Assembly: GCA_048886685.1 (NCBI GenBank)
Contig: JBHLKM010000001.1
Span: forward strand, 64,001-128,000
DNA length: 64,000 nucleotides
Reading direction: 5' to 3'
DNA from: Candidatus Hodarchaeota archaeon
GTDB lineage: Archaea; Asgardarchaeota; Lokiarchaeia; Sigyniarchaeales; SOKP01
The position numbers and the translations under genes were made by a program. Position 1 is the stretch's first letter, and each line of letters opens with the position of its first letter. The notes below the pieces were generated by a model, which was given only the letters and a program-made list of their open reading frames with translations, searched no databases and was not told where the DNA came from. Of this stretch, positions 1 to 64,000 are shown piece after piece.

Positions 1-899
1 ATCTCCTTTATGTCCAAACCGCATTTATTTAGAAGGCTTCTAGGTTCCTTGAATAAAGGTCCATTCTTATATTTTCTCCCGAGTCGACAGGGATCATGAT
101 AAGTAATTGTTTTATTCAAAGGTTTTAAGGAAATCTTACCTTCACTTTCTAATTCATAAATAACCTCAATAATATGTTTTACATTTATCTTGTAATCATT
201 AAAATATTTCCGATAGACCTTATCGAAGGCATATAAACAACCCCCGCATGTAACGACCAAATTTTTTATTCCAATTCTCTTAAACAGATCAATATTTTCT
301 TTAAAAATTGTTTTTGCTGTATCAAGATTTCCAGCAGAATATATATATTCTCCACAGCATGGTTCATTTTCTAAAATTTTAAAATTATAACCCGCAAGTT
401 TCAATATCTCATACGGGGTACTTGCACTTTCTTTTACTCGAAATGATGACATACAACCAAAAAAAAGTAAGGTATCAGAGTTACTCTTCTCAAAAACTTC
501 TTTATTTTTATATTGCTCTGGTAACCAATCTAATCGTTCTTCTGGTTTTCCTCCAACCGAATTGTCATTTTCAATGATTCCTTTTATAATCTTACTGTGG
601 ATCTCCAATGGAGCTTTATTTTGCTCAACTAATTTAATTTTTGAAGAATGAATGATATCTGCTATAGAAATAGATTGTTGGCAGACTAAATCACAAGATG
701 CACATAAAGTACACGTGTAGATGCCTAGAATTTCTTCATCATTTATAGTTCCATTATTAAATATCTTTTCTGCAATCTTTAATCTCCCATTTGGAGATTT
801 AAATTCTTCCTTCGTGACTTTATATGTATCACAAACCTCTAAACATGATCTACAATCCATACAGGTCTGAATCTCATTCAAAATATCCTTATCCTGCAT
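1..899 (-). CDS. Fe-S oxidoreductase, HdrD/GlpC-like with CCG domains (runs off the left edge)
   Basis: Not in the ORF track. Manual translation from ATG at 899: MQDKDILNEIQTCMDCRSCLEVC...YTCTLCASCDLVC...LLFFGC...EPCCG...VTCGGC...TYHDPCRLGR, i.e. two 4Fe-4S motifs plus CCG-domain motifs. Confidence 0.85.
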   Translation of the reverse strand, partial: MQDKDILNEIQTCMDCRSCLEVCDTYKVTKEEFKSPNGRLKIAEKIFNNGTINDEEILGIYTCTLCASCDLVCQQSISIADIIHSSKIKLVEQNKAPLEIHSKIIKGIIENDNSVGGKPEERLDWLPEQYKNKEVFEKSNSDTLLFFGCMSSFRVKESASTPYEILKLAGYNFKILENEPCCGEYIYSAGNLDTAKTIFKENIDLFKRIGIKNLVVTCGGCLYAFDKVYRKYFNDYKINVKHIIEVIYELESEGKISLKPLNKTITYHDPCRLGRKYKNGPLFKEPRSLLNKCGLDIKE

Positions 900-1010
900 T
901 AATTTAGTCCAATTTTGAAGATATAATGAATTTTGAATATATAATAAAATAATAATTTATCATTAAAGTTTAAGGTCATCGAAAAAAATAAAGTAAATTG
1001 AAGATATGCT

Positions 1011-1556
1011 TTGATTATGAGAAATAACTTAGTCTCAGATGAAACAAAAAAAGTTTATATTAATCGATTTAACATCATGCAAAAGAATCGTAATACTCTT
1101 GAAGGAGATAAATTGTTTCTAGCCAAGGTAATTGCTGTTTCAGAACAAATAGATAACTTGCATGTAAAAGCAACTGTTGGGAATTTTGTAATTGAAAATG
1201 ACGGACCTAAAGATTTAGGAGGATCAGGGACCATTCCAGGACCCATGCCAATGTTTCTAGCAAGTATGGCAAACTGTTTAGAAATAACAGCTCTACTTTA
1301 TCTGTCATTGTCAAATTTGAAAGTAGATTCTATAAAAGTAAAAGTTGAAGCAATGCATGATAAAAGAGCTGCGCTTAATCCAAATAAAGAGCCTCTGCCT
1401 GGTTTCTTTGATATTAAATATAAGTGGTATATTACTACAGACGAGAATTTAAAAAAAGTCGATCGAATTCTCCAAAAAGTAGAAGAAGTATGTCCAGTAA
1501 AGGGAACTTTTAATAAACATCACAAATTCCAGAGAGAAATTTATTTGGTCAAATAA
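1011..1556 (+). CDS. OsmC/Ohr-family protein
   Basis: DGPKDLGGSGTIPGPMPMFLASMANC...EEVCPV, the two-Cys OsmC-like pattern. Confidence 0.85.
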   Translation: MIMRNNLVSDETKKVYINRFNIMQKNRNTLEGDKLFLAKVIAVSEQIDNLHVKATVGNFVIENDGPKDLGGSGTIPGPMPMFLASMANCLEITALLYLSLSNLKVDSIKVKVEAMHDKRAALNPNKEPLPGFFDIKYKWYITTDENLKKVDRILQKVEEVCPVKGTFNKHHKFQREIYLVK

Positions 1557-1644
1557 AGCTTATAGATCATAATAATTAGCTTTAAAAAAAATTCTTAAGT
1601 GTTATATTATATAAATTTAAGAAAGATTTGTAGAAACATAAATT

Positions 1645-4041
1645 TTGGTAAAAGAAATGAAGCGAGTAATAATAATTGGTGGAGTTGCTGGTGGTGCTTC
1701 AGCCGCAGCGCGTTTAAGGCGGTTAAAAGAAGATTTTGAAATTATAATGTTAGATAAAGGTCCATATGTTTCATTTGCAAATTGTGGGCTTCCATATTAT
1801 ATTGGAAATGTAATTAAAGATCGCGAATCCTTAGAATTGGTGACCCCTGAGAGATTTCTTGAAAGGTTTAAAATCGACGTTAGGGTAAACAACGAGGTAA
1901 TGTCAATAAATAGAGAAAAAAAGAAGATTGATGTCAGAGATTTAAAAACTAATGAAAATTATAAGCTTGAATATGATTATCTGATCCTGGCAACTGGTTC
2001 GAAACCAATTGTTCCACCTTTCAAAGGTCTTGAAGATGTCCCACATTTTACTGTGTGGACAATTCCAGATGCTGTAAAAATAAGGCAATATGTTGAAGAA
2101 TCACATATAAATAAAGCTGTTATCGTTGGAGGAGGATTTATAGGGTTAGAGATGGCTGAAAACTTAGTAGAGAAAGGTGTAAGAGTAAAAATAGTTGAAA
2201 TGTTAGATCAAGTTATGCCCCCTATTGATAAGGAAATGGCGCAGTTTATTCATCAAGAATTGATTTTAAATGGAGTATGTCTTGTTTTAGAAGATCCCGT
2301 CGACTCTTTTGGAAGAGCTGAGGGTGATAAACCTTTTGTCAAAACTAAAAGTGACAATATAATCGAGACAGATTTAATTATTTTGTCCATAGGGATTAGA
2401 CCTCAAAGCGAGCTAGCTAAAAATACTGGTTTAGAAATGTCAGAAAGAGGTTATGTGAAAGTCAATAAAAGAATGCAAACATCTGATCCAAATATATATG
2501 CTGTAGGAGATGTCGTTCAAGTGCAACATTTTCAAACTCAAAACCCGATATCAATGGCTTTGGCAGGTCCAGCAAATAAACAAGGAAGAATAGCAGCCGA
2601 CAACATTGCTGGAAGAAATTCAGAATATAAAGGTGTTTTAGGTGCTTCAGTTGTTAAGATTTTTGATATAACCGTTGCAGCAGTAGGTTTGACTGAAAAA
2701 CAATTGAAAAACCTAGATATCAAATATGATAAGATCTACATCCATCCAAACAATCATGCTGGGTATTATCCTGGAGCAACTCCAATGGCTTTCAAATTAA
2801 TATTTGAGGTTCCTTCTGGTAAAATTTTGGGTGCTCAAATAGTTGGAGGGCAAGGAAGTGAAAAAAGGATTGATGTGTTATCAACCATTATCAAATTGGG
2901 GGGAGACGTCTTTGATCTAGAAGAATTAGAATTAACTTATGCTCCACCGTATGGTTCAGCAAAAGATCCTGTAAATATGGCAGGATTTGTTGCAGCGAAT
3001 TATCTCAGAAAGGATATGCCTATTTGGCATTGGCATGATTTTAGTGATATAACAAATAATGGGGGATTATTATTGGATGTCAGAACCAAAGAAGAATTTG
3101 CCGCACGAACTATTGAAGGTTCGGTAAATATTCCAATCGAGGAGCTGAGAAATCGATTGGATGAGCTTGTGATAGATAAACCTATTTATGTATTCTGTGA
3201 AGTTGGATATAGGAGTTATCTGGCATTAAGAATTCTTTTACAGAGTGGTTTTAACGATGTATATGAATTAACAGGAGGTTTCAAAATTTTTGAGATGGCC
3301 AATGCTACTACAGAAGAAATTATGGCTGCGTGTGGTGGATCGGAAAATGTAATCGAAGAATTTGTTCATGAAAAAGCTTCTGAAAGCGAAGATTATGTAG
3401 AAATTGATGCGTGTGGACTTTCATGCCCAGGACCATTGAATGTGTTAATTAAAGGTCTTGAAGAATTGCCAGAAAATAAGAAATTAAAAGTATATGCTAC
3501 AGACCCCGGATTTAAATCTAGTGTTGAGGCGTATTCTAAATTAAATGAAGCTGTAAAATTGTTACATCTTGGAAAAGAAGAAGGAATGTTGGTTGCTATC
3601 TTAGAAAAGATTCAACCTATTGAAGTTATAACACCTGTTAAAAAGAAAACTAGAAAAGAATTACGTCCTCCCGATGCCCCTCCAGTATCAAATATCAGTG
3701 CTGATGAACTTTTTCAACGGATTGGTACCGAAGATGAACCAGCACTTATGATTGATGTTCGAACTCCCCAAGAATATCAAGGACCGAATGGTCATATTAA
3801 AAATACGAAATTAATTCCTCTAGGAGAGTTAATGAATAATCCAAATGCAATCAAGGACTATAAAAATGAGGAAATAATAGCAATCTGTCATTCTGGTTCT
3901 CGTTCTATGATGGCTGGTCAAATTCTAGCTCAAGCGGGATTTAAAGATATTAGAAATTTAACCGGGGGGATGATGACATGGCACAAGAAAGGTTATCCCG
4001 CAGAACTCGAAAAAAAAGGAATGACAGAGACTTATTATTAA
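1645..4041 (+). CDS. cdr: CoA-disulfide/persulfide reductase fused to rhodanese, TusA and a second rhodanese domain
   Basis: GGVAGG FAD motif, SFANCGLPY active site, GGGFIGLE, YAPPY; rhodanese CEVGYR; TusA-like DACGLSCPGP; second rhodanese CHSGSR. Confidence 0.9.
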   Translation: MVKEMKRVIIIGGVAGGASAAARLRRLKEDFEIIMLDKGPYVSFANCGLPYYIGNVIKDRESLELVTPERFLERFKIDVRVNNEVMSINREKKKIDVRDLKTNENYKLEYDYLILATGSKPIVPPFKGLEDVPHFTVWTIPDAVKIRQYVEESHINKAVIVGGGFIGLEMAENLVEKGVRVKIVEMLDQVMPPIDKEMAQFIHQELILNGVCLVLEDPVDSFGRAEGDKPFVKTKSDNIIETDLIILSIGIRPQSELAKNTGLEMSERGYVKVNKRMQTSDPNIYAVGDVVQVQHFQTQNPISMALAGPANKQGRIAADNIAGRNSEYKGVLGASVVKIFDITVAAVGLTEKQLKNLDIKYDKIYIHPNNHAGYYPGATPMAFKLIFEVPSGKILGAQIVGGQGSEKRIDVLSTIIKLGGDVFDLEELELTYAPPYGSAKDPVNMAGFVAANYLRKDMPIWHWHDFSDITNNGGLLLDVRTKEEFAARTIEGSVNIPIEELRNRLDELVIDKPIYVFCEVGYRSYLALRILLQSGFNDVYELTGGFKIFEMANATTEEIMAACGGSENVIEEFVHEKASESEDYVEIDACGLSCPGPLNVLIKGLEELPENKKLKVYATDPGFKSSVEAYSKLNEAVKLLHLGKEEGMLVAILEKIQPIEVITPVKKKTRKELRPPDAPPVSNISADELFQRIGTEDEPALMIDVRTPQEYQGPNGHIKNTKLIPLGELMNNPNAIKDYKNEEIIAICHSGSRSMMAGQILAQAGFKDIRNLTGGMMTWHKKGYPAELEKKGMTETYY

Positions 4042-4067
4042 TCAATTCTTTTTCTATTTTTCTTTAA

Positions 4068-4110
4068 ATTATAAGTAAAAAAGTTAAAAAAAAGGCGAAA
4101 CGTTATAAAT
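4068..4110 (+). promoter_or_regulatory. Conserved 43-bp upstream element with TTATAA box, upstream of rubrerythrin
   Basis: 35/43 ungapped identity (hand count) with 5744-5786 upstream of desulfoferrodoxin. Confidence 0.6.
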
Positions 4111-4166
4111 CCAACGGGATTCATTTATTACGAATATTCCAATAAACAAAAAAAGAGGTAAAAATT

Positions 4167-4757
4167 ATGAAAGAAACTGCTAAGAAATTATTTACAGCAT
4201 ATGTTGGAGAAAGTCAAGCCCGAAATAGATATACCTTCTTTTCAAAAATCGCTAAGAAAGAAGGCTATGTGTTAGTATCTGAGGTTTTTCTTGAAACAGC
4301 TGACCAAGAAAGAGAACATGGTAGCTGGTTTTATAAGATGCTTCAAGGTTTTAAGAAAGAAGAAGATTTTGATGAAATGAAAGTATTCCCCGATGCAGAA
4401 TTTCCAACAACTCATGGAACTACAGTTGAAAATCTAAAATCCGCAATAGCCGGGGAAAATTTGGAATGGCAAACCCTATATCCTGATATAGCTGAAACTG
4501 CTGAAAAAGAAGGATATCCTGATATTTCTGTTAGAGTAGAAGCAATTATCAAAGCTGAGAGGCATCATTCTGAGAGATATGGAAAACTTTTAAAACTAAT
4601 TGGTGATGATGCATTCTTTAAACGAGGAGAGAAGGTGGTATGGGTGTGTATGGAATGCGGTTATGAAGTAGAAATGGATGAGATCCCGCCTGATTTTCGC
4701 TGTCCTTCCTGTGATCATCCGAGATCATATTATCGAAAGAAATGCGAGGATTTTTAA
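4167..4757 (+). CDS. rbr: Rubrerythrin
   Basis: GESQARNRY, EREH, ERHH diiron motifs; C-terminal CMECG...CPSC rubredoxin-like site. Confidence 0.95.
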   Translation: MKETAKKLFTAYVGESQARNRYTFFSKIAKKEGYVLVSEVFLETADQEREHGSWFYKMLQGFKKEEDFDEMKVFPDAEFPTTHGTTVENLKSAIAGENLEWQTLYPDIAETAEKEGYPDISVRVEAIIKAERHHSERYGKLLKLIGDDAFFKRGEKVVWVCMECGYEVEMDEIPPDFRCPSCDHPRSYYRKKCEDF

Positions 4758-4764
4758 ACTTATA

Positions 4765-5007
4765 TTAATTTGTTCCTATTTTTTTTTTAATAATCAATTC
4801 TTTTAAGGAATATTCAATAACATCTAGTATATCATGAAGAATAATCAATAGAAGACTTTCACCCGTGGATTGAGACTTTGATACCTCTTTAAACCTATTA
4901 TGGATAAAACTCAAAAATATTTTATGAGTGGGGGATTTTGGTCCCTTCCAAATAAAAATTCTTCTCAATTCTTCACGAATAATTGCGAATACTTGCTCTG
5001 GATGCAA
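4765..5007 (-). CDS. Hypothetical small protein (uncertain)
   Basis: 80-codon ORF occupying an intergenic gap; no motif recognised. Confidence 0.3.
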   Translation of the reverse strand: MHPEQVFAIIREELRRIFIWKGPKSPTHKIFLSFIHNRFKEVSKSQSTGESLLLIILHDILDVIEYSLKELIIKKKIGTN

Positions 5008-5226
5008 ATCTAGGATTAAAACAGGAGTTTCTTGTGAAACTTAAATTTTATACTAAAAACTTTGAGTTCATTGAAGCTATTATAGAAATTCATTACATTC
5101 TTTAATGGAAAATAAATTCTGACAAAATAATCTTTCAAAACTTTTATAGATGGATTTAAATGTAAATCAGAAAAAGATAACAATGTTATAAGGTATTTTG
5201 AGATTTAGAAAATATTATATTAAATT

Positions 5227-5640
5227 ATGGAACTGAACGAATATTTTGAAGAAGGCAAAGATAAGGAAGAGAATGTAAAGAAAAATTTAAAAACATTATT
5301 GAACACGTTTTTAAATAGAAATCCAAAAAGTGATGCTGCTGCCATTGTAACAAATGAGGGCCTTCCAATTATTTCTAGTATCTCTCATCGGTTAGATGAA
5401 GTAAAAATATCTACAATGGCAGCAACATTATTTTCTTTATCAAATATGGCTATTGATGATATGGTACTAGGCGAATTCAAAGAACTTTATATTAAAGGAA
5501 AAGATGGCTATTTATTTATTTTTCAGGCGGATCCAAGTGTAATTTTTATGGTTTCCGCTGGTATTGATATTAAACTTAGATTATTTATTTTTGAGTGTGA
5601 ACAAATTTGTAAAAAGATTGCAAAATTATTCTCACATTAA
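5227..5640 (+). CDS. Roadblock/LC7 domain protein
   Basis: AAAIVTNEGLPIISS...ISTMAATLFSLS...LGEFKELYIKGKDGYLFI, typical roadblock pattern. Confidence 0.85.
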   Translation: MELNEYFEEGKDKEENVKKNLKTLLNTFLNRNPKSDAAAIVTNEGLPIISSISHRLDEVKISTMAATLFSLSNMAIDDMVLGEFKELYIKGKDGYLFIFQADPSVIFMVSAGIDIKLRLFIFECEQICKKIAKLFSH

Positions 5641-5743
5641 ATAAGAGAGCTGTTAAATTTCTATAAATGCCTTAGTAAGAAAAAATTATTAAGATTTTTG
5701 AAAAATAGTTGCTATCAATTTAGAAGACTGTTTAAGTGTTTAG

Positions 5744-5786
5744 ATTATAAGTAAAAATGTTAAAAATAAGATGAGATATTATAAGT
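5744..5786 (+). promoter_or_regulatory. Second copy of the 43-bp upstream element, upstream of desulfoferrodoxin
   Basis: attataagtaaaaatgttaaaaataagatgagatattataagt matches 4068-4110. Confidence 0.6.
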
Positions 5787-5931
5787 TAACAATATTGAAA
5801 ATTCATACATACTAAAGAAAAAAATGTGAAGATTTCTAAAGAAAACAATAAATCTTTAATTTAAAATCAAAATTTTTAAAAATCAAAATAGATGATTTAA
5901 ACAACAACAGAAATAAGATCTGTGAAGTAAT

Positions 5932-6336
5932 ATGGAACAACAACAAATTTTGGCAAACATTTGGAAGTGTAATATTTGTGGAAAAATAATTGAAGTCCTT
6001 AATCCAGCCGCTCCTGAAACCATTTGTTGCGGACAACCAATGGTTTTAATGGAAGAGCAGACCGCTGAATGGAAAGGTGAGAAACACGTTCCCAAGATTA
6101 CGATTGATGGTAATAAAGTTACTGTCGATGTAGGAATATCTATGGGGACTCCACATCCTATGACAGAAGAACACTACATCATGTGGATTGAGCTTATCTG
6201 TAAAGATAACTGTTATAAAAGGCAAATGTTATCCCCTGGTATGGAACCTAAAGCAACTTTTATGGTTGCGGATACAAGTGGGTTAAAAGCGTACGAATTC
6301 TGTAATTTGCACGGTCTGTGGTTGGGAACAGAATAA
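5932..6336 (+). CDS. dfx: Desulfoferrodoxin (2Fe superoxide reductase)
   Basis: CNICG...CCG desulforedoxin domain; EKHVP, HPMTEEHYI, CNLHGLW SOR ligands. Confidence 0.95.
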   Translation: MEQQQILANIWKCNICGKIIEVLNPAAPETICCGQPMVLMEEQTAEWKGEKHVPKITIDGNKVTVDVGISMGTPHPMTEEHYIMWIELICKDNCYKRQMLSPGMEPKATFMVADTSGLKAYEFCNLHGLWLGTE

Positions 6337-6449
6337 ATTAAATTCTTTTTTTTTATTTTTTAAATATTTTAAAATAATGTAATTTTAAGATGATTAAACC
6401 CAATTATTATTATTAAAATTAAACAAATTTTCTGTAGTTTAATGCAATA

Positions 6450-7814
6450 ATGATTTTGTTTTTACGATTATTTGTAATCTTTTGTTTTGTTATTGTTATT
6501 ATAGCCCTTTTTCGTGAAAAAACAGATTTTTTAACATATAGCGTGGCAGCTATGCTTGTGGCAGCTACCGCTACTTACCTTTTCTCACCCGAGCCTGTTA
6601 CTATTGAAGAATTAATTATTGAGATTGACTGGCCTGTTATTTTCTTCTTAATATCTTTATTTACTATTGTGGTTATTTTAGAAGAACAGCTTATTTTTCA
6701 AGAAATAGCATTAAGAATTACCAAGAAATTCCATACAAACACTCGTCAGTTTTTTTGGGTGATTTGTTCAATTTCTACCTTAAGCGCAGCTTTTATTGAG
6801 GATGTTTCTGTAGCTGTTATATTTATTCCTATGATTATTAGTACAAGTGAAAAGATGAGGATTAATCCTACTCCAATACTTCTCGGAATGACTATTTGCA
6901 TTAATCTTGCTGCAACTTTGACACCATTTGGTTCTGCACAAAATATTCTGATAGCAGATAAATTTGATATTTCAACTAGCTGGTTTTTTACGAATTTATC
7001 GGTATATTTCATTATAGGTACATTACTAACGCTATTCCTTTTAGATTATTTCGTTCTTAGAAAGCACCTTAATGAAATTTGGGTTCCACACTGTGAAGAA
7101 TATGATGAGCCTTTAGAGAGCGAAGACCTTGAAGAACACGAGCTGATAATCTTAGAGGACTCAATTAATTCTAAAGTTTTTTATCGTAATATAGTTGCTT
7201 TATTCTTCTTTTTCATATTGTTAATAATTATCCCAAATATTTTGTTTGTAGGTCTTTTGGGAATGTTATTATTTGTATTTATTAATCCACGTAGGAGTGA
7301 ATCCGGTAAAAGAAAACCGGACATTTCTTATTATTTTACAAAAGTTGATTTTAAATTACCATTCTTTTTTATATGTTTGTTTGTCCTTATATTTTGTTTT
7401 GAAGAGGTGGGACTTATTGATATTATATCAGATTTTGTAGTTAATATAACACCTAACAACATTTTCTTACTATGTGTGATGATATTAATCTCAACCTCTT
7501 TACTCTCAGCATTTCTTGATAATGTTCCAGTTACGGTTCTTTTTATACCGATAATAAATGTTTTGATAGACCCATTAGGACTTGGTTTTTCACAGATTCC
7601 CTTGTTAATAGCATTTATATTAGGAATAAATTTAGGGGGAAATTTCTTGCCTCAGGGAAGCGCAGCAGATATGATGACACTTGATTTATCAACTAAATAT
7701 TGTGTTGAAGGGATGAATTATAGGAAATTATTGAAGATAGGAGGTTTATTTGCCCTCTTACATATCATCTTAGGAATAGGATATCTCGCATTAATAATTT
7801 TTATTTTCTTTTAA
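6450..7814 (+). CDS. ArsB/NhaD/CitMHS (SLC13-like) ion transporter
   Basis: Multi-TM protein; TPFGSAQN, SAFLDNVP and NLGGNFLPQGSAA repeats of the IT superfamily. Confidence 0.8.
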   Translation: MILFLRLFVIFCFVIVIIALFREKTDFLTYSVAAMLVAATATYLFSPEPVTIEELIIEIDWPVIFFLISLFTIVVILEEQLIFQEIALRITKKFHTNTRQFFWVICSISTLSAAFIEDVSVAVIFIPMIISTSEKMRINPTPILLGMTICINLAATLTPFGSAQNILIADKFDISTSWFFTNLSVYFIIGTLLTLFLLDYFVLRKHLNEIWVPHCEEYDEPLESEDLEEHELIILEDSINSKVFYRNIVALFFFFILLIIIPNILFVGLLGMLLFVFINPRRSESGKRKPDISYYFTKVDFKLPFFFICLFVLIFCFEEVGLIDIISDFVVNITPNNIFLLCVMILISTSLLSAFLDNVPVTVLFIPIINVLIDPLGLGFSQIPLLIAFILGINLGGNFLPQGSAADMMTLDLSTKYCVEGMNYRKLLKIGGLFALLHIILGIGYLALIIFIFF

Positions 7815-7858
7815 GAATTACTTGAAATAGAGAAAAATTTTAAGTCATTGTAAAAAGA

Positions 7859-8407
7859 ATGAAGAAACTAAAAGCAATCCTCTTAGATAGAGATGGAACC
7901 TTAATTGAAGATAAAAACTATGCGTATAAAATCGAGGATTTTGAAATCCTGCCAGGAGTTATTAAAGGTCTTAGAAAGCTTCAGAAAGAGTTTATATTCA
8001 TTATTATAACAAATCAATCAGGAATAGGTAGAGGATACTACACGATAAAGGATTTTCATAATTTTAACTATCATTTAATTAGATTACTCAACAAGGAAAA
8101 TATTAAGATCCTTAAAACTTATTTTTGTCCTCATTTAAGAGAAGATGGATGTAAATGTAGGAAACCAAATACAAAATTTATTGATGAAGTTATTCGTGAT
8201 TTTAATGTCAACATTAAAGAATCGTGGATGATGGGTGATCATCCATCTGATATACAATTTGGGATAAATGCGGGCTGTAGAACTGTTTTTCTCACTACTG
8301 GACATGGTGACAAACATTTAGACGAATTAAAATCTCTTAAAATAAAACCTACGATAATTAGTAATAATTTTTTAGAAGCAGCAAAAGAAATTTTACGACT
8401 AGATTAA
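7859..8407 (+). CDS. gmhB: HAD-IIIA phosphatase, GmhB/HisB-like
   Basis: DRDGT, TNQSGIGRG, CPH...CKCRKP, MGD motifs. Confidence 0.85.
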   Translation: MKKLKAILLDRDGTLIEDKNYAYKIEDFEILPGVIKGLRKLQKEFIFIIITNQSGIGRGYYTIKDFHNFNYHLIRLLNKENIKILKTYFCPHLREDGCKCRKPNTKFIDEVIRDFNVNIKESWMMGDHPSDIQFGINAGCRTVFLTTGHGDKHLDELKSLKIKPTIISNNFLEAAKEILRLD

Positions 8408-8529
8408 TCTTGTAGCTTCAGTTTTATAAAATTCTGTGTATTTCTTAATTATCTTAAACGATTATTATAAAAATCTACATTTCTTTTATTCACTTAATAT
8501 ATTAGGTATGAATATATTTTGAGATTTGT

Positions 8530-9018
8530 ATGTATTATAGAAAATTAAATAATGCTGCAATGTGGAAAAATATTCAAAAGTTAAGAGATCTTATCAAATT
8601 AAAACCTATTTTCAAGGAACGGGTGTGTTGGAATTGTAGCAAAGATCTTAATATCTATGATTTTCTAAGCGATAACGTTGATTTTTCTCCTGAATATATC
8701 TTAAAACTGTGGCAAACTCCTATTTTAGAATTCCACTGCTGTGAATGTTTTAAAAATCTTAAAATTGATGAGCTTAAAAAAATTGAGCAAGAATTACCAA
8801 CACGAATTTGTCTGAACTGTAATGCTCTAATAGATATTTATAAATTTAGTAAATTTCATAACTATTTGAAAATCTACGAGTTAAGAAAATTGTGGTTAGA
8901 TACTAAATTTAATGTTTTCTGCGATAATCTATGTCAGCGTAAATACTTCAAAATATATTATGATTTTCTAAAAAAAAGAAAATTAGAAAAACAAAAAGAG
9001 TTACAAAAACAGATATAA
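8530..9018 (+). CDS. Hypothetical protein with two tandem Cys-rich (putative Zn-binding) repeats
   Basis: CWNC...KLW...CCEC and CLNC...KLW...CDNLC. Confidence 0.7.
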   Translation: MYYRKLNNAAMWKNIQKLRDLIKLKPIFKERVCWNCSKDLNIYDFLSDNVDFSPEYILKLWQTPILEFHCCECFKNLKIDELKKIEQELPTRICLNCNALIDIYKFSKFHNYLKIYELRKLWLDTKFNVFCDNLCQRKYFKIYYDFLKKRKLEKQKELQKQI

Positions 9019-9020
9019 TT

Positions 9021-10508
9021 TTACGATTGACGCTTCTCTTCATAATCCTTAAGTTTTTGTTCATGCATTATATGTAATTCTTTTTTCATCTCTTCTACGA
9101 CTTCTCCCGTCAATGGATAGAACTTCACCCAAACAATCAAGCCGATTAAACATACTATTCCTGGTATAAGAGTCATACTCATATTAACACTTAAAGAAGC
9201 CAAGAACATTCCCTTCGTAGCATCTAATCCATCTACTGCTTCCACGTATATTAAACCAAAAGCTGTCATCAATGCAGGTGGAATTGCTAACGCCACACTA
9301 ATCATAGGTTTGCTTAAGAGAGGACCCACACCAGCGTAGAGTCCTTCTCTTCTCTCTCCTGAGATCTTCCAATAATCAAAATCTATAGTGTCTGCCCTCA
9401 TTGGATTATGTTGAATAAAATCCCCCGCAAAACCAAGCATGAAAATTGAAAACCCTATGGAAACAAGAATCCAATTGCCTGATAATCCAGCAAAAAAGCT
9501 AAAAAAATACCCTATGGTTAACATGCTAAGATAAAATGTTATAGAAGTTTTGGTTGAGTTTTTTGCTGCAATTCTCAGAATAATTGGTACTGAAATAATT
9601 AAACAAATTATTGGTCCAAGCCAAAAAATTATCATATTAATTCCTTCCATTTGTTCAAGAACCCAGGTTAAGTAGAAAGGTAAACTCACCATTGCCATGT
9701 TGATTAAAAATACTGAAACTCCATCATAAATCACATAAACTCTAAAAGAGGGATTTTTAAATGCAAGTTTTATTGATTTTAATAAGGGAGTTTTTTCCTC
9801 AGGTATGTGTTCACTATGCTCACGAACGTATTTTGATAAGATTAAATAGGGAAATAAACCAAAAATAGCGATAACTACAACAAGGATTTGAAAAACCGTA
9901 ATTGATTCCCTAGTTGGATCTGCTAAAAATATAACAGGAATAATAAATCCTATTAAAATTGCCGGTAAATTAAAAATAGTACCAAGCAACTGTATTTTTT
10001 CTCTTTCTCGCTGATTTAACGTCATTTGGGGTAGTAATGCGACGTGAGCAATTAGAACAATAGTAAATAATGTATCATAAGCGATTTGACTAATGAGATA
10101 CCAGGTAAAAAGCCAAACTTGAATTGCAAGATCAGTTGTATGCCCTCTCCATACATCCGGAGGAAAAAAAACTAAAGCAAAACATAGACTAAAGATAGGA
10201 GCTCCAAATTTAATATAAGGTATATATCTTTGAACCTCTCTTTTTTTCTTGTTATAATATCGAGTATTACCAATTTTATTCCCAAAGACGGGGTCGTTAA
10301 CGACATTCCAAACAGCGTATACAATCTGGGCAATAAATATCCATATATTTAATAATCCCATCCATGCATAATAAAATGATTGAATTACCCCCATGGCTGA
10401 TCCATAGAACGTACCTGGCATATAAGCAAAGCCATAGGATAATTTTTCCTTTAAGGGTACTATCTCAGAATCTTCATTTTCTAATAGTTCTGTATCTTTA
10501 TGAGTCAA
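9021..10508 (-). CDS. MFS glycoside-pentoside-hexuronide (MelB-like) symporter
   Basis: WNVVNDPVFG and ADTIDFD...RREGLY motifs; about 12 TM segments. Confidence 0.85.
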   Translation of the reverse strand: MTHKDTELLENEDSEIVPLKEKLSYGFAYMPGTFYGSAMGVIQSFYYAWMGLLNIWIFIAQIVYAVWNVVNDPVFGNKIGNTRYYNKKKREVQRYIPYIKFGAPIFSLCFALVFFPPDVWRGHTTDLAIQVWLFTWYLISQIAYDTLFTIVLIAHVALLPQMTLNQREREKIQLLGTIFNLPAILIGFIIPVIFLADPTRESITVFQILVVVIAIFGLFPYLILSKYVREHSEHIPEEKTPLLKSIKLAFKNPSFRVYVIYDGVSVFLINMAMVSLPFYLTWVLEQMEGINMIIFWLGPIICLIISVPIILRIAAKNSTKTSITFYLSMLTIGYFFSFFAGLSGNWILVSIGFSIFMLGFAGDFIQHNPMRADTIDFDYWKISGERREGLYAGVGPLLSKPMISVALAIPPALMTAFGLIYVEAVDGLDATKGMFLASLSVNMSMTLIPGIVCLIGLIVWVKFYPLTGEVVEEMKKELHIMHEQKLKDYEEKRQS

Positions 10509-10637
10509 AATAAATACACTTTCAAAGAAAATTTTAAAGTATAGTTCGGAAAATTATTTGCGATTTTTCAATATTTTGAAAATGATATAAAGAGAAAAAA
10601 TTAAAAAAAAGAAGAAAAATAATATAGGTTAAAGATA

Positions 10638-11816
10638 TTAACTTCTTTTTTTCCCCAAGAAGGGCATTGCATGTTCATATCTTTTCATTACAAATCTAGA
10701 AATAACAATCCTTTGAATCTCACTTGTCCCTTCATATATTTGGTATAATTTTGCATCTCTAAATAACTTTTCAACAGGATATGTTCTCAGATAGCCATAA
10801 CCTCCAAAGATTTGAATTGCTTCAGTTGTAACGTTCATAGCAACGTCTGACGCAAATGCTTTTGCGATTGCTGAGCTTAAATTATTATCCATACCTTGAT
10901 CGGCTTCCCAGGCTGCTTTATATGTTAAAAGTCGTGCAGCTTCAATATCTTTGTACATATTAGCTATTTTTTCCTGAATTACTTGGTAATTTGCGATTGG
11001 TCTGCCAAAAGTTTCTCTTTTATGTGCATAATCTATAGAATATTCCATTGCAGAGCGAGCACACCCTACAGCGAAAGCACCTATCGCTGGACGAGTGTGA
11101 GCAAATGTTTGCATAGCTAAAACAAAACCTCTTCCTGGTTTAGCAAGAACATTCTCCTTTGGGATTCTAACGTCCTTTAACCCTACAGAAACTGTATTAG
11201 ATGATCTTTGACCTAATTTAGGGATATGCTTACCTAATTTTACTCCTTCGCTTTTGGTATCTACTATAAAAGCAGCTATCCCTTTATGCTTTTTTTCAGG
11301 ATCAACTGTAGCAAAGACGGTGATATAATCAGCAACCCCACCGTTAGTAATCCAGAACTTATTTCCATTTAAAATATACTCATCTCCATCTTTTACTGCT
11401 CGACATTGCATTCCTGCTACATCAGAACCCATCCCAGGCTCGGAAGTTGCAAAAGCAATTAGTTTAAACTCATTGATTAGCTCCGATAAAATTCTTTTCT
11501 TCTGTTCTTCATTTCCACCAATAATAATTGGCTCTGTTCCAAGATTGTTATCAAAAACAGAGGTAGCAATCCCCGGACAAGCAGATGAGATTTCTTCGAC
11601 TACAATACAGGAATTTAATAAACCTAAACCTGGACCTCCATATTCTTTTGGGATTCCTAAATTTAATAATCCTTCTTCCCAGGCTTTTTTAATCACAGGC
11701 AGAGGAAACTCTTCAGATTCATCATATTTTCGAGCAACTGGTAAGACTTCATTTATAGCAAACTCTCTCGCTTTTTTTCGTAAAGCAATTTGTTCTTCTG
11801 AAAGTATAAAATCCAT
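10638..11816 (-). CDS. acd: Acyl-CoA dehydrogenase
   Basis: FATSEPGMGSD, KFWITNG, QIFGGYGY, IYEGTSEIQR. Confidence 0.95.
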   Translation of the reverse strand: MDFILSEEQIALRKKAREFAINEVLPVARKYDESEEFPLPVIKKAWEEGLLNLGIPKEYGGPGLGLLNSCIVVEEISSACPGIATSVFDNNLGTEPIIIGGNEEQKKRILSELINEFKLIAFATSEPGMGSDVAGMQCRAVKDGDEYILNGNKFWITNGGVADYITVFATVDPEKKHKGIAAFIVDTKSEGVKLGKHIPKLGQRSSNTVSVGLKDVRIPKENVLAKPGRGFVLAMQTFAHTRPAIGAFAVGCARSAMEYSIDYAHKRETFGRPIANYQVIQEKIANMYKDIEAARLLTYKAAWEADQGMDNNLSSAIAKAFASDVAMNVTTEAIQIFGGYGYLRTYPVEKLFRDAKLYQIYEGTSEIQRIVISRFVMKRYEHAMPFLGKKRS

Positions 11817-11831
11817 TTTCTTAATCCCCTT

Positions 11832-13028
11832 TTAACCCATTTTTTCAACTAATTTGTCAACTATTTCTTTAAAATCTAAATCCTCTGGTTTTGGTACATA
11901 TTGTATTTTTATCAACTCATCCATAACATCAATTTTAGTTTCTTTCATTATATTAGCAATCTCCTGGGCAGCTTGGCCTGACCATCCATAAGACCCAAAT
12001 GCTAATCCAACTTTATTCATAGGTTTTAAGCCTCTTTGATATGATAGATATTCTGCCACTGTGGGGTATAATCCATTGTTTAAGGTTGGACTCCCCACTA
12101 TAATTGCTTTTGCTTTCATAGCTTCTGTGATTACGTCTGAATAATCAGCAGTGGTTAATTTAAACCGCTTTACTGGTATGCCTCTATGACTAATTTCTTT
12201 TGCTAAGGCTTTCGCAATCTTTTCTGTACTACCCCACATTGTATCATAAACAATAAGAACACTCTTTTCATCAATTTCTCCTTTACACCATTTGGTATAT
12301 TTCTCTAAAATTTCTGGAATATGACTGCGCCAACATACACCATGTGAAGTGCACACTATATCAATCGGTAATGCTCCTACCTTAGGTAGTGCTTTAGCAA
12401 TTAACCCAGACAAATGTAATAATATATTAGCATAATATTTCTCAGCTTCTTGCATAACTTCACACAAGTCGTTTTCATCATCCCAGCGTTTTGTTGTTGC
12501 ATAATGTTGTCCAAATGCGTCATTTGAAAACAGCACATTCTTACCATTTTCATCCGTCATAAAAGATACCATTGAATCTGGCCAATGGATCATAGGGATT
12601 GGAACAAACGTGAATTTCTTACCATTCCCAATATCTAATGTATCTCCCTCTTTAACTCCTCTAATCTTATTAAAAACCTCATCTCCAAGCTCCTCATGAT
12701 AATGGGCTTTTAGAGCATCAACTCCTTTTTCGGAAGAAATGATTTCAGTATGAGGAAGATGTTTGACGATTAATGGAAACGAACCAGAGTGATCCATCTC
12801 AACGTGATTAACAATAAGATAATCAATTTCTTCTAAGGCACATACTTCTTTAATGTTCTTTAAAAAATAGTCGAAATGTGGCCGTTTAACTGTATCGATT
12901 AATACAGTCTTCTCTCCTTTAACGATATAAGCGTTATAGGATGAGCCCCGATGTGTAGAATACCCATGAAAATTCTTAATTTCAAAATCAATAAATCCAA
13001 CGAAGAATAAACCGTCTATTAGTTCCAT
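11832..13028 (-). CDS. fprA: Flavodiiron protein (FprA, O2/NO reductase)
   Basis: HVEMDHSG, HWPD, SNDAFG, SHG diiron ligands; flavodoxin domain YDTMWGST and GSYGWSG. Confidence 0.95.
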   Translation of the reverse strand: MELIDGLFFVGFIDFEIKNFHGYSTHRGSSYNAYIVKGEKTVLIDTVKRPHFDYFLKNIKEVCALEEIDYLIVNHVEMDHSGSFPLIVKHLPHTEIISSEKGVDALKAHYHEELGDEVFNKIRGVKEGDTLDIGNGKKFTFVPIPMIHWPDSMVSFMTDENGKNVLFSNDAFGQHYATTKRWDDENDLCEVMQEAEKYYANILLHLSGLIAKALPKVGALPIDIVCTSHGVCWRSHIPEILEKYTKWCKGEIDEKSVLIVYDTMWGSTEKIAKALAKEISHRGIPVKRFKLTTADYSDVITEAMKAKAIIVGSPTLNNGLYPTVAEYLSYQRGLKPMNKVGLAFGSYGWSGQAAQEIANIMKETKIDVMDELIKIQYVPKPEDLDFKEIVDKLVEKMG

Positions 13029-13267
13029 TTCACTTTCACCTTTTTGTAAAGTTTATAAGTTATTTCTTAATAACCTAGCGGTCATTAAAAATGTTGTATC
13101 TTTTGTTTATAAGTTCTAAACAATTGAGTAATAGTTAAGAGAAAAAAGTTTAGTGGTAGTAAACAATCCTAAAGAACTTTAATTTTGTAAAATTATAATT
13201 CCTACACCACTCTACATTTATAATAATTAAACGACATAACTAATATAGAAAGAGAAAAATTAAAAAC

Positions 13268-13414
13268 ATGGAATTTATCATCAATAAGTTTATTACATTA
13301 AAGCTTGAAAACGGAAAGACCAATATCTATGTAGGTGGTCAACTGTTTAATCACTGCAAATCAATAATTACACAAATGAATACTGAAGAAATTAAAGACT
13401 TTGATTTCCTTTTA
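13268..13414 (+). pseudogene. Truncated N-terminus of a Lokiarchaeia-expanded family (domain usually found ahead of LRR proteins)
   Basis: MEFIINKFITLKLENGKTNIYVGGQLFNHCKSII... stops after 48 aa; family recognised from memory. Confidence 0.55.
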
Positions 13415-13616
13415 ACTCAATTGGAATTGTGATATTTAATAATATTTTCCATTTTTCGTATTCGCTCGTATTAGAAAAATCGGGATAATCGTCACCTCTA
13501 TATGTTATCTCTCCTGTGAGTGAATAAATTATCTCCGTACCTGCTTTAGTCGATATTATGACATAAATAAATGCTATAAACACCAATATTAATCCCATTA
13601 AGCACTTCTTTTTCAA
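13392..13616 (-). pseudogene. Signal-peptide-bearing ORF, probably truncated
   Basis: MKKK plus hydrophobic stretch; RBS-like agggcgtg upstream; its end overlaps the opposite-strand fragment. Confidence 0.4.
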
Positions 13617-13628
13617 TTTTCACGCCCT

Positions 13629-14030
13629 CTATTCCATTATTCTTATACCATCTTCATATTCATCTTCATATTGATCTACGGAAATCTTACGATAACGTTC
13701 TGGCGGTTGTCCATCTTTCAATTAAATTTCATTAGGACTATAAAAACGATTCCTATCAAAAAGATCTGTCATTTTATTATAATCCCAAACCTTAACTCTG
13801 TTACCTTCATCGTCCACGAGATTGTTTTTCATTACTAAAAATATAAAATCTCTTGTAATTGGTATCGAAGAGCCAGGTGTGTAAAAGAGATTAGACAAAG
13901 CGACAATATAGCGAAGAGTCTCCATAGCTTCTGTCCTTTTAGATAAATCGATAGTAAATTTATAAGCGCCGCTTATATAGACCTCATCGTTGTAAACCAC
14001 ACTTCTCAAGGTCAAGTGGTAAAAATACAT
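13629..14030 (-). pseudogene. Hypothetical gene fragment with a probable premature TAA at 13722-13724
   Basis: The frame continues 30 codons past the stop (LKDGQPPERYRK...IRIME*) and ends just before the next RBS. Confidence 0.4.
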
Positions 14031-14089
14031 AAGAAAACAGCTATTTACGTTCAGTAAAATGTATATTACTTACATAGCTCCTCTCTTCT

Positions 14090-14551
14090 TTAAATCTCAA
14101 TAATAATAGATGCGTTATTACATCCAATTTTCCAATAGCCTGAAAAAGGGATGAAAATTGTGATATTATAATATATAAAAGCCATAACTTGTGCACAAAG
14201 GCCTTTCTTACCCCATATCCAGATATTAATTTCTTTATTATATAAATTGTACTGAACAACTTCTAAATATGGAAGACCACAATCTGACCATACGGGCCAA
14301 CTTACCCCTAAAATATTGATACCTAGTTTAGGGGATCCTACTATTTCCATAGAACTTATATTCTTAAGTTTTAAATCATCAGGATCAATATCGTATAGAT
14401 TTACATATGGATTTACATAAAACAAAGAGGGAGAAAATGCAATCCCAAATAGTATAGATCCACACAATATAGATCCCAGAACAATATAAGTAATTAATTT
14501 TGGCTTGGTTAATTTTATATCTGTTAATGTTGAAAGATGCATTATCTTCAC
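14090..14551 (-). CDS. Hypothetical membrane-anchored exported protein
   Basis: Single N-terminal TM helix followed by a beta-rich domain containing several Cys. Confidence 0.55.
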   Translation of the reverse strand: MKIMHLSTLTDIKLTKPKLITYIVLGSILCGSILFGIAFSPSLFYVNPYVNLYDIDPDDLKLKNISSMEIVGSPKLGINILGVSWPVWSDCGLPYLEVVQYNLYNKEINIWIWGKKGLCAQVMAFIYYNITIFIPFSGYWKIGCNNASIIIEI

Positions 14552-14664
14552 TACTAGTTATCTTTTTTATGGCTAAAAAAAGTTATTCTGTTCAGAGTTT
14601 TGAACAGGGTAATATAAGAAATAATATTTTTCTTTAAAAAGATAGAGTTCCTTTAGTATTCATT

Positions 14665-14772
14665 ATGACCATAACGAATTCTCAAAACAATTCTCGAAAA
14701 TCCCCTGTCCATGTCATTGTAGACAACAGAGAACAGAAGCTTAATCCTCTTACTTTAAAAATGAGTCAATAG
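14665..14772 (+). pseudogene. ERCC4/XPF-like nuclease N-terminal fragment
   Basis: MTITNSQNNSRKSPVHVIVDNREQK...*; VIVDxRE is the start motif of ERCC4 domains. Confidence 0.4.
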
Positions 14773-14783
14773 CATATTATTCG

Positions 14784-14931
14784 CGCGGATTCCATGCATT
14801 TGGTCACATCAGTGAGGATGAGCTTTACTGGATGATTCACAGAATTTCATACCGAATGTCCATCGTGGTTTACAGAGAATTTTGGGGATCGAGTAAAATT
14901 ATTAGAAAAGGGGGAAAATATTTCCTTATAA
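14784..14931 (+). pseudogene. Frameshifted C-terminal remnant of a beta-CASP/RNase J-like MBL hydrolase
   Basis: RGFHAFGHISEDELYWMIHRI, frameshift, HTECPSWFTENF; resembles HASGH...PVHTE with the linker deleted. Confidence 0.55.
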
Positions 14932-14967
14932 AGATCTTTAGTATATCTTTTGTACCACTCTGACCTT

Positions 14968-15090
14968 GGGAATCGGAATAGTATTACGCATGGTGAAAAG
15001 GATGCATTATCGGATATAGAAATTGTGTGGCTATGTTCCGGCACCATCGCATCATATTTTAAGTATCTTGTCCATAGATTCTATAAGTAA
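14968..15090 (+). pseudogene. Possible HEPN-domain C-terminal remnant
   Basis: GNRNSITHGEKD...: an RNxxxHG motif followed by a helical segment and a stop; no start codon. Confidence 0.35.
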
Positions 15091-15246
15091 AATAAAATCA
15101 TAAATTTATTAAAGAAAAAAATAAGAATCTCAATAAAATTCAAGTTAAAAACTTATATTCTATCGATTATAAAATTTTTCAGAATTTAGATGTTAAATAA
15201 AAATCCAGAAAGAGAATTAACTTAAATTCTAAATAAGTGAATAACC

Positions 15247-15534
15247 TTAATTGTTACTGTCTCTTATCTCTTCAACTATTTTGACTACAGGACATAAGTT
15301 AAGTTTGTGACATAAAGGAGTTGCCGCTGACCCACTGGCGCAAAGACAAACGAATTCTGTTAAAAATAGTCTATCTAACTCGTCAGCAAGCTTATCTAAA
15401 TTGCCTTTTATCTCTTTAAGAGCATTGGGCAAATATATAGTTAAGGTTCCAAATATTGAAACAGCAGCTCTTCTTCTTGGAAAAAGATAATGAGTGCCAG
15501 TAGAAAATCGAAAATTGTTAATAGAAGCTGCCAT
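15247..15534 (-). CDS. Hypothetical protein
   Basis: 95-aa ORF with ATG start and a Cys-rich C-terminus; no family recognised. Confidence 0.55.
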   Translation of the reverse strand: MAASINNFRFSTGTHYLFPRRRAAVSIFGTLTIYLPNALKEIKGNLDKLADELDRLFLTEFVCLCASGSAATPLCHKLNLCPVVKIVEEIRDSNN

Positions 15535-15757
15535 TTCTTAAATAACAAATATTTTACATTATTTGTTGTGATAATATTAGATTTGTTATTAAAACCCATT
15601 CGATTCCCATTTTTTTGTGATCATATCACAATCTTTTTTATAACAAATCAAGAAAGAATAAGTAATAATAAGATGGTATTGGTAAGTTTTGTCTAAATAA
15701 GACTTATAATTTATATATCAAGTAAGTAAAAAAAAATTAGTTGGGATTAGGATAATT

Positions 15758-15895
15758 TTATTCAATTTTTTCAAACATATCTTTTCCTACACCACAAACA
15801 GGACAAGTCCAATCGTCTGGTAAATCCTCAAAGCTAGTACCTTCAGCTTCTTCATCATAAACATATCCGCAAGCTTGACATTCCCATTTTCCCAA
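15758..15895 (-). CDS. rub: Rubredoxin (45 aa, missing from ORF track)
   Basis: TTG start with aagga RBS; [45 protein letters not shown]. Confidence 0.95.
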
Positions 15896-16039
15896 ATTTA
15901 ACACATCCTTTTATTATTAACTCAAGGTATTTGATTTTATGGATTGAAATTGAATGTATATTAAAAATATTAATTTAATATTTTATAAATGGTACTAAAA
16001 AGAGATTCAGTTTGAGATGATTCTAAATAAAATATAGAT

Positions 16040-17434
16040 TTAAAGGTTTAATTCAATTAATTTTTCTCTTAATGTTTTTACTTTGTCAGGTTTTAAATCA
16101 TAATACCAAACTAACATAAATGTTCCAATTATCATTGCTAACATCGGAATTAGTGAGAGATGTATATGAATTCCAAAGATTGCCAATCTCTTTTGTTCAG
16201 AAGCTCCCGGTTCAAATCCAGTAAGTGTATGCACTACGGCAAATGTAAGAGCTTGTAGAGCAAAGGATAACCTACCAAAGAATTGAAGAATCCCGTTATA
16301 AATCCCTTCTTCTCTTTTACCAAAATTTACTACTGCCTCATCTATTAACTCAGCGAAGGTTGGTGGGTACATTGACCAAAAACCACCGAGTCCAACACCC
16401 CAAATAGTCATAAAAATTATTATCAACATATATTCTTCAAGTATCAACATTGGTGCTGTCAGTATACCAAGAGTAAATCCCGCTATTATTAATATTCTTC
16501 TGTTATTATCAATTTTATGAGCAGAATAAACCCAAAGTGGTGTTGATACTAAAGCACCTACAAGAAATCCCGCCATTACTAAAATTATTGCATCTGCTTC
16601 CATTTTTAGTACATGTTTTACAACATAAGGTATTGATGCGGTCATAGAAATGGTTAAAAATGTGTATAATGTATAGGTGGTAATAAATGCCTGAAAATTT
16701 TTTTGTTTAACTGCCTTTTTTAGGGTCCTGAAGAATGCTTCTTGTTGTTCCCCTGCTTCACATTTAGCAAGATATCTCTCAACACATATTTCATCATCTC
16801 TGGTCCCCGGAATCGCAAGTCCTAAAGCTATCAAACATATGATTAAAACTACTCCACCTTGAATGATGTATGTATTTAATTCACCAAATTCTACAAACAA
16901 TGGTGGAAGTATAGATCCTAAAGCAATCCCAAAAATACCTACTGGGGTTGAGATCCCTGCAACTTTTCTACGTTCATTTTCAGTACGAAATTTATCGGGG
17001 AACAATGATACAAAATTTATAAAAAACAGGGAACCAAAAGTGTCGTATAGACAGGTTGTGAAAATTAACCAGATAAAAAGGATCCACGCACCTCCTATAG
17101 GATCAGTCGTTGGGGGTGTGAAGATAAGGAGATAAGAACATACCCATGGTATTCCACCAACTATTATCCATGGAAATCTTCGGCCCCATTTCCTTGTGAA
17201 TTTAAATGGGCGATTAGTCAAAAATCCTATTAAGGGATCGTTTACCATGTTCCATATTGCCCATAGAATGAATCCCGTTCCTGCTAACCACACATTAAGT
17301 CCAAGTTCATCCTCATAGTAATAAAAAGCATAAGCACCGAAAGCTATGTTCATGAATTCTGTCATAAATTTGCCAAAGCCATACGAGACCATACTCTTTT
17401 TTGAATGAACTATTTCAACTTCAGTTTCTCCCAT
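16040..17434 (-). CDS. MFS GPH-family sugar symporter
   Basis: WNMVNDPLIG, WGRRFPW, ELIDE...REEGIY. Confidence 0.85.
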   Translation of the reverse strand: MGETEVEIVHSKKSMVSYGFGKFMTEFMNIAFGAYAFYYYEDELGLNVWLAGTGFILWAIWNMVNDPLIGFLTNRPFKFTRKWGRRFPWIIVGGIPWVCSYLLIFTPPTTDPIGGAWILFIWLIFTTCLYDTFGSLFFINFVSLFPDKFRTENERRKVAGISTPVGIFGIALGSILPPLFVEFGELNTYIIQGGVVLIICLIALGLAIPGTRDDEICVERYLAKCEAGEQQEAFFRTLKKAVKQKNFQAFITTYTLYTFLTISMTASIPYVVKHVLKMEADAIILVMAGFLVGALVSTPLWVYSAHKIDNNRRILIIAGFTLGILTAPMLILEEYMLIIIFMTIWGVGLGGFWSMYPPTFAELIDEAVVNFGKREEGIYNGILQFFGRLSFALQALTFAVVHTLTGFEPGASEQKRLAIFGIHIHLSLIPMLAMIIGTFMLVWYYDLKPDKVKTLREKLIELNL

Positions 17435-17533
17435 ATCGAATCACAGTTGTTTGAATTTAAATTAGTTGATATTAATAGGAATTAGATATTTCTATTTTTA
17501 TACGTAATGCTTTTTTTCAAAAAAAAGTCAAAT

Positions 17534-17686
17534 TCAATCCTTTTTGGGTATCTCTTTTTCAATAAAGAAATTTTTTGAGGAGCGACATTTAGGGCATCTC
17601 CAGTCATTTCCAACTTCATTAAATGGGATCGTCTGCTCCTCGTCAATATATACATAATTACATCTTTTACATCTATGGATGTTCAT
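17534..17686 (-). CDS. Rubredoxin-like protein, basic variant (50 aa, missing from ORF track)
   Basis: MNIHRCKRCNYVYIDEEQTIPFNEVGNDWRCPKCRSSKNFFIEKEIPKKD; lies 28 nt downstream of the NROR stop. Confidence 0.85.
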   Translation of the reverse strand: MNIHRCKRCNYVYIDEEQTIPFNEVGNDWRCPKCRSSKNFFIEKEIPKKD

Positions 17687-17714
17687 CGTATAACACCATG
17701 ATTTTTATATGAAT

Positions 17715-19061
17715 TCATTCTTTTTGCTTAAAATTCTCTTTAGGACCATTACAATTAGGGCATTTAAAATCATCAGGAAGATCTTTAAAGAGGATATCCA
17801 TCACAGCTTCATCATACTCTTTACCACAATTATTACATATATAAATATATAACTCTAACAATTTCCTGAGCTCATTTTTATCCACGTCTTGCTCCATTTT
17901 ATTGTAAACGTAGGATATTGCCTTAGTATCTCCAAATAATATAGCTCCTTTAAGTCTACTTTCCTTTAACACCAATTTTTGAAAACAGCAATTTTTTTTA
18001 TCTGCCTTTCTTAATATCTCCCACCCTCCGGGAGCTTCTTCTTTTAAAGGGTCGATAATTCCTATCGAGGTTAATTCTATGCCCATAATTTTAAGTGTAT
18101 TCTTTGGGGTCGTGCCTTTGTATTCTACCTTCTTCAATCCAAGGGTAGATGCTGCTACGATCTTCGATTGTTCCATACATGCTGGAATAATGCCCCAAAT
18201 CTGATTGTTATATTCTATACAGTCTCCTACAGCAAAAATATCTTTTTCACTTGTTTCAAGAAATTCATTTACAATTATACCCTTGTTTGTCGTTAAATTA
18301 GCATCTTTGGCTAATTCAATTGTTGGTCTAATCCCTGCTTGAATTAATACGATATCTGCTTCTATCTCTTCTCCTCCTTTTAATCTAATACCTGTCACTA
18401 ATCCATTTCCTAGTATTTCTTCTGTAGTTGCATCTAAAACAACCTTAATTCCTCTTTTTTCGATTTCTTCTTTTAACATACCTCCACATTCCTCATCTAA
18501 CTGTCTTGGTAATAACTGTGGAAAAAATTCGACCACTGTTGTATCCAAACCGCTATTTTTAATTTGGTTTGCTAATTCTAGACCAAGTAATCCACCGCCA
18601 ATAACGATTGCTTTCTTAGTGTTTTCTTTTCTGATATAATATTTTATCTCTAAACCATCATCAATACTTCGTAATGTGAATAATCCTTTCTTTTCATCCT
18701 TATATTTGGTAGCATTTTTAATAGGTGGAATATTGGGAGTACTTCCTAATGCTAATACAAGTTTATCATAGGAAATTGGATCTTTGCCTTCTATTTCTAT
18801 TGTTTTATTTTTTGGGTTAATTCTTTTTACTTTTGTATTGAGAGTTAGTTTGATTTGCTTGGTTTTATACCAATCTTCCTTAAATACAATTAAGTCATCT
18901 ATGGTTACTTTTTCTGAGATTAATTCAGGCAAATTAACTCTTGTATAATAAGGATATTTTTCTTGTGTAAGTATCTCGATTTCTGCCTCTTCATTTAGAA
19001 ATCTTATATTTTGAGCAGTAAAAGTACCAGAAACATTATTTCCAATTATAACAATCTTCAT
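17715..19061 (-). CDS. NAD(P)H:rubredoxin oxidoreductase-like flavoprotein with fused C-terminal rubredoxin
   Basis: GGGLLGLE, FAVGDC; C-terminal CNNCG...FKDLPDDFKCPNC. Confidence 0.88.
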   Translation of the reverse strand: MKIVIIGNNVSGTFTAQNIRFLNEEAEIEILTQEKYPYYTRVNLPELISEKVTIDDLIVFKEDWYKTKQIKLTLNTKVKRINPKNKTIEIEGKDPISYDKLVLALGSTPNIPPIKNATKYKDEKKGLFTLRSIDDGLEIKYYIRKENTKKAIVIGGGLLGLELANQIKNSGLDTTVVEFFPQLLPRQLDEECGGMLKEEIEKRGIKVVLDATTEEILGNGLVTGIRLKGGEEIEADIVLIQAGIRPTIELAKDANLTTNKGIIVNEFLETSEKDIFAVGDCIEYNNQIWGIIPACMEQSKIVAASTLGLKKVEYKGTTPKNTLKIMGIELTSIGIIDPLKEEAPGGWEILRKADKKNCCFQKLVLKESRLKGAILFGDTKAISYVYNKMEQDVDKNELRKLLELYIYICNNCGKEYDEAVMDILFKDLPDDFKCPNCNGPKENFKQKE

Positions 19062-19135
19062 AGAGTTATTAGTTTAATCATCTTATTTTAAGGTTTTTAT
19101 TATGGTTTCTAAATAGTTGATTGATTCACAGCTAA

Positions 19136-19972
19136 ATGAACATGTTCGAAATTAAAATTATAAAGACTATTCTATTTGATTTAACTATGACTGAAGTAGA
19201 ACAACTAAAAAAAGTTAATAGAAAAATTATTAAAATAGACGAAGATTTGTGCACTGGATGTGGTAATTGTGTCGTTGCGTGTGCAGAAGCCGCATTAGAA
19301 GTGATAGATGGAAAAGCAAAGGTAGTTAATGACATTTTTTGCGATGGTTTAGGAGCTTGTATAGGAGAGTGTCCTGAAGGCGCACTTGAAATAATTGAAA
19401 GAGAAGCTTTAGAATTTGATGAAGAAGCAGTTGAAAAGCGGTTAGAAACTTTGAACCAAAAAGAATCCATAGAAACAGAACAAGTAAGACAAATTGTTGC
19501 TGAGCATGCTTCACAATGTGGTTGCCCTTCAGCCCAAACAATGGTGTTTAATGAACCTGAGGTTCAAACAGAAGTAGCAGGAAAGATTCCTTCGGCCCTA
19601 AGACAATGGCCTGTCCAAATGCATTTGATCAATCCAAGAGCTCCATATTATCAAGGTGCAGATGTATTACTTTCAGCTGATTGCGTTGGTTTTTCCTATG
19701 GTGATTTTCATAGAGATTTCTTAAAGCAAAAATCGATTGCGATTGCGTGTCCTAAACTTGATCAAGGAAAAGAAATTTACATTGAAAAGATTAAAACTTT
19801 GATTGATGATGCTAAAATAAACACTCTAACAGTTGCTATTATGGAGGTTCCTTGTTGCTCAGGACTATTAGCTTTAGCTCAAGAAGGTGCTAAACGAGCA
19901 AACCGTAAAGTGCCTATAAAGTATGTAGTTGTTGGAATACAAGGAAATATCTTAAAAGAAGAATGGGTATAA
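19136..19972 (+). CDS. 2x[4Fe-4S] ferredoxin-domain protein with conserved Cys-rich C-terminal domain (likely start 19187)
   Basis: CTGCGNCVVAC, CDGLGACIGECP, GCP, LRQWPVQ, ADC, ACPKLD, MEVPCCSG. Confidence 0.85.
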   Translation: MNMFEIKIIKTILFDLTMTEVEQLKKVNRKIIKIDEDLCTGCGNCVVACAEAALEVIDGKAKVVNDIFCDGLGACIGECPEGALEIIEREALEFDEEAVEKRLETLNQKESIETEQVRQIVAEHASQCGCPSAQTMVFNEPEVQTEVAGKIPSALRQWPVQMHLINPRAPYYQGADVLLSADCVGFSYGDFHRDFLKQKSIAIACPKLDQGKEIYIEKIKTLIDDAKINTLTVAIMEVPCCSGLLALAQEGAKRANRKVPIKYVVVGIQGNILKEEWV

Positions 19973-19999
19973 TTTTTTTTATTATTTTTATTTCTTTTA

Positions 20000-20659
20000 T
20001 TATTTTTCGAGTAAAACTTTTTTCTTAATGATTTTTCTCAACATTACTGATAATGCTGATTTAGATTTTCCCATTTGATTAGCCAGTTCTTCTAATGAAA
20101 TTTTTCGTGGGATTTCAAAAAAACCTAAAGAAATTGCTTTATCAAGTATATTCAACTCATCCAATGTTAATTTATTTTTATCATCTTCTAAATTATAAGG
20201 TGATTTTCCAATTCTCAATAGTTCAAAATTAATATTCTTTTGTTCAAAGAGAGTTAATAATTGATCAATCCGTTCTCTACTTGATACTAATCTCCAAAAA
20301 GCAAATCCATCCTCGACTCTTACAGGGAAGTCAATAAGGACGCCACACTTTATTATTGCATATAATAAGTAAGGATCTTTTGTCTTTACATTAAATTTAA
20401 CTCTTTTTTCTTCCTGTTCCAAAATACCTAGCTCTATAACAGAAGGATGCTTTCTAATGTCTTCGATAATTGAATCAATTTTGTAATGCATTATCTCAAT
20501 TGCAGAATTTCCGATAGATTTCTCAAGATCATAAGGAAGGAAATGTGAAATTTCCATTTTAACATCAGGGAAATTTTTAAAGATTTCAGAGATCCATAGC
20601 TGTTCTGGAAACTTAATCTTTATTCTTGCTAAACTAGGTTTGCTTGAATCCATCTTCAA
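20000..20659 (-). CDS. Transcription regulator, HTH_10 (Bat-type)
   Basis: C-terminal AISLGFFEIPRKISLEELANQMGKSKSALSVMLRK. Confidence 0.85.
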   Translation of the reverse strand: MKMDSSKPSLARIKIKFPEQLWISEIFKNFPDVKMEISHFLPYDLEKSIGNSAIEIMHYKIDSIIEDIRKHPSVIELGILEQEEKRVKFNVKTKDPYLLYAIIKCGVLIDFPVRVEDGFAFWRLVSSRERIDQLLTLFEQKNINFELLRIGKSPYNLEDDKNKLTLDELNILDKAISLGFFEIPRKISLEELANQMGKSKSALSVMLRKIIKKKVLLEK

Positions 20660-20741
20660 ATAGTAATGTTTTAGATCTTAAAACTATTTTTTTTATACAT
20701 TAATGATTAATTATTAATAAACTCGAGTAAGTTACTTTATC

Positions 20742-21341
20742 ATGGTCGAAAATAAGAATCTTCTTTTGGGGATATGCGGAAGTCCAAGAAAACAAGGGAC
20801 AGAGTACGCCATTCACTACGCCTTAAATTATGCCGCTGAGAAATTTGGATTTGAAACAGAATATTGGACAGTTAGAAATAAAGAAATTAAATTCTGTCTT
20901 CATTGTGATTATTGTATTCGAGAGAAGAATGGATGTGTAAATAAGGATGATATGGAAGACCTATATCCTAAATTGGAAGAAGCAAGATTTTTTCTTTTTG
21001 GGACTCCAGTATTTCAAGGAAACCTCTCAGGACAACTAAAAACGGTCATGGATCGAAACCGTGCCCTAGTTGCAATGAATCCTAACATATTTAAAGATAA
21101 AATTGGTGCTGCTTTAGCAGTAGGTGGTGATAGATCTGGAGGTCAGGAAGTTGCTATTCGGAGTATTCTAGATTTTTTTCAACAGAATCATATACATTCT
21201 GTTTCAGGGGGTGCTTTTGGAGCAAATTTAGGAGCAAGTTTATGGTCTAAAGATTTGGGTAAGGAAGGTGTCGAAAGTGATAAAGAAGGATTAAGATCAA
21301 TAAGAAAAGTTGTAAAGAGATTAGCTGAACTAAAAAAATAG
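20742..21341 (+). CDS. Iron-sulfur flavoprotein (Isf) / NADPH-dependent FMN reductase family
   Basis: GSPRK, CLHCDYC-x5-C, GTPVF, GGDRSGGQE. Confidence 0.88.
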   Translation: MVENKNLLLGICGSPRKQGTEYAIHYALNYAAEKFGFETEYWTVRNKEIKFCLHCDYCIREKNGCVNKDDMEDLYPKLEEARFFLFGTPVFQGNLSGQLKTVMDRNRALVAMNPNIFKDKIGAALAVGGDRSGGQEVAIRSILDFFQQNHIHSVSGGAFGANLGASLWSKDLGKEGVESDKEGLRSIRKVVKRLAELKK

Positions 21342-21369
21342 CATTAAAAAATTAAAAATAAAAAAAAAT

Positions 21370-21666
21370 TTACTTAACACCAAACAATTTCTTTGCTTGC
21401 TTTATTCTGAGGCCACTTATGCCCCATAATTCTTTAAACCAGTATTTTCCCTTATGTAAAACAGCAGGAGTATTCACAATACATCCATCTGCATCACAGA
21501 AGGTTGCCAAAAAATTTTTGTCATGTAATAATTCATGAACAAACTCCTCATCATCAATGTCTCTTTCAATAAATTTAACATCATTTTTTTCTAGCCAAGC
21601 TTTGAGTTCATGACATCTATGGCAATCTTCTTTTGTGATAATAATGGGAATATTTGCTTTAGCCAT
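21370..21666 (-). CDS. Glutaredoxin-like protein
   Basis: CHRC active site, NTP cis-Pro motif, extra CDADGC pair. Confidence 0.75.
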   Translation of the reverse strand: MAKANIPIIITKEDCHRCHELKAWLEKNDVKFIERDIDDEEFVHELLHDKNFLATFCDADGCIVNTPAVLHKGKYWFKELWGISGLRIKQAKKLFGVK

Positions 21667-21829
21667 AATTAAAAGATAAAAAAGAGGTATATAAAATTTT
21701 TATCTATGAGTTGTAATAAGAAATGCAAGAAAGACAAAGCATTTCAACAGAATGTGCTAAAAAACTAATAATTAATTAACATTAGATTATTATTAATTCG
21801 GATTCTTTTTATGATTAAGGTTTAAAATA

Positions 21830-22141
21830 ATGTCGATAGAAAATTTAATTGAAAAACTTGCTAAGGAAGTCGATGGGGGAGAAGGTGCCAAGGATAATAT
21901 CCTAATTTTCACTTTATCAACTTGTATGTGGTGTAAAAAGTGCAAAGCTTTCTTAAATGATCGCAATATGACATATAGATATATTGATGTTGATAAAATT
22001 AACCAACAAGATAAAGTAAAAATTCTTGATTATTTAAAAAGCAGGTATCAAGAGAGAATATCTTATCCTTTCCTTATATGTGAAAAGGGTCACGTAGTTG
22101 GATACAATCCAAATAAATATGTGGAGTTATTAGAGAATTGA
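21830..22141 (+). CDS. Glutaredoxin/NrdH-like protein
   Basis: TLSTCMWCKK, SYP, VVGY. Confidence 0.85.
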   Translation: MSIENLIEKLAKEVDGGEGAKDNILIFTLSTCMWCKKCKAFLNDRNMTYRYIDVDKINQQDKVKILDYLKSRYQERISYPFLICEKGHVVGYNPNKYVELLEN

Positions 22142-22151
22142 GGGGATTATT

Positions 22152-22520
22152 ATGGATATGGAAACGGAAGAAGGAATGAAAAAATATGTAAATCAAGTTG
22201 CTGATAAAAATGTATGGATTTTAAATAAAGATCAGCAAACCTTTAATGATTTAATAGATGGATTAGTTGATAACAAGAAATCTTATGGATATCAATCATG
22301 TCCATGTCGGCTTGCAAGTGGTAAGAGAGATTTGGATAGAGATCTTATATGCCCATGTGATTATGCCCCTCTTGATATAAAAGAATATGGCGCATGCTAT
22401 TGTAATCTATATTTAAGCTCTGATTTTTATGAAAAAAATGTTGATTTTATTGCCGTTCCAGAGAGGCGACCTGTTGAAAAAGAAAATGCAGTTATGGAAT
22501 ATATTAACAGCCCTAAGTGA
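22152..22520 (+). CDS. Ferredoxin:thioredoxin reductase catalytic subunit-like protein
   Basis: CPCR...CPC...CYC motifs; 10 nt downstream of the glutaredoxin, with RBS. Confidence 0.92.
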   Translation: MDMETEEGMKKYVNQVADKNVWILNKDQQTFNDLIDGLVDNKKSYGYQSCPCRLASGKRDLDRDLICPCDYAPLDIKEYGACYCNLYLSSDFYEKNVDFIAVPERRPVEKENAVMEYINSPK

Positions 22521-22623
22521 TTTTATTCATATATATTAATTCTCTCTTTCTTAAAACATGAATTCAGAATATCAATATTTCATAATCTAAATTTTTAAAT
22601 ATAGCACTTTCTCTTTGTAAAAT

Positions 22624-22782
22624 ATGGCAGATAAAGAAATAACTGATGAAGAATTAGAGAATGAACTTGATAAAGCTTTCAAAGAAAGTGAAAGATTAAG
22701 AGATCACTGTGGAACCCCAATACCGAGTAATAAAGAGGTTGGTGTTCAAAGAACAGATGTCAAACTAAAAGAAGATAAATAA
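22624..22782 (+). CDS. Small charged protein (52 aa, missing from ORF track)
   Basis: MADKEITDEELENELDKAFKESERLRDHCGTPIPSNKEVGVQRTDVKLKEDK; coding-like composition, followed by a T-rich tract. Confidence 0.65.
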   Translation: MADKEITDEELENELDKAFKESERLRDHCGTPIPSNKEVGVQRTDVKLKEDK

Positions 22783-22899
22783 ATCTAAATAATTCTTTTT
22801 TATTCTTGTTTTCTTAATCTCTTGATTTTTATTAAGTTCAATTTAAACTAAAAAACTAATTAAAATTATAACTAAACTTATATTATAAATTTAGGAGGT

Positions 22900-23886
22900 A
22901 TGATGAAAGAGCGAATAAAGGGCAGGAAAAATTATCCTACAGATGAAGTAGATCCCGAAAATTTTCTTGATGATAATGTAATTAGAGACCTTATGAAGAA
23001 AAGAGAGAAAATTAAATTTTCACAAAACCAATTTGATAAACTCTTTAATTGTGTCCATTGTGGTGAATGTGAATCTGAGGCAGAAAGGTTCCAATTAAAA
23101 CAAAAATTTATTGAGGATGGTAATACTTTTGATGAAATCAATGAAATGCTCGAATACTTTCATAAGTATAGATCACCATATCCAACAAATAAAATGCGAA
23201 TAAAGCGGCCAAAAGGAATCCCTCGCGAATCAGATAGTCTTTTCTTTATGGGATGCCTTTCTACGATACGGATTCCAAAATATACAGAGCATGCACTCCA
23301 ATTTCTATTGAATCAAAATATTGATTTCACAATTTTAGATACTGAAATCTGTTGCGGATGGCATCTGCTAGCAAGTGGTTTGAAATCAGAATTTGAAATT
23401 TGTATTAGTGAAAACGCAGAGATTTTCAAAAAGTTTAGAAAAGTAATTTGTTTGTGTCCAGCATGCTATTATCTTTTCAGCAATTATCTTAAACCTAATT
23501 TGGCATATGATATCGAATTTATTTATATCTCAGAATATATTAAGCCATCAAAATCAAAAAAAGCAGGAAGGGTTGGGATTCAGCATTTATGTCAGTTAAT
23601 GAATAGGGGAAAAGAAGGAGTGGATAAATTAGTTGACAATATACTTCAAAAGAGTGGATATGAAGTTATTGATGTTCCTCATTGGTGTTGTGGAGGTGGA
23701 ACTGGTTGGATGGGACGAACAGATGTAATTGAAAGTATTGCACGTAAAAGAATGTCAGATTTTGATAGAGAAGATATCGATTATGCTACAACATATTGCC
23801 CCTCGTGTTGGTGGATATTACGTAGGTTTAGTAAGTTATGCAAAATAAAGCCAAAAGCAAAAGATTTATTTGAACTATTATTATGA
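22900..23886 (+). CDS. CCG-domain Fe-S protein (HdrD/GlpC-like, shortened N-terminus)
   Basis: CVHCGEC, FFMGC, ICCG, CPAC, QHLC, WCCGGG, YCPSC. Confidence 0.85.
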   Translation: MMKERIKGRKNYPTDEVDPENFLDDNVIRDLMKKREKIKFSQNQFDKLFNCVHCGECESEAERFQLKQKFIEDGNTFDEINEMLEYFHKYRSPYPTNKMRIKRPKGIPRESDSLFFMGCLSTIRIPKYTEHALQFLLNQNIDFTILDTEICCGWHLLASGLKSEFEICISENAEIFKKFRKVICLCPACYYLFSNYLKPNLAYDIEFIYISEYIKPSKSKKAGRVGIQHLCQLMNRGKEGVDKLVDNILQKSGYEVIDVPHWCCGGGTGWMGRTDVIESIARKRMSDFDREDIDYATTYCPSCWWILRRFSKLCKIKPKAKDLFELLL

Positions 23887-23897
23887 ATAGGTTTATT

Positions 23898-25538
23898 TCA
23901 TATCAATTTTGGAATTAATATAATAAAATTACTACCTTGCTCATAATCATTTTTAATACGATTTTCAACCCAAATTTTCCCATTGTAGCTTTCGATAATT
24001 TTCTTCACAAGAGATAAGCCAATACCCATTCCTCTTACTTTTTTATCTTTTTTATAGCCTCTTTGAAAAATTAACACTTTATTTTCATCAAATATCCCAA
24101 TACCATTGTCCATAAATTCTAATTTAATGAACTCTATACTGTCAATCTCTTCGGTTGAAATATTAATTTGAATTTCTACAGGCTCTTTTCTATTATATTT
24201 AATTGCATTGTGTAAGATATTCTCAAATACATCTAAAAGAAATTCATTTGCCATTACAGTAATCTCTTCACCGGTTTTATTGAGTTTGATATCTATTTTC
24301 TTTCCCCGAGAGCTCTTTTCAGCAAAAGCCATTGCTTCATCCAAAGATTTATAAAGATTAACTTCTTTTAAAACAAATTCTGTTTCTTGAAGCTTAGAAA
24401 GTTTTCGTACATTATCAATTAATTTTACTCCCCGATTGATTTGATTGTCTATGATTTGAAATATTTCGTCAAGCTTGTCTAAATTTTCCGAGTTTTCTCT
24501 TAGAATTGAGATTAATTCTGCTGAAGATTGTATATTATGAAAGATATTATTCATATCATGTGTAAAAATATCTTTATAAAATTCAGCTCTTTCGTATGCA
24601 TCGCGATACATTTTCTCTGATTTACGTAATTCCTGTTCAGCGTGTTGATGTTCGGTTATATCTTTAAAGCTCCATACTCGGCCTACATTTGTCCCATCGT
24701 GGAACAATGGACAGGAATATTGTTCAAAAATTCTTCCATCCTTAAAAAAAATCATGTCATAAGCATCTTCTGATGTTTTCCTGAGATTATACATTTTTAA
24801 TAAAAATTTCGATGGTTCTTTTAGCTGATCAACGATGTATTCTAATAACTTCTTAAAATCCGATTGTTCAGCAATATCATCTGGTATTCTCCACATATAG
24901 ATGAATCTGGCATTTATATTGGTTATTACATCATCATCATTTATTGCTAATATCCCATCAGCTGTTGCTTCGAATGTGGCCCTTAATAATTCTTTACTTT
25001 CCCGTACTTCGTTTTCTGCGTTTAAACGTTCAATTGCATCTCCAAGAATTTGTGAAAAAATTCGTAAAATAGCAAAATCTTTACCTTTCCATTGAGTTTT
25101 CTCCAAAGTTTTACTAAAACATACATATCCCGCAATATTTCTTTTAACATAAATAGGAAAAGCTAAAAAGGATTTTATTTCCTGAAGTTGCATAAATTCT
25201 TTTAGAGAATTAACGTTGTCTGGTAAGGAGGAAACATCTCGTATATTGACAAAACTTTTTTTTTCTACTTGATCCTTCCACCAAGAGATTTTTTCAGCAT
25301 CAATTTTTTGTAATTTATTTAATTGGGATTTAATTCCATCAGAACACCATTCATGAGTATTTTCTATGATTTCTTTATCCCCATTAAACAGAAAGAGTGA
25401 TACTCGATTAGCTTGAGATAAAAGTCCTAAATCTTGAAAAGATGAATCAATAGCATCATCAAGATTTATAGTACCGACAAATCGAGAAGAAATTGATGAT
25501 ATGACCTTTTCAAAATTTAATCTGCTTTCTAACGACAC
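23898..25538 (-). CDS. GAF-PAS sensor histidine kinase
   Basis: NTHEWC GAF domain, PAS GRVWSFKDIT, THDMNN H-box, NAIKY, DNGIGI, GMGIGL. Confidence 0.92.
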   Translation of the reverse strand: MSLESRLNFEKVISSISSRFVGTINLDDAIDSSFQDLGLLSQANRVSLFLFNGDKEIIENTHEWCSDGIKSQLNKLQKIDAEKISWWKDQVEKKSFVNIRDVSSLPDNVNSLKEFMQLQEIKSFLAFPIYVKRNIAGYVCFSKTLEKTQWKGKDFAILRIFSQILGDAIERLNAENEVRESKELLRATFEATADGILAINDDDVITNINARFIYMWRIPDDIAEQSDFKKLLEYIVDQLKEPSKFLLKMYNLRKTSEDAYDMIFFKDGRIFEQYSCPLFHDGTNVGRVWSFKDITEHQHAEQELRKSEKMYRDAYERAEFYKDIFTHDMNNIFHNIQSSAELISILRENSENLDKLDEIFQIIDNQINRGVKLIDNVRKLSKLQETEFVLKEVNLYKSLDEAMAFAEKSSRGKKIDIKLNKTGEEITVMANEFLLDVFENILHNAIKYNRKEPVEIQINISTEEIDSIEFIKLEFMDNGIGIFDENKVLIFQRGYKKDKKVRGMGIGLSLVKKIIESYNGKIWVENRIKNDYEQGSNFIILIPKLI

Positions 25539-25736
25539 GACTCAATCCACTAGTAATAATTAACCTAATGTTAAGCTAAAAGCGAGAAGCTTTAATATGC
25601 TTAAGATTTATCTGATAATTCTTATTCTGAAAATATGATAGACTAAATAAATTTAAATTTATGGAAAGGGTAAAGGTCTTATTAAAACATTTAATTTGGA
25701 GAAGTTTAATTTAATCTAATTAATTCTTATATTTGA

Positions 25737-26897
25737 TTGAAATTGGCTTTGGAATCAGTTAACAGTGAGAAATCAATTACAAAGGATATAAGAAAATTTA
25801 CTCTTAGGGAATTTGGGGGTGCTTTTGGGGATTGGGGAACATTAATTCCATTTATCATAGGTTATATTTCAATTGTGGGATTAAATCCAACGGGAATTTT
25901 TCTGACGTTAGGTATTACAAATATTATCTTAGGGATTAGATTTAATCTTCCCTTACCCGTCCAACCTCAGAAAACAATCGGGACTGTTGCGATATCAGAT
26001 AAATGGGAGCCTAATATGGTCATATCTACAGGATTTGGAACTGGTGTCATTTGGTTCCTTTTAGGGTTTACGAAAAAACTAAATAAAATAGTCCAAAGAG
26101 TCCCAATTGTAGCAGTACGTAGTATCCAACTCGGATTAGCTTTTATTTTGGGTTGGGCAGGAATTCTTTTATTCAAGGAAAATTTTTATTTAGGAATTAT
26201 ATCCATTATAATAATTCTATTGTTTATGAAGAATAAACCAATCCCTTCCGCAATACTCCTGACTTTGATTGGAGTTCTAGTTATGATATTTTCTAGAACA
26301 GTTTTATTATCAGATATTAAATTTGGTTTCCCAACTTTTAGTTTTGAATTTCCATTGTGGACCAACCTTTTATTGGGGATGATATATGCTGGAATTGCCC
26401 AGTTATTCTTGACACTCACAAATGTTATGATTGCTACAGTAGTATTAATAAAAGATTTATTTCCTGAGAGAGAAGAAGCTATTGATGCTAATATTTTAGC
26501 ATTTAACATGGGGACTATGAACCTAATTAATCCCTTTTTAGGAGGAATGCCTTTATGTCACGGATCTGGAGGATTGATGGCACAATATGCTTTTGGTGCA
26601 CGAACAGGAGGATCAATGATATTAGAGGGAATAATGGAATTATTTCTTGGATTATTTTTTTCAGAATCATTATTCTTGCTTTTTACAGAATTTCCGTCAG
26701 CAATTTTAGGAACTATGTTGATTTATACAGCATATCTATTAGGAAGAATAGCTTTTAAAGACTTTGATAAAAGAAAATTTCCTATTATATTCATTTCAGC
26801 AATTTTTTGTTTTTTTCTTAACATTACAATTGGATTTTTTATAGGTTTAATAATATATTTAATTTTTAAGAAAAAGATCGAAAAAGATGAAATTTAA
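25737..26897 (+). CDS. MOT1-type molybdate/sulfate transporter
   Basis: GAFGDWGT, PLPVQPQK, MPLCHGSGGLMAQYAFGARTGGS. Confidence 0.88.
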   Translation: MKLALESVNSEKSITKDIRKFTLREFGGAFGDWGTLIPFIIGYISIVGLNPTGIFLTLGITNIILGIRFNLPLPVQPQKTIGTVAISDKWEPNMVISTGFGTGVIWFLLGFTKKLNKIVQRVPIVAVRSIQLGLAFILGWAGILLFKENFYLGIISIIIILLFMKNKPIPSAILLTLIGVLVMIFSRTVLLSDIKFGFPTFSFEFPLWTNLLLGMIYAGIAQLFLTLTNVMIATVVLIKDLFPEREEAIDANILAFNMGTMNLINPFLGGMPLCHGSGGLMAQYAFGARTGGSMILEGIMELFLGLFFSESLFLLFTEFPSAILGTMLIYTAYLLGRIAFKDFDKRKFPIIFISAIFCFFLNITIGFFIGLIIYLIFKKKIEKDEI

Positions 26898-27058
26898 TCC
26901 TAAATACAAAAAAAGCTGTATATTTTCATTTTTGAATTATTAATATATTTATGTTTGATTTTTATTTTAAATGAGAAATTATTAGATTCTTTTATAATTT
27001 AAACAGAAAATTATTTTAAGTTTTAAAATAATTTTCGATTTAGGAAGGTGATTTTTTA

Positions 27059-27751
27059 ATGTTCTCAGAAAATGAAATTAATAATATCAAAAGGGAGATG
27101 GCAAAGTTAAAAAATATGGTTACTTTGAAATTGTTTACCGATTTCAAGACTCAAGAAGATGGTAGCAAGCTTAGAAAGTGTATGGCTTGTGAAGGAGCAT
27201 ATGATTTATTGATGATCCTTGAAGAACACTCCAATGGGAAATTAAAGATAGAGGAAATATCAACTGAAGAAAACCCAGAAGAAGCTGAAAAATATAATGT
27301 GATAAAAATTCCCACGATTTTGTTTGTGGATGAAAATGATAAGGAAATAATTAGATATCTTGCGTTTCCCCAAGGATCTGAATTTGTACCCTTTCTAAAT
27401 AGTATCCAATATTTTTCAGGAGTAAGACCTTATTATGCAGATCAAATTATTACTCATCTTAAAAAAATAAAAGAGGCAAATATGAAAATTTTTATAACTC
27501 CAACCTGTCCATATTGTCCTGCGACCGTACCAGTTCTTACATTATTCTCAATAGTCACTAAAGGGAAAATTTCATCAGAAGTAATTGACGTTAATTTGAA
27601 TCCAGATATGGGTATGAAATACCAAGTTCAAGGTGTCCCAATGACAGTCATTAATGAAAAGGATGTTATTCATGGAATGTTTACACCTCAAGATTTGCTA
27701 GATAAACTAGTTGGCGTGAAAAATAGAGATTTTGGAGGTATGTATGCATAA
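27059..27751 (+). CDS. Protein disulfide oxidoreductase (two Trx folds), paralogue 1
   Basis: CMAC and CPYC sites; KIPT and GVP motifs. Confidence 0.88.
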   Translation: MFSENEINNIKREMAKLKNMVTLKLFTDFKTQEDGSKLRKCMACEGAYDLLMILEEHSNGKLKIEEISTEENPEEAEKYNVIKIPTILFVDENDKEIIRYLAFPQGSEFVPFLNSIQYFSGVRPYYADQIITHLKKIKEANMKIFITPTCPYCPATVPVLTLFSIVTKGKISSEVIDVNLNPDMGMKYQVQGVPMTVINEKDVIHGMFTPQDLLDKLVGVKNRDFGGMYA

Positions 27752-28434
27752 TGTCTCAAGATGATAGATATAGAGAAATAATCAAAAGGGAAATGGCAAA
27801 ATTAAAAAAACCAGTGAAGTTAAGAGTATTCACATGTAAAGAAAAACTGCAAAGTGGAAGTCAAATAAGAGAATGTATGGATTGTGGACAATTTATGGCA
27901 TTATTACGAATCTATGAAGAAAATTCTAATGGAATGCTAGAAATTGAGGAATTGTGTATAGATGAAAATCCTGAATTTGCTAAAAAGTATGACATTACAA
28001 GAGTTCCAACAATTTTATTTATTGACAATAAAGGGAGAGAAATAATCCGTTATTTAGCTGCCCCGCAGGGAGGTGAAATACAACCGTTTATTCAAGCTTT
28101 ATTCGCTTTTGCTGGAGCACCTAATTACTATGAAGCGACGATAAAACAAAACTTAGACAGGATTCAACCATCAACAATAAAGGTGATGATAACTGAGACT
28201 TGCCCATACTGTCCACAAGTTTGTACGATAGCTAACAATTTTGCGATTGCTTCTGAGGGTAAAATTAGAACAGTAGTGATCGATATAATTGCAAATCCCG
28301 ACATTGGTCAATACTATGATGCTGCAGGCGTCCCTTATACCATAATTAATGATAAAAAAACTTTAGTAGGAATGGTGGGGGCTCCTGAGATATTAAGGGC
28401 ATTAATTGGGGGGAATATAAGAGTACAATATTGA
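27751..28434 (+). CDS. Protein disulfide oxidoreductase, paralogue 2
   Basis: CMDC and CPYC sites; TAATG stop/start overlap with paralogue 1. Confidence 0.88.
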   Translation: MSQDDRYREIIKREMAKLKKPVKLRVFTCKEKLQSGSQIRECMDCGQFMALLRIYEENSNGMLEIEELCIDENPEFAKKYDITRVPTILFIDNKGREIIRYLAAPQGGEIQPFIQALFAFAGAPNYYEATIKQNLDRIQPSTIKVMITETCPYCPQVCTIANNFAIASEGKIRTVVIDIIANPDIGQYYDAAGVPYTIINDKKTLVGMVGAPEILRALIGGNIRVQY

Positions 28435-28664
28435 TTCTAAAATAAGCTTAAAACCAGAGACTCAACTGAAACAACTAGATCTTTTAACCTAATAATTAAG
28501 TTTGTATTTCCTCCTTACCAAATATCCTAATGGAGGTAAATCTTTCATGAGAATTTTGATTACCATGAAGTTATTAAAGCTATTAATGTGAGAGAAGAAT
28601 CAGAAGATCCTTCTCTAATAATCAAAAATCTAGAACTAATTCACTAATTTTTAAATCTATTATT

Positions 28665-29276
28665 TTACTTATACCTTTTTATAAGATCTGTGGCTAAAGT
28701 TTCAAAAATAATTTCTAAATTTTCACCTGTTTGAAGATTACAGATTGCATATCCATCCAATTTATGTGATTTCGCAAGGTTTCTAATTTCTTCATATTGA
28801 ATTTTTGGTTCATTATTTGTAATGTACCCAACAAGAATGGTTGGGATATATTTTAGAGTACTTTTTAATGTGGAAAATTTTTCTATGATAAGTCTTTCTG
28901 GATGATTATTAAACCACTCATCAATCTCTTTACTAGGTCTTTCAATTGGAAGATTTAGAGTACTCTTTAACCATTTATCAATTTCTATGATAGTTCTTTC
29001 TCGTGTAATATCACACATTATAAGAATACCATGAGTTCCGACGAAAAAATTATGAAATAAAGATCGAAATCTCTTCTCATGACTTATTACCCAAGTACTC
29101 AAACTAACAATATATCCATTAATATTTAGAAACTTAAAAAGTAAAATAAATCCTGTTGCTTTAATCGATTTGGGATCGAAAAAATGATTTTGAAAAGCTC
29201 TTTTCTGAAAAGATAATAGTTCATCTCTTCTAAAATCATTTAATATGACAATTTTAAAAATAAAATCACTATGCAT
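28665..29276 (-). CDS. Degenerate Rab-like small GTPase (pseudo-GTPase)
   Basis: Rab scaffold FIFKIVIL, RFRSL..FFVGTHGILIMCDIT, IPTILVG, TGENLEIIFETL; G1, G3 and G4 residues are absent. Confidence 0.75.
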   Translation of the reverse strand: MHSDFIFKIVILNDFRRDELLSFQKRAFQNHFFDPKSIKATGFILLFKFLNINGYIVSLSTWVISHEKRFRSLFHNFFVGTHGILIMCDITRERTIIEIDKWLKSTLNLPIERPSKEIDEWFNNHPERLIIEKFSTLKSTLKYIPTILVGYITNNEPKIQYEEIRNLAKSHKLDGYAICNLQTGENLEIIFETLATDLIKRYK

Positions 29277-29818
29277 TTCTTCTTTTTTTTATCCTAATTA
29301 GATTTAATTTTCAAAAGACATTTTAGGCAATTATGTAATATATGAATTAATGAGTATTAAAAATTATCTCGCCTCATGTATTTAAGTCTTCTCTTAGATT
29401 GAAATCATTTCAGCCCTTTTTCTTTCGCTAATCAATATTATTAATCTAAAGGCACTATATTAATCTTCAGTCCTCATTTTATTGGTGAATTAGTAAATAT
29501 GTCAATCTGATCACACTAATTTATCTTTAAATAGAATTAGGTTAATTACTATTGAGCGATTTAATTTCGACTATAGAACAGAATTCGTAACATGCCGAGC
29601 TATAGCAATTTGTATCTCCACATGTTCATGTGCCCATTAGGGGAAATATCAGAGTACAATACTAATCTTAAATTGATTTTTAATCCCTGGATTAACTCTT
29701 AATGCTCTTGAGTGAAATAATGGGTATATAAATTCTCTAATTTAATATCAGATTAATAATTATATCCTAAAGGAATTGTGTTTGTTTTTTTAGATTTAAA
29801 ATAAGAAGTGTTAAAATT

Positions 29819-30769
29819 ATGACAAAAATATTGATCACTGGTAGGTGCGGTTTTATTGGTTCAAATTTAGTAGAAAACTTATGAGAGAATACTAATTGGA
29901 ATATTAATATATTAGATAATTTACACACGGGACGAATACAAGACATAAATAATTTGAAAGATTTTGGAAATAGAATAAAATTTTTTGAAGGATATATTAT
30001 TAATATTGAGGATATCTCAAGAACGATTGAAAACTGTGATTATGTTATTAACCTGGCAGGACAAACAAGTGTTACCGGTTCAGTAGAAAATCCTTTTGAA
30101 GATGAAAGTATCAATATAAGAGGATTTTTGAATATATTAAAATTAGCTGTTGATTTTAGAGTAAAAAAAGTAATTCAAGCATCCTCTTCCGCAGCTCTCG
30201 GCATTCAAAAAATGCCAATACACGAATTGAATGTTCCGCAACACGTTTCGCCTTATGGTGCTAGTAAATTAGCAGGAGAAGCTTATTGTAGTGTTTATTC
30301 TTATAATTATGGTTTAAATTGCGTTGCGCTACGGTTTTCAAATGTTTTTGATCCGAAATCTTACAATAAAGGCAATGTTATAGATAAATTTATTAAACAA
30401 ATCATTAAAGGAGAGAGTCTAACAGTCTATGGGGATGGCAATCAGACTCGAGATTTCATATATGTTAAAGATATCTGTGATGGAATTTTCCTTTCTTTGG
30501 TTAAAAAATTGTCTGGATTTAATATATTTCAACTAGGAACAGGAATAGAAACTTCAATAAATTCATTAATTACAGAATTATCACATATTTTAATTGAAGA
30601 AAATATTAGAATGCCAAATGTAATATATGTTGATAAAAGAAAAGGTGAAATAACTCACAACTATGTTGATAATTCAAAAGCAAAGGAAGTATTAGGATTT
30701 AAGGTAGAATATGGATTAAATGAGGGTCTTCAAAATACATTAAGATGGTTTTTGAATAATTACAAATAA
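29819..30769 (+). pseudogene. NAD-dependent nucleotide-sugar epimerase (GalE/WcaG-like) with in-frame TGA at 29882-29884
   Basis: MTKILITGRCGFIGSNLVENL*ENT... continues in frame into the listed 271-aa ORF; YGASK retained; TGGxG changed to TGRCG and NVxGP to NVFDP. Confidence 0.85.
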
Positions 30770-30925
30770 TTAAGCGATCTATTAAAATGTGAATAGTTCA
30801 AGGTTATACTGAGTTGTTATAATATGAATTATGAATTTCCTGGTATTTTAATTAAACTATTCTAAAACCTTAAATTATGAGCCCCTATTTGGCTTTAACT
30901 CATTGAGATTAGATAAAAACTTCAA

Positions 30926-31387
30926 TTAAACTTTTTGTCTTAGGTAAATTGCTTGTAGTCTAAAAGCTTGATAGATATGACCGATTGTGTGATGTATAAT
31001 GAATCCAAACCAATCTTCGTACGTCATTTCTCTCCCAAAAGGGGATTGAAAACTATTTTTAAGATCTTCTTCTTTAAATTTATTTCTGCCCTCTTCGTAT
31101 GCTTCAATTGCTTTATTAAACAATTCTAATAATTGTTCATGCAAAGGAGCAGTAGAATTAGGATCTAGTTTTATTGATATATCTTTATTATTTGCTTCAG
31201 GATTCAGCATTTTTTTCATTGCCCAATGACATAAGCTAATAGAATGTATAAATACATTGAGAGCCGTTTCTTCCCCTTCAAATAGCGGATTTTTCATGGA
31301 TTCCTCAAAATGATTATCCTTTCGCTTTTCAAACAAACTTTTAGCATAATCATATACAAACTTCAAAGATTTGATACTTTCTGGCAT
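30926..31387 (-). CDS. DinB/YfiT-superfamily protein (possible thiol S-transferase)
   Basis: Four-helix size; His in ALNVFIHS and HHTIGHIYQ give the DinB His-triad pattern. Confidence 0.7.
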   Translation of the reverse strand: MPESIKSLKFVYDYAKSLFEKRKDNHFEESMKNPLFEGEETALNVFIHSISLCHWAMKKMLNPEANNKDISIKLDPNSTAPLHEQLLELFNKAIEAYEEGRNKFKEEDLKNSFQSPFGREMTYEDWFGFIIHHTIGHIYQAFRLQAIYLRQKV

Positions 31388-31446
31388 AATTTTTAATAAA
31401 GGATGTGAAGTTTAAAAATTTTTAGAAATCTAATTAAAAAGTCTAA

Positions 31447-32508
31447 ATGCAAAAGTTTTTTAAAGATTCTAATGAGATCTTTTACAATATTAAAAACCTT
31501 AACATCAAGATTAATAGGAAATTGGACTATATAATGGATAAATTCAATCTAATCAAAAAAGTCTTAAAAAAAGAACCCACCGAAAGAGTCCCCTATGCAA
31601 TTTGGAAACATTTTCCTGAATTTGATAAAACTCCTGAAGGACTTTTAAAAGCGCAGATGTCTTTTCAAAATAAGTTCGATTCCGATATTATGAAAATCTC
31701 AATCTCAGGTCGTGCTTTTGCTTTTGACTTTGGAGCAGAATTAGGAGGATATGATCCAGCATCAGGTTCAAGGATTTGTGTGAAGTATCCAATAGAAAAG
31801 ATAGAGGATTGGGAAAAAATTAAGAACATTGATATAGAGAGTGGTGAGTTTGGAAATCAAATTAAAGTAATGAAACTTATTCACCAGGAAGTTGATGGAA
31901 AAATACCCACCATGATGACCGTTTTCTCTCCTTTAATGGTAGCATCCCAAATTGATCCCAATATAATTCTGCATTATAGAAAGGATCCTCAATTAATTAG
32001 AGAACACTTTAAGATAATTATTTCAGTTATGACAGAGTTTACAAAAGCCTCTCTCGATGCGGGGGCTAATGGTATATTTTTGGCTACACAACATTTTAAC
32101 AATAGACTAACCGATAAAGAGAGATTAGAATTAGCATTTACACCAATGAAAAACATAATAAAAAAAACTATAAAAAAGAATAATTTTCTAGTCCTACATC
32201 TTCACGGAGTCAATCCTGATTACGATTTGGCAACCAAACTACCTGTAGACGCGATTAACTGGCATGATCAGCAAACGCCACCAACCCTTTCCGAAGCAAG
32301 GCAAATCTTTAAAGGAGGACTTCTCGGAGGATTAAATGCAGAATCATGGAAAGATATATCTGATCTCTCAGAAGTTTCACGAATGATCTCATCCGTTTAC
32401 AAAAATTTCGATGGTTCAGGATTAATATTTGCACCCGGTTGTGTCATTCCCCAGTTTATAAGTGATCCTATAATAGAGATGGCAGTGAAAACCATTCAAA
32501 ATCTCTAG
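31447..32508 (+). CDS. Uroporphyrinogen decarboxylase/MtaA-like family protein (likely start 31534)
   Basis: RVPYAIWKHF, TVFSP, VLHLHG, INWH, LLGGL, IFAPGC. Confidence 0.82.
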   Translation: MQKFFKDSNEIFYNIKNLNIKINRKLDYIMDKFNLIKKVLKKEPTERVPYAIWKHFPEFDKTPEGLLKAQMSFQNKFDSDIMKISISGRAFAFDFGAELGGYDPASGSRICVKYPIEKIEDWEKIKNIDIESGEFGNQIKVMKLIHQEVDGKIPTMMTVFSPLMVASQIDPNIILHYRKDPQLIREHFKIIISVMTEFTKASLDAGANGIFLATQHFNNRLTDKERLELAFTPMKNIIKKTIKKNNFLVLHLHGVNPDYDLATKLPVDAINWHDQQTPPTLSEARQIFKGGLLGGLNAESWKDISDLSEVSRMISSVYKNFDGSGLIFAPGCVIPQFISDPIIEMAVKTIQNL

Positions 32509-32626
32509 CAAACTTTTCAATAAATAATTAGGGTAGGATTCATAGTATCAATTATTCAAAGAATAGATATTTTTTGGAAAGCAAACTAATACTAAGAAAG
32601 AAAAATATTCTAAGTGTGAATTACGA

Positions 32627-33610
32627 GTGCAAAAATATATTACAGAGTATATCAATGATGATACTTCACTAAAATCGAAATATAAGGGTCCGAAATTTGA
32701 TGCCCATGTTCATTTAGGGAGTATAGACAGTATTCATAATTTAATTAAGTTTAGAGAAGAGTTTAATATCAAAAAATCAGTTGGTATCGTCTGGGGGGAT
32801 GTTTATGACGAATTTGAAACAAAATTTCCTGATAAATTTGTCTTAGCTAAGTATTTTAGAAGTAGGCAGCTTTTTAGTGCAAAACCAGACCTTAAATTAA
32901 CGTTAGATTTAATTGAAAAGATTTATCAGCAAGGATTTCCAGTTGTTAAATTCTGGTTTGGACCGCGAGTAAGAGATTTTGTAAAAGAACAATATAAAAT
33001 TGATCCCCCAATAATTCGATTAACTGATCCTTTTTTTAAGTCAATATTTTCCAAGATAGAAGAATTAGGACTAATTTTATTAATTCATGTTAGTGATCCA
33101 GATCTTTGGTACGAGAAAGTATATCAACCAGTTAGCCGATATGGCACTAAAAGAGAACACATTGATGATTTTGAGGAGATTTTATCAAGTTTTCCTAATT
33201 TAAAGGTACAACAAGCGCATTTTGGGAGTCAACCAGAAGATCTAGAAAATCTTGCGAGGTGGCTTGAGTTATATCCAAATTATCATATTGATACTTCTTC
33301 AGCAAGATGGATGGCACGTGAGCTTGGAAGGTATCCTGAAAAAGCAAGAGAGTTTCTAATTAAATATTCAGATAAAATTCTTTTTGGGACAGATATTGTG
33401 CAAGATCGACACAAACCAATTTCAGATTATTATCGGACTCGTTATTTTACATTCCAAGCTATTTTAGAAACCCCATGTCGGAATATTCCATTACCTTTTC
33501 CTGATCCAGAGAATGATAATAATACAAAAATCAATGGCTTGGATCTTCCTCTTGATGTCTTAAAGAAGATTTATTGGGAAAATGCGAATAAGTTCTTCAA
33601 ACTAAAATGA
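32627..33610 (+). CDS. Amidohydrolase_2 family metallohydrolase
   Basis: DAHVH, LIHVSDP, AHFG, IDTS, LFGTD, YWENA. Confidence 0.88.
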   Translation: MQKYITEYINDDTSLKSKYKGPKFDAHVHLGSIDSIHNLIKFREEFNIKKSVGIVWGDVYDEFETKFPDKFVLAKYFRSRQLFSAKPDLKLTLDLIEKIYQQGFPVVKFWFGPRVRDFVKEQYKIDPPIIRLTDPFFKSIFSKIEELGLILLIHVSDPDLWYEKVYQPVSRYGTKREHIDDFEEILSSFPNLKVQQAHFGSQPEDLENLARWLELYPNYHIDTSSARWMARELGRYPEKAREFLIKYSDKILFGTDIVQDRHKPISDYYRTRYFTFQAILETPCRNIPLPFPDPENDNNTKINGLDLPLDVLKKIYWENANKFFKLK

Positions 33611-33618
33611 CTTACACA

Positions 33619-35328
33619 TTACAAGAAGATTTCTATTCCAGGAGGAAGCCATGGTTTGTAAATTCGAAAGTAATCATTAAAGAAATTAGATAACCCATTT
33701 TTCAAACATAAATCCATCCAGTGAAAAATTGCCTCTTGTCCGTGTTTTTCCTTAGCGATTTTTCCGAACATATTGCTTAAATAACTTGAAATGATATTTT
33801 TATTCTCTGGAGCAATATCAATTGATTTGATATCTACTAAGACATTTTCGATTTGCCTCATATATGATTGAAAATTATTTAAAATTTCTAACATTTCTGC
33901 CCTTTCCGGAACAGATTCTTTAAATTTATTGATCAACTTATTATATTTCCCAAGATTATTCATTAGACCTTTGATATTTTCTAAAAAGTATGGAATATTT
34001 AATTTGATGATTTCTTGTTCTAATTTTCTAGTGATAAATGTATTCATTGTTATCTTATTATAAAAATATATAACAGGTAGAGAAATATTCTTATCAAAAC
34101 GCCTAATCAATGGGATTCCCATTGTGTAATATCTTGTTTCGCCTGTGCCAGCAATATGTATTGCTGGCTGGATAGTTTTTGAAACCAAATATTGTCGGGA
34201 TTCAACTCTAGGAGTCAGATAGGGAACATGCTCAGAAAGATCAGGATTATGCTTTTCAAGGCTAAAATCAATTAAATTCCCGCAATGATTGCATTTACAT
34301 TTCACATGGATCATGGATGTATAATCTTCACAAGATAGTTCCATTCTATGGCAGGAGCACTGTTCATTAATGCATTCATAGAAAAAAGGGACAAAATCGT
34401 GTCTAATATCTCTTAAGGAAGGACGAATATTGCGTTCTTTGAACTCTTTGTTTAAATCTATATAAGTCTCAACATACCTGGGTTGATTCTCCAACAAAGT
34501 TTCATAGAATGGTGTTAGTAGCTTCTTAAATTCTAAGTCTGAAGCGGCTATAAATAAATATCCTTGATCGAAAATAATGTTGGAGATTGTCCCTATTATG
34601 TTGATAAACCAATCTGTATAATTCTCTGCATTATTGTGTGCGATTTTAATCAGCCGAAGCGCTTCCTCTAACCGTTCTTCTAATAGTTTTTTATGCCAAT
34701 TATCATCTAAACAAGAATTAATAGAATTAATATATTTTTTTCTTATTTCTTGAAATTGTTCCAAGAGATAAGATACAGATGGTAGTGGAAGATTCCTAAT
34801 TCTCATATTTAAATATTCTTTTTCTATTTCAGGCTTTATTGAAATAGAAAACCCATTGGGTGAGTCGCTTTGTGAAAATTTAGTTTTAATTAGTTCTGAA
34901 TGGACCTTATCATAATCAGCAACATAGAAAATTGGAATTATAGAATTATCTAGCTTTGCAAGGGCTGCACCACATGCGATTTTGTTAAAAAGAAATCTTT
35001 CCCCACCTAAAAATTTAGGTTGGTGCGAAACTTCTAAACTCATACTATTACTATCAGTAAGAAAACTTTCCAAATGCCTCTTAGCTTTTTCAGTTAGTAG
35101 ATTATATTTCTTATTTGTATTTTCATAAATTTTTCCTAATGCTAGTTTTATTTCATTATGATCTTTTTTCTTTTCTATTTCTCTGTTTATTTTTTTGGCA
35201 AGGAAGATGGCATCGTTCATTGATTGGGGTATAATACCATTCATACCTTTAGAAATCCATGATTCTTGTCCTTTTAAAGCATATAACAGGTAATACTTTA
35301 ATGGATCTTCGAGTTTATTGTTTGACAT
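33619..35328 (-). CDS. bshC: BshC-like (bacillithiol cysteine-adding) ligase with a Cys-rich insert
   Basis: SHQPKFLGG..FNKI...LAK...IIPIFYVADYD resembles BshC GQQ..L.GP...KI...PIFWVA.ED; PAIHIAGTGETRY resembles P.LAFIAGPGE..Y; C-terminal helical region and GQEA resembling QER. Confidence 0.75.
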   Translation of the reverse strand: MSNNKLEDPLKYYLLYALKGQESWISKGMNGIIPQSMNDAIFLAKKINREIEKKKDHNEIKLALGKIYENTNKKYNLLTEKAKRHLESFLTDSNSMSLEVSHQPKFLGGERFLFNKIACGAALAKLDNSIIPIFYVADYDKVHSELIKTKFSQSDSPNGFSISIKPEIEKEYLNMRIRNLPLPSVSYLLEQFQEIRKKYINSINSCLDDNWHKKLLEERLEEALRLIKIAHNNAENYTDWFINIIGTISNIIFDQGYLFIAASDLEFKKLLTPFYETLLENQPRYVETYIDLNKEFKERNIRPSLRDIRHDFVPFFYECINEQCSCHRMELSCEDYTSMIHVKCKCNHCGNLIDFSLEKHNPDLSEHVPYLTPRVESRQYLVSKTIQPAIHIAGTGETRYYTMGIPLIRRFDKNISLPVIYFYNKITMNTFITRKLEQEIIKLNIPYFLENIKGLMNNLGKYNKLINKFKESVPERAEMLEILNNFQSYMRQIENVLVDIKSIDIAPENKNIISSYLSNMFGKIAKEKHGQEAIFHWMDLCLKNGLSNFFNDYFRIYKPWLPPGIEIFL

Positions 35329-35334
35329 CTCTAC

Positions 35335-36030
35335 TTAACCTAAAATTGTATCAAAATCCACCATTAAATATTCAGAAGTAATAAATCCTTCTGCGTACTT
35401 TACTCCAATTTGATATCCTAAATATCCTGCACGTTCTCTTATATAATCAAAAATCCTTAAATACTTTTTATTATCTACAAACTGTGATTTATAGGCCCTA
35501 ATAGAATTTACTTTTTCTTCGATAGAATCAGAAATATCGATTAAAAAGTCCAATTTTCGATTACTATCCTTTAAATGTGAATGATCAAAATAAAAAACAA
35601 ACTTAGGGGAATATTCAGGATATCTGGATTCAGTTTTTGTTAGTCTTGCTTGAAATTTGGCTGCATTTACAAGCTGATGGCAAACTATATGGTCGGGGTG
35701 CCAATCGTCAGAGGGGTGGGTAATAAGAATATTTGGTTTATATTTTCTAATCACTTCAGAAACTTTTTTTCTATTCTCAATTGTATTTTCAATATATCTA
35801 TTCGTCATATCTAGAGTAATTCTTATATCCAGATTTAAAATTTCAGAAGCTGCTTTCGCTTCAGCCAGTCTTTTTTCAACAGTGCCAAATGGGGTCGGTT
35901 CTCCATTTGATAGATCTAAAAGCCCTATTTTTTTCCCTCTTTTCTTATAATGGGCAATAGTTCCTCCGCATCCAATTTCTGCATCATCTGGATGAGCTCC
36001 GATCACTAAAATATCTAATTTAAGGTCCAT
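35335..36030 (-). CDS. bshB1: BshB1-like PIG-L/LmbE N-acetylglucosaminide deacetylase
   Basis: GAHPDDAEIGCGGT, DLSNGE, RLAEA, HPDH, AYKSQF, YAEGF. Confidence 0.88.
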   Translation of the reverse strand: MDLKLDILVIGAHPDDAEIGCGGTIAHYKKRGKKIGLLDLSNGEPTPFGTVEKRLAEAKAASEILNLDIRITLDMTNRYIENTIENRKKVSEVIRKYKPNILITHPSDDWHPDHIVCHQLVNAAKFQARLTKTESRYPEYSPKFVFYFDHSHLKDSNRKLDFLIDISDSIEEKVNSIRAYKSQFVDNKKYLRIFDYIRERAGYLGYQIGVKYAEGFITSEYLMVDFDTILG

Positions 36031-36039
36031 TTTAACCTA

Positions 36040-36942
36040 CTAAGTTTCTAGTTCTCTAATTTGTGTGAAAATTGAATCTTGTATTTTTTTAAAGTTATAT
36101 TTATTAATATCATCCACACTATTGAAATAATTTGAGAAAATTGATTTAAAAGTATTAATATTTGTTTTTAAATGAACATTCAATAGTGATTCAATTAAAT
36201 GAATGTATCTTTCGATTCTTTCTTCTCCCTTTTTAAATAAAAAACTATCTTTAGCATTTTTTAAAATTAAATCTCTATCTTTATATATAACAGGAACTCC
36301 TTTTTCAACAATTTTATATCCTTTTTTCATTGATTTAATCCAAATTTCGATAGGTATTTCATATCCGATTACTTCTAATTCCAAATTATTGATTGCATTA
36401 CATTCATAGGCCTTTAATCCGCAAAAAGCATCTGTAATAGAAAGTCCAATAGTATTGAGAATTCCTGTGATGATTGTATTAACTAGAAATCTATCTTTCC
36501 ATGGTTTCTGCCAGAATAGGTCTGCATTTTTATACCTTGAACCAGAAATAATTTGCTCTGATGGTTTTTCAAGGATTACTTCAATAAACTTATAAAAACA
36601 TTTAGGTTCATGTTGACCATCCATATCAAACGATATTACCCAGGAAAAGTTATTTTTTTTAGCGTATTTAAAACCGTATATAAGTGTGTAGCCATAACCT
36701 TGATTTTCTTCAAAGTTAATAAGAGTAAAAAAGGAATCTTGATTGTTTTTATCCAAAATTTGCATGGTTCTATCAGTAGAACCATCATTGATGATAAGGA
36801 TTTCTAGTTTTAATTCATTTCTATTCTTTAAGTTTTGCTTTACATGACGGAGATGTTCTAAGATATGCTTAATGTTTTCTTCTTCATTGAAACACGGGAT
36901 AAGTAAAAGAATGTTAATTTTATCTTCAGAAATGTCGAACAA
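36040..36942 (-). CDS. Glycosyltransferase family 2 (DPM1-like)
   Basis: IPCFNEE, NDGSTD, NQGYG, DMDGQH, SGSR, TDAFCGLKAY. Confidence 0.9.
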   Translation of the reverse strand: MFDISEDKINILLLIPCFNEEENIKHILEHLRHVKQNLKNRNELKLEILIINDGSTDRTMQILDKNNQDSFFTLINFEENQGYGYTLIYGFKYAKKNNFSWVISFDMDGQHEPKCFYKFIEVILEKPSEQIISGSRYKNADLFWQKPWKDRFLVNTIITGILNTIGLSITDAFCGLKAYECNAINNLELEVIGYEIPIEIWIKSMKKGYKIVEKGVPVIYKDRDLILKNAKDSFLFKKGEERIERYIHLIESLLNVHLKTNINTFKSIFSNYFNSVDDINKYNFKKIQDSIFTQIRELET

Positions 36943-37179
36943 CCCATTATACTTTATGAATCTTCATTGAAACAACACATCTAAATTTTTTTAAATTGTT
37001 GATTATGATTTATTAAAAACACTTGATATTCATAAAATGTGAAATTTCTCTCTTAGAAGATTTTTCTTATTCATAAAGCAAAATTAAAAAAATCTCCAGT
37101 TTAGATCATACCTAAGATTTAATTAATAAATTTGCGATACTTAAATCTTATATCAGTATTATAAATTAAGAGGAAAAAA

Positions 37180-38124
37180 ATGTTCAATATTGAGATGGAT
37201 AATATTGATTTAGATAAGACTTTCGATCTCATTGTTTTAGGAGGAGGTCCCACAGCAATAGGGTGCGCTATTTATGCCGCAAGGTTCGCGATGGATGTAC
37301 TGATTATTGGAAAAACTTTTGGTGGCTTAATTGCTACAACGCATTTAGTTGAAAATTATCCCGGCATTGCGTCTATTAGCGGTCAAGAGCTAATGGAATT
37401 GTTCAGAGAGCATATGAATTCACTTAATATCCCTTATATTTCAGATGAGATACGAAGCATAGATAAAGTTGATGATCATTTTGAACTCCATTCTTTCTTT
37501 CAAAAATTTAATGCTTATTCAATTTGTATAGCAACAGGTTCAGATCGGAAAAAACTTGGAATTCCTGGAGAAGATAATTTTGCTGGGAGAGGTGTCTCTT
37601 ATTGCGCCACATGTGATGGTCCATTTTATGCAGGCAAAGTCGTTTGCGTAATTGGAGGGAGTGATTCTGCTGCCAAGGAAGCTTTATTTTTAGCTCAAAA
37701 TGTTGAAAAAGTTTATATTATCTACCGTGGCAAAGAAATACGAGCTGAACCTATAAACAAGCAGAGAGTCTATGACAATGATAAAATTGAAATTATTTAT
37801 GAAACAAATATAGTAGAAATCAAAGGAGATACAACAGTATCTTCAGTTGTTTTTGATAACGGCAAGGAATTTGAGGTAGATGGTGTTTTTATAGAAATTG
37901 GCTCTATTCCAAACTCAGATTTAGCAAAACGGATTGGGGTAAAAACAAATGAAAGGGGTGAAATCATAATTAACCGTAAGTCAGAGACTAATATTCCCGG
38001 GATTTTCGCTGCAGGAGATGTTGCTGACGCTCCATTTAAGCAAGCAATTACGGGAGTTTCCGAGGGTGTAATAGCAGCATATTCTGCTTTTGATTATGTT
38101 AAAGAAATGAATATCGAATATTAA
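37180..38124 (+). CDS. trxB: Thioredoxin reductase
   Basis: GGGP, VENYPG, GRGVSYCATCDG, FAAGD. Confidence 0.95.
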   Translation: MFNIEMDNIDLDKTFDLIVLGGGPTAIGCAIYAARFAMDVLIIGKTFGGLIATTHLVENYPGIASISGQELMELFREHMNSLNIPYISDEIRSIDKVDDHFELHSFFQKFNAYSICIATGSDRKKLGIPGEDNFAGRGVSYCATCDGPFYAGKVVCVIGGSDSAAKEALFLAQNVEKVYIIYRGKEIRAEPINKQRVYDNDKIEIIYETNIVEIKGDTTVSSVVFDNGKEFEVDGVFIEIGSIPNSDLAKRIGVKTNERGEIIINRKSETNIPGIFAAGDVADAPFKQAITGVSEGVIAAYSAFDYVKEMNIEY

Positions 38125-38183
38125 CTTGGTTAAATGAGTTAGAATAATTTTGTTAAAATAAAAAATATGAAAAGAAAAAAGGT

Positions 38184-38507
38184 TTATTCAATTTTTACAT
38201 CTATACTATGATACTCGGACTCTTTAAAAGGTACCTCAATCTTTAGAAGCCCTTGATTATAAGTTGCTTTAGCTTCTTCCGGTTTTACAGCACAACAGAT
38301 GGAAAAACTACCAATATAAATAGTATCCTCAGTTTCTCCTTTTATAAAGAAACTATCGTCATGCATTTTAAGTTTAATAGTATCTTTCTCTACTCCCGGC
38401 AGTTGTATTTCGATTTTATAAGTTTCACTGTCATCATCAGCCCAAGAACATACTTCTGGTGAGGTTAAAAATTTATCTTCTTCTTTAACTTCTTCCATTT
38501 CTTTCAC
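38184..38507 (-). CDS. Small heat-shock protein (Hsp20)
   Basis: IQLPGVEK, AKATYNQGLLKIEVP. Confidence 0.9.
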   Translation of the reverse strand: MKEMEEVKEEDKFLTSPEVCSWADDDSETYKIEIQLPGVEKDTIKLKMHDDSFFIKGETEDTIYIGSFSICCAVKPEEAKATYNQGLLKIEVPFKESEYHSIDVKIE

Positions 38508-38681
38508 TTTAGCTTTTTATATTATAATATTATTTCTTATTAGTACCATCCAAAATAGTTGATTTAAAAGTCCTCTCTATAGACTATCAAAGAAAAAACA
38601 AATTTCACTTAATAACTAAAATGAAAATTCATTTCATTTTTAATTTATAAAATATCAATGATATTGACAGAAAAGAAATTG

Positions 38682-39605
38682 TTATTGATATTTCAGTAAA
38701 AGTGAACCCGTCGATAATATTTTTAAAATTTTCTCCCAATAATATTCTATATCCCATTCCTGTTTATTTTTTATTTTTTGGGAGATTTCTTTCAATATTT
38801 CCCTTACTTTAAGTGAATCAAAGTAAGTTATGTTAGAAGCAATAATAGATAACATATATTGCTTTTCACCAAATCTTTCATTTTTATCTGGATATGCATC
38901 AAAAAGTGCATATCCTTTCTTTTTAATATTTTCAATGTTTAATAATATGCCTTGACTTTGCGTAATCTTATTCTGACCATAGATTGAGGTTGCTGCATGA
39001 AATAATTGCTTCCCTATTGTGTTAATTGAAATATGGCAACTCTTTTCCGAGGGATGGCTATTTTTTAATACAGGGCCTTCAATATCATCCCAAAATACAA
39101 GCAATAAACAAAATGGTAATTCATCTTCTTTCAAAATTGAAGGCTGGATTTCAATTTCAAATGAATTAAGCAATTGTTTAATCTTACTATTAATTAAATT
39201 TAAGCTTTTTTTACGAGCGAGTTTCCCTGAAATTGATGCTATTAAATCTCTCTCATTAAATGGTTTAGTGATATAATCATCAACGCCTAGCATTTTACCC
39301 AATCGAATATCTTCAGGTGTAGATTTTGCTGTAAGAAATAGAAAAGGTATTTGATTTAGATGAGCATGAGCAGATACAGCAGCGAAAAACTCATAGCCAT
39401 TCATATTGGGCATCATTATATCACTTATTATTAAGTCAGGAACTTTTCCTGACTTAAGTAGACTGAGTGCTTTTTCTCCGTTAATGGAAGTCATGATATC
39501 ATAACCCTTTTCTTCTAGCATAATTTTTAGGTTGAATAAGATATCTTGGTTATCATCAACGACTAGGAGAAGAGGTTTTGAATCAGGCATTATGATTTTT
39601 CTCAT
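38682..39605 (-). CDS. Response regulator: REC domain plus C-terminal longin/uDENN-like domain
   Basis: REC: VVDD, SDIMMP (D62), FLTAK, YITKPF. C-terminal domain: LLVFWDDIEGPVL..HP and DKNERFGEKQYMLSII. REC is secure; the longin call is an inference. Confidence 0.8.
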   Translation of the reverse strand: MRKIIMPDSKPLLLVVDDNQDILFNLKIMLEEKGYDIMTSINGEKALSLLKSGKVPDLIISDIMMPNMNGYEFFAAVSAHAHLNQIPFLFLTAKSTPEDIRLGKMLGVDDYITKPFNERDLIASISGKLARKKSLNLINSKIKQLLNSFEIEIQPSILKEDELPFCLLLVFWDDIEGPVLKNSHPSEKSCHISINTIGKQLFHAATSIYGQNKITQSQGILLNIENIKKKGYALFDAYPDKNERFGEKQYMLSIIASNITYFDSLKVREILKEISQKIKNKQEWDIEYYWEKILKILSTGSLLLKYQ

Positions 39606-39655
39606 TAGATTAGTAAGAAGATATTTAAACCTTTAATATTTAAAATTTTTTGAAA

Positions 39656-42175
39656 TCAATCAATTAGAGGTAGAAAGACAAAAAATGTTGTTCCTTTCTC
39701 TAATTCACTTTCAACGAAAATTTTCCCCTTATGAGCTTCAATTAAATCTTTTACTATAGCTAGCCCTAATCCCGTTCCAGAAATTTCATTAACATTGCTA
39801 GAACGGAAAAAACGTTCAAATATATGAGGAATATCCTCCTTTGGGATACCACGACCATGATCTCTGAACTTAAAGAGAATGCCTGGACTTTTATTCGGGT
39901 TATATTGGCCTTGGTAATCCTTAAGAGCCTGAATTTCTATTTTTGAATTTTCCTTCGAATATTTAATTGCGTTATCAATAATAATTCGAAAAATTTGGTC
40001 GACTCTTTTTAAATCACCTTTTAAACGAATAGTTTCATCTATATTCATTTCAAAACGGATATTCTTTTCTTTTCCGATTGGTTCTAAGAGATATAAAATC
40101 TCCTTAATTATCTCTAATGGACTATATTCTTCCCATCCCAATTCTAATCGTTTTTCATCTATTCTTGAAATAAGTAAAATATCATCACTCAATTCATTTA
40201 GCAATTGGGCGTTTCTAGAGATACCATCCATCAATTTTTTTTCCAAATCTTCTGTAAGTTCAGTTTTATGTTTAGAAAGATATTCCAAAGACATTAAAAT
40301 TACTGTAATTGGAGTTCTTAATTCATGTGAAACGGTAGATATTAATTGAGATAATTTTTCTTCAGCCTTTTTCCTTTCTGTTATATCCATTCCATATATA
40401 TTTACATAATCCACATTTTCTACAGGGGTCACAACCAGCGTGTAAGTTCGGTCATGCAATTTAACATCAAATTCTTGGATCTCCTTATTTATTATGGAAT
40501 TTGTGATAGCTTCTTTTAATATCTCTGGAACTGCTCCACCTTCATAAATATTAAAAAGTGTTTTTCCAATTTTGTTAGAATAGATTACTTTTTGATTATT
40601 TACCCTTAAGACCGGATTTGGATTTTCGGAGGGAAATTTTGATAAATTTTGTATTTTTTCTTCTGACCTCTTTTTTTCGCTTATATCTCGAGCGATTGCC
40701 GAAGCCCCAATGATTTTATTATTTACATCTTTTATTGGTGAAATCGTAAGAGAGACATTAACTTTTGATCCATCTTTTCTAATTCTTTCAGTTTCAAAAC
40801 CTGCAATTTTTTCTCCCCTTTTAATTCTATTTAATATTGCAGAGATCTCTCTCTCACGGTTAGGAGGTGATATAAGCTCTATTGACTTTCCTATCATTTC
40901 TTCAGCAGAATAATAATAAATTTTCTCAGCTGCTTTATTCCAACTGGTAACTATTCCATCTAATGTTTTACCTATTATAGCATCCTCTGATGATTCAACT
41001 ATAGAAGCTAATCTCGTCTTTAATTCTTCTGCTTTCTTTAGTTCTGTTATATCTCGAAAGGTAGATTGGAAATAAGACTTTTCAGATAGTTGGATTACCT
41101 TCATAATTACAAAAATATCTTTAATTTCTCCAATTTTAGTACGAAATTTTGTCTCAAAATCATCACGTCCTTCCCTTAGTATCTTTTCTACATGAGCTCT
41201 TGTCTCTGAAGGACCTTCTATAATATCATAATCATTAATTTTTAATTTTTCAAATTCTTTACGTGAATAGTCCAATAATTTATATGCAGCTTCATTAAAT
41301 TCAATTGGCGTAAAATTATCAAGCTCAAAAATTACAATTCCGTCAGGAGATTGTTCAAAAGCAGTATGATAACGATCCTCTGCTTCTTTAATTTTTCGAA
41401 ATAATAAATTAAAGGGTTTCTTTATTCCAATTTGAATAATGGATTTGTACAGAAGATAAAAGGCGATTATTTTAAAGATATGCCCAACAACGTTAGAAAA
41501 ATCATAAACTCCAATATAGAAGGTGAATGCTAATTCGGCTATGATGGTTGCTAAAATTGAACTAAAAATTAAATACAAAACTATTTTATCAAACTCAATG
41601 CTTTGTTTGAAAATAATTAATATGCAAATCAGGTATATGGAAATAATAATATATTCACTCACTATTTTAAATGGAGTTAACCCATCTATATAACAAATGG
41701 GAAATAATTCAGCAAAAATAAGAACTATCAGCACCAGTGTAACACCTAAATAAGAAAGGATAAGGAAAATTGGTTTTATGCTTCTCTTAATTACAAGTGA
41801 TGCCATTAAACATGAACCCGCTTGAAGATACCTTGCAGCAATCCATAGAGATGTTGGAAGATTAGAAGTATAACCTTCAAAAATATTCATACCGGTATAA
41901 GCTAAGGTATGAATCAGGTCAATAATCCCAATAAAAAGAGATGATATACCTAGAACCAAAAAAAAAGAATTTTTCATATATTTACGCGAGTTCCAACCTA
42001 CAAAAAACACACCACCAGCTATAACTATACTAAATACCTCAGCAATGCTATGGAATAACAAAAATTTATAAAATCTTGAAAAAAAGGTAAATAACAGAGC
42101 TATTGAAAAGATTATTATTTCAAATAATACTGGACTTATTCTGTGTAAGGTGGTTTGATTATTTTCATTCAACAT
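39656..42175 (-). CDS. MASE3-PAS-PAS sensor histidine kinase
   Basis: LLFHSIAEVFS MASE3 membrane domain, two clear PAS domains, SHELRTP, NAIKYS, DHGRGI, GTGLGL. Confidence 0.93.
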   Translation of the reverse strand: MLNENNQTTLHRISPVLFEIIIFSIALLFTFFSRFYKFLLFHSIAEVFSIVIAGGVFFVGWNSRKYMKNSFFLVLGISSLFIGIIDLIHTLAYTGMNIFEGYTSNLPTSLWIAARYLQAGSCLMASLVIKRSIKPIFLILSYLGVTLVLIVLIFAELFPICYIDGLTPFKIVSEYIIISIYLICILIIFKQSIEFDKIVLYLIFSSILATIIAELAFTFYIGVYDFSNVVGHIFKIIAFYLLYKSIIQIGIKKPFNLLFRKIKEAEDRYHTAFEQSPDGIVIFELDNFTPIEFNEAAYKLLDYSRKEFEKLKINDYDIIEGPSETRAHVEKILREGRDDFETKFRTKIGEIKDIFVIMKVIQLSEKSYFQSTFRDITELKKAEELKTRLASIVESSEDAIIGKTLDGIVTSWNKAAEKIYYYSAEEMIGKSIELISPPNREREISAILNRIKRGEKIAGFETERIRKDGSKVNVSLTISPIKDVNNKIIGASAIARDISEKKRSEEKIQNLSKFPSENPNPVLRVNNQKVIYSNKIGKTLFNIYEGGAVPEILKEAITNSIINKEIQEFDVKLHDRTYTLVVTPVENVDYVNIYGMDITERKKAEEKLSQLISTVSHELRTPITVILMSLEYLSKHKTELTEDLEKKLMDGISRNAQLLNELSDDILLISRIDEKRLELGWEEYSPLEIIKEILYLLEPIGKEKNIRFEMNIDETIRLKGDLKRVDQIFRIIIDNAIKYSKENSKIEIQALKDYQGQYNPNKSPGILFKFRDHGRGIPKEDIPHIFERFFRSSNVNEISGTGLGLAIVKDLIEAHKGKIFVESELEKGTTFFVFLPLID

Positions 42176-42254
42176 TTTTGGATATCTTTATCTATAAATA
42201 TCTAAAATTTGCACTTAATTTATAAATAGCTTTAAATTTTTTTTTAAAAAATGA

Positions 42255-42803
42255 TTAAGTGATTGTAGATTTCTCAAATGTTGCATATATTGATGTTTTA
42301 TGTAGTGAATAAATTAAATTTGGGGGAATTACTTCCTTGATCTTCGTAATCAAGCCATCAATGATAATTTCATTTAATTCTTGATCAAATTCTAGGTCTG
42401 GATCATATTTATGAAGAAAAATGGAAAAATCAATTTCATTGAGGTTTTTAATTGCATTTATCATTTTTTTTAGGTAACTGATTGCGAGATTATATCGTTT
42501 TGTATCTTGAACATCAAAAACATATATTATTTTTTTAGTCCCTCTCAAAATATTTTCTATATTTTTAAAATACTCATCATGATATGCTTCTTGACCCCCA
42601 AGATCCCAGATAGCATATTTCGAGTCTAAGGCTTCAAATCGTTCTATTTCTAAACCTCTTGTAGGATTTGGGAAATTAAACGCAGATAATCCCTTGATTC
42701 CTTTCAAACATTTTAATATCGAAGTCTTACCACCATTATCTAAACCTATCAATAAAATTTTTATTGAATCTTCTGATGAGTCAATATAATTTGTATTATT
42801 CAT
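42255..42803 (-). CDS. Small GTPase, Arf/Rag-like
   Basis: G1 GLDNGGKT, G2 PTRG, G3 WDLGGQ, G4 HKYD, G5 TSIY. Confidence 0.9.
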   Translation of the reverse strand: MNNTNYIDSSEDSIKILLIGLDNGGKTSILKCLKGIKGLSAFNFPNPTRGLEIERFEALDSKYAIWDLGGQEAYHDEYFKNIENILRGTKKIIYVFDVQDTKRYNLAISYLKKMINAIKNLNEIDFSIFLHKYDPDLEFDQELNEIIIDGLITKIKEVIPPNLIYSLHKTSIYATFEKSTIT

Positions 42804-42843
42804 GATTCTAAGAAAAATTTAAAATTAATTGTAATATCCGAAA

Positions 42844-43203
42844 TTAAGACAGGGTATCGATAATATCAACATCTCTTATATCATCTCTTATATTTTTTAG
42901 TTTTTCTTTGTTGATAGTATTCGCAAAAGTACTTATCTGGGCTATGAACTCATTGATATTAATATTTTTTTTAAGCTTGTAATATTTTATATTATTTTTT
43001 CTCTCAAAATCTATAAGGTTATTATCAACAAGAATGTTCAAATGCTTTGAGGTTGTAGATTGAGACCTACCTAATCTTTCTTTAATTTTTGATGCTGGCA
43101 TTTCATTATCCTTTAAAATTTCTAGGATATCTAGTCTTGTGGTATCTGCTAAAACCCTTAAGAACTCAACAATCGATTTTTTAATTTTAGCCTCGATGCT
43201 TAT
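42844..43203 (-). CDS. ArsR/SmtB-family winged-helix regulator (N-terminus extended to an ATA codon)
   Basis: Frame is open upstream of the listed ATG: SIEAKIKKSIVEFLRVLADTTRLDILEIL...SQSTTSKHLNIL; GGAG precedes ATA at 43203. Confidence 0.8.
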   Translation of the reverse strand: MSIEAKIKKSIVEFLRVLADTTRLDILEILKDNEMPASKIKERLGRSQSTTSKHLNILVDNNLIDFERKNNIKYYKLKKNININEFIAQISTFANTINKEKLKNIRDDIRDVDIIDTLS

Positions 43204-43401
43204 CGAACTCCAGAATCATATTCTATAAGAATCTGTTTTTTTAGCTTTTTAAAGCTTATTTTAATGAATTATTAATGTTACATTATTAATACGAAAATTA
43301 GTAAGATTTATATAGTATGTTATTGTAATATTATTGTATCGTGGTATCGCGATATGTGAACATTACTTAATATTTTATTTTAGAAAAAAGGGAGAAATAA
43401 A

Positions 43402-43914
43402 ATGATAAGCGAGAAGATTGGAATTGACCAAATCGATTGTAGAATAATGGATTTAATCCAGAAAGCTCCAAACCTCACTCATACTGAAATTGCAACCCAT
43501 GTGAATCGTAGTCAACCTACTGTAGGAATGAGAATTAAAAAACTTGAGAATTTAGGTGTTTTAAAGTATCAGGCAGGTATAAACATGAAAGTGGCAGATC
43601 TCTGTTTTGTTAGAGCTGAGGTTCAAACTAAAAATCCGAAAAAGGTTATTGAAATTGTTAAAATTTGTCCTTTCATGTTAAATGCATTTCGATTGAGTGG
43701 AAATGCGAATGTCAGCATTTTAATGGTAGGTTTAAGTTTTAAAGATATTGATCACATCGTTAACCGTCATTTTCGTAACGATCCAAATGTTATTAGTGTC
43801 CATATTGATGTAATCGCTGATATTGTAAATGACCTTGTTCTACCAATAGATCTAAATCTTGAATACGGAAAACTTGAAATAAAAAGTTGTTGTTGTGGAA
43901 TGTGTAATTGTTAG
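43402..43914 (+). CDS. Lrp/AsnC-family regulator with Cys-rich tail
   Basis: HTH THTEIA..VNRSQPTVGMRIKKLE; CPF; C-terminal CCCGMCNC. Confidence 0.88.
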   Translation: MISEKIGIDQIDCRIMDLIQKAPNLTHTEIATHVNRSQPTVGMRIKKLENLGVLKYQAGINMKVADLCFVRAEVQTKNPKKVIEIVKICPFMLNAFRLSGNANVSILMVGLSFKDIDHIVNRHFRNDPNVISVHIDVIADIVNDLVLPIDLNLEYGKLEIKSCCCGMCNC

Positions 43915-43950
43915 ATTTTTATTTAAAATTATCTCTTTTTCTATATATCT

Positions 43951-44199
43951 TTAATCTATAGTTATCGCCCTTAATTTACACGCTGTTGTACACATGTGGC
44001 ATTTAACACACATTTCTTCGCGATCATCGACAACTATACATTTAGGAGTAGATTCTTTATTAATAACTACATAAATCCCTCTAAAGCAGGCTTCTTCGCA
44101 TGAAAATTCCTTACAAATGCTACATTTACGCACATTTATATGATGGAATTTATAGCTTTCGACGCTACTTTGCTTTTCTGCCTCACTCATCATGATCAT
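43951..44199 (-). CDS. Ferredoxin-like 2x[4Fe-4S] protein
   Basis: CSIC...CEEAC and CVKCHMCTTAC. Confidence 0.8.
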   Translation of the reverse strand: MIMMSEAEKQSSVESYKFHHINVRKCSICKEFSCEEACFRGIYVVINKESTPKCIVVDDREEMCVKCHMCTTACKLRAITID

Positions 44200-44349
44200 T
44201 CAAATATGAAAAGGTTTATATCTATTTAGTTTATAAAATAGAAACAAAATTATAGAACTGATTGAGAAAATATTAAGAAAATTTACATTATATTCTAGAT
44301 TTCATTATTTTGTTTTCTTATTTATTTAACACTTGGATGATGAAATATT

Positions 44350-45096
44350 TTGTCAGGTAAAGTTTTATATTCAGAACTTAATCCGCAAGAATTTAAAAGT
44401 CGAATACTGGAAGCTCCTATTGCCTATTTACCATTAGGTACTCTTGAATGGCATGGTAAACACTTGCCTTTAGGAACAGATGGTCTAATTTCTTCAGGAT
44501 TTTTTATAGAACTTGCGAACAATATTGGAGGAATTGTTCTTCCCATGCTTTTTCTTGGACCAGATTTATTTAGAAATATAAACGAAAAAGATTACTATGG
44601 AATGGATATTCATAGTTATCCATCAAGTAAACCTGAACAATTACCAGGTAGTGCCTACTGGGTAAATAATGAACTTTTTAAGCAAATTATTGAGGTTACC
44701 CTAAAGCAACTTAAGAGAGCGGGTTTTAAGATTATAATAGCTCACGGTCATGGTCCATCAACATTGTTGTTTGCTCAGTTTAGTAAGGAGTGGCAAAACA
44801 AGTTTGGGTTAAATCTTTTTACATGTTGGCAAAGGGGTGAATCACCTGAATTTGGTCTACAAACAGACCATGCTGCTTCGAATGAAACGTCTCTCATGAT
44901 GGCATTAAGACCCGAACTTGTAAATTTAAATAATCTCTCTAAAAACATGAATAAAAAACCACTTGGTCTTATTGGTAAAGATCCACGAAAACATGCAAAT
45001 TCTGAGCTTGGAACAAAAATCATCACTAGACAAATTGAGAATATGGCAATTATTCTAAGGGATAAACTAGAAGAATTGTCTAAGAAAGTAGATTAG
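44350..45096 (+). CDS. Creatininase-family amidohydrolase
   Basis: PLGTLEWHGKHLPLGTD, HGHG, DHAASNETS. Confidence 0.9.
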   Translation: MSGKVLYSELNPQEFKSRILEAPIAYLPLGTLEWHGKHLPLGTDGLISSGFFIELANNIGGIVLPMLFLGPDLFRNINEKDYYGMDIHSYPSSKPEQLPGSAYWVNNELFKQIIEVTLKQLKRAGFKIIIAHGHGPSTLLFAQFSKEWQNKFGLNLFTCWQRGESPEFGLQTDHAASNETSLMMALRPELVNLNNLSKNMNKKPLGLIGKDPRKHANSELGTKIITRQIENMAIILRDKLEELSKKVD

Positions 45097-45180
45097 ATTA
45101 ATTAATACTCTATAATAAAACCTTTTAATTTATAAAGATGAATTAGTCTTACTAAAGATACTTGAGAAATTACTAATTTT

Positions 45181-45849
45181 ATGGCTCCTGAAAAATTTCC
45201 CATTTTTAAAATACCTAACTTGATGAAGGGTATTTTTTTATCAAGACCCAATAGATTTGTAGGAGAAATCGAGTATAAAGGGCAAATTGACACCGCTCAT
45301 ATTCACGATCCTGGTAGATTAAAAGAATTGCTTATTAAAGGCGCTGAAGTTTTATTTACACATTCAAAAGGCAAATTAAAGTATTACATCAAGGCCGTTC
45401 GTATTAACGATGAGTGGGTTCTCATAGACACAGCTCTACACTCTAAAATTGCCATGAAAGTGTTTGAGTTTCTATCAGAATTCTCTGCTGTAAAAGAAAT
45501 TAAAAAAGAAGTGAAAATTGGGAATAGTAGAATAGATTTTGCCCTTGATGGAGTACCATTAGAAGTTAAAGGTGTGTCATTAGTTGAGGACGAAATTGCT
45601 CTTTTCCCTGACGCACCTACAGAACGGGGAACTAGACACGTAGAAGAAATTATTAAGCATAATGGGATTATCTTACTTTTAGTTGTTCGCAAGGCTAAGA
45701 GCTTTGCTCCAAATTGGGAGATGGATCAAAAATTTTCTAATACTCTAAGCGAAGCAAGAAAAAATGGAATTCGAATTGTTCCCGTTCAAATTAGTTTTGA
45801 TGGAAAAACAATCTATTATCATGGAATAATCCCACTTTCGGACTTTTAA
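45181..45849 (+). CDS. sfsA: SfsA DNA/RNA nuclease family protein
   Basis: RPNRF, HDPGRLKEL, SRIDF, EVKG, FPDAPTERG.RH. Confidence 0.93.
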   Translation: MAPEKFPIFKIPNLMKGIFLSRPNRFVGEIEYKGQIDTAHIHDPGRLKELLIKGAEVLFTHSKGKLKYYIKAVRINDEWVLIDTALHSKIAMKVFEFLSEFSAVKEIKKEVKIGNSRIDFALDGVPLEVKGVSLVEDEIALFPDAPTERGTRHVEEIIKHNGIILLLVVRKAKSFAPNWEMDQKFSNTLSEARKNGIRIVPVQISFDGKTIYYHGIIPLSDF

Positions 45850-45992
45850 TTAAAGTGCTATAAAAAAAGTTTCATTTTTTGATGTTTAAAATCGAAATAA
45901 ATGAAGACTAATTTCTTATAAATTCCTCCTAATATTTTATAAGTTGTAAAAATTGTTACATAATTAGTAACTAAAATTTTGTTAGAAATATT

Positions 45993-46547
45993 ATGATATC
46001 AGATAAATTAAAGCTTGATGATATTGATAGGCAGATAATTTCTCTTGTTCAGGATAATCCATCTCTAACACATACAGAAATTGCCACGAAGATAGATAGA
46101 TCGCAACCAACAGTCGGTATGCGGATAAAAAAGCTCGAAAAAAATGGGATCTTACAATTTCAGCCAGGTATTAATTTTAAGAAAGTCGATTTACATTTAG
46201 CGACAGTCGAGTTAAAGACGAAAAATCCTGAACAAATAATGGATATGGCTAAGCACTGTCCTTTTATGCTAAACGCATTCCGTTTAAGCGGAGAACATAA
46301 TCTTTGTATCCTTCTTGCCAGTTCTAAGCTTCAGAAACTTGATAATATTATAAATTACCATTTTCGAAATAATCCTGAAATTTCAAATGTCTCAATGGAA
46401 ATTGTAATTGACATTGCAAAGGATTTTATTTTGCCTATTGATTTTGATTCCGAAGATCATGATCCTACTCTCGAAGAGGGATGTGGTGATAAATGTAAGT
46501 ACAAGATTGCCCAAGCTAAGGGATTAATATCATCCCCAAATCAATAA
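45993..46547 (+). CDS. Lrp/AsnC-family regulator
   Basis: THTEIA..IDRSQPTVGMRIKKLE, CPFMLNAFRLSG, tail CGDKC. Confidence 0.88.
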   Translation: MISDKLKLDDIDRQIISLVQDNPSLTHTEIATKIDRSQPTVGMRIKKLEKNGILQFQPGINFKKVDLHLATVELKTKNPEQIMDMAKHCPFMLNAFRLSGEHNLCILLASSKLQKLDNIINYHFRNNPEISNVSMEIVIDIAKDFILPIDFDSEDHDPTLEEGCGDKCKYKIAQAKGLISSPNQ

Positions 46548-46843
46548 ATTATTCTTTTATTGAAGAACTATATTATAGAGATTATACTCGGGCATATCTT
46601 ATAAAAAGAAAAAATTCTTTTTTCAGGATTCCTCCTTTGTTTAAAAATTAAAAAACGAAGATTAAAAATTTGTTACTCATCTTCTTCGCTGAATTTGAAC
46701 CATGGTCAGTCTTCTACCATATTACAGGTCTGATTATAATCTAAGATGCTAGCCAAATTCTTTCAAAAAGTAAAGAAGATTTAATAACATACCAAGATTA
46801 ATTATTAAAAATATAAAATTCAATAAAAAAGATGATGTGAAAA

Positions 46844-47692
46844 ATGGTAGAATATGAAACAATAAAAGTTCAAGAACATGAAGATGGTATTTCTATTATA
46901 ACTTTTAACAGACCAAATAAGTTAAATGCAATCAATTTCCAGTTTATAGAGGATTTGCAAGACTATCTCAAGAAGGTAGAAAACAATCTTAGTATTCGGG
47001 TTGTAATTTTAACGGGTGAAGGTCGTGCGTTTTGTTCCGGATTGGATATAAAAGATAGTCAAATTATTTTAAAGAAAAAAATACCTGAAGATCTTCACAA
47101 ATTTAGATACCTTCAATTAAAAGATAAAATTAAAAGAATAGCAATTGTACAAAAGCTACTTTCTCAGATAATGGTACAACTAAGGAGAATTCCTCAGCCC
47201 ATTATAGCAGCAATAAAAGGATCGGCATACGGTGGTGGACTAAGTTTTGCTTTGGCGTCTGATATCAGAATTGCAGGGGAAAGTGCTGAGTTCTGTAATG
47301 CTTTTATTAACGTTGGTCTTTCTGGGGCTGATTGTGGAAGCTCTTATTGGTTACCCCGATTAATTGGATTTTCTCGAGCAGCAGAATTTATGTATACGGG
47401 AAGAGTTATTGATGCTAAAGAAGCTGATAAAATTGGATTTGTATCTAAAGTAGTACCTGACAAAGAAATCCTCAATGAAGCACTGAACGTTGCGAAACTG
47501 ATATTAACAAAAAGCCCGATAGGTTTAAGGTTTACAAAAGATGCTCTTAATATGAATGTCGATGCACCCTCACTCGAGGCTGCTGCAAAATTGGAAAATA
47601 GGACTCAGGTCATTTGTATTAATGCAGATGATATGCTTGAGGGTGTTTTTGCTACTCTCGAAAAAAGAGTTCCTAACTACGATAAATGGTAA
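46844..47692 (+). CDS. Enoyl-CoA hydratase/isomerase
   Basis: NRPNKLNA, GRAFCSGLD, AYGGG..ALASDIRIA. Confidence 0.93.
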   Translation: MVEYETIKVQEHEDGISIITFNRPNKLNAINFQFIEDLQDYLKKVENNLSIRVVILTGEGRAFCSGLDIKDSQIILKKKIPEDLHKFRYLQLKDKIKRIAIVQKLLSQIMVQLRRIPQPIIAAIKGSAYGGGLSFALASDIRIAGESAEFCNAFINVGLSGADCGSSYWLPRLIGFSRAAEFMYTGRVIDAKEADKIGFVSKVVPDKEILNEALNVAKLILTKSPIGLRFTKDALNMNVDAPSLEAAAKLENRTQVICINADDMLEGVFATLEKRVPNYDKW

Positions 47693-47871
47693 TTACACCA
47701 GCTTAAAGAACATGTAAATTCATTTTACTTACAAAAGGAAGCATTTGTGAAACAGGTCCGACTGTAATATAGATTACTCTGTTATGAGATAAAAACATCT
47801 GATTAAATCAAATAAAATCTGATTTTCGATTAAGTAATAATGATTATTTAAAGAAAAAATAAATTTAATAC

Positions 47872-48438
47872 TTAGTCTTCATCTTCTTGACGGAATTTGA
47901 ATTTTGGTAAGTCTTCTGCCATATTACAACCAGGTCCGCAATATCTTCCATCAAAATCCTCTATCTGGAAATCTATCGGCACAACAAAATCATGTATACT
48001 TTCGATTAAGATATTGGTCTTAACATTGATTACATTTTTATCGCGTCTAAAGCATAGGTCAATGAGCTTTTCGATTGTTTGTAAATCTGAAGCAGCAATA
48101 AAGCATAATACATTGAACTCCCCTGAAATTTTAAACGCGTGGTTTATAAAGGGGCAATTCTCAATTTTCTTAACAATCATTTCAACATCTTTAGTAGAGA
48201 TATAGACGATAGCAACCTTAATATCAACTTTCTTTATATTGAAACCAACCTGTTTTGTAAGCAGATTCTTTCTTTCTAACTTTATAATTCGAGCTCCTAC
48301 GGCTGGTTGAGATTTTTCAATCTCTTTTGCTATATCTGAATGGGTAATATCCGGGTTCTTCTCAATCATCTCAATTATCTTCTTATCATCGTCGTCGATT
48401 GAAAGTAACTCATTAAAACTTTTTTTCTTCATATCCAT
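47872..48438 (-). CDS. Lrp/AsnC-family regulator
   Basis: THSDIA..IEKSQPAVGARIIKLE, CPFINHAFKISG, tail CGPGC. Confidence 0.88.
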   Translation of the reverse strand: MDMKKKSFNELLSIDDDDKKIIEMIEKNPDITHSDIAKEIEKSQPAVGARIIKLERKNLLTKQVGFNIKKVDIKVAIVYISTKDVEMIVKKIENCPFINHAFKISGEFNVLCFIAASDLQTIEKLIDLCFRRDKNVINVKTNILIESIHDFVVPIDFQIEDFDGRYCGPGCNMAEDLPKFKFRQEDED

Positions 48439-48600
48439 TTTTAATCAAGAAAACCTAATAATTTAAACTTGATTTTAATGAATTTAAATCTTTATAAATC
48501 TACTAATTTAGAGATATAACAATTTAGGATTAAAAATTTATAATTTAAATACTGAAATTAAGACATTGATTTTAGATAGTTTAAAAGTTTAATTTTTGGA

Positions 48601-49563
48601 CTATAATACAGTTGTAAAGATATTGATTAATAAGATGATAATAGTAAATCCTATTAGCCCAATTAAAAATTTTATAGGATTTCCTTTTTCTTTTTCGGGA
48701 ATAACTTCACGTACAATTACATATAGAATTACCCCCGATATAATAGAATAAAAAATAAACAATAATTCTAAATTTTCAGGCAAAATAATATTAATTACAA
48801 TTCCAACAACTATACCTGTGAAGGTAGAAGTTCCTAATATATATTTCATAATGGAGCCTTCTTCAAATTTGAGTTCTTCATAGATTTCCAAATCAGTAAA
48901 AATAATATGAGCTTCAGATCTTTTAGAGATAAGGGTTCTAAAGAAGGCATAAAAAAAGAAGAGAATTCCTGGCACTAATTCTAAAACCAATAACCCCATT
49001 AGGATTACACCAACCAGAAAATGATAAATATAATCCGTGATAAATCTAAATTTTCGTAAGTTATCATTCACATGGTTTTGAATTTTAATTTTATATTGGT
49101 TTATTTCAGTTTTCATTTCTTCTTCCTGCTCATTCAGTTCTGATAGGGTTTGGGCTATATCCCTTAATGCAGCTTCATCTAGTTTTTCTTGCTTCAGTTC
49201 TCTAGTAAGGATAATTTCTATATTTCGCTCTACAATTTCCAGAGTTTTCTCTTTCATCATAAGTTTACGCATTTTTTTTTGAGTTCCTGATTCAACTTTC
49301 TGTAGAATAAATTTTTCAGTAACATGAATCACACAAAATCCAATTAAAACGAATAAATATTCAAATAAAGTTAATTGAAAAGGAAATTCTGGTAATCTTT
49401 CAGCAATTTCAGGGAGTACAATAAGGAAGAAGTAAGCTACAGAGATTCCTGCTATAAAAGAAGCATGCAATTGAATAAATTTATACTCAAAATAATCCAC
49501 TATGAAGAATAAACAACCAAATACCAAAGCAAGAACAAAAGCTATTACAACGTGCAATACCAT
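48601..49563 (-). CDS. Membrane protein, ZIP-transporter-like, with a long cytoplasmic coiled-coil loop
   Basis: AGISVAYFFLIVLPE and SGVILYVIVREVIPE resemble ZIP TM motifs; charged helical insert of about 90 aa. Confidence 0.6.
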   Translation of the reverse strand: MVLHVVIAFVLALVFGCLFFIVDYFEYKFIQLHASFIAGISVAYFFLIVLPEIAERLPEFPFQLTLFEYLFVLIGFCVIHVTEKFILQKVESGTQKKMRKLMMKEKTLEIVERNIEIILTRELKQEKLDEAALRDIAQTLSELNEQEEEMKTEINQYKIKIQNHVNDNLRKFRFITDYIYHFLVGVILMGLLVLELVPGILFFFYAFFRTLISKRSEAHIIFTDLEIYEELKFEEGSIMKYILGTSTFTGIVVGIVINIILPENLELLFIFYSIISGVILYVIVREVIPEKEKGNPIKFLIGLIGFTIIILLINIFTTVL

Positions 49564-49692
49564 TATTATTATGATTATTTTTGAAGGATTTAAAGTTTTT
49601 AGAAATTGAAAAAGGTCTAAACTAGAAAGTTATAAATCTTAGGTTAATTATGATTAATAAATTGTTAAATGTAACCCTCGTGGTGAAAGGAT

Positions 49693-50586
49693 ATTAAATT
49701 CTTAATTATCACCTCAGCAGAAGACAAAGCTTCAATGAATATGCGCGAAAAATTCTTGAGTTCAAAATTTTATAATTTTGAAGAAACAAATTTTAATTGG
49801 TATGAGAATTCTATCTATAAATTGACGGAAATGTCTCTTGAAGAAAATAAATTTTCCAATTTTAAACAAACGGATATATATCTTGGTCTAACCAAAGAAC
49901 CACTCATTTTTTTAGATGATTTAAGATTAGATGAAACTAATATAAATCCTGATTTTCTTATTTTTGCAAGCCGACATACTTCAAAAACAGCCCGTCCAGC
50001 ATTTTTAGTGCATACAACTGGAAATTGGAGTAAAGATACGGATTTTGGAGGTGAACCTCAAGATTTATCATTAGCAAGCGCTTTACTTCATAAGGCAGGA
50101 TTTATTTCATTAATTGAACAACCATCTATAACAAATTTTTCTTTTGATATTGAAGTAACTCACCATGGTCCTACAAGATTAGAAAAACCTTTGATATTCA
50201 TGGAATTAGGGAGTAGTAAAGAAGAGTGGGCTATTGATATTGCAGGGGAATTACTCGCTAAGGCAATAATTAACACAATCTTCAAATACTTAGAAATTAA
50301 TGAAAAAGGAAGTGATAATGTAGGTTTAGGTTTTGGAGGAACCCATTATGCTCCAAATTTTCAAAGGATTATTAGAAATAAGAATTTAGCAATGTCTTTT
50401 ATCTGTCCAAAATATTATATTCAACAATTAAATAAAGATTTAATTAATAAAATGATAAACAAGACGCATGAAAAAGTTGAATTTTTCATTGTTGATTGGA
50501 AAGGCACAAATTCAGAGGATAAAAAATATTTACTACCATTATTGGAAGAATTCGATATTCCAACTAAAAAGACCAAAGATTTTTGA
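49693..50586 (+). CDS. dtdA: Archaeal D-aminoacyl-tRNA deacylase (DTD2/DtdA); N-terminus extends to an ATT codon
   Basis: FASRHTS, VHTTGN, EVTHHGPT, ELGS, GFGGTHYA; conserved-looking N-terminus KFLIITSAEDKASMN lies upstream of the listed ATG. Confidence 0.9.
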   Translation: MKFLIITSAEDKASMNMREKFLSSKFYNFEETNFNWYENSIYKLTEMSLEENKFSNFKQTDIYLGLTKEPLIFLDDLRLDETNINPDFLIFASRHTSKTARPAFLVHTTGNWSKDTDFGGEPQDLSLASALLHKAGFISLIEQPSITNFSFDIEVTHHGPTRLEKPLIFMELGSSKEEWAIDIAGELLAKAIINTIFKYLEINEKGSDNVGLGFGGTHYAPNFQRIIRNKNLAMSFICPKYYIQQLNKDLINKMINKTHEKVEFFIVDWKGTNSEDKKYLLPLLEEFDIPTKKTKDF

Positions 50587-50617
50587 TTTATTTTTCTTGA
50601 AAAATATTGTCTAAATA

Positions 50618-51487
50618 TTAATTAGCTTCTTCTTTAATTTTCTCATAATATTTTACTAAGTTCTTGAAAACATAATGAGTAGGAGAATAACCTTGTGTAG
50701 CTGTTTTGATCAAAACTTTAAGTAAGAAATCTCGGTGTGTACTATTCTCATCCGGTGAAACATTCAATTCTCTAATATTATAAAAACTACGCCAGAAACC
50801 AGTTGGCCAATCAATTATTGGTGCCAGATCTCTTTGGTATTTAAGTATACCTTCTTTGCTTAATTCTAATTCTTTTTGTATTTCATAAAAATTATTCTTC
50901 CCGTTCTTTGTAATTTTGATAATACCATCTAATTTTATTTCTTCCATTAATTTGCTTAAATCATTTAATTTTACATCTTTAATATTAAGTTTTTCTAAGC
51001 TACTAAGGATCTCGGTATCCGTTTGACCTTTTAGTTTCATTATTGTATAATTTCTTGCTATAATATTGTATTTCATTGGCACAGATTCATGATCAAGTTT
51101 ATTATATTGAATTAAATCTCCTAATATCTTTTTTGCTATCAGGTATTTTAGAATGAGTTGATCTTCCACAGAAAAATCTCCTTTAAAAAGTTCAGAGTTG
51201 AAATATGAGTTGTATAATATTAGTAAAATTGATTTTATTGAATAAAATCCATCAACTACTGCTTGCTCTACATGTTTTAATACTTCAATCCTATACTCTA
51301 TATTTGTCAGGAATTTCTCTTTATCTAAAGGTATTTGACGGATAAAATGAGGTTCTTCATTTAACGTTTTTAAATAATCCTCCCATTTACTCTTAAGTCG
51401 ATAGGTTTGGGTTTTTGCAATACTTGAAAGTTTATAAACTACCTCCAAAAGCTTTTTTAAGAATTCTTGTTCAGAAACTTCAGTCAT
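50618..51487 (-). CDS. Hypothetical helical protein, possible C-terminal winged helix
   Basis: 289-aa ORF with normal coding composition; no family recognised. Confidence 0.7.
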   Translation of the reverse strand: MTEVSEQEFLKKLLEVVYKLSSIAKTQTYRLKSKWEDYLKTLNEEPHFIRQIPLDKEKFLTNIEYRIEVLKHVEQAVVDGFYSIKSILLILYNSYFNSELFKGDFSVEDQLILKYLIAKKILGDLIQYNKLDHESVPMKYNIIARNYTIMKLKGQTDTEILSSLEKLNIKDVKLNDLSKLMEEIKLDGIIKITKNGKNNFYEIQKELELSKEGILKYQRDLAPIIDWPTGFWRSFYNIRELNVSPDENSTHRDFLLKVLIKTATQGYSPTHYVFKNLVKYYEKIKEEAN

Positions 51488-51658
51488 CCACTAAATACCT
51501 TAACCTAAATATGTGATTTTTTTTTAATTAATTAATATTAGAATCTAAAAATTTTAAACTTTAGATTAAAAATCTATTTTAGTTTATATAAATGTTGTTT
51601 AAAGAATTTAAGCAGACACCTCTTTATTAAAAATGTAAAAAAAATTATGTTTAAAAAA

Positions 51659-52120
51659 TTAAATTTCTCCTGGATAATATCCTTCTTTTCTGAATCTAAT
51701 ATAGGAAATCAAACAGGCTGAGAAAATTGCTATATAGATTATCAACAAAATTATTAGTAATATACTGGCTCCATATAGATCTGTATATATAATTATCGCT
51801 CTTATAGACAATATAATACTTATTCCTGTGATGATATTACACCCGATAGTTATAACATTAAGTTTTCTTCCAGCGATAGTCATTATACCTAGGATTAAGT
51901 ACACTAGAAAGGCAAATCCAGTAGCAAGAATTGTAAAGAGAACCGCAAGAAGAGCTTCTACTAAGCCTTCGATTATATTTACATATTCATTCCAATCAAT
52001 AAAAATAGCAGAATATATAATAGCACCTCCTAAATCAAAAAAGAAAAGCACAACTCGTAATATTGCTACAAGAATACATGAAATTCCTGCGGAAATTCTC
52101 AATTTTTCATAAAATTCCAT
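51659..52120 (-). CDS. Hypothetical 4-TM membrane protein
   Basis: Four hydrophobic segments. Confidence 0.7.
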   Translation of the reverse strand: MEFYEKLRISAGISCILVAILRVVLFFFDLGGAIIYSAIFIDWNEYVNIIEGLVEALLAVLFTILATGFAFLVYLILGIMTIAGRKLNVITIGCNIITGISIILSIRAIIIYTDLYGASILLIILLIIYIAIFSACLISYIRFRKEGYYPGEI

Positions 52121-52246
52121 AGTTTAATCTACCCTATTTCATACATAATTTCTTGTATAATTAAAATAAGTGAAAAATTAACTAAGATGTTAAATAAAAA
52201 TATATTAAACATTTGTATTTAAATAAATTTGTAAAGATTAGGAAAA

Positions 52247-52633
52247 ATGGAAATTGAACATGTAGCTGTAGGATACAATTCAGAAGATGAGGCGGATAAA
52301 TTTTTTATTGAATTGCTTGGTTTAGAAAAAAAAAGATCAAAATTAGTTACTGCAGATTTAATTAAAGAATTCTTTGGTGTAAAAAGAGAATATAAATCTG
52401 TTTTATATGGAAATAATGAAGTTAGTTTTGAAGTTTTTATAACCGATGATAAAAGCAGAGTGAAAGATGTTTTTACTCATTCATGTTTATTAGTAGAAAA
52501 TCGAGATGAGTTTATGTCGAAAGCAACTTCAATGGGATATGATGTAATAAAAGTTCCAAGAAAGGATAGTGACGGATACTATCTTTTTATTAGAGATACA
52601 TTCCAAAATACGTATGAAATAAAAGAGAAATAA
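52247..52633 (+). CDS. VOC/glyoxalase-family protein
   Basis: IEHVAV...FFIELLGL...EVF...HSCL...LFIRDTFQNTYEI. Confidence 0.85.
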   Translation: MEIEHVAVGYNSEDEADKFFIELLGLEKKRSKLVTADLIKEFFGVKREYKSVLYGNNEVSFEVFITDDKSRVKDVFTHSCLLVENRDEFMSKATSMGYDVIKVPRKDSDGYYLFIRDTFQNTYEIKEK

Positions 52634-52651
52634 CAGATACCCAATGGTATT

Positions 52652-53068
52652 TCAATTTTTTAGAATGCTCTCTATTATCTCCTTATGATCAAATGCTAGT
52701 TTTAAAGAAGCGATTTTTGATAATGGAACAATTTCTAGGGCAGTGGCATCATCCATAGCTTTTGGTTTTTCATTATCTGTTGATGGTTCACAGAGGAAGG
52801 CAACAGTTACATTATGGCCTCTAGGGTCCCTATTTGGCTGAGAGAAAACTCCTACGAGTTTAATTATTCTAATATCAATGTTGGTCTCTTCCTTAGCTTC
52901 CCGAATGCAGGCATTTTCCACAGTTTCACCAACATCTACAAATCCACCAGGTAATGCTAATTCTCCCTGAAAAGGCGGATTTTTACGGCGAACTAACACT
53001 ACATCTTTTTTATTATTTAATAGAATAACCGCATCAACAGTAAGAAGGGGAGTCACAGGTTTAGGCAT
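52652..53068 (-). CDS. Nudix hydrolase (ADP-ribose pyrophosphatase-like)
   Basis: LPGGFVDVGETVENACIREAKEET Nudix box, RDPRGH, LAFDH; start placed at the ATG just after the upstream stop. Confidence 0.92.
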   Translation of the reverse strand: MPKPVTPLLTVDAVILLNNKKDVVLVRRKNPPFQGELALPGGFVDVGETVENACIREAKEETNIDIRIIKLVGVFSQPNRDPRGHNVTVAFLCEPSTDNEKPKAMDDATALEIVPLSKIASLKLAFDHKEIIESILKN

Positions 53069-53072
53069 TATC

Positions 53073-53894
53073 TTATTCATCCCATACCTTTGATGCCAGT
53101 AAATGCTCAATTCGCGTTTTTCTTGGCCTTATAAATTCAGTGTGATGTTCTTTACGCTCGAGTAATAGAGATCTTTCAAGAGTATTCGAATTAACAATAT
53201 ATACTTCTAAATCTCCTTCATCAAGATATATTTGATTAAAACTAGGTGAATCATCAGCTCGAACTTTGTTTGAAGTTGAGGTGCCAGAGTAAAGAAATGT
53301 AGTACTTGATGAATTTCTCCATGAAATAGTATAGGCATGAGGAACGTGCCTATGTCCCATTAGAACTAAATCTATTTCGAATAATTGGGTGAGTTCTAAA
53401 ATTTCCCCAGCATCTCGAACAGTCGTAAATTTCTGTCCTGACATTGGAATAGGGATTAAATGATGGTGTAATGCGATTATTCGGTTTTCTAAGTTTTTAT
53501 TGAAGCATCTTCCAGTAAAGTCAAGTTGCTCATCCCCAATCATGCCTTCGGCCATATCATCTCTCGCAGAGCAAATTCCAACGATTATCGTATCTTCATC
53601 CTCAATTAATATTCTGAATCTTCGTGGACCAATAAGTTTTTCAAAAAATACTAGCCCTGAGTTTTTAGCGTCGTGATTCCCTGGTACTGCCAAGAATTTA
53701 GTGATCTTTCTTATTCTTTCTATATAGGGTAGAATATTCTTAAACTGAATAACCCTTCCTTTATGTACTAGATCTCCTGAACAAATAACGACGCTAGGCT
53801 TAAAATCTTCAACAAAACCGATTATATTTTCCATATATTCAGGGACAAATTCCGATCCATAATGTAGGTCGCTGATATGTATTATTTCAACCAA
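53073..53894 (-). CDS. Calcineurin-like metallophosphoesterase (Icc/CpdA-like)
   Basis: SDLH, SGDL, PGNHD, LHHH, GHRH. Confidence 0.92.
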   Translation of the reverse strand: MVEIIHISDLHYGSEFVPEYMENIIGFVEDFKPSVVICSGDLVHKGRVIQFKNILPYIERIRKITKFLAVPGNHDAKNSGLVFFEKLIGPRRFRILIEDEDTIIVGICSARDDMAEGMIGDEQLDFTGRCFNKNLENRIIALHHHLIPIPMSGQKFTTVRDAGEILELTQLFEIDLVLMGHRHVPHAYTISWRNSSSTTFLYSGTSTSNKVRADDSPSFNQIYLDEGDLEVYIVNSNTLERSLLLERKEHHTEFIRPRKTRIEHLLASKVWDE

Positions 53895-54063
53895 TCTTTC
53901 AACACCCTCTCATATTTATTCATTAATTAAGAGAAATTTAATAATAATTATAAATTTAATAATAAGGGCAAAATTTAAAATATTTTTGATTGAAAAGTAT
54001 CTCAAATAAAAAGTAAATTCATTGAAATTACAAAATAATTTCTATTCAAACAACGTACTGATT

Positions 54064-54240
54064 TTAAATCCCTATACTAAGAGATTGAACTGAAAATTCG
54101 AGTTTGTACTGCAATTTACGCTGTTTTGCTAAGCTAATAAGTGTGTTTTCATTATTACAATCAAAGCAAATTCCATGGACATTTATATAGCATAAATTTC
54201 CACATTGTGGGCAGTTAAACTCTTTAAAAATTGGTTTCAT
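54064..54240 (-). CDS. Small Cys-rich (Zn-finger-like) protein
   Basis: MKPIFKEFNCPQCGNLC...GICFDC; GGAG RBS upstream of the ATG at 54240. Confidence 0.65.
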   Translation of the reverse strand: MKPIFKEFNCPQCGNLCYINVHGICFDCNNENTLISLAKQRKLQYKLEFSVQSLSIGI

Positions 54241-54551
54241 AATTTTTTCTCCTAAATATGTAATTTTTATATGTATAATCAATTTAATTTAGTTTGGTCA
54301 TCTTATCGATATCTTGTGTAATTTTTTCTATTATTGCATCAATAGATTTTTCGAGGGGTGTATGTAAAACCTCTTTTTTTAATTTTTTATACTCATCTTT
54401 TTGAGATAGTAAAGTTAAAAGATATCGATTGAACATTTTTCTATATAGTTTCCCATTTTCTTCTTAATTATATTAAAAAAGTAAAGGGATTTAAGCTCTC
54501 TCGTCATATTATATAAAGTATATATAGTCTATATAGAAAAAAAGAAATGAT

Positions 54552-57518
54552 TTACGTGTTGCGTAGTTTATTCATAATATAATTTTTTACCTTGTCTATA
54601 CTTAAATCCATATCGTTGATAAAACCCTGACCATAATCCTTTTTCCCTCCTCCTTTTCCACCAAATTTTTCTACACTTTCTTTAATTAGGCTTCCAACAT
54701 TTAATTTTGAAGTTTTAAGCGGTTTATCTCCTTGCATAGCTAGAATCATGATTCCCTTATTGGTTTTATTTAAAAATATACTTATCACATTGTCATTATA
54801 TTTCATAATTCTTATAGAGAAGTTCTTAAGATCATCTTGACTTAAGTTATCATATGTTTCAATAATGAGTTTATAGGTTTCATATTCCTGACTTTTTATA
54901 ATTAACTCATCAATATATTCTTCACTTAGGAGATTTTTTGTTAGTTTGATTTTTTTTATTCCTTCATTCCATTCTGAATATAACTTTTGGATTTTATTTG
55001 GGACATCATCTTTTTTGGTGTTTAAAAGTTGAGAAATCTCTGATAAGACATCACCTTCGAAGGATTTAGAGGACATTAAATGTAAGTCTCTCTCATCTAC
55101 CTTACCAGATTTGAGTGATTTGTTTACATTTTTCCATTTTTCAAGTAATTCTTCTACACGTCCCACGAGTTGTTTACGCTCAACATTTAAAATATCTTTA
55201 ATATCTTCGAGAATTTTCTTATGTTTTTCCTTTAACTTATCTGTAGCATTTCCCGCTACAAATGTGAGTCTAACAATACCATCTTGTATCTTTTGTGACT
55301 TTGTAATATGAATATATCCTGCTTCTGAAGTATTATTTAAATGTGTCCCTCCACACGCTTCAATATCAATATTAGGGATTTCAACGATTCTTAAGTTTTT
55401 GCCAGGCACAGCTCCTCCTTGATATATGCTCATACCATAATTTTTTTCTGCTTCTGAACGTGGGATGAAACTAAGGTTAAGATCTATTCGTTTCTCGACT
55501 ATTTCATTTGATCTTTTTTCAATCTCCAAAAGTTTATCCCTTGGAATTTGCTCATAATGTGTAATATCGAGGTGAGAGTTTTTTATTGTCTTTTTCGCAC
55601 CAGCTTGATTAATATGACTACCCAAAACATCTCGAGCGGCTGCGTTTACTATATGTGTAGCTGTGTGATGTTGAGAAAGTTGCTTCCTCCATTCTTTATC
55701 CACTTCGACTTTTACAGAATCACCCTCCTTAAACTTCGGTTTTTCATCTAATACATGAATAGTATAGTTTCCTTGTTTAAAAGCGTTTGAGAATTTCTGA
55801 CCATTAATAGAACCAATATCATGAAGTTGTCCTCCAGAGGTAGGATAGGTCACAGCTTTGTCTAAAATTACCATATTATCAATTATTTTCAAAACTTTAG
55901 CTTCATTTGAGGTTTTGGTGTAATCATAATAATAAAGAGATTTCGTTTCAGGGATGCCTTCTAAGTTTAATTCTATTTCTTTTTCCGTCGCATGAATTTG
56001 CTCAATCTTTTCATGTCTTTCAACCACTAAAGTATAAAAATCATCAGGAATTTTAACTTTCACATTAAATTTTCTTGCAGCTTCTTTCACCATATCTGGA
56101 CTTATACCATTAGAATCATACAATTCAATCAAAATATCTGTAGAAAAATCCCCCTTCTTAATAATCTTCTCTAAAATTTTTCCTGCCTTTTTTTTAGTGG
56201 TGTAAAATTTCGTTTTCTCAACATTAAGTATTTCTCTGATCTCATCTAAATGTTCTGATACTTCTGGAAAAAGATCTTTCAATTCATCAGCATGCCATAC
56301 ACAAACATCTGCCATGTCAATATCCCATTCAAGTTGGTCAATAAAACTATAAGCTCGCCTAAAAATCACCCTAAGATTATACCCGCCTCCTACATTTGAA
56401 GGGAGTTTCCCATCGTTAATTGCAAATAATAAGCTTCGAGCATGATCAGCAATAGAGTAAAGAGCTGTCATCGGTAATATTTTGTTTTTAAGTTCTTTTG
56501 CTTCTGTTTTCATTTCATTTGCTACTCGTTCCCAAGTTTCATCCATATCATCTACTTCATCAATATTTAAATAAGCTGAATATTGAGAAAACTTATTATA
56601 TAATTCTAAATCCAATTCGATTTTCGTAATTTCTCTTAATTTTGATAGAACATAGGGAAAAATGGCTTCGTAAATATTCGGTGTTCCTTGAGAAAACCAC
56701 GCTACACGTTCCTGTCCAAGACCCATATCTAAAACCTTTAACTTTAATTCACGGGGGCCTTCTGGAGTTTGTTCAAACATAGTATAAACTTGGTTAAACA
56801 ATTCAACACCTCTACTAAAAAATTCAAGGCTACATCCAAATGAGCCACCGCCTGCCCAAGAATCTTCATGGATAGTTATTTCTTCCTTAGCTAATCCGAC
56901 ACCTTCATGAATAAAATCATGAATATCCATGAATAGTTCACCTTGATTCCATTCTTCAGGAGGTACAAATTCATGTTGCCCTATCATAACAAATCCGGTA
57001 TTATGCGAACCAGTAATCCCAACATTTTCAATGTCATTAAATCTTAAACAAAACTGTGGAATAATAAGCTTTTTAGCAGGAGGTTCTACTTCTCCCGTAA
57101 TAACATAAGGTTGAAATGCTGAAATTGATGCGATTGTAAATTCAGAAGTAGGATTCCATCGCGCTACACATGGATACCTTTTAATAGGGACATAACCTCT
57201 AGGTTCTAAAATCTCAACGATCTTTTCCCAAACACCAATGAAAGATAATTTAGTTTGAGATGGATTATCAATGACAACTTGAAATCCTCCCGAACATACA
57301 GGATCTCCGCAAACTTCTCTTTCTTTGAGCATTGTCCAAAAATAATTGCCACAACATTCACAAAGTTTTCTTATATAACCCAAATTTTTAAGTTCCTTAG
57401 TAGGAAAGTATTCATCTGGATTTCTTGAAGCAATTTTTTTGAAAACTCTTTTTAATTGCTTATCCGTTTGAGCTTCGACAAGTTCCTTCTGTTCTTTCTC
57501 TGAGAGCACTTCAATCAA
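54552..57518 (-). CDS. alaS: Alanine--tRNA ligase, archaeal type
   Basis: N-terminal CECCG...CGDPVC, ARW, QFCLRFND, DMGLGQER, ADHAR; editing HTATH and ACGGTH; DHHA1 GGKGGG. Confidence 0.96.
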   Translation of the reverse strand: MIEVLSEKEQKELVEAQTDKQLKRVFKKIASRNPDEYFPTKELKNLGYIRKLCECCGNYFWTMLKEREVCGDPVCSGGFQVVIDNPSQTKLSFIGVWEKIVEILEPRGYVPIKRYPCVARWNPTSEFTIASISAFQPYVITGEVEPPAKKLIIPQFCLRFNDIENVGITGSHNTGFVMIGQHEFVPPEEWNQGELFMDIHDFIHEGVGLAKEEITIHEDSWAGGGSFGCSLEFFSRGVELFNQVYTMFEQTPEGPRELKLKVLDMGLGQERVAWFSQGTPNIYEAIFPYVLSKLREITKIELDLELYNKFSQYSAYLNIDEVDDMDETWERVANEMKTEAKELKNKILPMTALYSIADHARSLLFAINDGKLPSNVGGGYNLRVIFRRAYSFIDQLEWDIDMADVCVWHADELKDLFPEVSEHLDEIREILNVEKTKFYTTKKKAGKILEKIIKKGDFSTDILIELYDSNGISPDMVKEAARKFNVKVKIPDDFYTLVVERHEKIEQIHATEKEIELNLEGIPETKSLYYYDYTKTSNEAKVLKIIDNMVILDKAVTYPTSGGQLHDIGSINGQKFSNAFKQGNYTIHVLDEKPKFKEGDSVKVEVDKEWRKQLSQHHTATHIVNAAARDVLGSHINQAGAKKTIKNSHLDITHYEQIPRDKLLEIEKRSNEIVEKRIDLNLSFIPRSEAEKNYGMSIYQGGAVPGKNLRIVEIPNIDIEACGGTHLNNTSEAGYIHITKSQKIQDGIVRLTFVAGNATDKLKEKHKKILEDIKDILNVERKQLVGRVEELLEKWKNVNKSLKSGKVDERDLHLMSSKSFEGDVLSEISQLLNTKKDDVPNKIQKLYSEWNEGIKKIKLTKNLLSEEYIDELIIKSQEYETYKLIIETYDNLSQDDLKNFSIRIMKYNDNVISIFLNKTNKGIMILAMQGDKPLKTSKLNVGSLIKESVEKFGGKGGGKKDYGQGFINDMDLSIDKVKNYIMNKLRNT

Positions 57519-57616
57519 ATACTAAATGTTCAACTTCTCATATATTAATAATTAAAAATAATCTTGGTCATTCTATAATATTTTCTCTTATTTCTTTAAT
57601 TAAATCTTTAGGTTTT

Positions 57617-58066
57617 TTATTGAATATCTAATGTTTGAAGGCGTGAATATCCTTTTTTCGCAAAATCATAATCAAGTAATTCAATCTTTTCTGGGATAAT
57701 TTTCATTAGAAGTTTTCTTTTTCCCCTGACAATTTTTTGAGCTTCTTCAAATCCTTCATCTCCTTTCCTTAAAAAGATTAAATTCTCTTTCCCTGAGGCG
57801 GTGATTTGCATACCTTGAATTTTCCCTTCTGATAATGGTGTATAAATACCTATACTGATATTCGGATTTTCCTCCATATTTTTAATCTTTCTTCCAGGAG
57901 CAGGACCAATATAAATATTAAAACTATCTTGTTCTGTGTAGAAATCCATAGGAGTTGCACGAGGAATATTATTACTACATGTACATAAAACTAATACTTT
58001 TCTTTTATTTAAATAATCTCTAATTTCTTTTCTTAAAAGGTCTTCAGGCATTCTTTGATTACTCAT
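57617..58066 (-). CDS. Pyridoxamine 5'-phosphate oxidase-like FMN-binding protein
   Basis: VLCTCSNNIPRATP, RKIKNMEENPNISI, GMQITA. Confidence 0.8.
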   Translation of the reverse strand: MSNQRMPEDLLRKEIRDYLNKRKVLVLCTCSNNIPRATPMDFYTEQDSFNIYIGPAPGRKIKNMEENPNISIGIYTPLSEGKIQGMQITASGKENLIFLRKGDEGFEEAQKIVRGKRKLLMKIIPEKIELLDYDFAKKGYSRLQTLDIQ

Positions 58067-58161
58067 TTTAAAGAACCTTTAATCTTGAATTAAATTACAA
58101 TAAAGAATGAATGGATAAAGATAAATTTTAGAATATGAAGAGAAATAGAGTTAAGTCGAAA

Positions 58162-59313
58162 TTATAATCCAACAATATTTATTGGTGAAGAATCATTGTC
58201 CGAATCTACAGCCGCTTGTACATACGGGGATATGGGTCCATTTGCCAGAACCATAATTTTAACTTTGGATCCCATATCTGGTTTGTTTTGTACTCCAAAT
58301 TTTAGTTGAGCTTCCTCAGGAATTTCACTTGTAATAGTAGATACAACACTATCTACCTTTGATAATGGTAAAGTATGATCACCGGTAACAGATACTATAC
58401 ACCGTTCAACTTTTTTAGGGTCAGGTTGTAAAAGCGGATTATTAATGGCTAATCTGGATTTCTCAATTAAATCGGATTCGTCTCCCACTGACTCTGCAAT
58501 ACCTATTAAGCCTGTAGGATAATCTCCTTTTTTTACAAAAATACGTTTCACATCAGCATAATCTATGTTGACTAGACCACAGTTGTTGATTAAGTTAACG
58601 ACTTCGCCAATATTCCTAATTAAGACCTCATCCATTATTTTAAAACCTGTTATCATTGGAATCTTTCCCACGATTCCCAAAAGATTATCATTTGGGACTG
58701 TTATTAAAAAATCAGAATAATCTGCCAAATTTTTAAGTCCTAATTTTGCTCTTACACTTCGTTGAACTCCTTCTGATTTGAATGGAAGTGAACAGAAGGT
58801 GACTACAATAGCATTGTTTTTTTTTGCCTCTTCTGCAATAACAGGCGCTGCTCCGGTTCCCGTTCCCCCACCTAAACCACAAGTTAAAAAGACAATATCT
58901 GCATTAAGGACTTTATTCAATCTATCTCTATCTTCTTCGGCAGCCGCGGTTCCAATCAAAGGATCATTCCCTGAACCCATACCTTGACATCGTTCCTTCC
59001 CAATTAGAACTTTCTGACTTGCATTTGAATAATACAAGTCATGTGCATCAGTATTTATACAAATTGTCTCAGCATTATTTATGCCCATATCCTCCAAACG
59101 TGAAACAGTGTTATTTCCAGCGCCCCCCACTCCTACTACCTGTGTTTTTACTTTTAAAACTTTCAATAAGTCTGCTAAATACTTGTCATCGTCACAATTT
59201 GGGTTTGTATTAGGATTTTGATTATGACGGGCGATTTCATTGAACCGTTCTCTTGCTGATGTTCGAGATTTTGCCATTTCTAAAATATCATCAAAACTCA
59301 TAAAATTCATCAA
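58162..59313 (-). CDS. ftsZ: FtsZ-family GTPase (divergent)
   Basis: VGVGGAGNN, NTD, GLGGGTGTGAAP tubulin signature, PFKSEG, NDNL, NIDYADV. Confidence 0.92.
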   Translation of the reverse strand: MMNFMSFDDILEMAKSRTSARERFNEIARHNQNPNTNPNCDDDKYLADLLKVLKVKTQVVGVGGAGNNTVSRLEDMGINNAETICINTDAHDLYYSNASQKVLIGKERCQGMGSGNDPLIGTAAAEEDRDRLNKVLNADIVFLTCGLGGGTGTGAAPVIAEEAKKNNAIVVTFCSLPFKSEGVQRSVRAKLGLKNLADYSDFLITVPNDNLLGIVGKIPMITGFKIMDEVLIRNIGEVVNLINNCGLVNIDYADVKRIFVKKGDYPTGLIGIAESVGDESDLIEKSRLAINNPLLQPDPKKVERCIVSVTGDHTLPLSKVDSVVSTITSEIPEEAQLKFGVQNKPDMGSKVKIMVLANGPISPYVQAAVDSDNDSSPINIVGL

Positions 59314-59530
59314 ATGAAATGAGGTTTTTATAATACGAGAAAAATATCGGAATAATATATGAAAGTAATATGAAGATAATACGCATATTACGTCTGTATT
59401 ATATCCATTAAACTATGACTTTCTTAATATTATTTTGAAATTCCTATTTAAATTTGAATCGTATATCGATTTTTTCAACTGAAACATAGGACAAAACGCT
59501 GGAGAAAAAAGTTTATAAGTCTATATTTTC

Positions 59531-59800
59531 ATGAATATCATACTATTAGGGATATTTCAAATGGAAATCAATAATACTCGAAATAACAGCAAAGAATCCG
59601 TGGAAAGCTCGAAACATGATGAGCCAATACAAGTGCGTGCTATCATTTCCTGTCCGAACTGTGGCTATAAGAAGAAGTTCAGAAATCAATTTCTTAGAAA
59701 AGATCTTGAATTACTCACAGTAGCAGTTAAGGTCTTCGAGTTTATCACATGCAATAAATGCGGAGATCTTATAAAACTTGATTTAGAGCTAAGTATATGA
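59531..59800 (+). CDS. Small Zn-ribbon protein (likely start 59561)
   Basis: CPNCG...CNKCG. Confidence 0.7.
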   Translation: MNIILLGIFQMEINNTRNNSKESVESSKHDEPIQVRAIISCPNCGYKKKFRNQFLRKDLELLTVAVKVFEFITCNKCGDLIKLDLELSI

Positions 59801-59883
59801 TTAATCTTTTTCAATTCTATATTTGAATCTTTAATACCGACTCAATATCTTGATTTAAAATTCTCAATTTTCAAATCTTCAAT

Positions 59884-61194
59884 TTAGAGATCCAAATTAA
59901 TATTACCATATGTGCCTCCACCACCAGGTGTATAGCTAATTTCATTTTTTCTAAGAGCATTTACAATTAAAGCGAGAGTTTGGTCATATTCCTCAATTTT
60001 ACTTATTGGAGTATCAATTAAAATCTCAAACTCTGTTCCAAGCGTTTGAATAATCTTATTATATTCATTTAAAACTGTCTTACTTGCTGTACTTTTGATA
60101 CCTTTAATCGAACGGATTATATCTATTAATGGAACCGCATTTATATAAGGGGGTCGATGATCTGGATTTTCAGTTTCATTATATGTAGATATTTTTTCAA
60201 TTCTTTCGCTGACTCCCAATTTTATTTTGAAATTCTTATTATATTCCTCTTTACAAGCGGGACAGTTCATTTTATTTTTTGCTACCTGTTCTATATAGTC
60301 TATTCTAGAAGAATTAGGATTATTTGAATAATATATAACAAAATTTTCAGTTATAGAGTACTGATTAAAGACTGTACTGACTTGCTTTTTCGCTTTCCTA
60401 AAAAGGATCCTTCTTCTACATTTACTGCAAAACATATTATAGTATTTACCAAGCTTAGGGTGAAGACCAACATTAAGTATAATCTTTCTCCCATTTCTTC
60501 TCATTAGTGCCAATAAAATTTCGTCAAAAGAGGGATTATCAAGGTCAAACCTATTGAATTCCCGTCCCAAAGATCGAGGATTTTGAGAGTGAGCATCACT
60601 ATTGCTTAAGAATGAGACATTTTTTAAAGATTCAAGCCTATCTGCTAAATCTGTGTTAGCAGATAAACCCAATTCTAAAAAATACACATTTTTCACATTG
60701 TCTTGATAACAGTCCTTTAAAGTTTCGAATTTACCTTGACGAAAAATCGCTTTAAAGGGTGTGAAAGCATGAGCTGGGCCAATAATGCCCCCAGCATCTG
60801 TTATTAAATCAACTAGTTCAGATGGAGATAAATTAACTCTAGGTCTGCCACCCCACTCATCTAAAATATTTTTAGAGTGTGATTTTAATTTATTTTGGAT
60901 TTCTTTAACTGAAGTAAAATCGGGAAATAACATAACATGATGAATACTTTCCCTATCTTCTATTTCTGTCTGAAGGATGAAAAATATATCTTTATATGAA
61001 AAGGATCCATCGTTTTGGTGTTTCAAATTACGTTCCATGTATTTAAGCCATTCTGGTTGTAAAATATCTCCAGTACCAAGAATATTTAAACCTTTTTTCT
61101 TACAGGTCTCCAACATTGTATCTAAATTTAATGATTTCGATACTGCGATTGAATGAGGACTATGTATGTGGAGATCAGCGTTAAATATATCCAT
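59884..61194 (-). CDS. PHP-domain protein, TIGR00375/endonuclease Q-like
   Basis: DLHIHS, GTGD, PAHAFTP, ELGLSA, SNSDAHS, LGREFN, LGKY..CSKC, GVSERI, RPPY, PGGGGTYG. Confidence 0.9.
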   Translation of the reverse strand: MDIFNADLHIHSPHSIAVSKSLNLDTMLETCKKKGLNILGTGDILQPEWLKYMERNLKHQNDGSFSYKDIFFILQTEIEDRESIHHVMLFPDFTSVKEIQNKLKSHSKNILDEWGGRPRVNLSPSELVDLITDAGGIIGPAHAFTPFKAIFRQGKFETLKDCYQDNVKNVYFLELGLSANTDLADRLESLKNVSFLSNSDAHSQNPRSLGREFNRFDLDNPSFDEILLALMRRNGRKIILNVGLHPKLGKYYNMFCSKCRRRILFRKAKKQVSTVFNQYSITENFVIYYSNNPNSSRIDYIEQVAKNKMNCPACKEEYNKNFKIKLGVSERIEKISTYNETENPDHRPPYINAVPLIDIIRSIKGIKSTASKTVLNEYNKIIQTLGTEFEILIDTPISKIEEYDQTLALIVNALRKNEISYTPGGGGTYGNINLDL

Positions 61195-61253
61195 CAGTTA
61201 TTAAAAACCATAATTCAATAAAAAGATTTTAATAAGGGATTAATTAATCGGTT

Positions 61254-62303
61254 TCAATTTGTGATAAGCATTTTATCTTTGATTTGATCAGTTAGTAAAA
61301 TTCGATAATACTCTGATTTATTTTTATAATTAACTTTTTCTAGCTTTCCTTCCACGATAACTGTTTCTCCTTCCTTAGCCTGCTCACAAAAACGTGCTCT
61401 AAAAGAGTTTATTTCCAAAATATCATTAAAATTGATTTCATTTGAGGTCAAGTTTTTCTCTAAGATTTTTATATTATTGATTTTATAAGAACAAGGAGTA
61501 AAAATAGAATCTTTAGAATCCGTGATTAAAGCTTTTACTTTAATTCTACCAAAGTTTGAATATTTAAAATCATAATAATTACCCTCCCAATCTTTAGGGC
61601 CCTTTATATATCGAATAAAATAATGTGACCCATGGAATTTACCTTGATGTAGTTTTCTTTGTTCACTCTGTACGAATTCTTCAAAAGAGACACCAGATCC
61701 TCCAACTCTCCAATTATAATGAGATTTATACTCATCCATATCATACATTCTTAATTTATTGGATTCTTCTAATAGGAGTTTTAGTTTTTCTTGGAATCTA
61801 TAACTATTCTTCGTTCCATAGATAATAATATCAATATCTGAGTCCTCCTTATTCAAACCAACCATAACAGATCCAGTAATTCCTATTAAATCTTGAGAGA
61901 TACCTCCCTTATCTATGAATAATTCACATAAACTTTTGGAATATTGTTCTGTGTTGGAGAGTTTTTCTTTTTTTTCCAAACTCTTTAAACAGTCTCTTGG
62001 AGTATATATCTTCTTAATATCTTGAATTTTTACTCCTTGTAATTCTAAATTAAGTTCTTCGGAAGAAAAAAGGTATTTAGGATATTTAGTTCTTAATAGG
62101 GAGTATCGTTCCTCCAATTCATATACTTTTTTGAATTTAACACCCTTTTTTATCCTATCTCCTTCGGGATGAGGATAGAATCTTAAGAAGCAAATTTTCC
62201 TGTCATTTGGATGAAGTAGGCCTTTAATATCAAAAAATAAATTATCTTCCTTAGTTTCTATATAATCTCCCTCAATTCCCTTGGATATTTTCATAAAGGT
62301 CAC
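61254..62303 (-). CDS. Archaeal nucleotidyltransferase-domain protein (COG1665-like)
   Basis: GITGS..VGL...SDIDIIIYG; F.EQA.EGE...VEGKLE. Confidence 0.85.
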   Translation of the reverse strand: MTFMKISKGIEGDYIETKEDNLFFDIKGLLHPNDRKICFLRFYPHPEGDRIKKGVKFKKVYELEERYSLLRTKYPKYLFSSEELNLELQGVKIQDIKKIYTPRDCLKSLEKKEKLSNTEQYSKSLCELFIDKGGISQDLIGITGSVMVGLNKEDSDIDIIIYGTKNSYRFQEKLKLLLEESNKLRMYDMDEYKSHYNWRVGGSGVSFEEFVQSEQRKLHQGKFHGSHYFIRYIKGPKDWEGNYYDFKYSNFGRIKVKALITDSKDSIFTPCSYKINNIKILEKNLTSNEINFNDILEINSFRARFCEQAKEGETVIVEGKLEKVNYKNKSEYYRILLTDQIKDKMLITN

Positions 62304-62314
62304 TATATTATTGA

Positions 62315-63451
62315 TTAATATTTTGAAGGAGTCTTTGATTTAATCTTATGTTTTGGAATAGTTTTGATCTTTCTTATTTCTCTTTCAAAATCTCGCTTTT
62401 CATTTAGAAATCTTTGTTTATCTTTTTCTAGCTTTTCTCTTTCACGTTTAATAGTGTTTTTTTCGCTTTCCAATAATGTTTTTTCTTTTGCTAATTGTTT
62501 ATATTCATTATTTAGTTTTCTAAGCTTTTCTTCTAAATTCGGAATTTTATTGGTTAAAGAGTAATATGTATCTTCTGCTCGAGGAATTTTTCTTTCTAAT
62601 TCTTTATACCTTGCTTCTTGTTGTCGCTTTCTATTCTCCGAATCTCTTACTTCTCTTTCAACCTTATCCCTATAATTTTTTAAATCTGCTTTTTTCTTAT
62701 CAATTTCGCGGGCTTTAAGATCTAAATTTTGCTTTTCATATCGTGTTTTTTCTCTTTCTTCTTTTAGTTTTCTCTTTGCATCAGCTATTCGATTCTTTTC
62801 ATCAGTAATCTCCCTTTTTTTATTATTTACTTCTCTTTCCAAATTATCTCTTTCTCTAGTTAGATTTTTAATTTCATTTCTTAAATCCATTAATTTATCC
62901 TCTAAATCTTTGTTAGTTCTTTCTAAAGCACTTTCTCTTCTTTCCATGCCCGGAAGTTTAGTTTTAATTTCCTCTATGCGATTTTCTGTTCTTTCTCTTT
63001 CTCTCTCTAAATTACGCTTTTCTTTCCCTATTTCTTCACGTAATTTGTCTAATTTCTCTTGGAATTTCTCTAATTGAGCATTTTTTTCATCTAATTCTTC
63101 ATTTTTTCGTCTAAATTTATCTCTAAATTGCCTTTCTTTGATAGCTAATTCGTTCTTATTCTGTTCTAACTCATTTCTCGATTTTTTCAGCTCATTTCGT
63201 AAGTTATCCCTTCGTTCAAGAAGATTTTTAACTTCTAGTTCAATATCTTTTCTCTTCTTTTCGAGATCCTTTATATTATCATTGTAATTTTCAATTTGAT
63301 TAACAATTCTTTCCCATTCACTTTTTTCTTTATCTAAAGCAATTCTCTCCTTTTTTAATTTTTTTAACAGCTTTTTATCTGGGATCTCATCTATTTCTTC
63401 ATCTGGTGTTTTTTCTCGAATCTGATGTTTGGGAATAGGTTTTTCATTCAT
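62315..63451 (-). CDS. Long coiled-coil protein with matching terminal motifs
   Basis: E/K/R/L-rich heptads over more than 300 aa; IPKHxIxxKTP at both termini. Confidence 0.8.
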   Translation of the reverse strand: MNEKPIPKHQIREKTPDEEIDEIPDKKLLKKLKKERIALDKEKSEWERIVNQIENYNDNIKDLEKKRKDIELEVKNLLERRDNLRNELKKSRNELEQNKNELAIKERQFRDKFRRKNEELDEKNAQLEKFQEKLDKLREEIGKEKRNLERERERTENRIEEIKTKLPGMERRESALERTNKDLEDKLMDLRNEIKNLTRERDNLEREVNNKKREITDEKNRIADAKRKLKEEREKTRYEKQNLDLKAREIDKKKADLKNYRDKVEREVRDSENRKRQQEARYKELERKIPRAEDTYYSLTNKIPNLEEKLRKLNNEYKQLAKEKTLLESEKNTIKREREKLEKDKQRFLNEKRDFEREIRKIKTIPKHKIKSKTPSKY

Positions 63452-63667
63452 AAATGCTCATTTATTATCTAATTTTGCTAATAAATTCATATTAATCCTA
63501 ACTCTAAAGTGTTTTGTATTTGAAATTGTATTAATTAAATTTTTCTATGGGTAGAATCGATTTATATATTAATTATACCTTCTATTATTTCTATAAAGAA
63601 TATACAAAAAACAATTGACATAATCACTAAAATTAATTATTTTAATAAGAAAGTAGGTGTTGAAATA

Positions 63668-64000
63668 ATGGGTTATGATGATGAGTTTGATGAGGAATTT
63701 GATGAAGAATTAGACGAGGATTTAGATGAAGATTTAGAAGAACCTTCTACAAAGACTCCCGAAGAAGTAGTTGAATCCAAAACTCCCGCAGTTATTACTG
63801 AAGGCAAAAAGATTTCTGTATATTTCATGTCAACTATTGGACCTGGCGAAAAAAAACAGAAATTAAATGTAAATACGGGCAACAATGTTGGGGATGTTAA
63901 AGAAACGGTAGCAAACTTATTTGGATTAGATCCGGCTGATTTTCATTTATCATCGGGTGGAGTTACTATGGATGAGGGTTCATTTTTAAAAGATTATAAT
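63668..64000 (+). CDS. Ubiquitin-like (beta-grasp) protein with acidic N-terminal extension (runs off the right edge)
   Basis: Not in the ORF track. AGGTG RBS; MGYDDEFDEEFDEELDEDL...KISVYFMSTIGPGEKKQKLNVNTGNNVGDVKETVANLFGLDPADFHLSSGGVTMDEGSFLKDYN follows the ubiquitin pattern T(I/V)..VK..I....GIP..Q.L..G..L.D...L.DYN. Confidence 0.72.
   Translation, partial: MGYDDEFDEEFDEELDEDLDEDLEEPSTKTPEEVVESKTPAVITEGKKISVYFMSTIGPGEKKQKLNVNTGNNVGDVKETVANLFGLDPADFHLSSGGVTMDEGSFLKDYN
63680..63740 (+). repeat. Degenerate 12-nt coding tandem repeat (DEEF/DEEL/DEDL)
   Basis: gatgaggaattt gatgaagaatta gacgaggattta gatgaagattta. Confidence 0.7.

Follow-up and report, generated by a model that had tools for sequence, protein, structure and literature searches.

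The genome of Candidatus Hodarchaeota archaeon, a Loki-type Asgard archaeon, carries a compact operon that probably makes a soluble, bacillithiol-like cysteine-glucosamine thiol (Cys-GlcN-X) unlike bacillithiol itself in its anomer, its aglycone or both. The operon lies in the 64,000-nucleotide stretch of contig JBHLKM010000001.1 analysed here (positions 64,001-128,000; the window), and joins a GT2 glycosyltransferase to a BshB1-type deacetylase and a BshC-like protein. In window coordinates, the genes discussed are:

36040..36942, minus strand: GT-A glycosyltransferase GT2 (PF00535), 300 aa, TTG start
35335..36030, minus strand: BshB1-type Zn de-N-acetylase (PIG-L/LmbE) of the EPTP subtype, 231 aa, assigned by TIGR04001 and alignment
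33619..35328, minus strand: Asgard-type BshC, putative cysteine-adding enzyme, 569 aa, assigned by PF10079 and a fold match to 4WBD
32627..33610, plus strand: Amidohydrolase_2 metalloenzyme (PF04909), the fourth conserved gene, 8 nt from the bshC stop
31447..32508, plus strand: URO-D/MtaA-like TIM-barrel protein (PF01208), accessory
30926..31387, minus strand: DinB-superfamily protein (PF12867, 29.6 vs 24.8), candidate thiol S-transferase, accessory
37180-38124, plus strand: trxB, divergent from the GT2 operon

The original prediction described GT2, BshB1-like and BshC-like genes in a tight operon, and the coordinates agree, with all three open reading frames on the minus strand and gaps of only 9 and 6 nt. 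The arrangement is not random, since the same gene order recurs in 26 of the 28 Lokiarchaeia GT2 loci, the remaining two being interrupted by contig ends; the cassette is also intact in the closed genomes of the cultured Promethearchaeum syntrophicum (MK-D1) and Lokiarchaeum ossiferum. The trxB gene is indeed divergent from the operon, 237 nt away, and its product scores as a thioredoxin reductase (314, vs 92 for YpdA), but the argument from a redox region has to be dropped, because this adjacency is absent from all other Loki loci examined. A promoter scan with a bacterial model gave counts at chance level.

The 569-residue protein passes the BshC profile PF10079 (37.8 against a cut-off of 27) but fails the BshC equivalog TIGR03998 (36.9 against 265.8). 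Its AF2 model (pLDDT 92.6) finds 4WBD as its top Foldseek match (E 2.6e-16, TM 0.64), which confirms the BshC fold, and a class I LysRS as its second. The low equivalog score is a lineage effect, since Asgard BshC orthologues that adjoin GT4 enzymes passing the BshA cut-off (304-398 against 273.7) score equally poorly on TIGR03998 (49-86, all failing); this control rules it out as an argument against BshC. A four-cysteine insert (C319, C324, C346 and C349) is conserved in Asgard-type BshC and absent from Bacillus BshC. The SHQ (101-103) and DYD (138-140) sites, read in the original prediction as replacements of GQQ and EDHD consistent with a changed substrate, are present, but BshA-linked Thorarchaeia-type BshC has AHQ and DYD as well, and the motif change is no evidence of altered specificity. 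In a quick tree a branch of low support (76) sets the GT2-linked proteins apart, and they differ at positions 395 and 403; a single origin was not accepted on that support. The chemistry of canonical BshC, which had not been reconstituted in vitro, was itself described as unresolved in a review (PMC5790435).

The BshC fold is class I aminoacyl-tRNA-synthetase-like, as the LysRS match shows, and could take other amino acids. An enzyme adding an acyl group other than cysteine, to give a soluble aminoacyl-glucosamine (a compatible solute or cofactor precursor), would also fit the distance from the equivalog cut-off, the tree branch and the two variable positions. We nevertheless regard this as very unlikely: proteins linked to true BshA have these motifs too and score just as low, and thiol-related neighbours recur, namely DinB, BrxC and a thioredoxin that adjoins the GT2 gene of the Hodarchaeales-like family f24.

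The distribution of the first enzyme supports the thiol reading. A genome-wide TIGR03999 search, whose B. subtilis and D. radiodurans controls pass, found no BshA at cut-off in the host (best 129.5 against 273.7, over the C-terminal half only) or in any of 120 genomes of its order, and the best scores in the closed P. syntrophicum and L. ossiferum genomes (79 and 98 bits) also lie below cut-off. A 204-bit GT4 of the Hydrothermarchaeales genome G346 was rejected as a hidden BshA; it is under the cut-off and sits in an unrelated glycosylation cluster. Among 300 Asgard genomes, which are related, so that counts overstate independence, BshA occurs in 139, this GT2 subfamily in 31, and both together in none. 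Exactly one of the two is found in 151 of the 160 BshC carriers (122 with BshA, 29 with GT2), and the nine with neither are all incomplete genomes. Family f24 combines BshC (19/21), GT2 of this subfamily (19/21) and BshB-like genes (21/21) with no BshA (0/21), the three genes being all unlinked. Sister Asgard lineages hold the full canonical set (BshA-BshB1-BshC) with an orthologous BshC. A 2020 review had already remarked that Asgard archaea possess homologues of BshA and BshC (PMC7278568).

GT2 matches PF00535 (E 8e-24) and belongs to a distinct, soluble, DPM-synthase-like subfamily with the signature DxDxQH, a D-R-x3-N helix and a D[AS]FCG motif. In both sequence and fold it is closest to polyprenyl-phosphate GT2 enzymes (PfDPMS 5MLZ/5MM1, E 8e-28, Z 21.8; ArnC; GtrB; PpgS), with which, as with DPM1-like enzymes, it shares the GT-A fold, DxDxQH and an acceptor-side arginine. 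Unlike them, it has no transmembrane segment (maximum 19-residue hydropathy 1.55), carries D[AS]FCG and D-R-x3-N, and is partnered by BshB and BshC; members always score under the polyprenyl-phosphate equivalog cut-offs (best 70.6 against 370). Modules of a GT2 and a deacetylase make amino-sugar lipid donors in Francisella (FlmF2/NaxD) and Bordetella (LgmA/LgmC), and the cassette could likewise glycosylate polyprenyl or archaeol phosphate, free the amine and aminoacylate it, yielding either an aminoacyl- or cysteinyl-glycolipid of the membrane or a glycosyl donor for the envelope. Such a lipid route gains from the nearest relatives, the conserved position of the acceptor-binding arginine and the interface helix, whose outer face in Loki GT2 equals that of DPM-like paralogues in hydrophobicity by a crude measure whose ArnC control failed. 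Extra C-terminal helices may, however, cover this helix, which by the same crude measure is polar in 97 bacterial members of the subfamily, themselves free of membrane anchors. The loci examined hold no conserved flippase or GT-C transferase, and GT2 swaps one-for-one with BshA before the same BshC lineage, with an amidohydrolase in common with true BshA genomes. We therefore consider the lipid route unlikely.

The cassette could also make ordinary bacillithiol, with GT2 as a non-orthologous, retaining substitute for BshA on the alpha-GlcNAc-malate route. Mannosylglycerate synthase (MGS, GT78) and glucosyl-3-phosphoglycerate synthase (GpgS, GT81) are soluble GT-A enzymes that glycosylate small acids, and align with the GT2 model nearly as well as DPM synthase does (Z 20.4 over 258 residues and about 19.5, respectively). 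Because these retaining enzymes match almost equally, the certainty with which an opposite anomer had been predicted is unsupported, although inversion is still the most likely outcome. GT2 is 26% identical to the inverting DPMS, whose DxDxQH it has, as opposed to 12-17% to MGS and GpgS; the GpgS profile scores it at 19.8 against a cut-off of 262, and GT78 and GT81 enzymes are unlinked to deacetylase or BshC.

The deacetylase bears on the same question. It passes the BshB1 equivalog TIGR04001 (203 bits against 182.5) and fails that of MshB (43.7 against 224), retains the Zn motifs HPDD and HPDH, and has 2IXD and 6P2T as its best PDB relatives; this, with BshC catalytic motifs that agree with those of BshA-linked Asgard BshC, would suit ordinary bacillithiol. 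In BshB, Arg53 and Arg109 have roles in binding GlcNAc-malate, and Arg109 is needed (PMC4101496). By alignment the former is retained (R54) and the latter is replaced (W110), and an EPTP-type active-site loop with loss of Arg109 is found in 18/18 aligned GT2-linked deacetylases and 11 further bacterial ones. The different loop and the lost arginine argue against GlcNAc-malate as substrate, but the loss is not diagnostic, since Thor-type BshA-linked deacetylases also lack Arg109. On balance, ordinary bacillithiol as the product is quite unlikely.

The amidohydrolase, overlooked in the original prediction, lies with the cassette at 24 of its 26 loci and is convergent in the host and co-directional in MK-D1 and L. 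ossiferum. It is found in 141/179 pathway-positive but only 5/121 pathway-negative Asgard genomes, and in both types (107/139 with BshA, 26/31 with GT2). It was not found in three BshA-positive Asgard families, in G346 or in the GT2-positive genomes of one bacterial phylum. A search for solved structural relatives found none; the enzyme is a candidate conjugate hydrolase or recycling enzyme. Among the 18 close loci, the URO-D/MtaA-like gene, confined to loci of the host's family, is linked in 13 and a DinB gene in 10; DinB/STL thiol transferases are known (PMC5815605). The core of the three-step thiol idea is kept, having withstood all three refuting checks made on it (no BshA at cut-off, a BshC fold and a conserved gene set), and gains support because BshA and GT2 are mutually exclusive and the amidohydrolase is common to both, whereas the arguments from motifs, trxB and a certain anomer do not stand.

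Bacterial genes of the GT2 subfamily adjoin BshC-fold genes in 72 of 84 loci, the fold of the partners coming from an Atlas structure search (TM 0.65-0.69); one locus lies near two BrxC bacilliredoxins and another beside an Fe-SOD. The pair also occurs in Planctomycetes, where the partner is linked to BshC by the structure search only, sequence and profile comparisons giving no link (hhalign probability 1.4%, E 0.036; Pfam and PDB empty). Among 81 genomes of one bacterial phylum, GT2 and BshA occur in 10 and 8 without overlap, which is not significant alone (P 0.33).

Taken as a thiol pathway, the cassette would begin with the transfer by GT2 of GlcNAc from UDP-GlcNAc onto a small anionic acceptor, possibly a hydroxy-acid or phosphate monoester held by Arg151, most likely with inversion and hence giving a beta-linked product, unlike alpha-GlcNAc-malate. 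The EPTP-type BshB, whose family is clear, would then strip the N-acetyl group, and the Asgard BshC, whose fold and orthology are established, would join cysteine to the free amine, as BshC genetics suggests. The amidohydrolase, and in the host's family the DinB protein, probably take part in using or recycling the thiol. On this reading GT2 and the EPTP deacetylase form a module filling the BshA/BshB slot before an Asgard BshC lineage that is elsewhere paired with true BshA.

Compared with the bacillithiol pathway (BshA, GT4, TIGR03999; BshB1, TIGR04001; BshC, TIGR03998/4WBD), the cassette shares the BshB1 equivalog, the BshC fold and the three-step logic, but has a GT-A enzyme instead of BshA, an EPTP loop without Arg109, a four-cysteine insert in BshC and an extra amidohydrolase. 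The mycothiol pathway (MshA-D) and N-methyl-bacillithiol (NmbA) are precedents for reuse of the Cys-GlcN core with another aglycone or modification, although MshA is a GT4 and MshC a CysRS paralogue, whereas the third enzyme here has the BshC fold. We tentatively propose, at slightly less than even odds, that the GT2/EPTP-deacetylase/BshC-fold set represents an undescribed family of sugar-based thiols alongside bacillithiol and mycothiol, the aglycone being beta-linked or phosphoglycosidic, in Loki- and Hodarchaeales-type Asgard archaea, Planctomycetes and other bacteria without a known thiol, and that this family and archaeal bacillithiol share a new family of amidohydrolases. A literature search of incomplete coverage found no description of a GT2-BshC thiol.

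No archaeon has been shown to contain bacillithiol (PMC7278568), none had a complete bacillithiol pathway in a 2025 RefSeq survey (PMC12719100), and Planctomycetes have drawn comment as a group for which no small thiol is documented or predicted (PMC6282198). The cassette is a concrete candidate for a thiol pathway in Loki-type Asgard archaea and, by way of the shared GT2 subfamily, in Planctomycetes; it would also give BshC a second natural substrate, and it adds the amidohydrolase as a new partner in the pathway. With the cassette intact in both cultured Lokiarchaeia examined, the proposed thiol can be sought there, and more easily in cultured planctomycetes or heterologous hosts; as most other BshC-bearing Asgard families encode a canonical BshA, the redox chemistry of sugar thiols in the prokaryotes most closely related to eukaryotes is now open to experiment.

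The cassette is real and conserved. Three minus-strand open reading frames with gaps of 9 and 6 nt, divergent from trxB, are borne out in the window as originally described, and they are accompanied by a fourth gene that had been missed:

36040-36942, minus strand: GT2 glycosyltransferase
35335-36030, minus strand: BshB1-type deacetylase
33619-35328, minus strand: BshC-like protein of 569 aa
32627-33610, convergent to the cassette: Amidohydro_2 enzyme

The GT2 product is matched by PF00535, and the middle gene scores above the BshB1 equivalog cut-off (203 versus 182.5). The assignment of the 569-aa protein to BshC stands for family and fold, with a score above the Pfam BshC cut-off (37.8 versus 27) and an AlphaFold model (pLDDT 92.6) whose top structural match is B. 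subtilis BshC 4WBD (E 2.6e-16, TM 0.64), followed by class I lysyl-tRNA synthetase; it fails for the TIGR03998 BshC equivalog model (36.9 versus 265.8). This low score is a lineage effect, because in most Asgard families the neighbour of bshC encodes a GT4 above the BshA cut-off (304-398 bits), and the BshC proteins beside these enzymes also score only 49-86. Asgard BshC has a zinc-ribbon-like insert with conserved C319, C324, C346 and C349 (residues 319-349 in the window protein), lacking in Bacillus BshC. Among the close relatives, those that carry names are proteins of Promethearchaeota/Lokiarchaeia, which places the host with the Loki-type Asgard archaea; GC content is equal in cassette and genome (0.30 and 0.31). 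The window also holds two tandem protein-disulfide-oxidoreductase-like genes with a double thioredoxin fold and a one-base overlap (27059-28434), and an NAD-dependent epimerase frame (29954-30769) matched by its Pfam model from position 43 on only, whose N-terminus may be truncated.

The GT2-bshB-bshC order recurs in other genomes: of 28 GT2 loci in Lokiarchaeia, 26 keep it and the other two are cut by contig ends. The cassette is present in Promethearchaeum syntrophicum MK-D1 and Ca. Lokiarchaeum ossiferum, both with closed genomes. Its distribution is patchy (5/67 other genomes of the window's family). In that family it is often followed by a URO-D-like gene (13/18 loci) and a DinB gene (10/18). 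The proposed redox-region context did not survive comparison, as no other Loki locus has trxB next to the cassette. No true bshA exceeds the TIGR03999 cut-off elsewhere in this genome (best score 129.5 versus 273.7) or in any of 120 genomes of the order, and the closed MK-D1 and L. ossiferum genomes reach at best 79 and 98 bits. The failed BshA test places the cassette outside the canonical bacillithiol pathway, but it most likely works in the same way.

Among 300 Asgard genomes, where relatedness inflates all counts so that they describe a pattern and not a P value, BshC-like genes occur in 160, BshA in 139 (133 over the curated cut-off) and the GT2 subfamily in 31 (at least 199 bits; motif verified for 21 loci). 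BshA and the GT2 subfamily never share a genome, and the BshC carriers divide into 122 with BshA, 29 with GT2 and nine incomplete genomes with neither. A family called Hodarchaeales-like from its named relatives (f24), in whose genomes BshA was not found, carries BshC, GT2 and a BshB-like gene unlinked to one another, an arrangement that tells a functional association apart from simple joint transfer of neighbouring genes. In f24 one GT2 copy adjoins a thioredoxin gene (L217, L224, L227-L231), and a further copy, present in several of these genomes, lies close to genes resembling aldo-keto reductase and DinB (L215, L250). A class I/II aminotransferase gene is convergent to bshC in Thor-type (f9) and f24 genomes (L046-L052, L059-L063), and one 1236-aa frame including a BshC-like region (L074:6312-10022, genome G244) is a fusion or an assembly artefact. 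Because BshA over the cut-off, in the 133 genomes that have it, usually lies beside Asgard-type bshC (for example L046:7778-11459 and L064:7243-10036), we predict canonical bacillithiol for several Asgard families; a 2025 RefSeq survey did not find an archaeal pathway (PMC12719100), and our literature search turned up nothing on the GT2 variant. One Asgard family (f29) and one f22 genome (L242:4287-7684, L243-L246) carry a distinct operon of bacterial type, bshC-bshB-bshA, with GQQ, EDHD and DRHPDH motifs, which suggests independent acquisition.

The SHQ and DYD motifs, taken originally as signs of a changed BshC substrate, lose that meaning, as AHQ and DYD are also present in Thor-type BshC from loci with a true BshA. 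The deacetylase is the better signal. In all 18 aligned GT2-linked deacetylases (from Loki, f24, Hydrothermarchaeales and two bacteria), as in 11 further bacterial ones, there is an EPTP loop and Arg109 is missing. This residue is important when Bacillus BshB binds GlcNAc-malate (PMC4101496) and is retained in Bacillus, Thermus and f29 enzymes. The pattern suggests, but does not prove, a change of substrate, because Thor-type BshA-linked deacetylases have lost Arg109 too. Ordinary bacillithiol made through a substitute enzyme appears improbable. GT2 and the EPTP-loop deacetylase travel together, whereas the BshC of Loki clusters with that of other Asgard archaea. In vitro reconstitution of BshC had not been achieved as of PMC5790435. 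We infer cysteine as the acyl group, and a non-thiol conjugate seems improbable.

Outside Asgard, a GT2 subfamily member adjoins bshC and a deacetylase in a Hydrothermarchaeales archaeon, where three U32-peptidase-family genes flank the trio and UbiA and UbiD are adjacent (L117:2481-12297). Of 84 loci, most of them planctomycete-like, 72 have the GT2 next to a GHQP-motif protein, which was tied to BshC by an Atlas structure search (TM 0.65-0.69) but not by sequence methods. No thiol is documented or predicted for Planctomycetes (PMC6282198). Two BrxC bacilliredoxins lie near one GT2 locus. A GNAT/SCP2 (Eis-like) acetyltransferase gene is often 3' of the planctomycete-like pair (L143:8672-9994, L198:8409-9788, about 18 others); by analogy with MshD, it could N-acetylate the product.

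The DxDxQH motif and a conserved Arg151, whose acceptor-side role we assume from the equivalent arginine of DPM synthase (DPMS), suggest that GT2 may invert and that its acceptor may be anionic; substrates and anomer are in this reading inferred. Among solved structures, Pyrococcus DPM synthase is closest to GT2 in sequence (E 8e-28), which speaks for a lipid-linked product, an unlikely outcome in our view. In fold comparison DPMS (Z 21.8) is followed by mannosylglycerate synthase (20.4; 258 aligned residues, the most of the compared structures), ArnC (20.0) and GpgS (about 19.5). No transmembrane helix was found in GT2, and by a crude measure the interface helix of the 97 bacterial members is polar, while that of the Loki enzymes, which three extra C-terminal helices may cover, is hydrophobic.

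The amidohydrolase, whose named close homologues are all Asgard, adjoins the cassette in 24 of the 26 order-keeping loci; it is co-directional with the cassette in both cultured species, whereas in the window the two converge. It occurs in 141/179 pathway-positive versus 5/121 pathway-negative genomes, the five being incomplete genomes of pathway-positive families. It is not obligatory, since searches for it were negative in three BshA-positive Asgard families, the Hydrothermarchaeales genome G346 and one bacterial phylum. Mostly unlinked, it is present in 107/139 BshA-type and 26/31 GT2-type genomes; as it is common to both versions, which would share the Cys-GlcN end, it would most simply act on that end. 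This shared enzyme is our main reason for preferring, over a lipid-linked product, the reading that the cassette probably makes a new soluble Cys-GlcN thiol.
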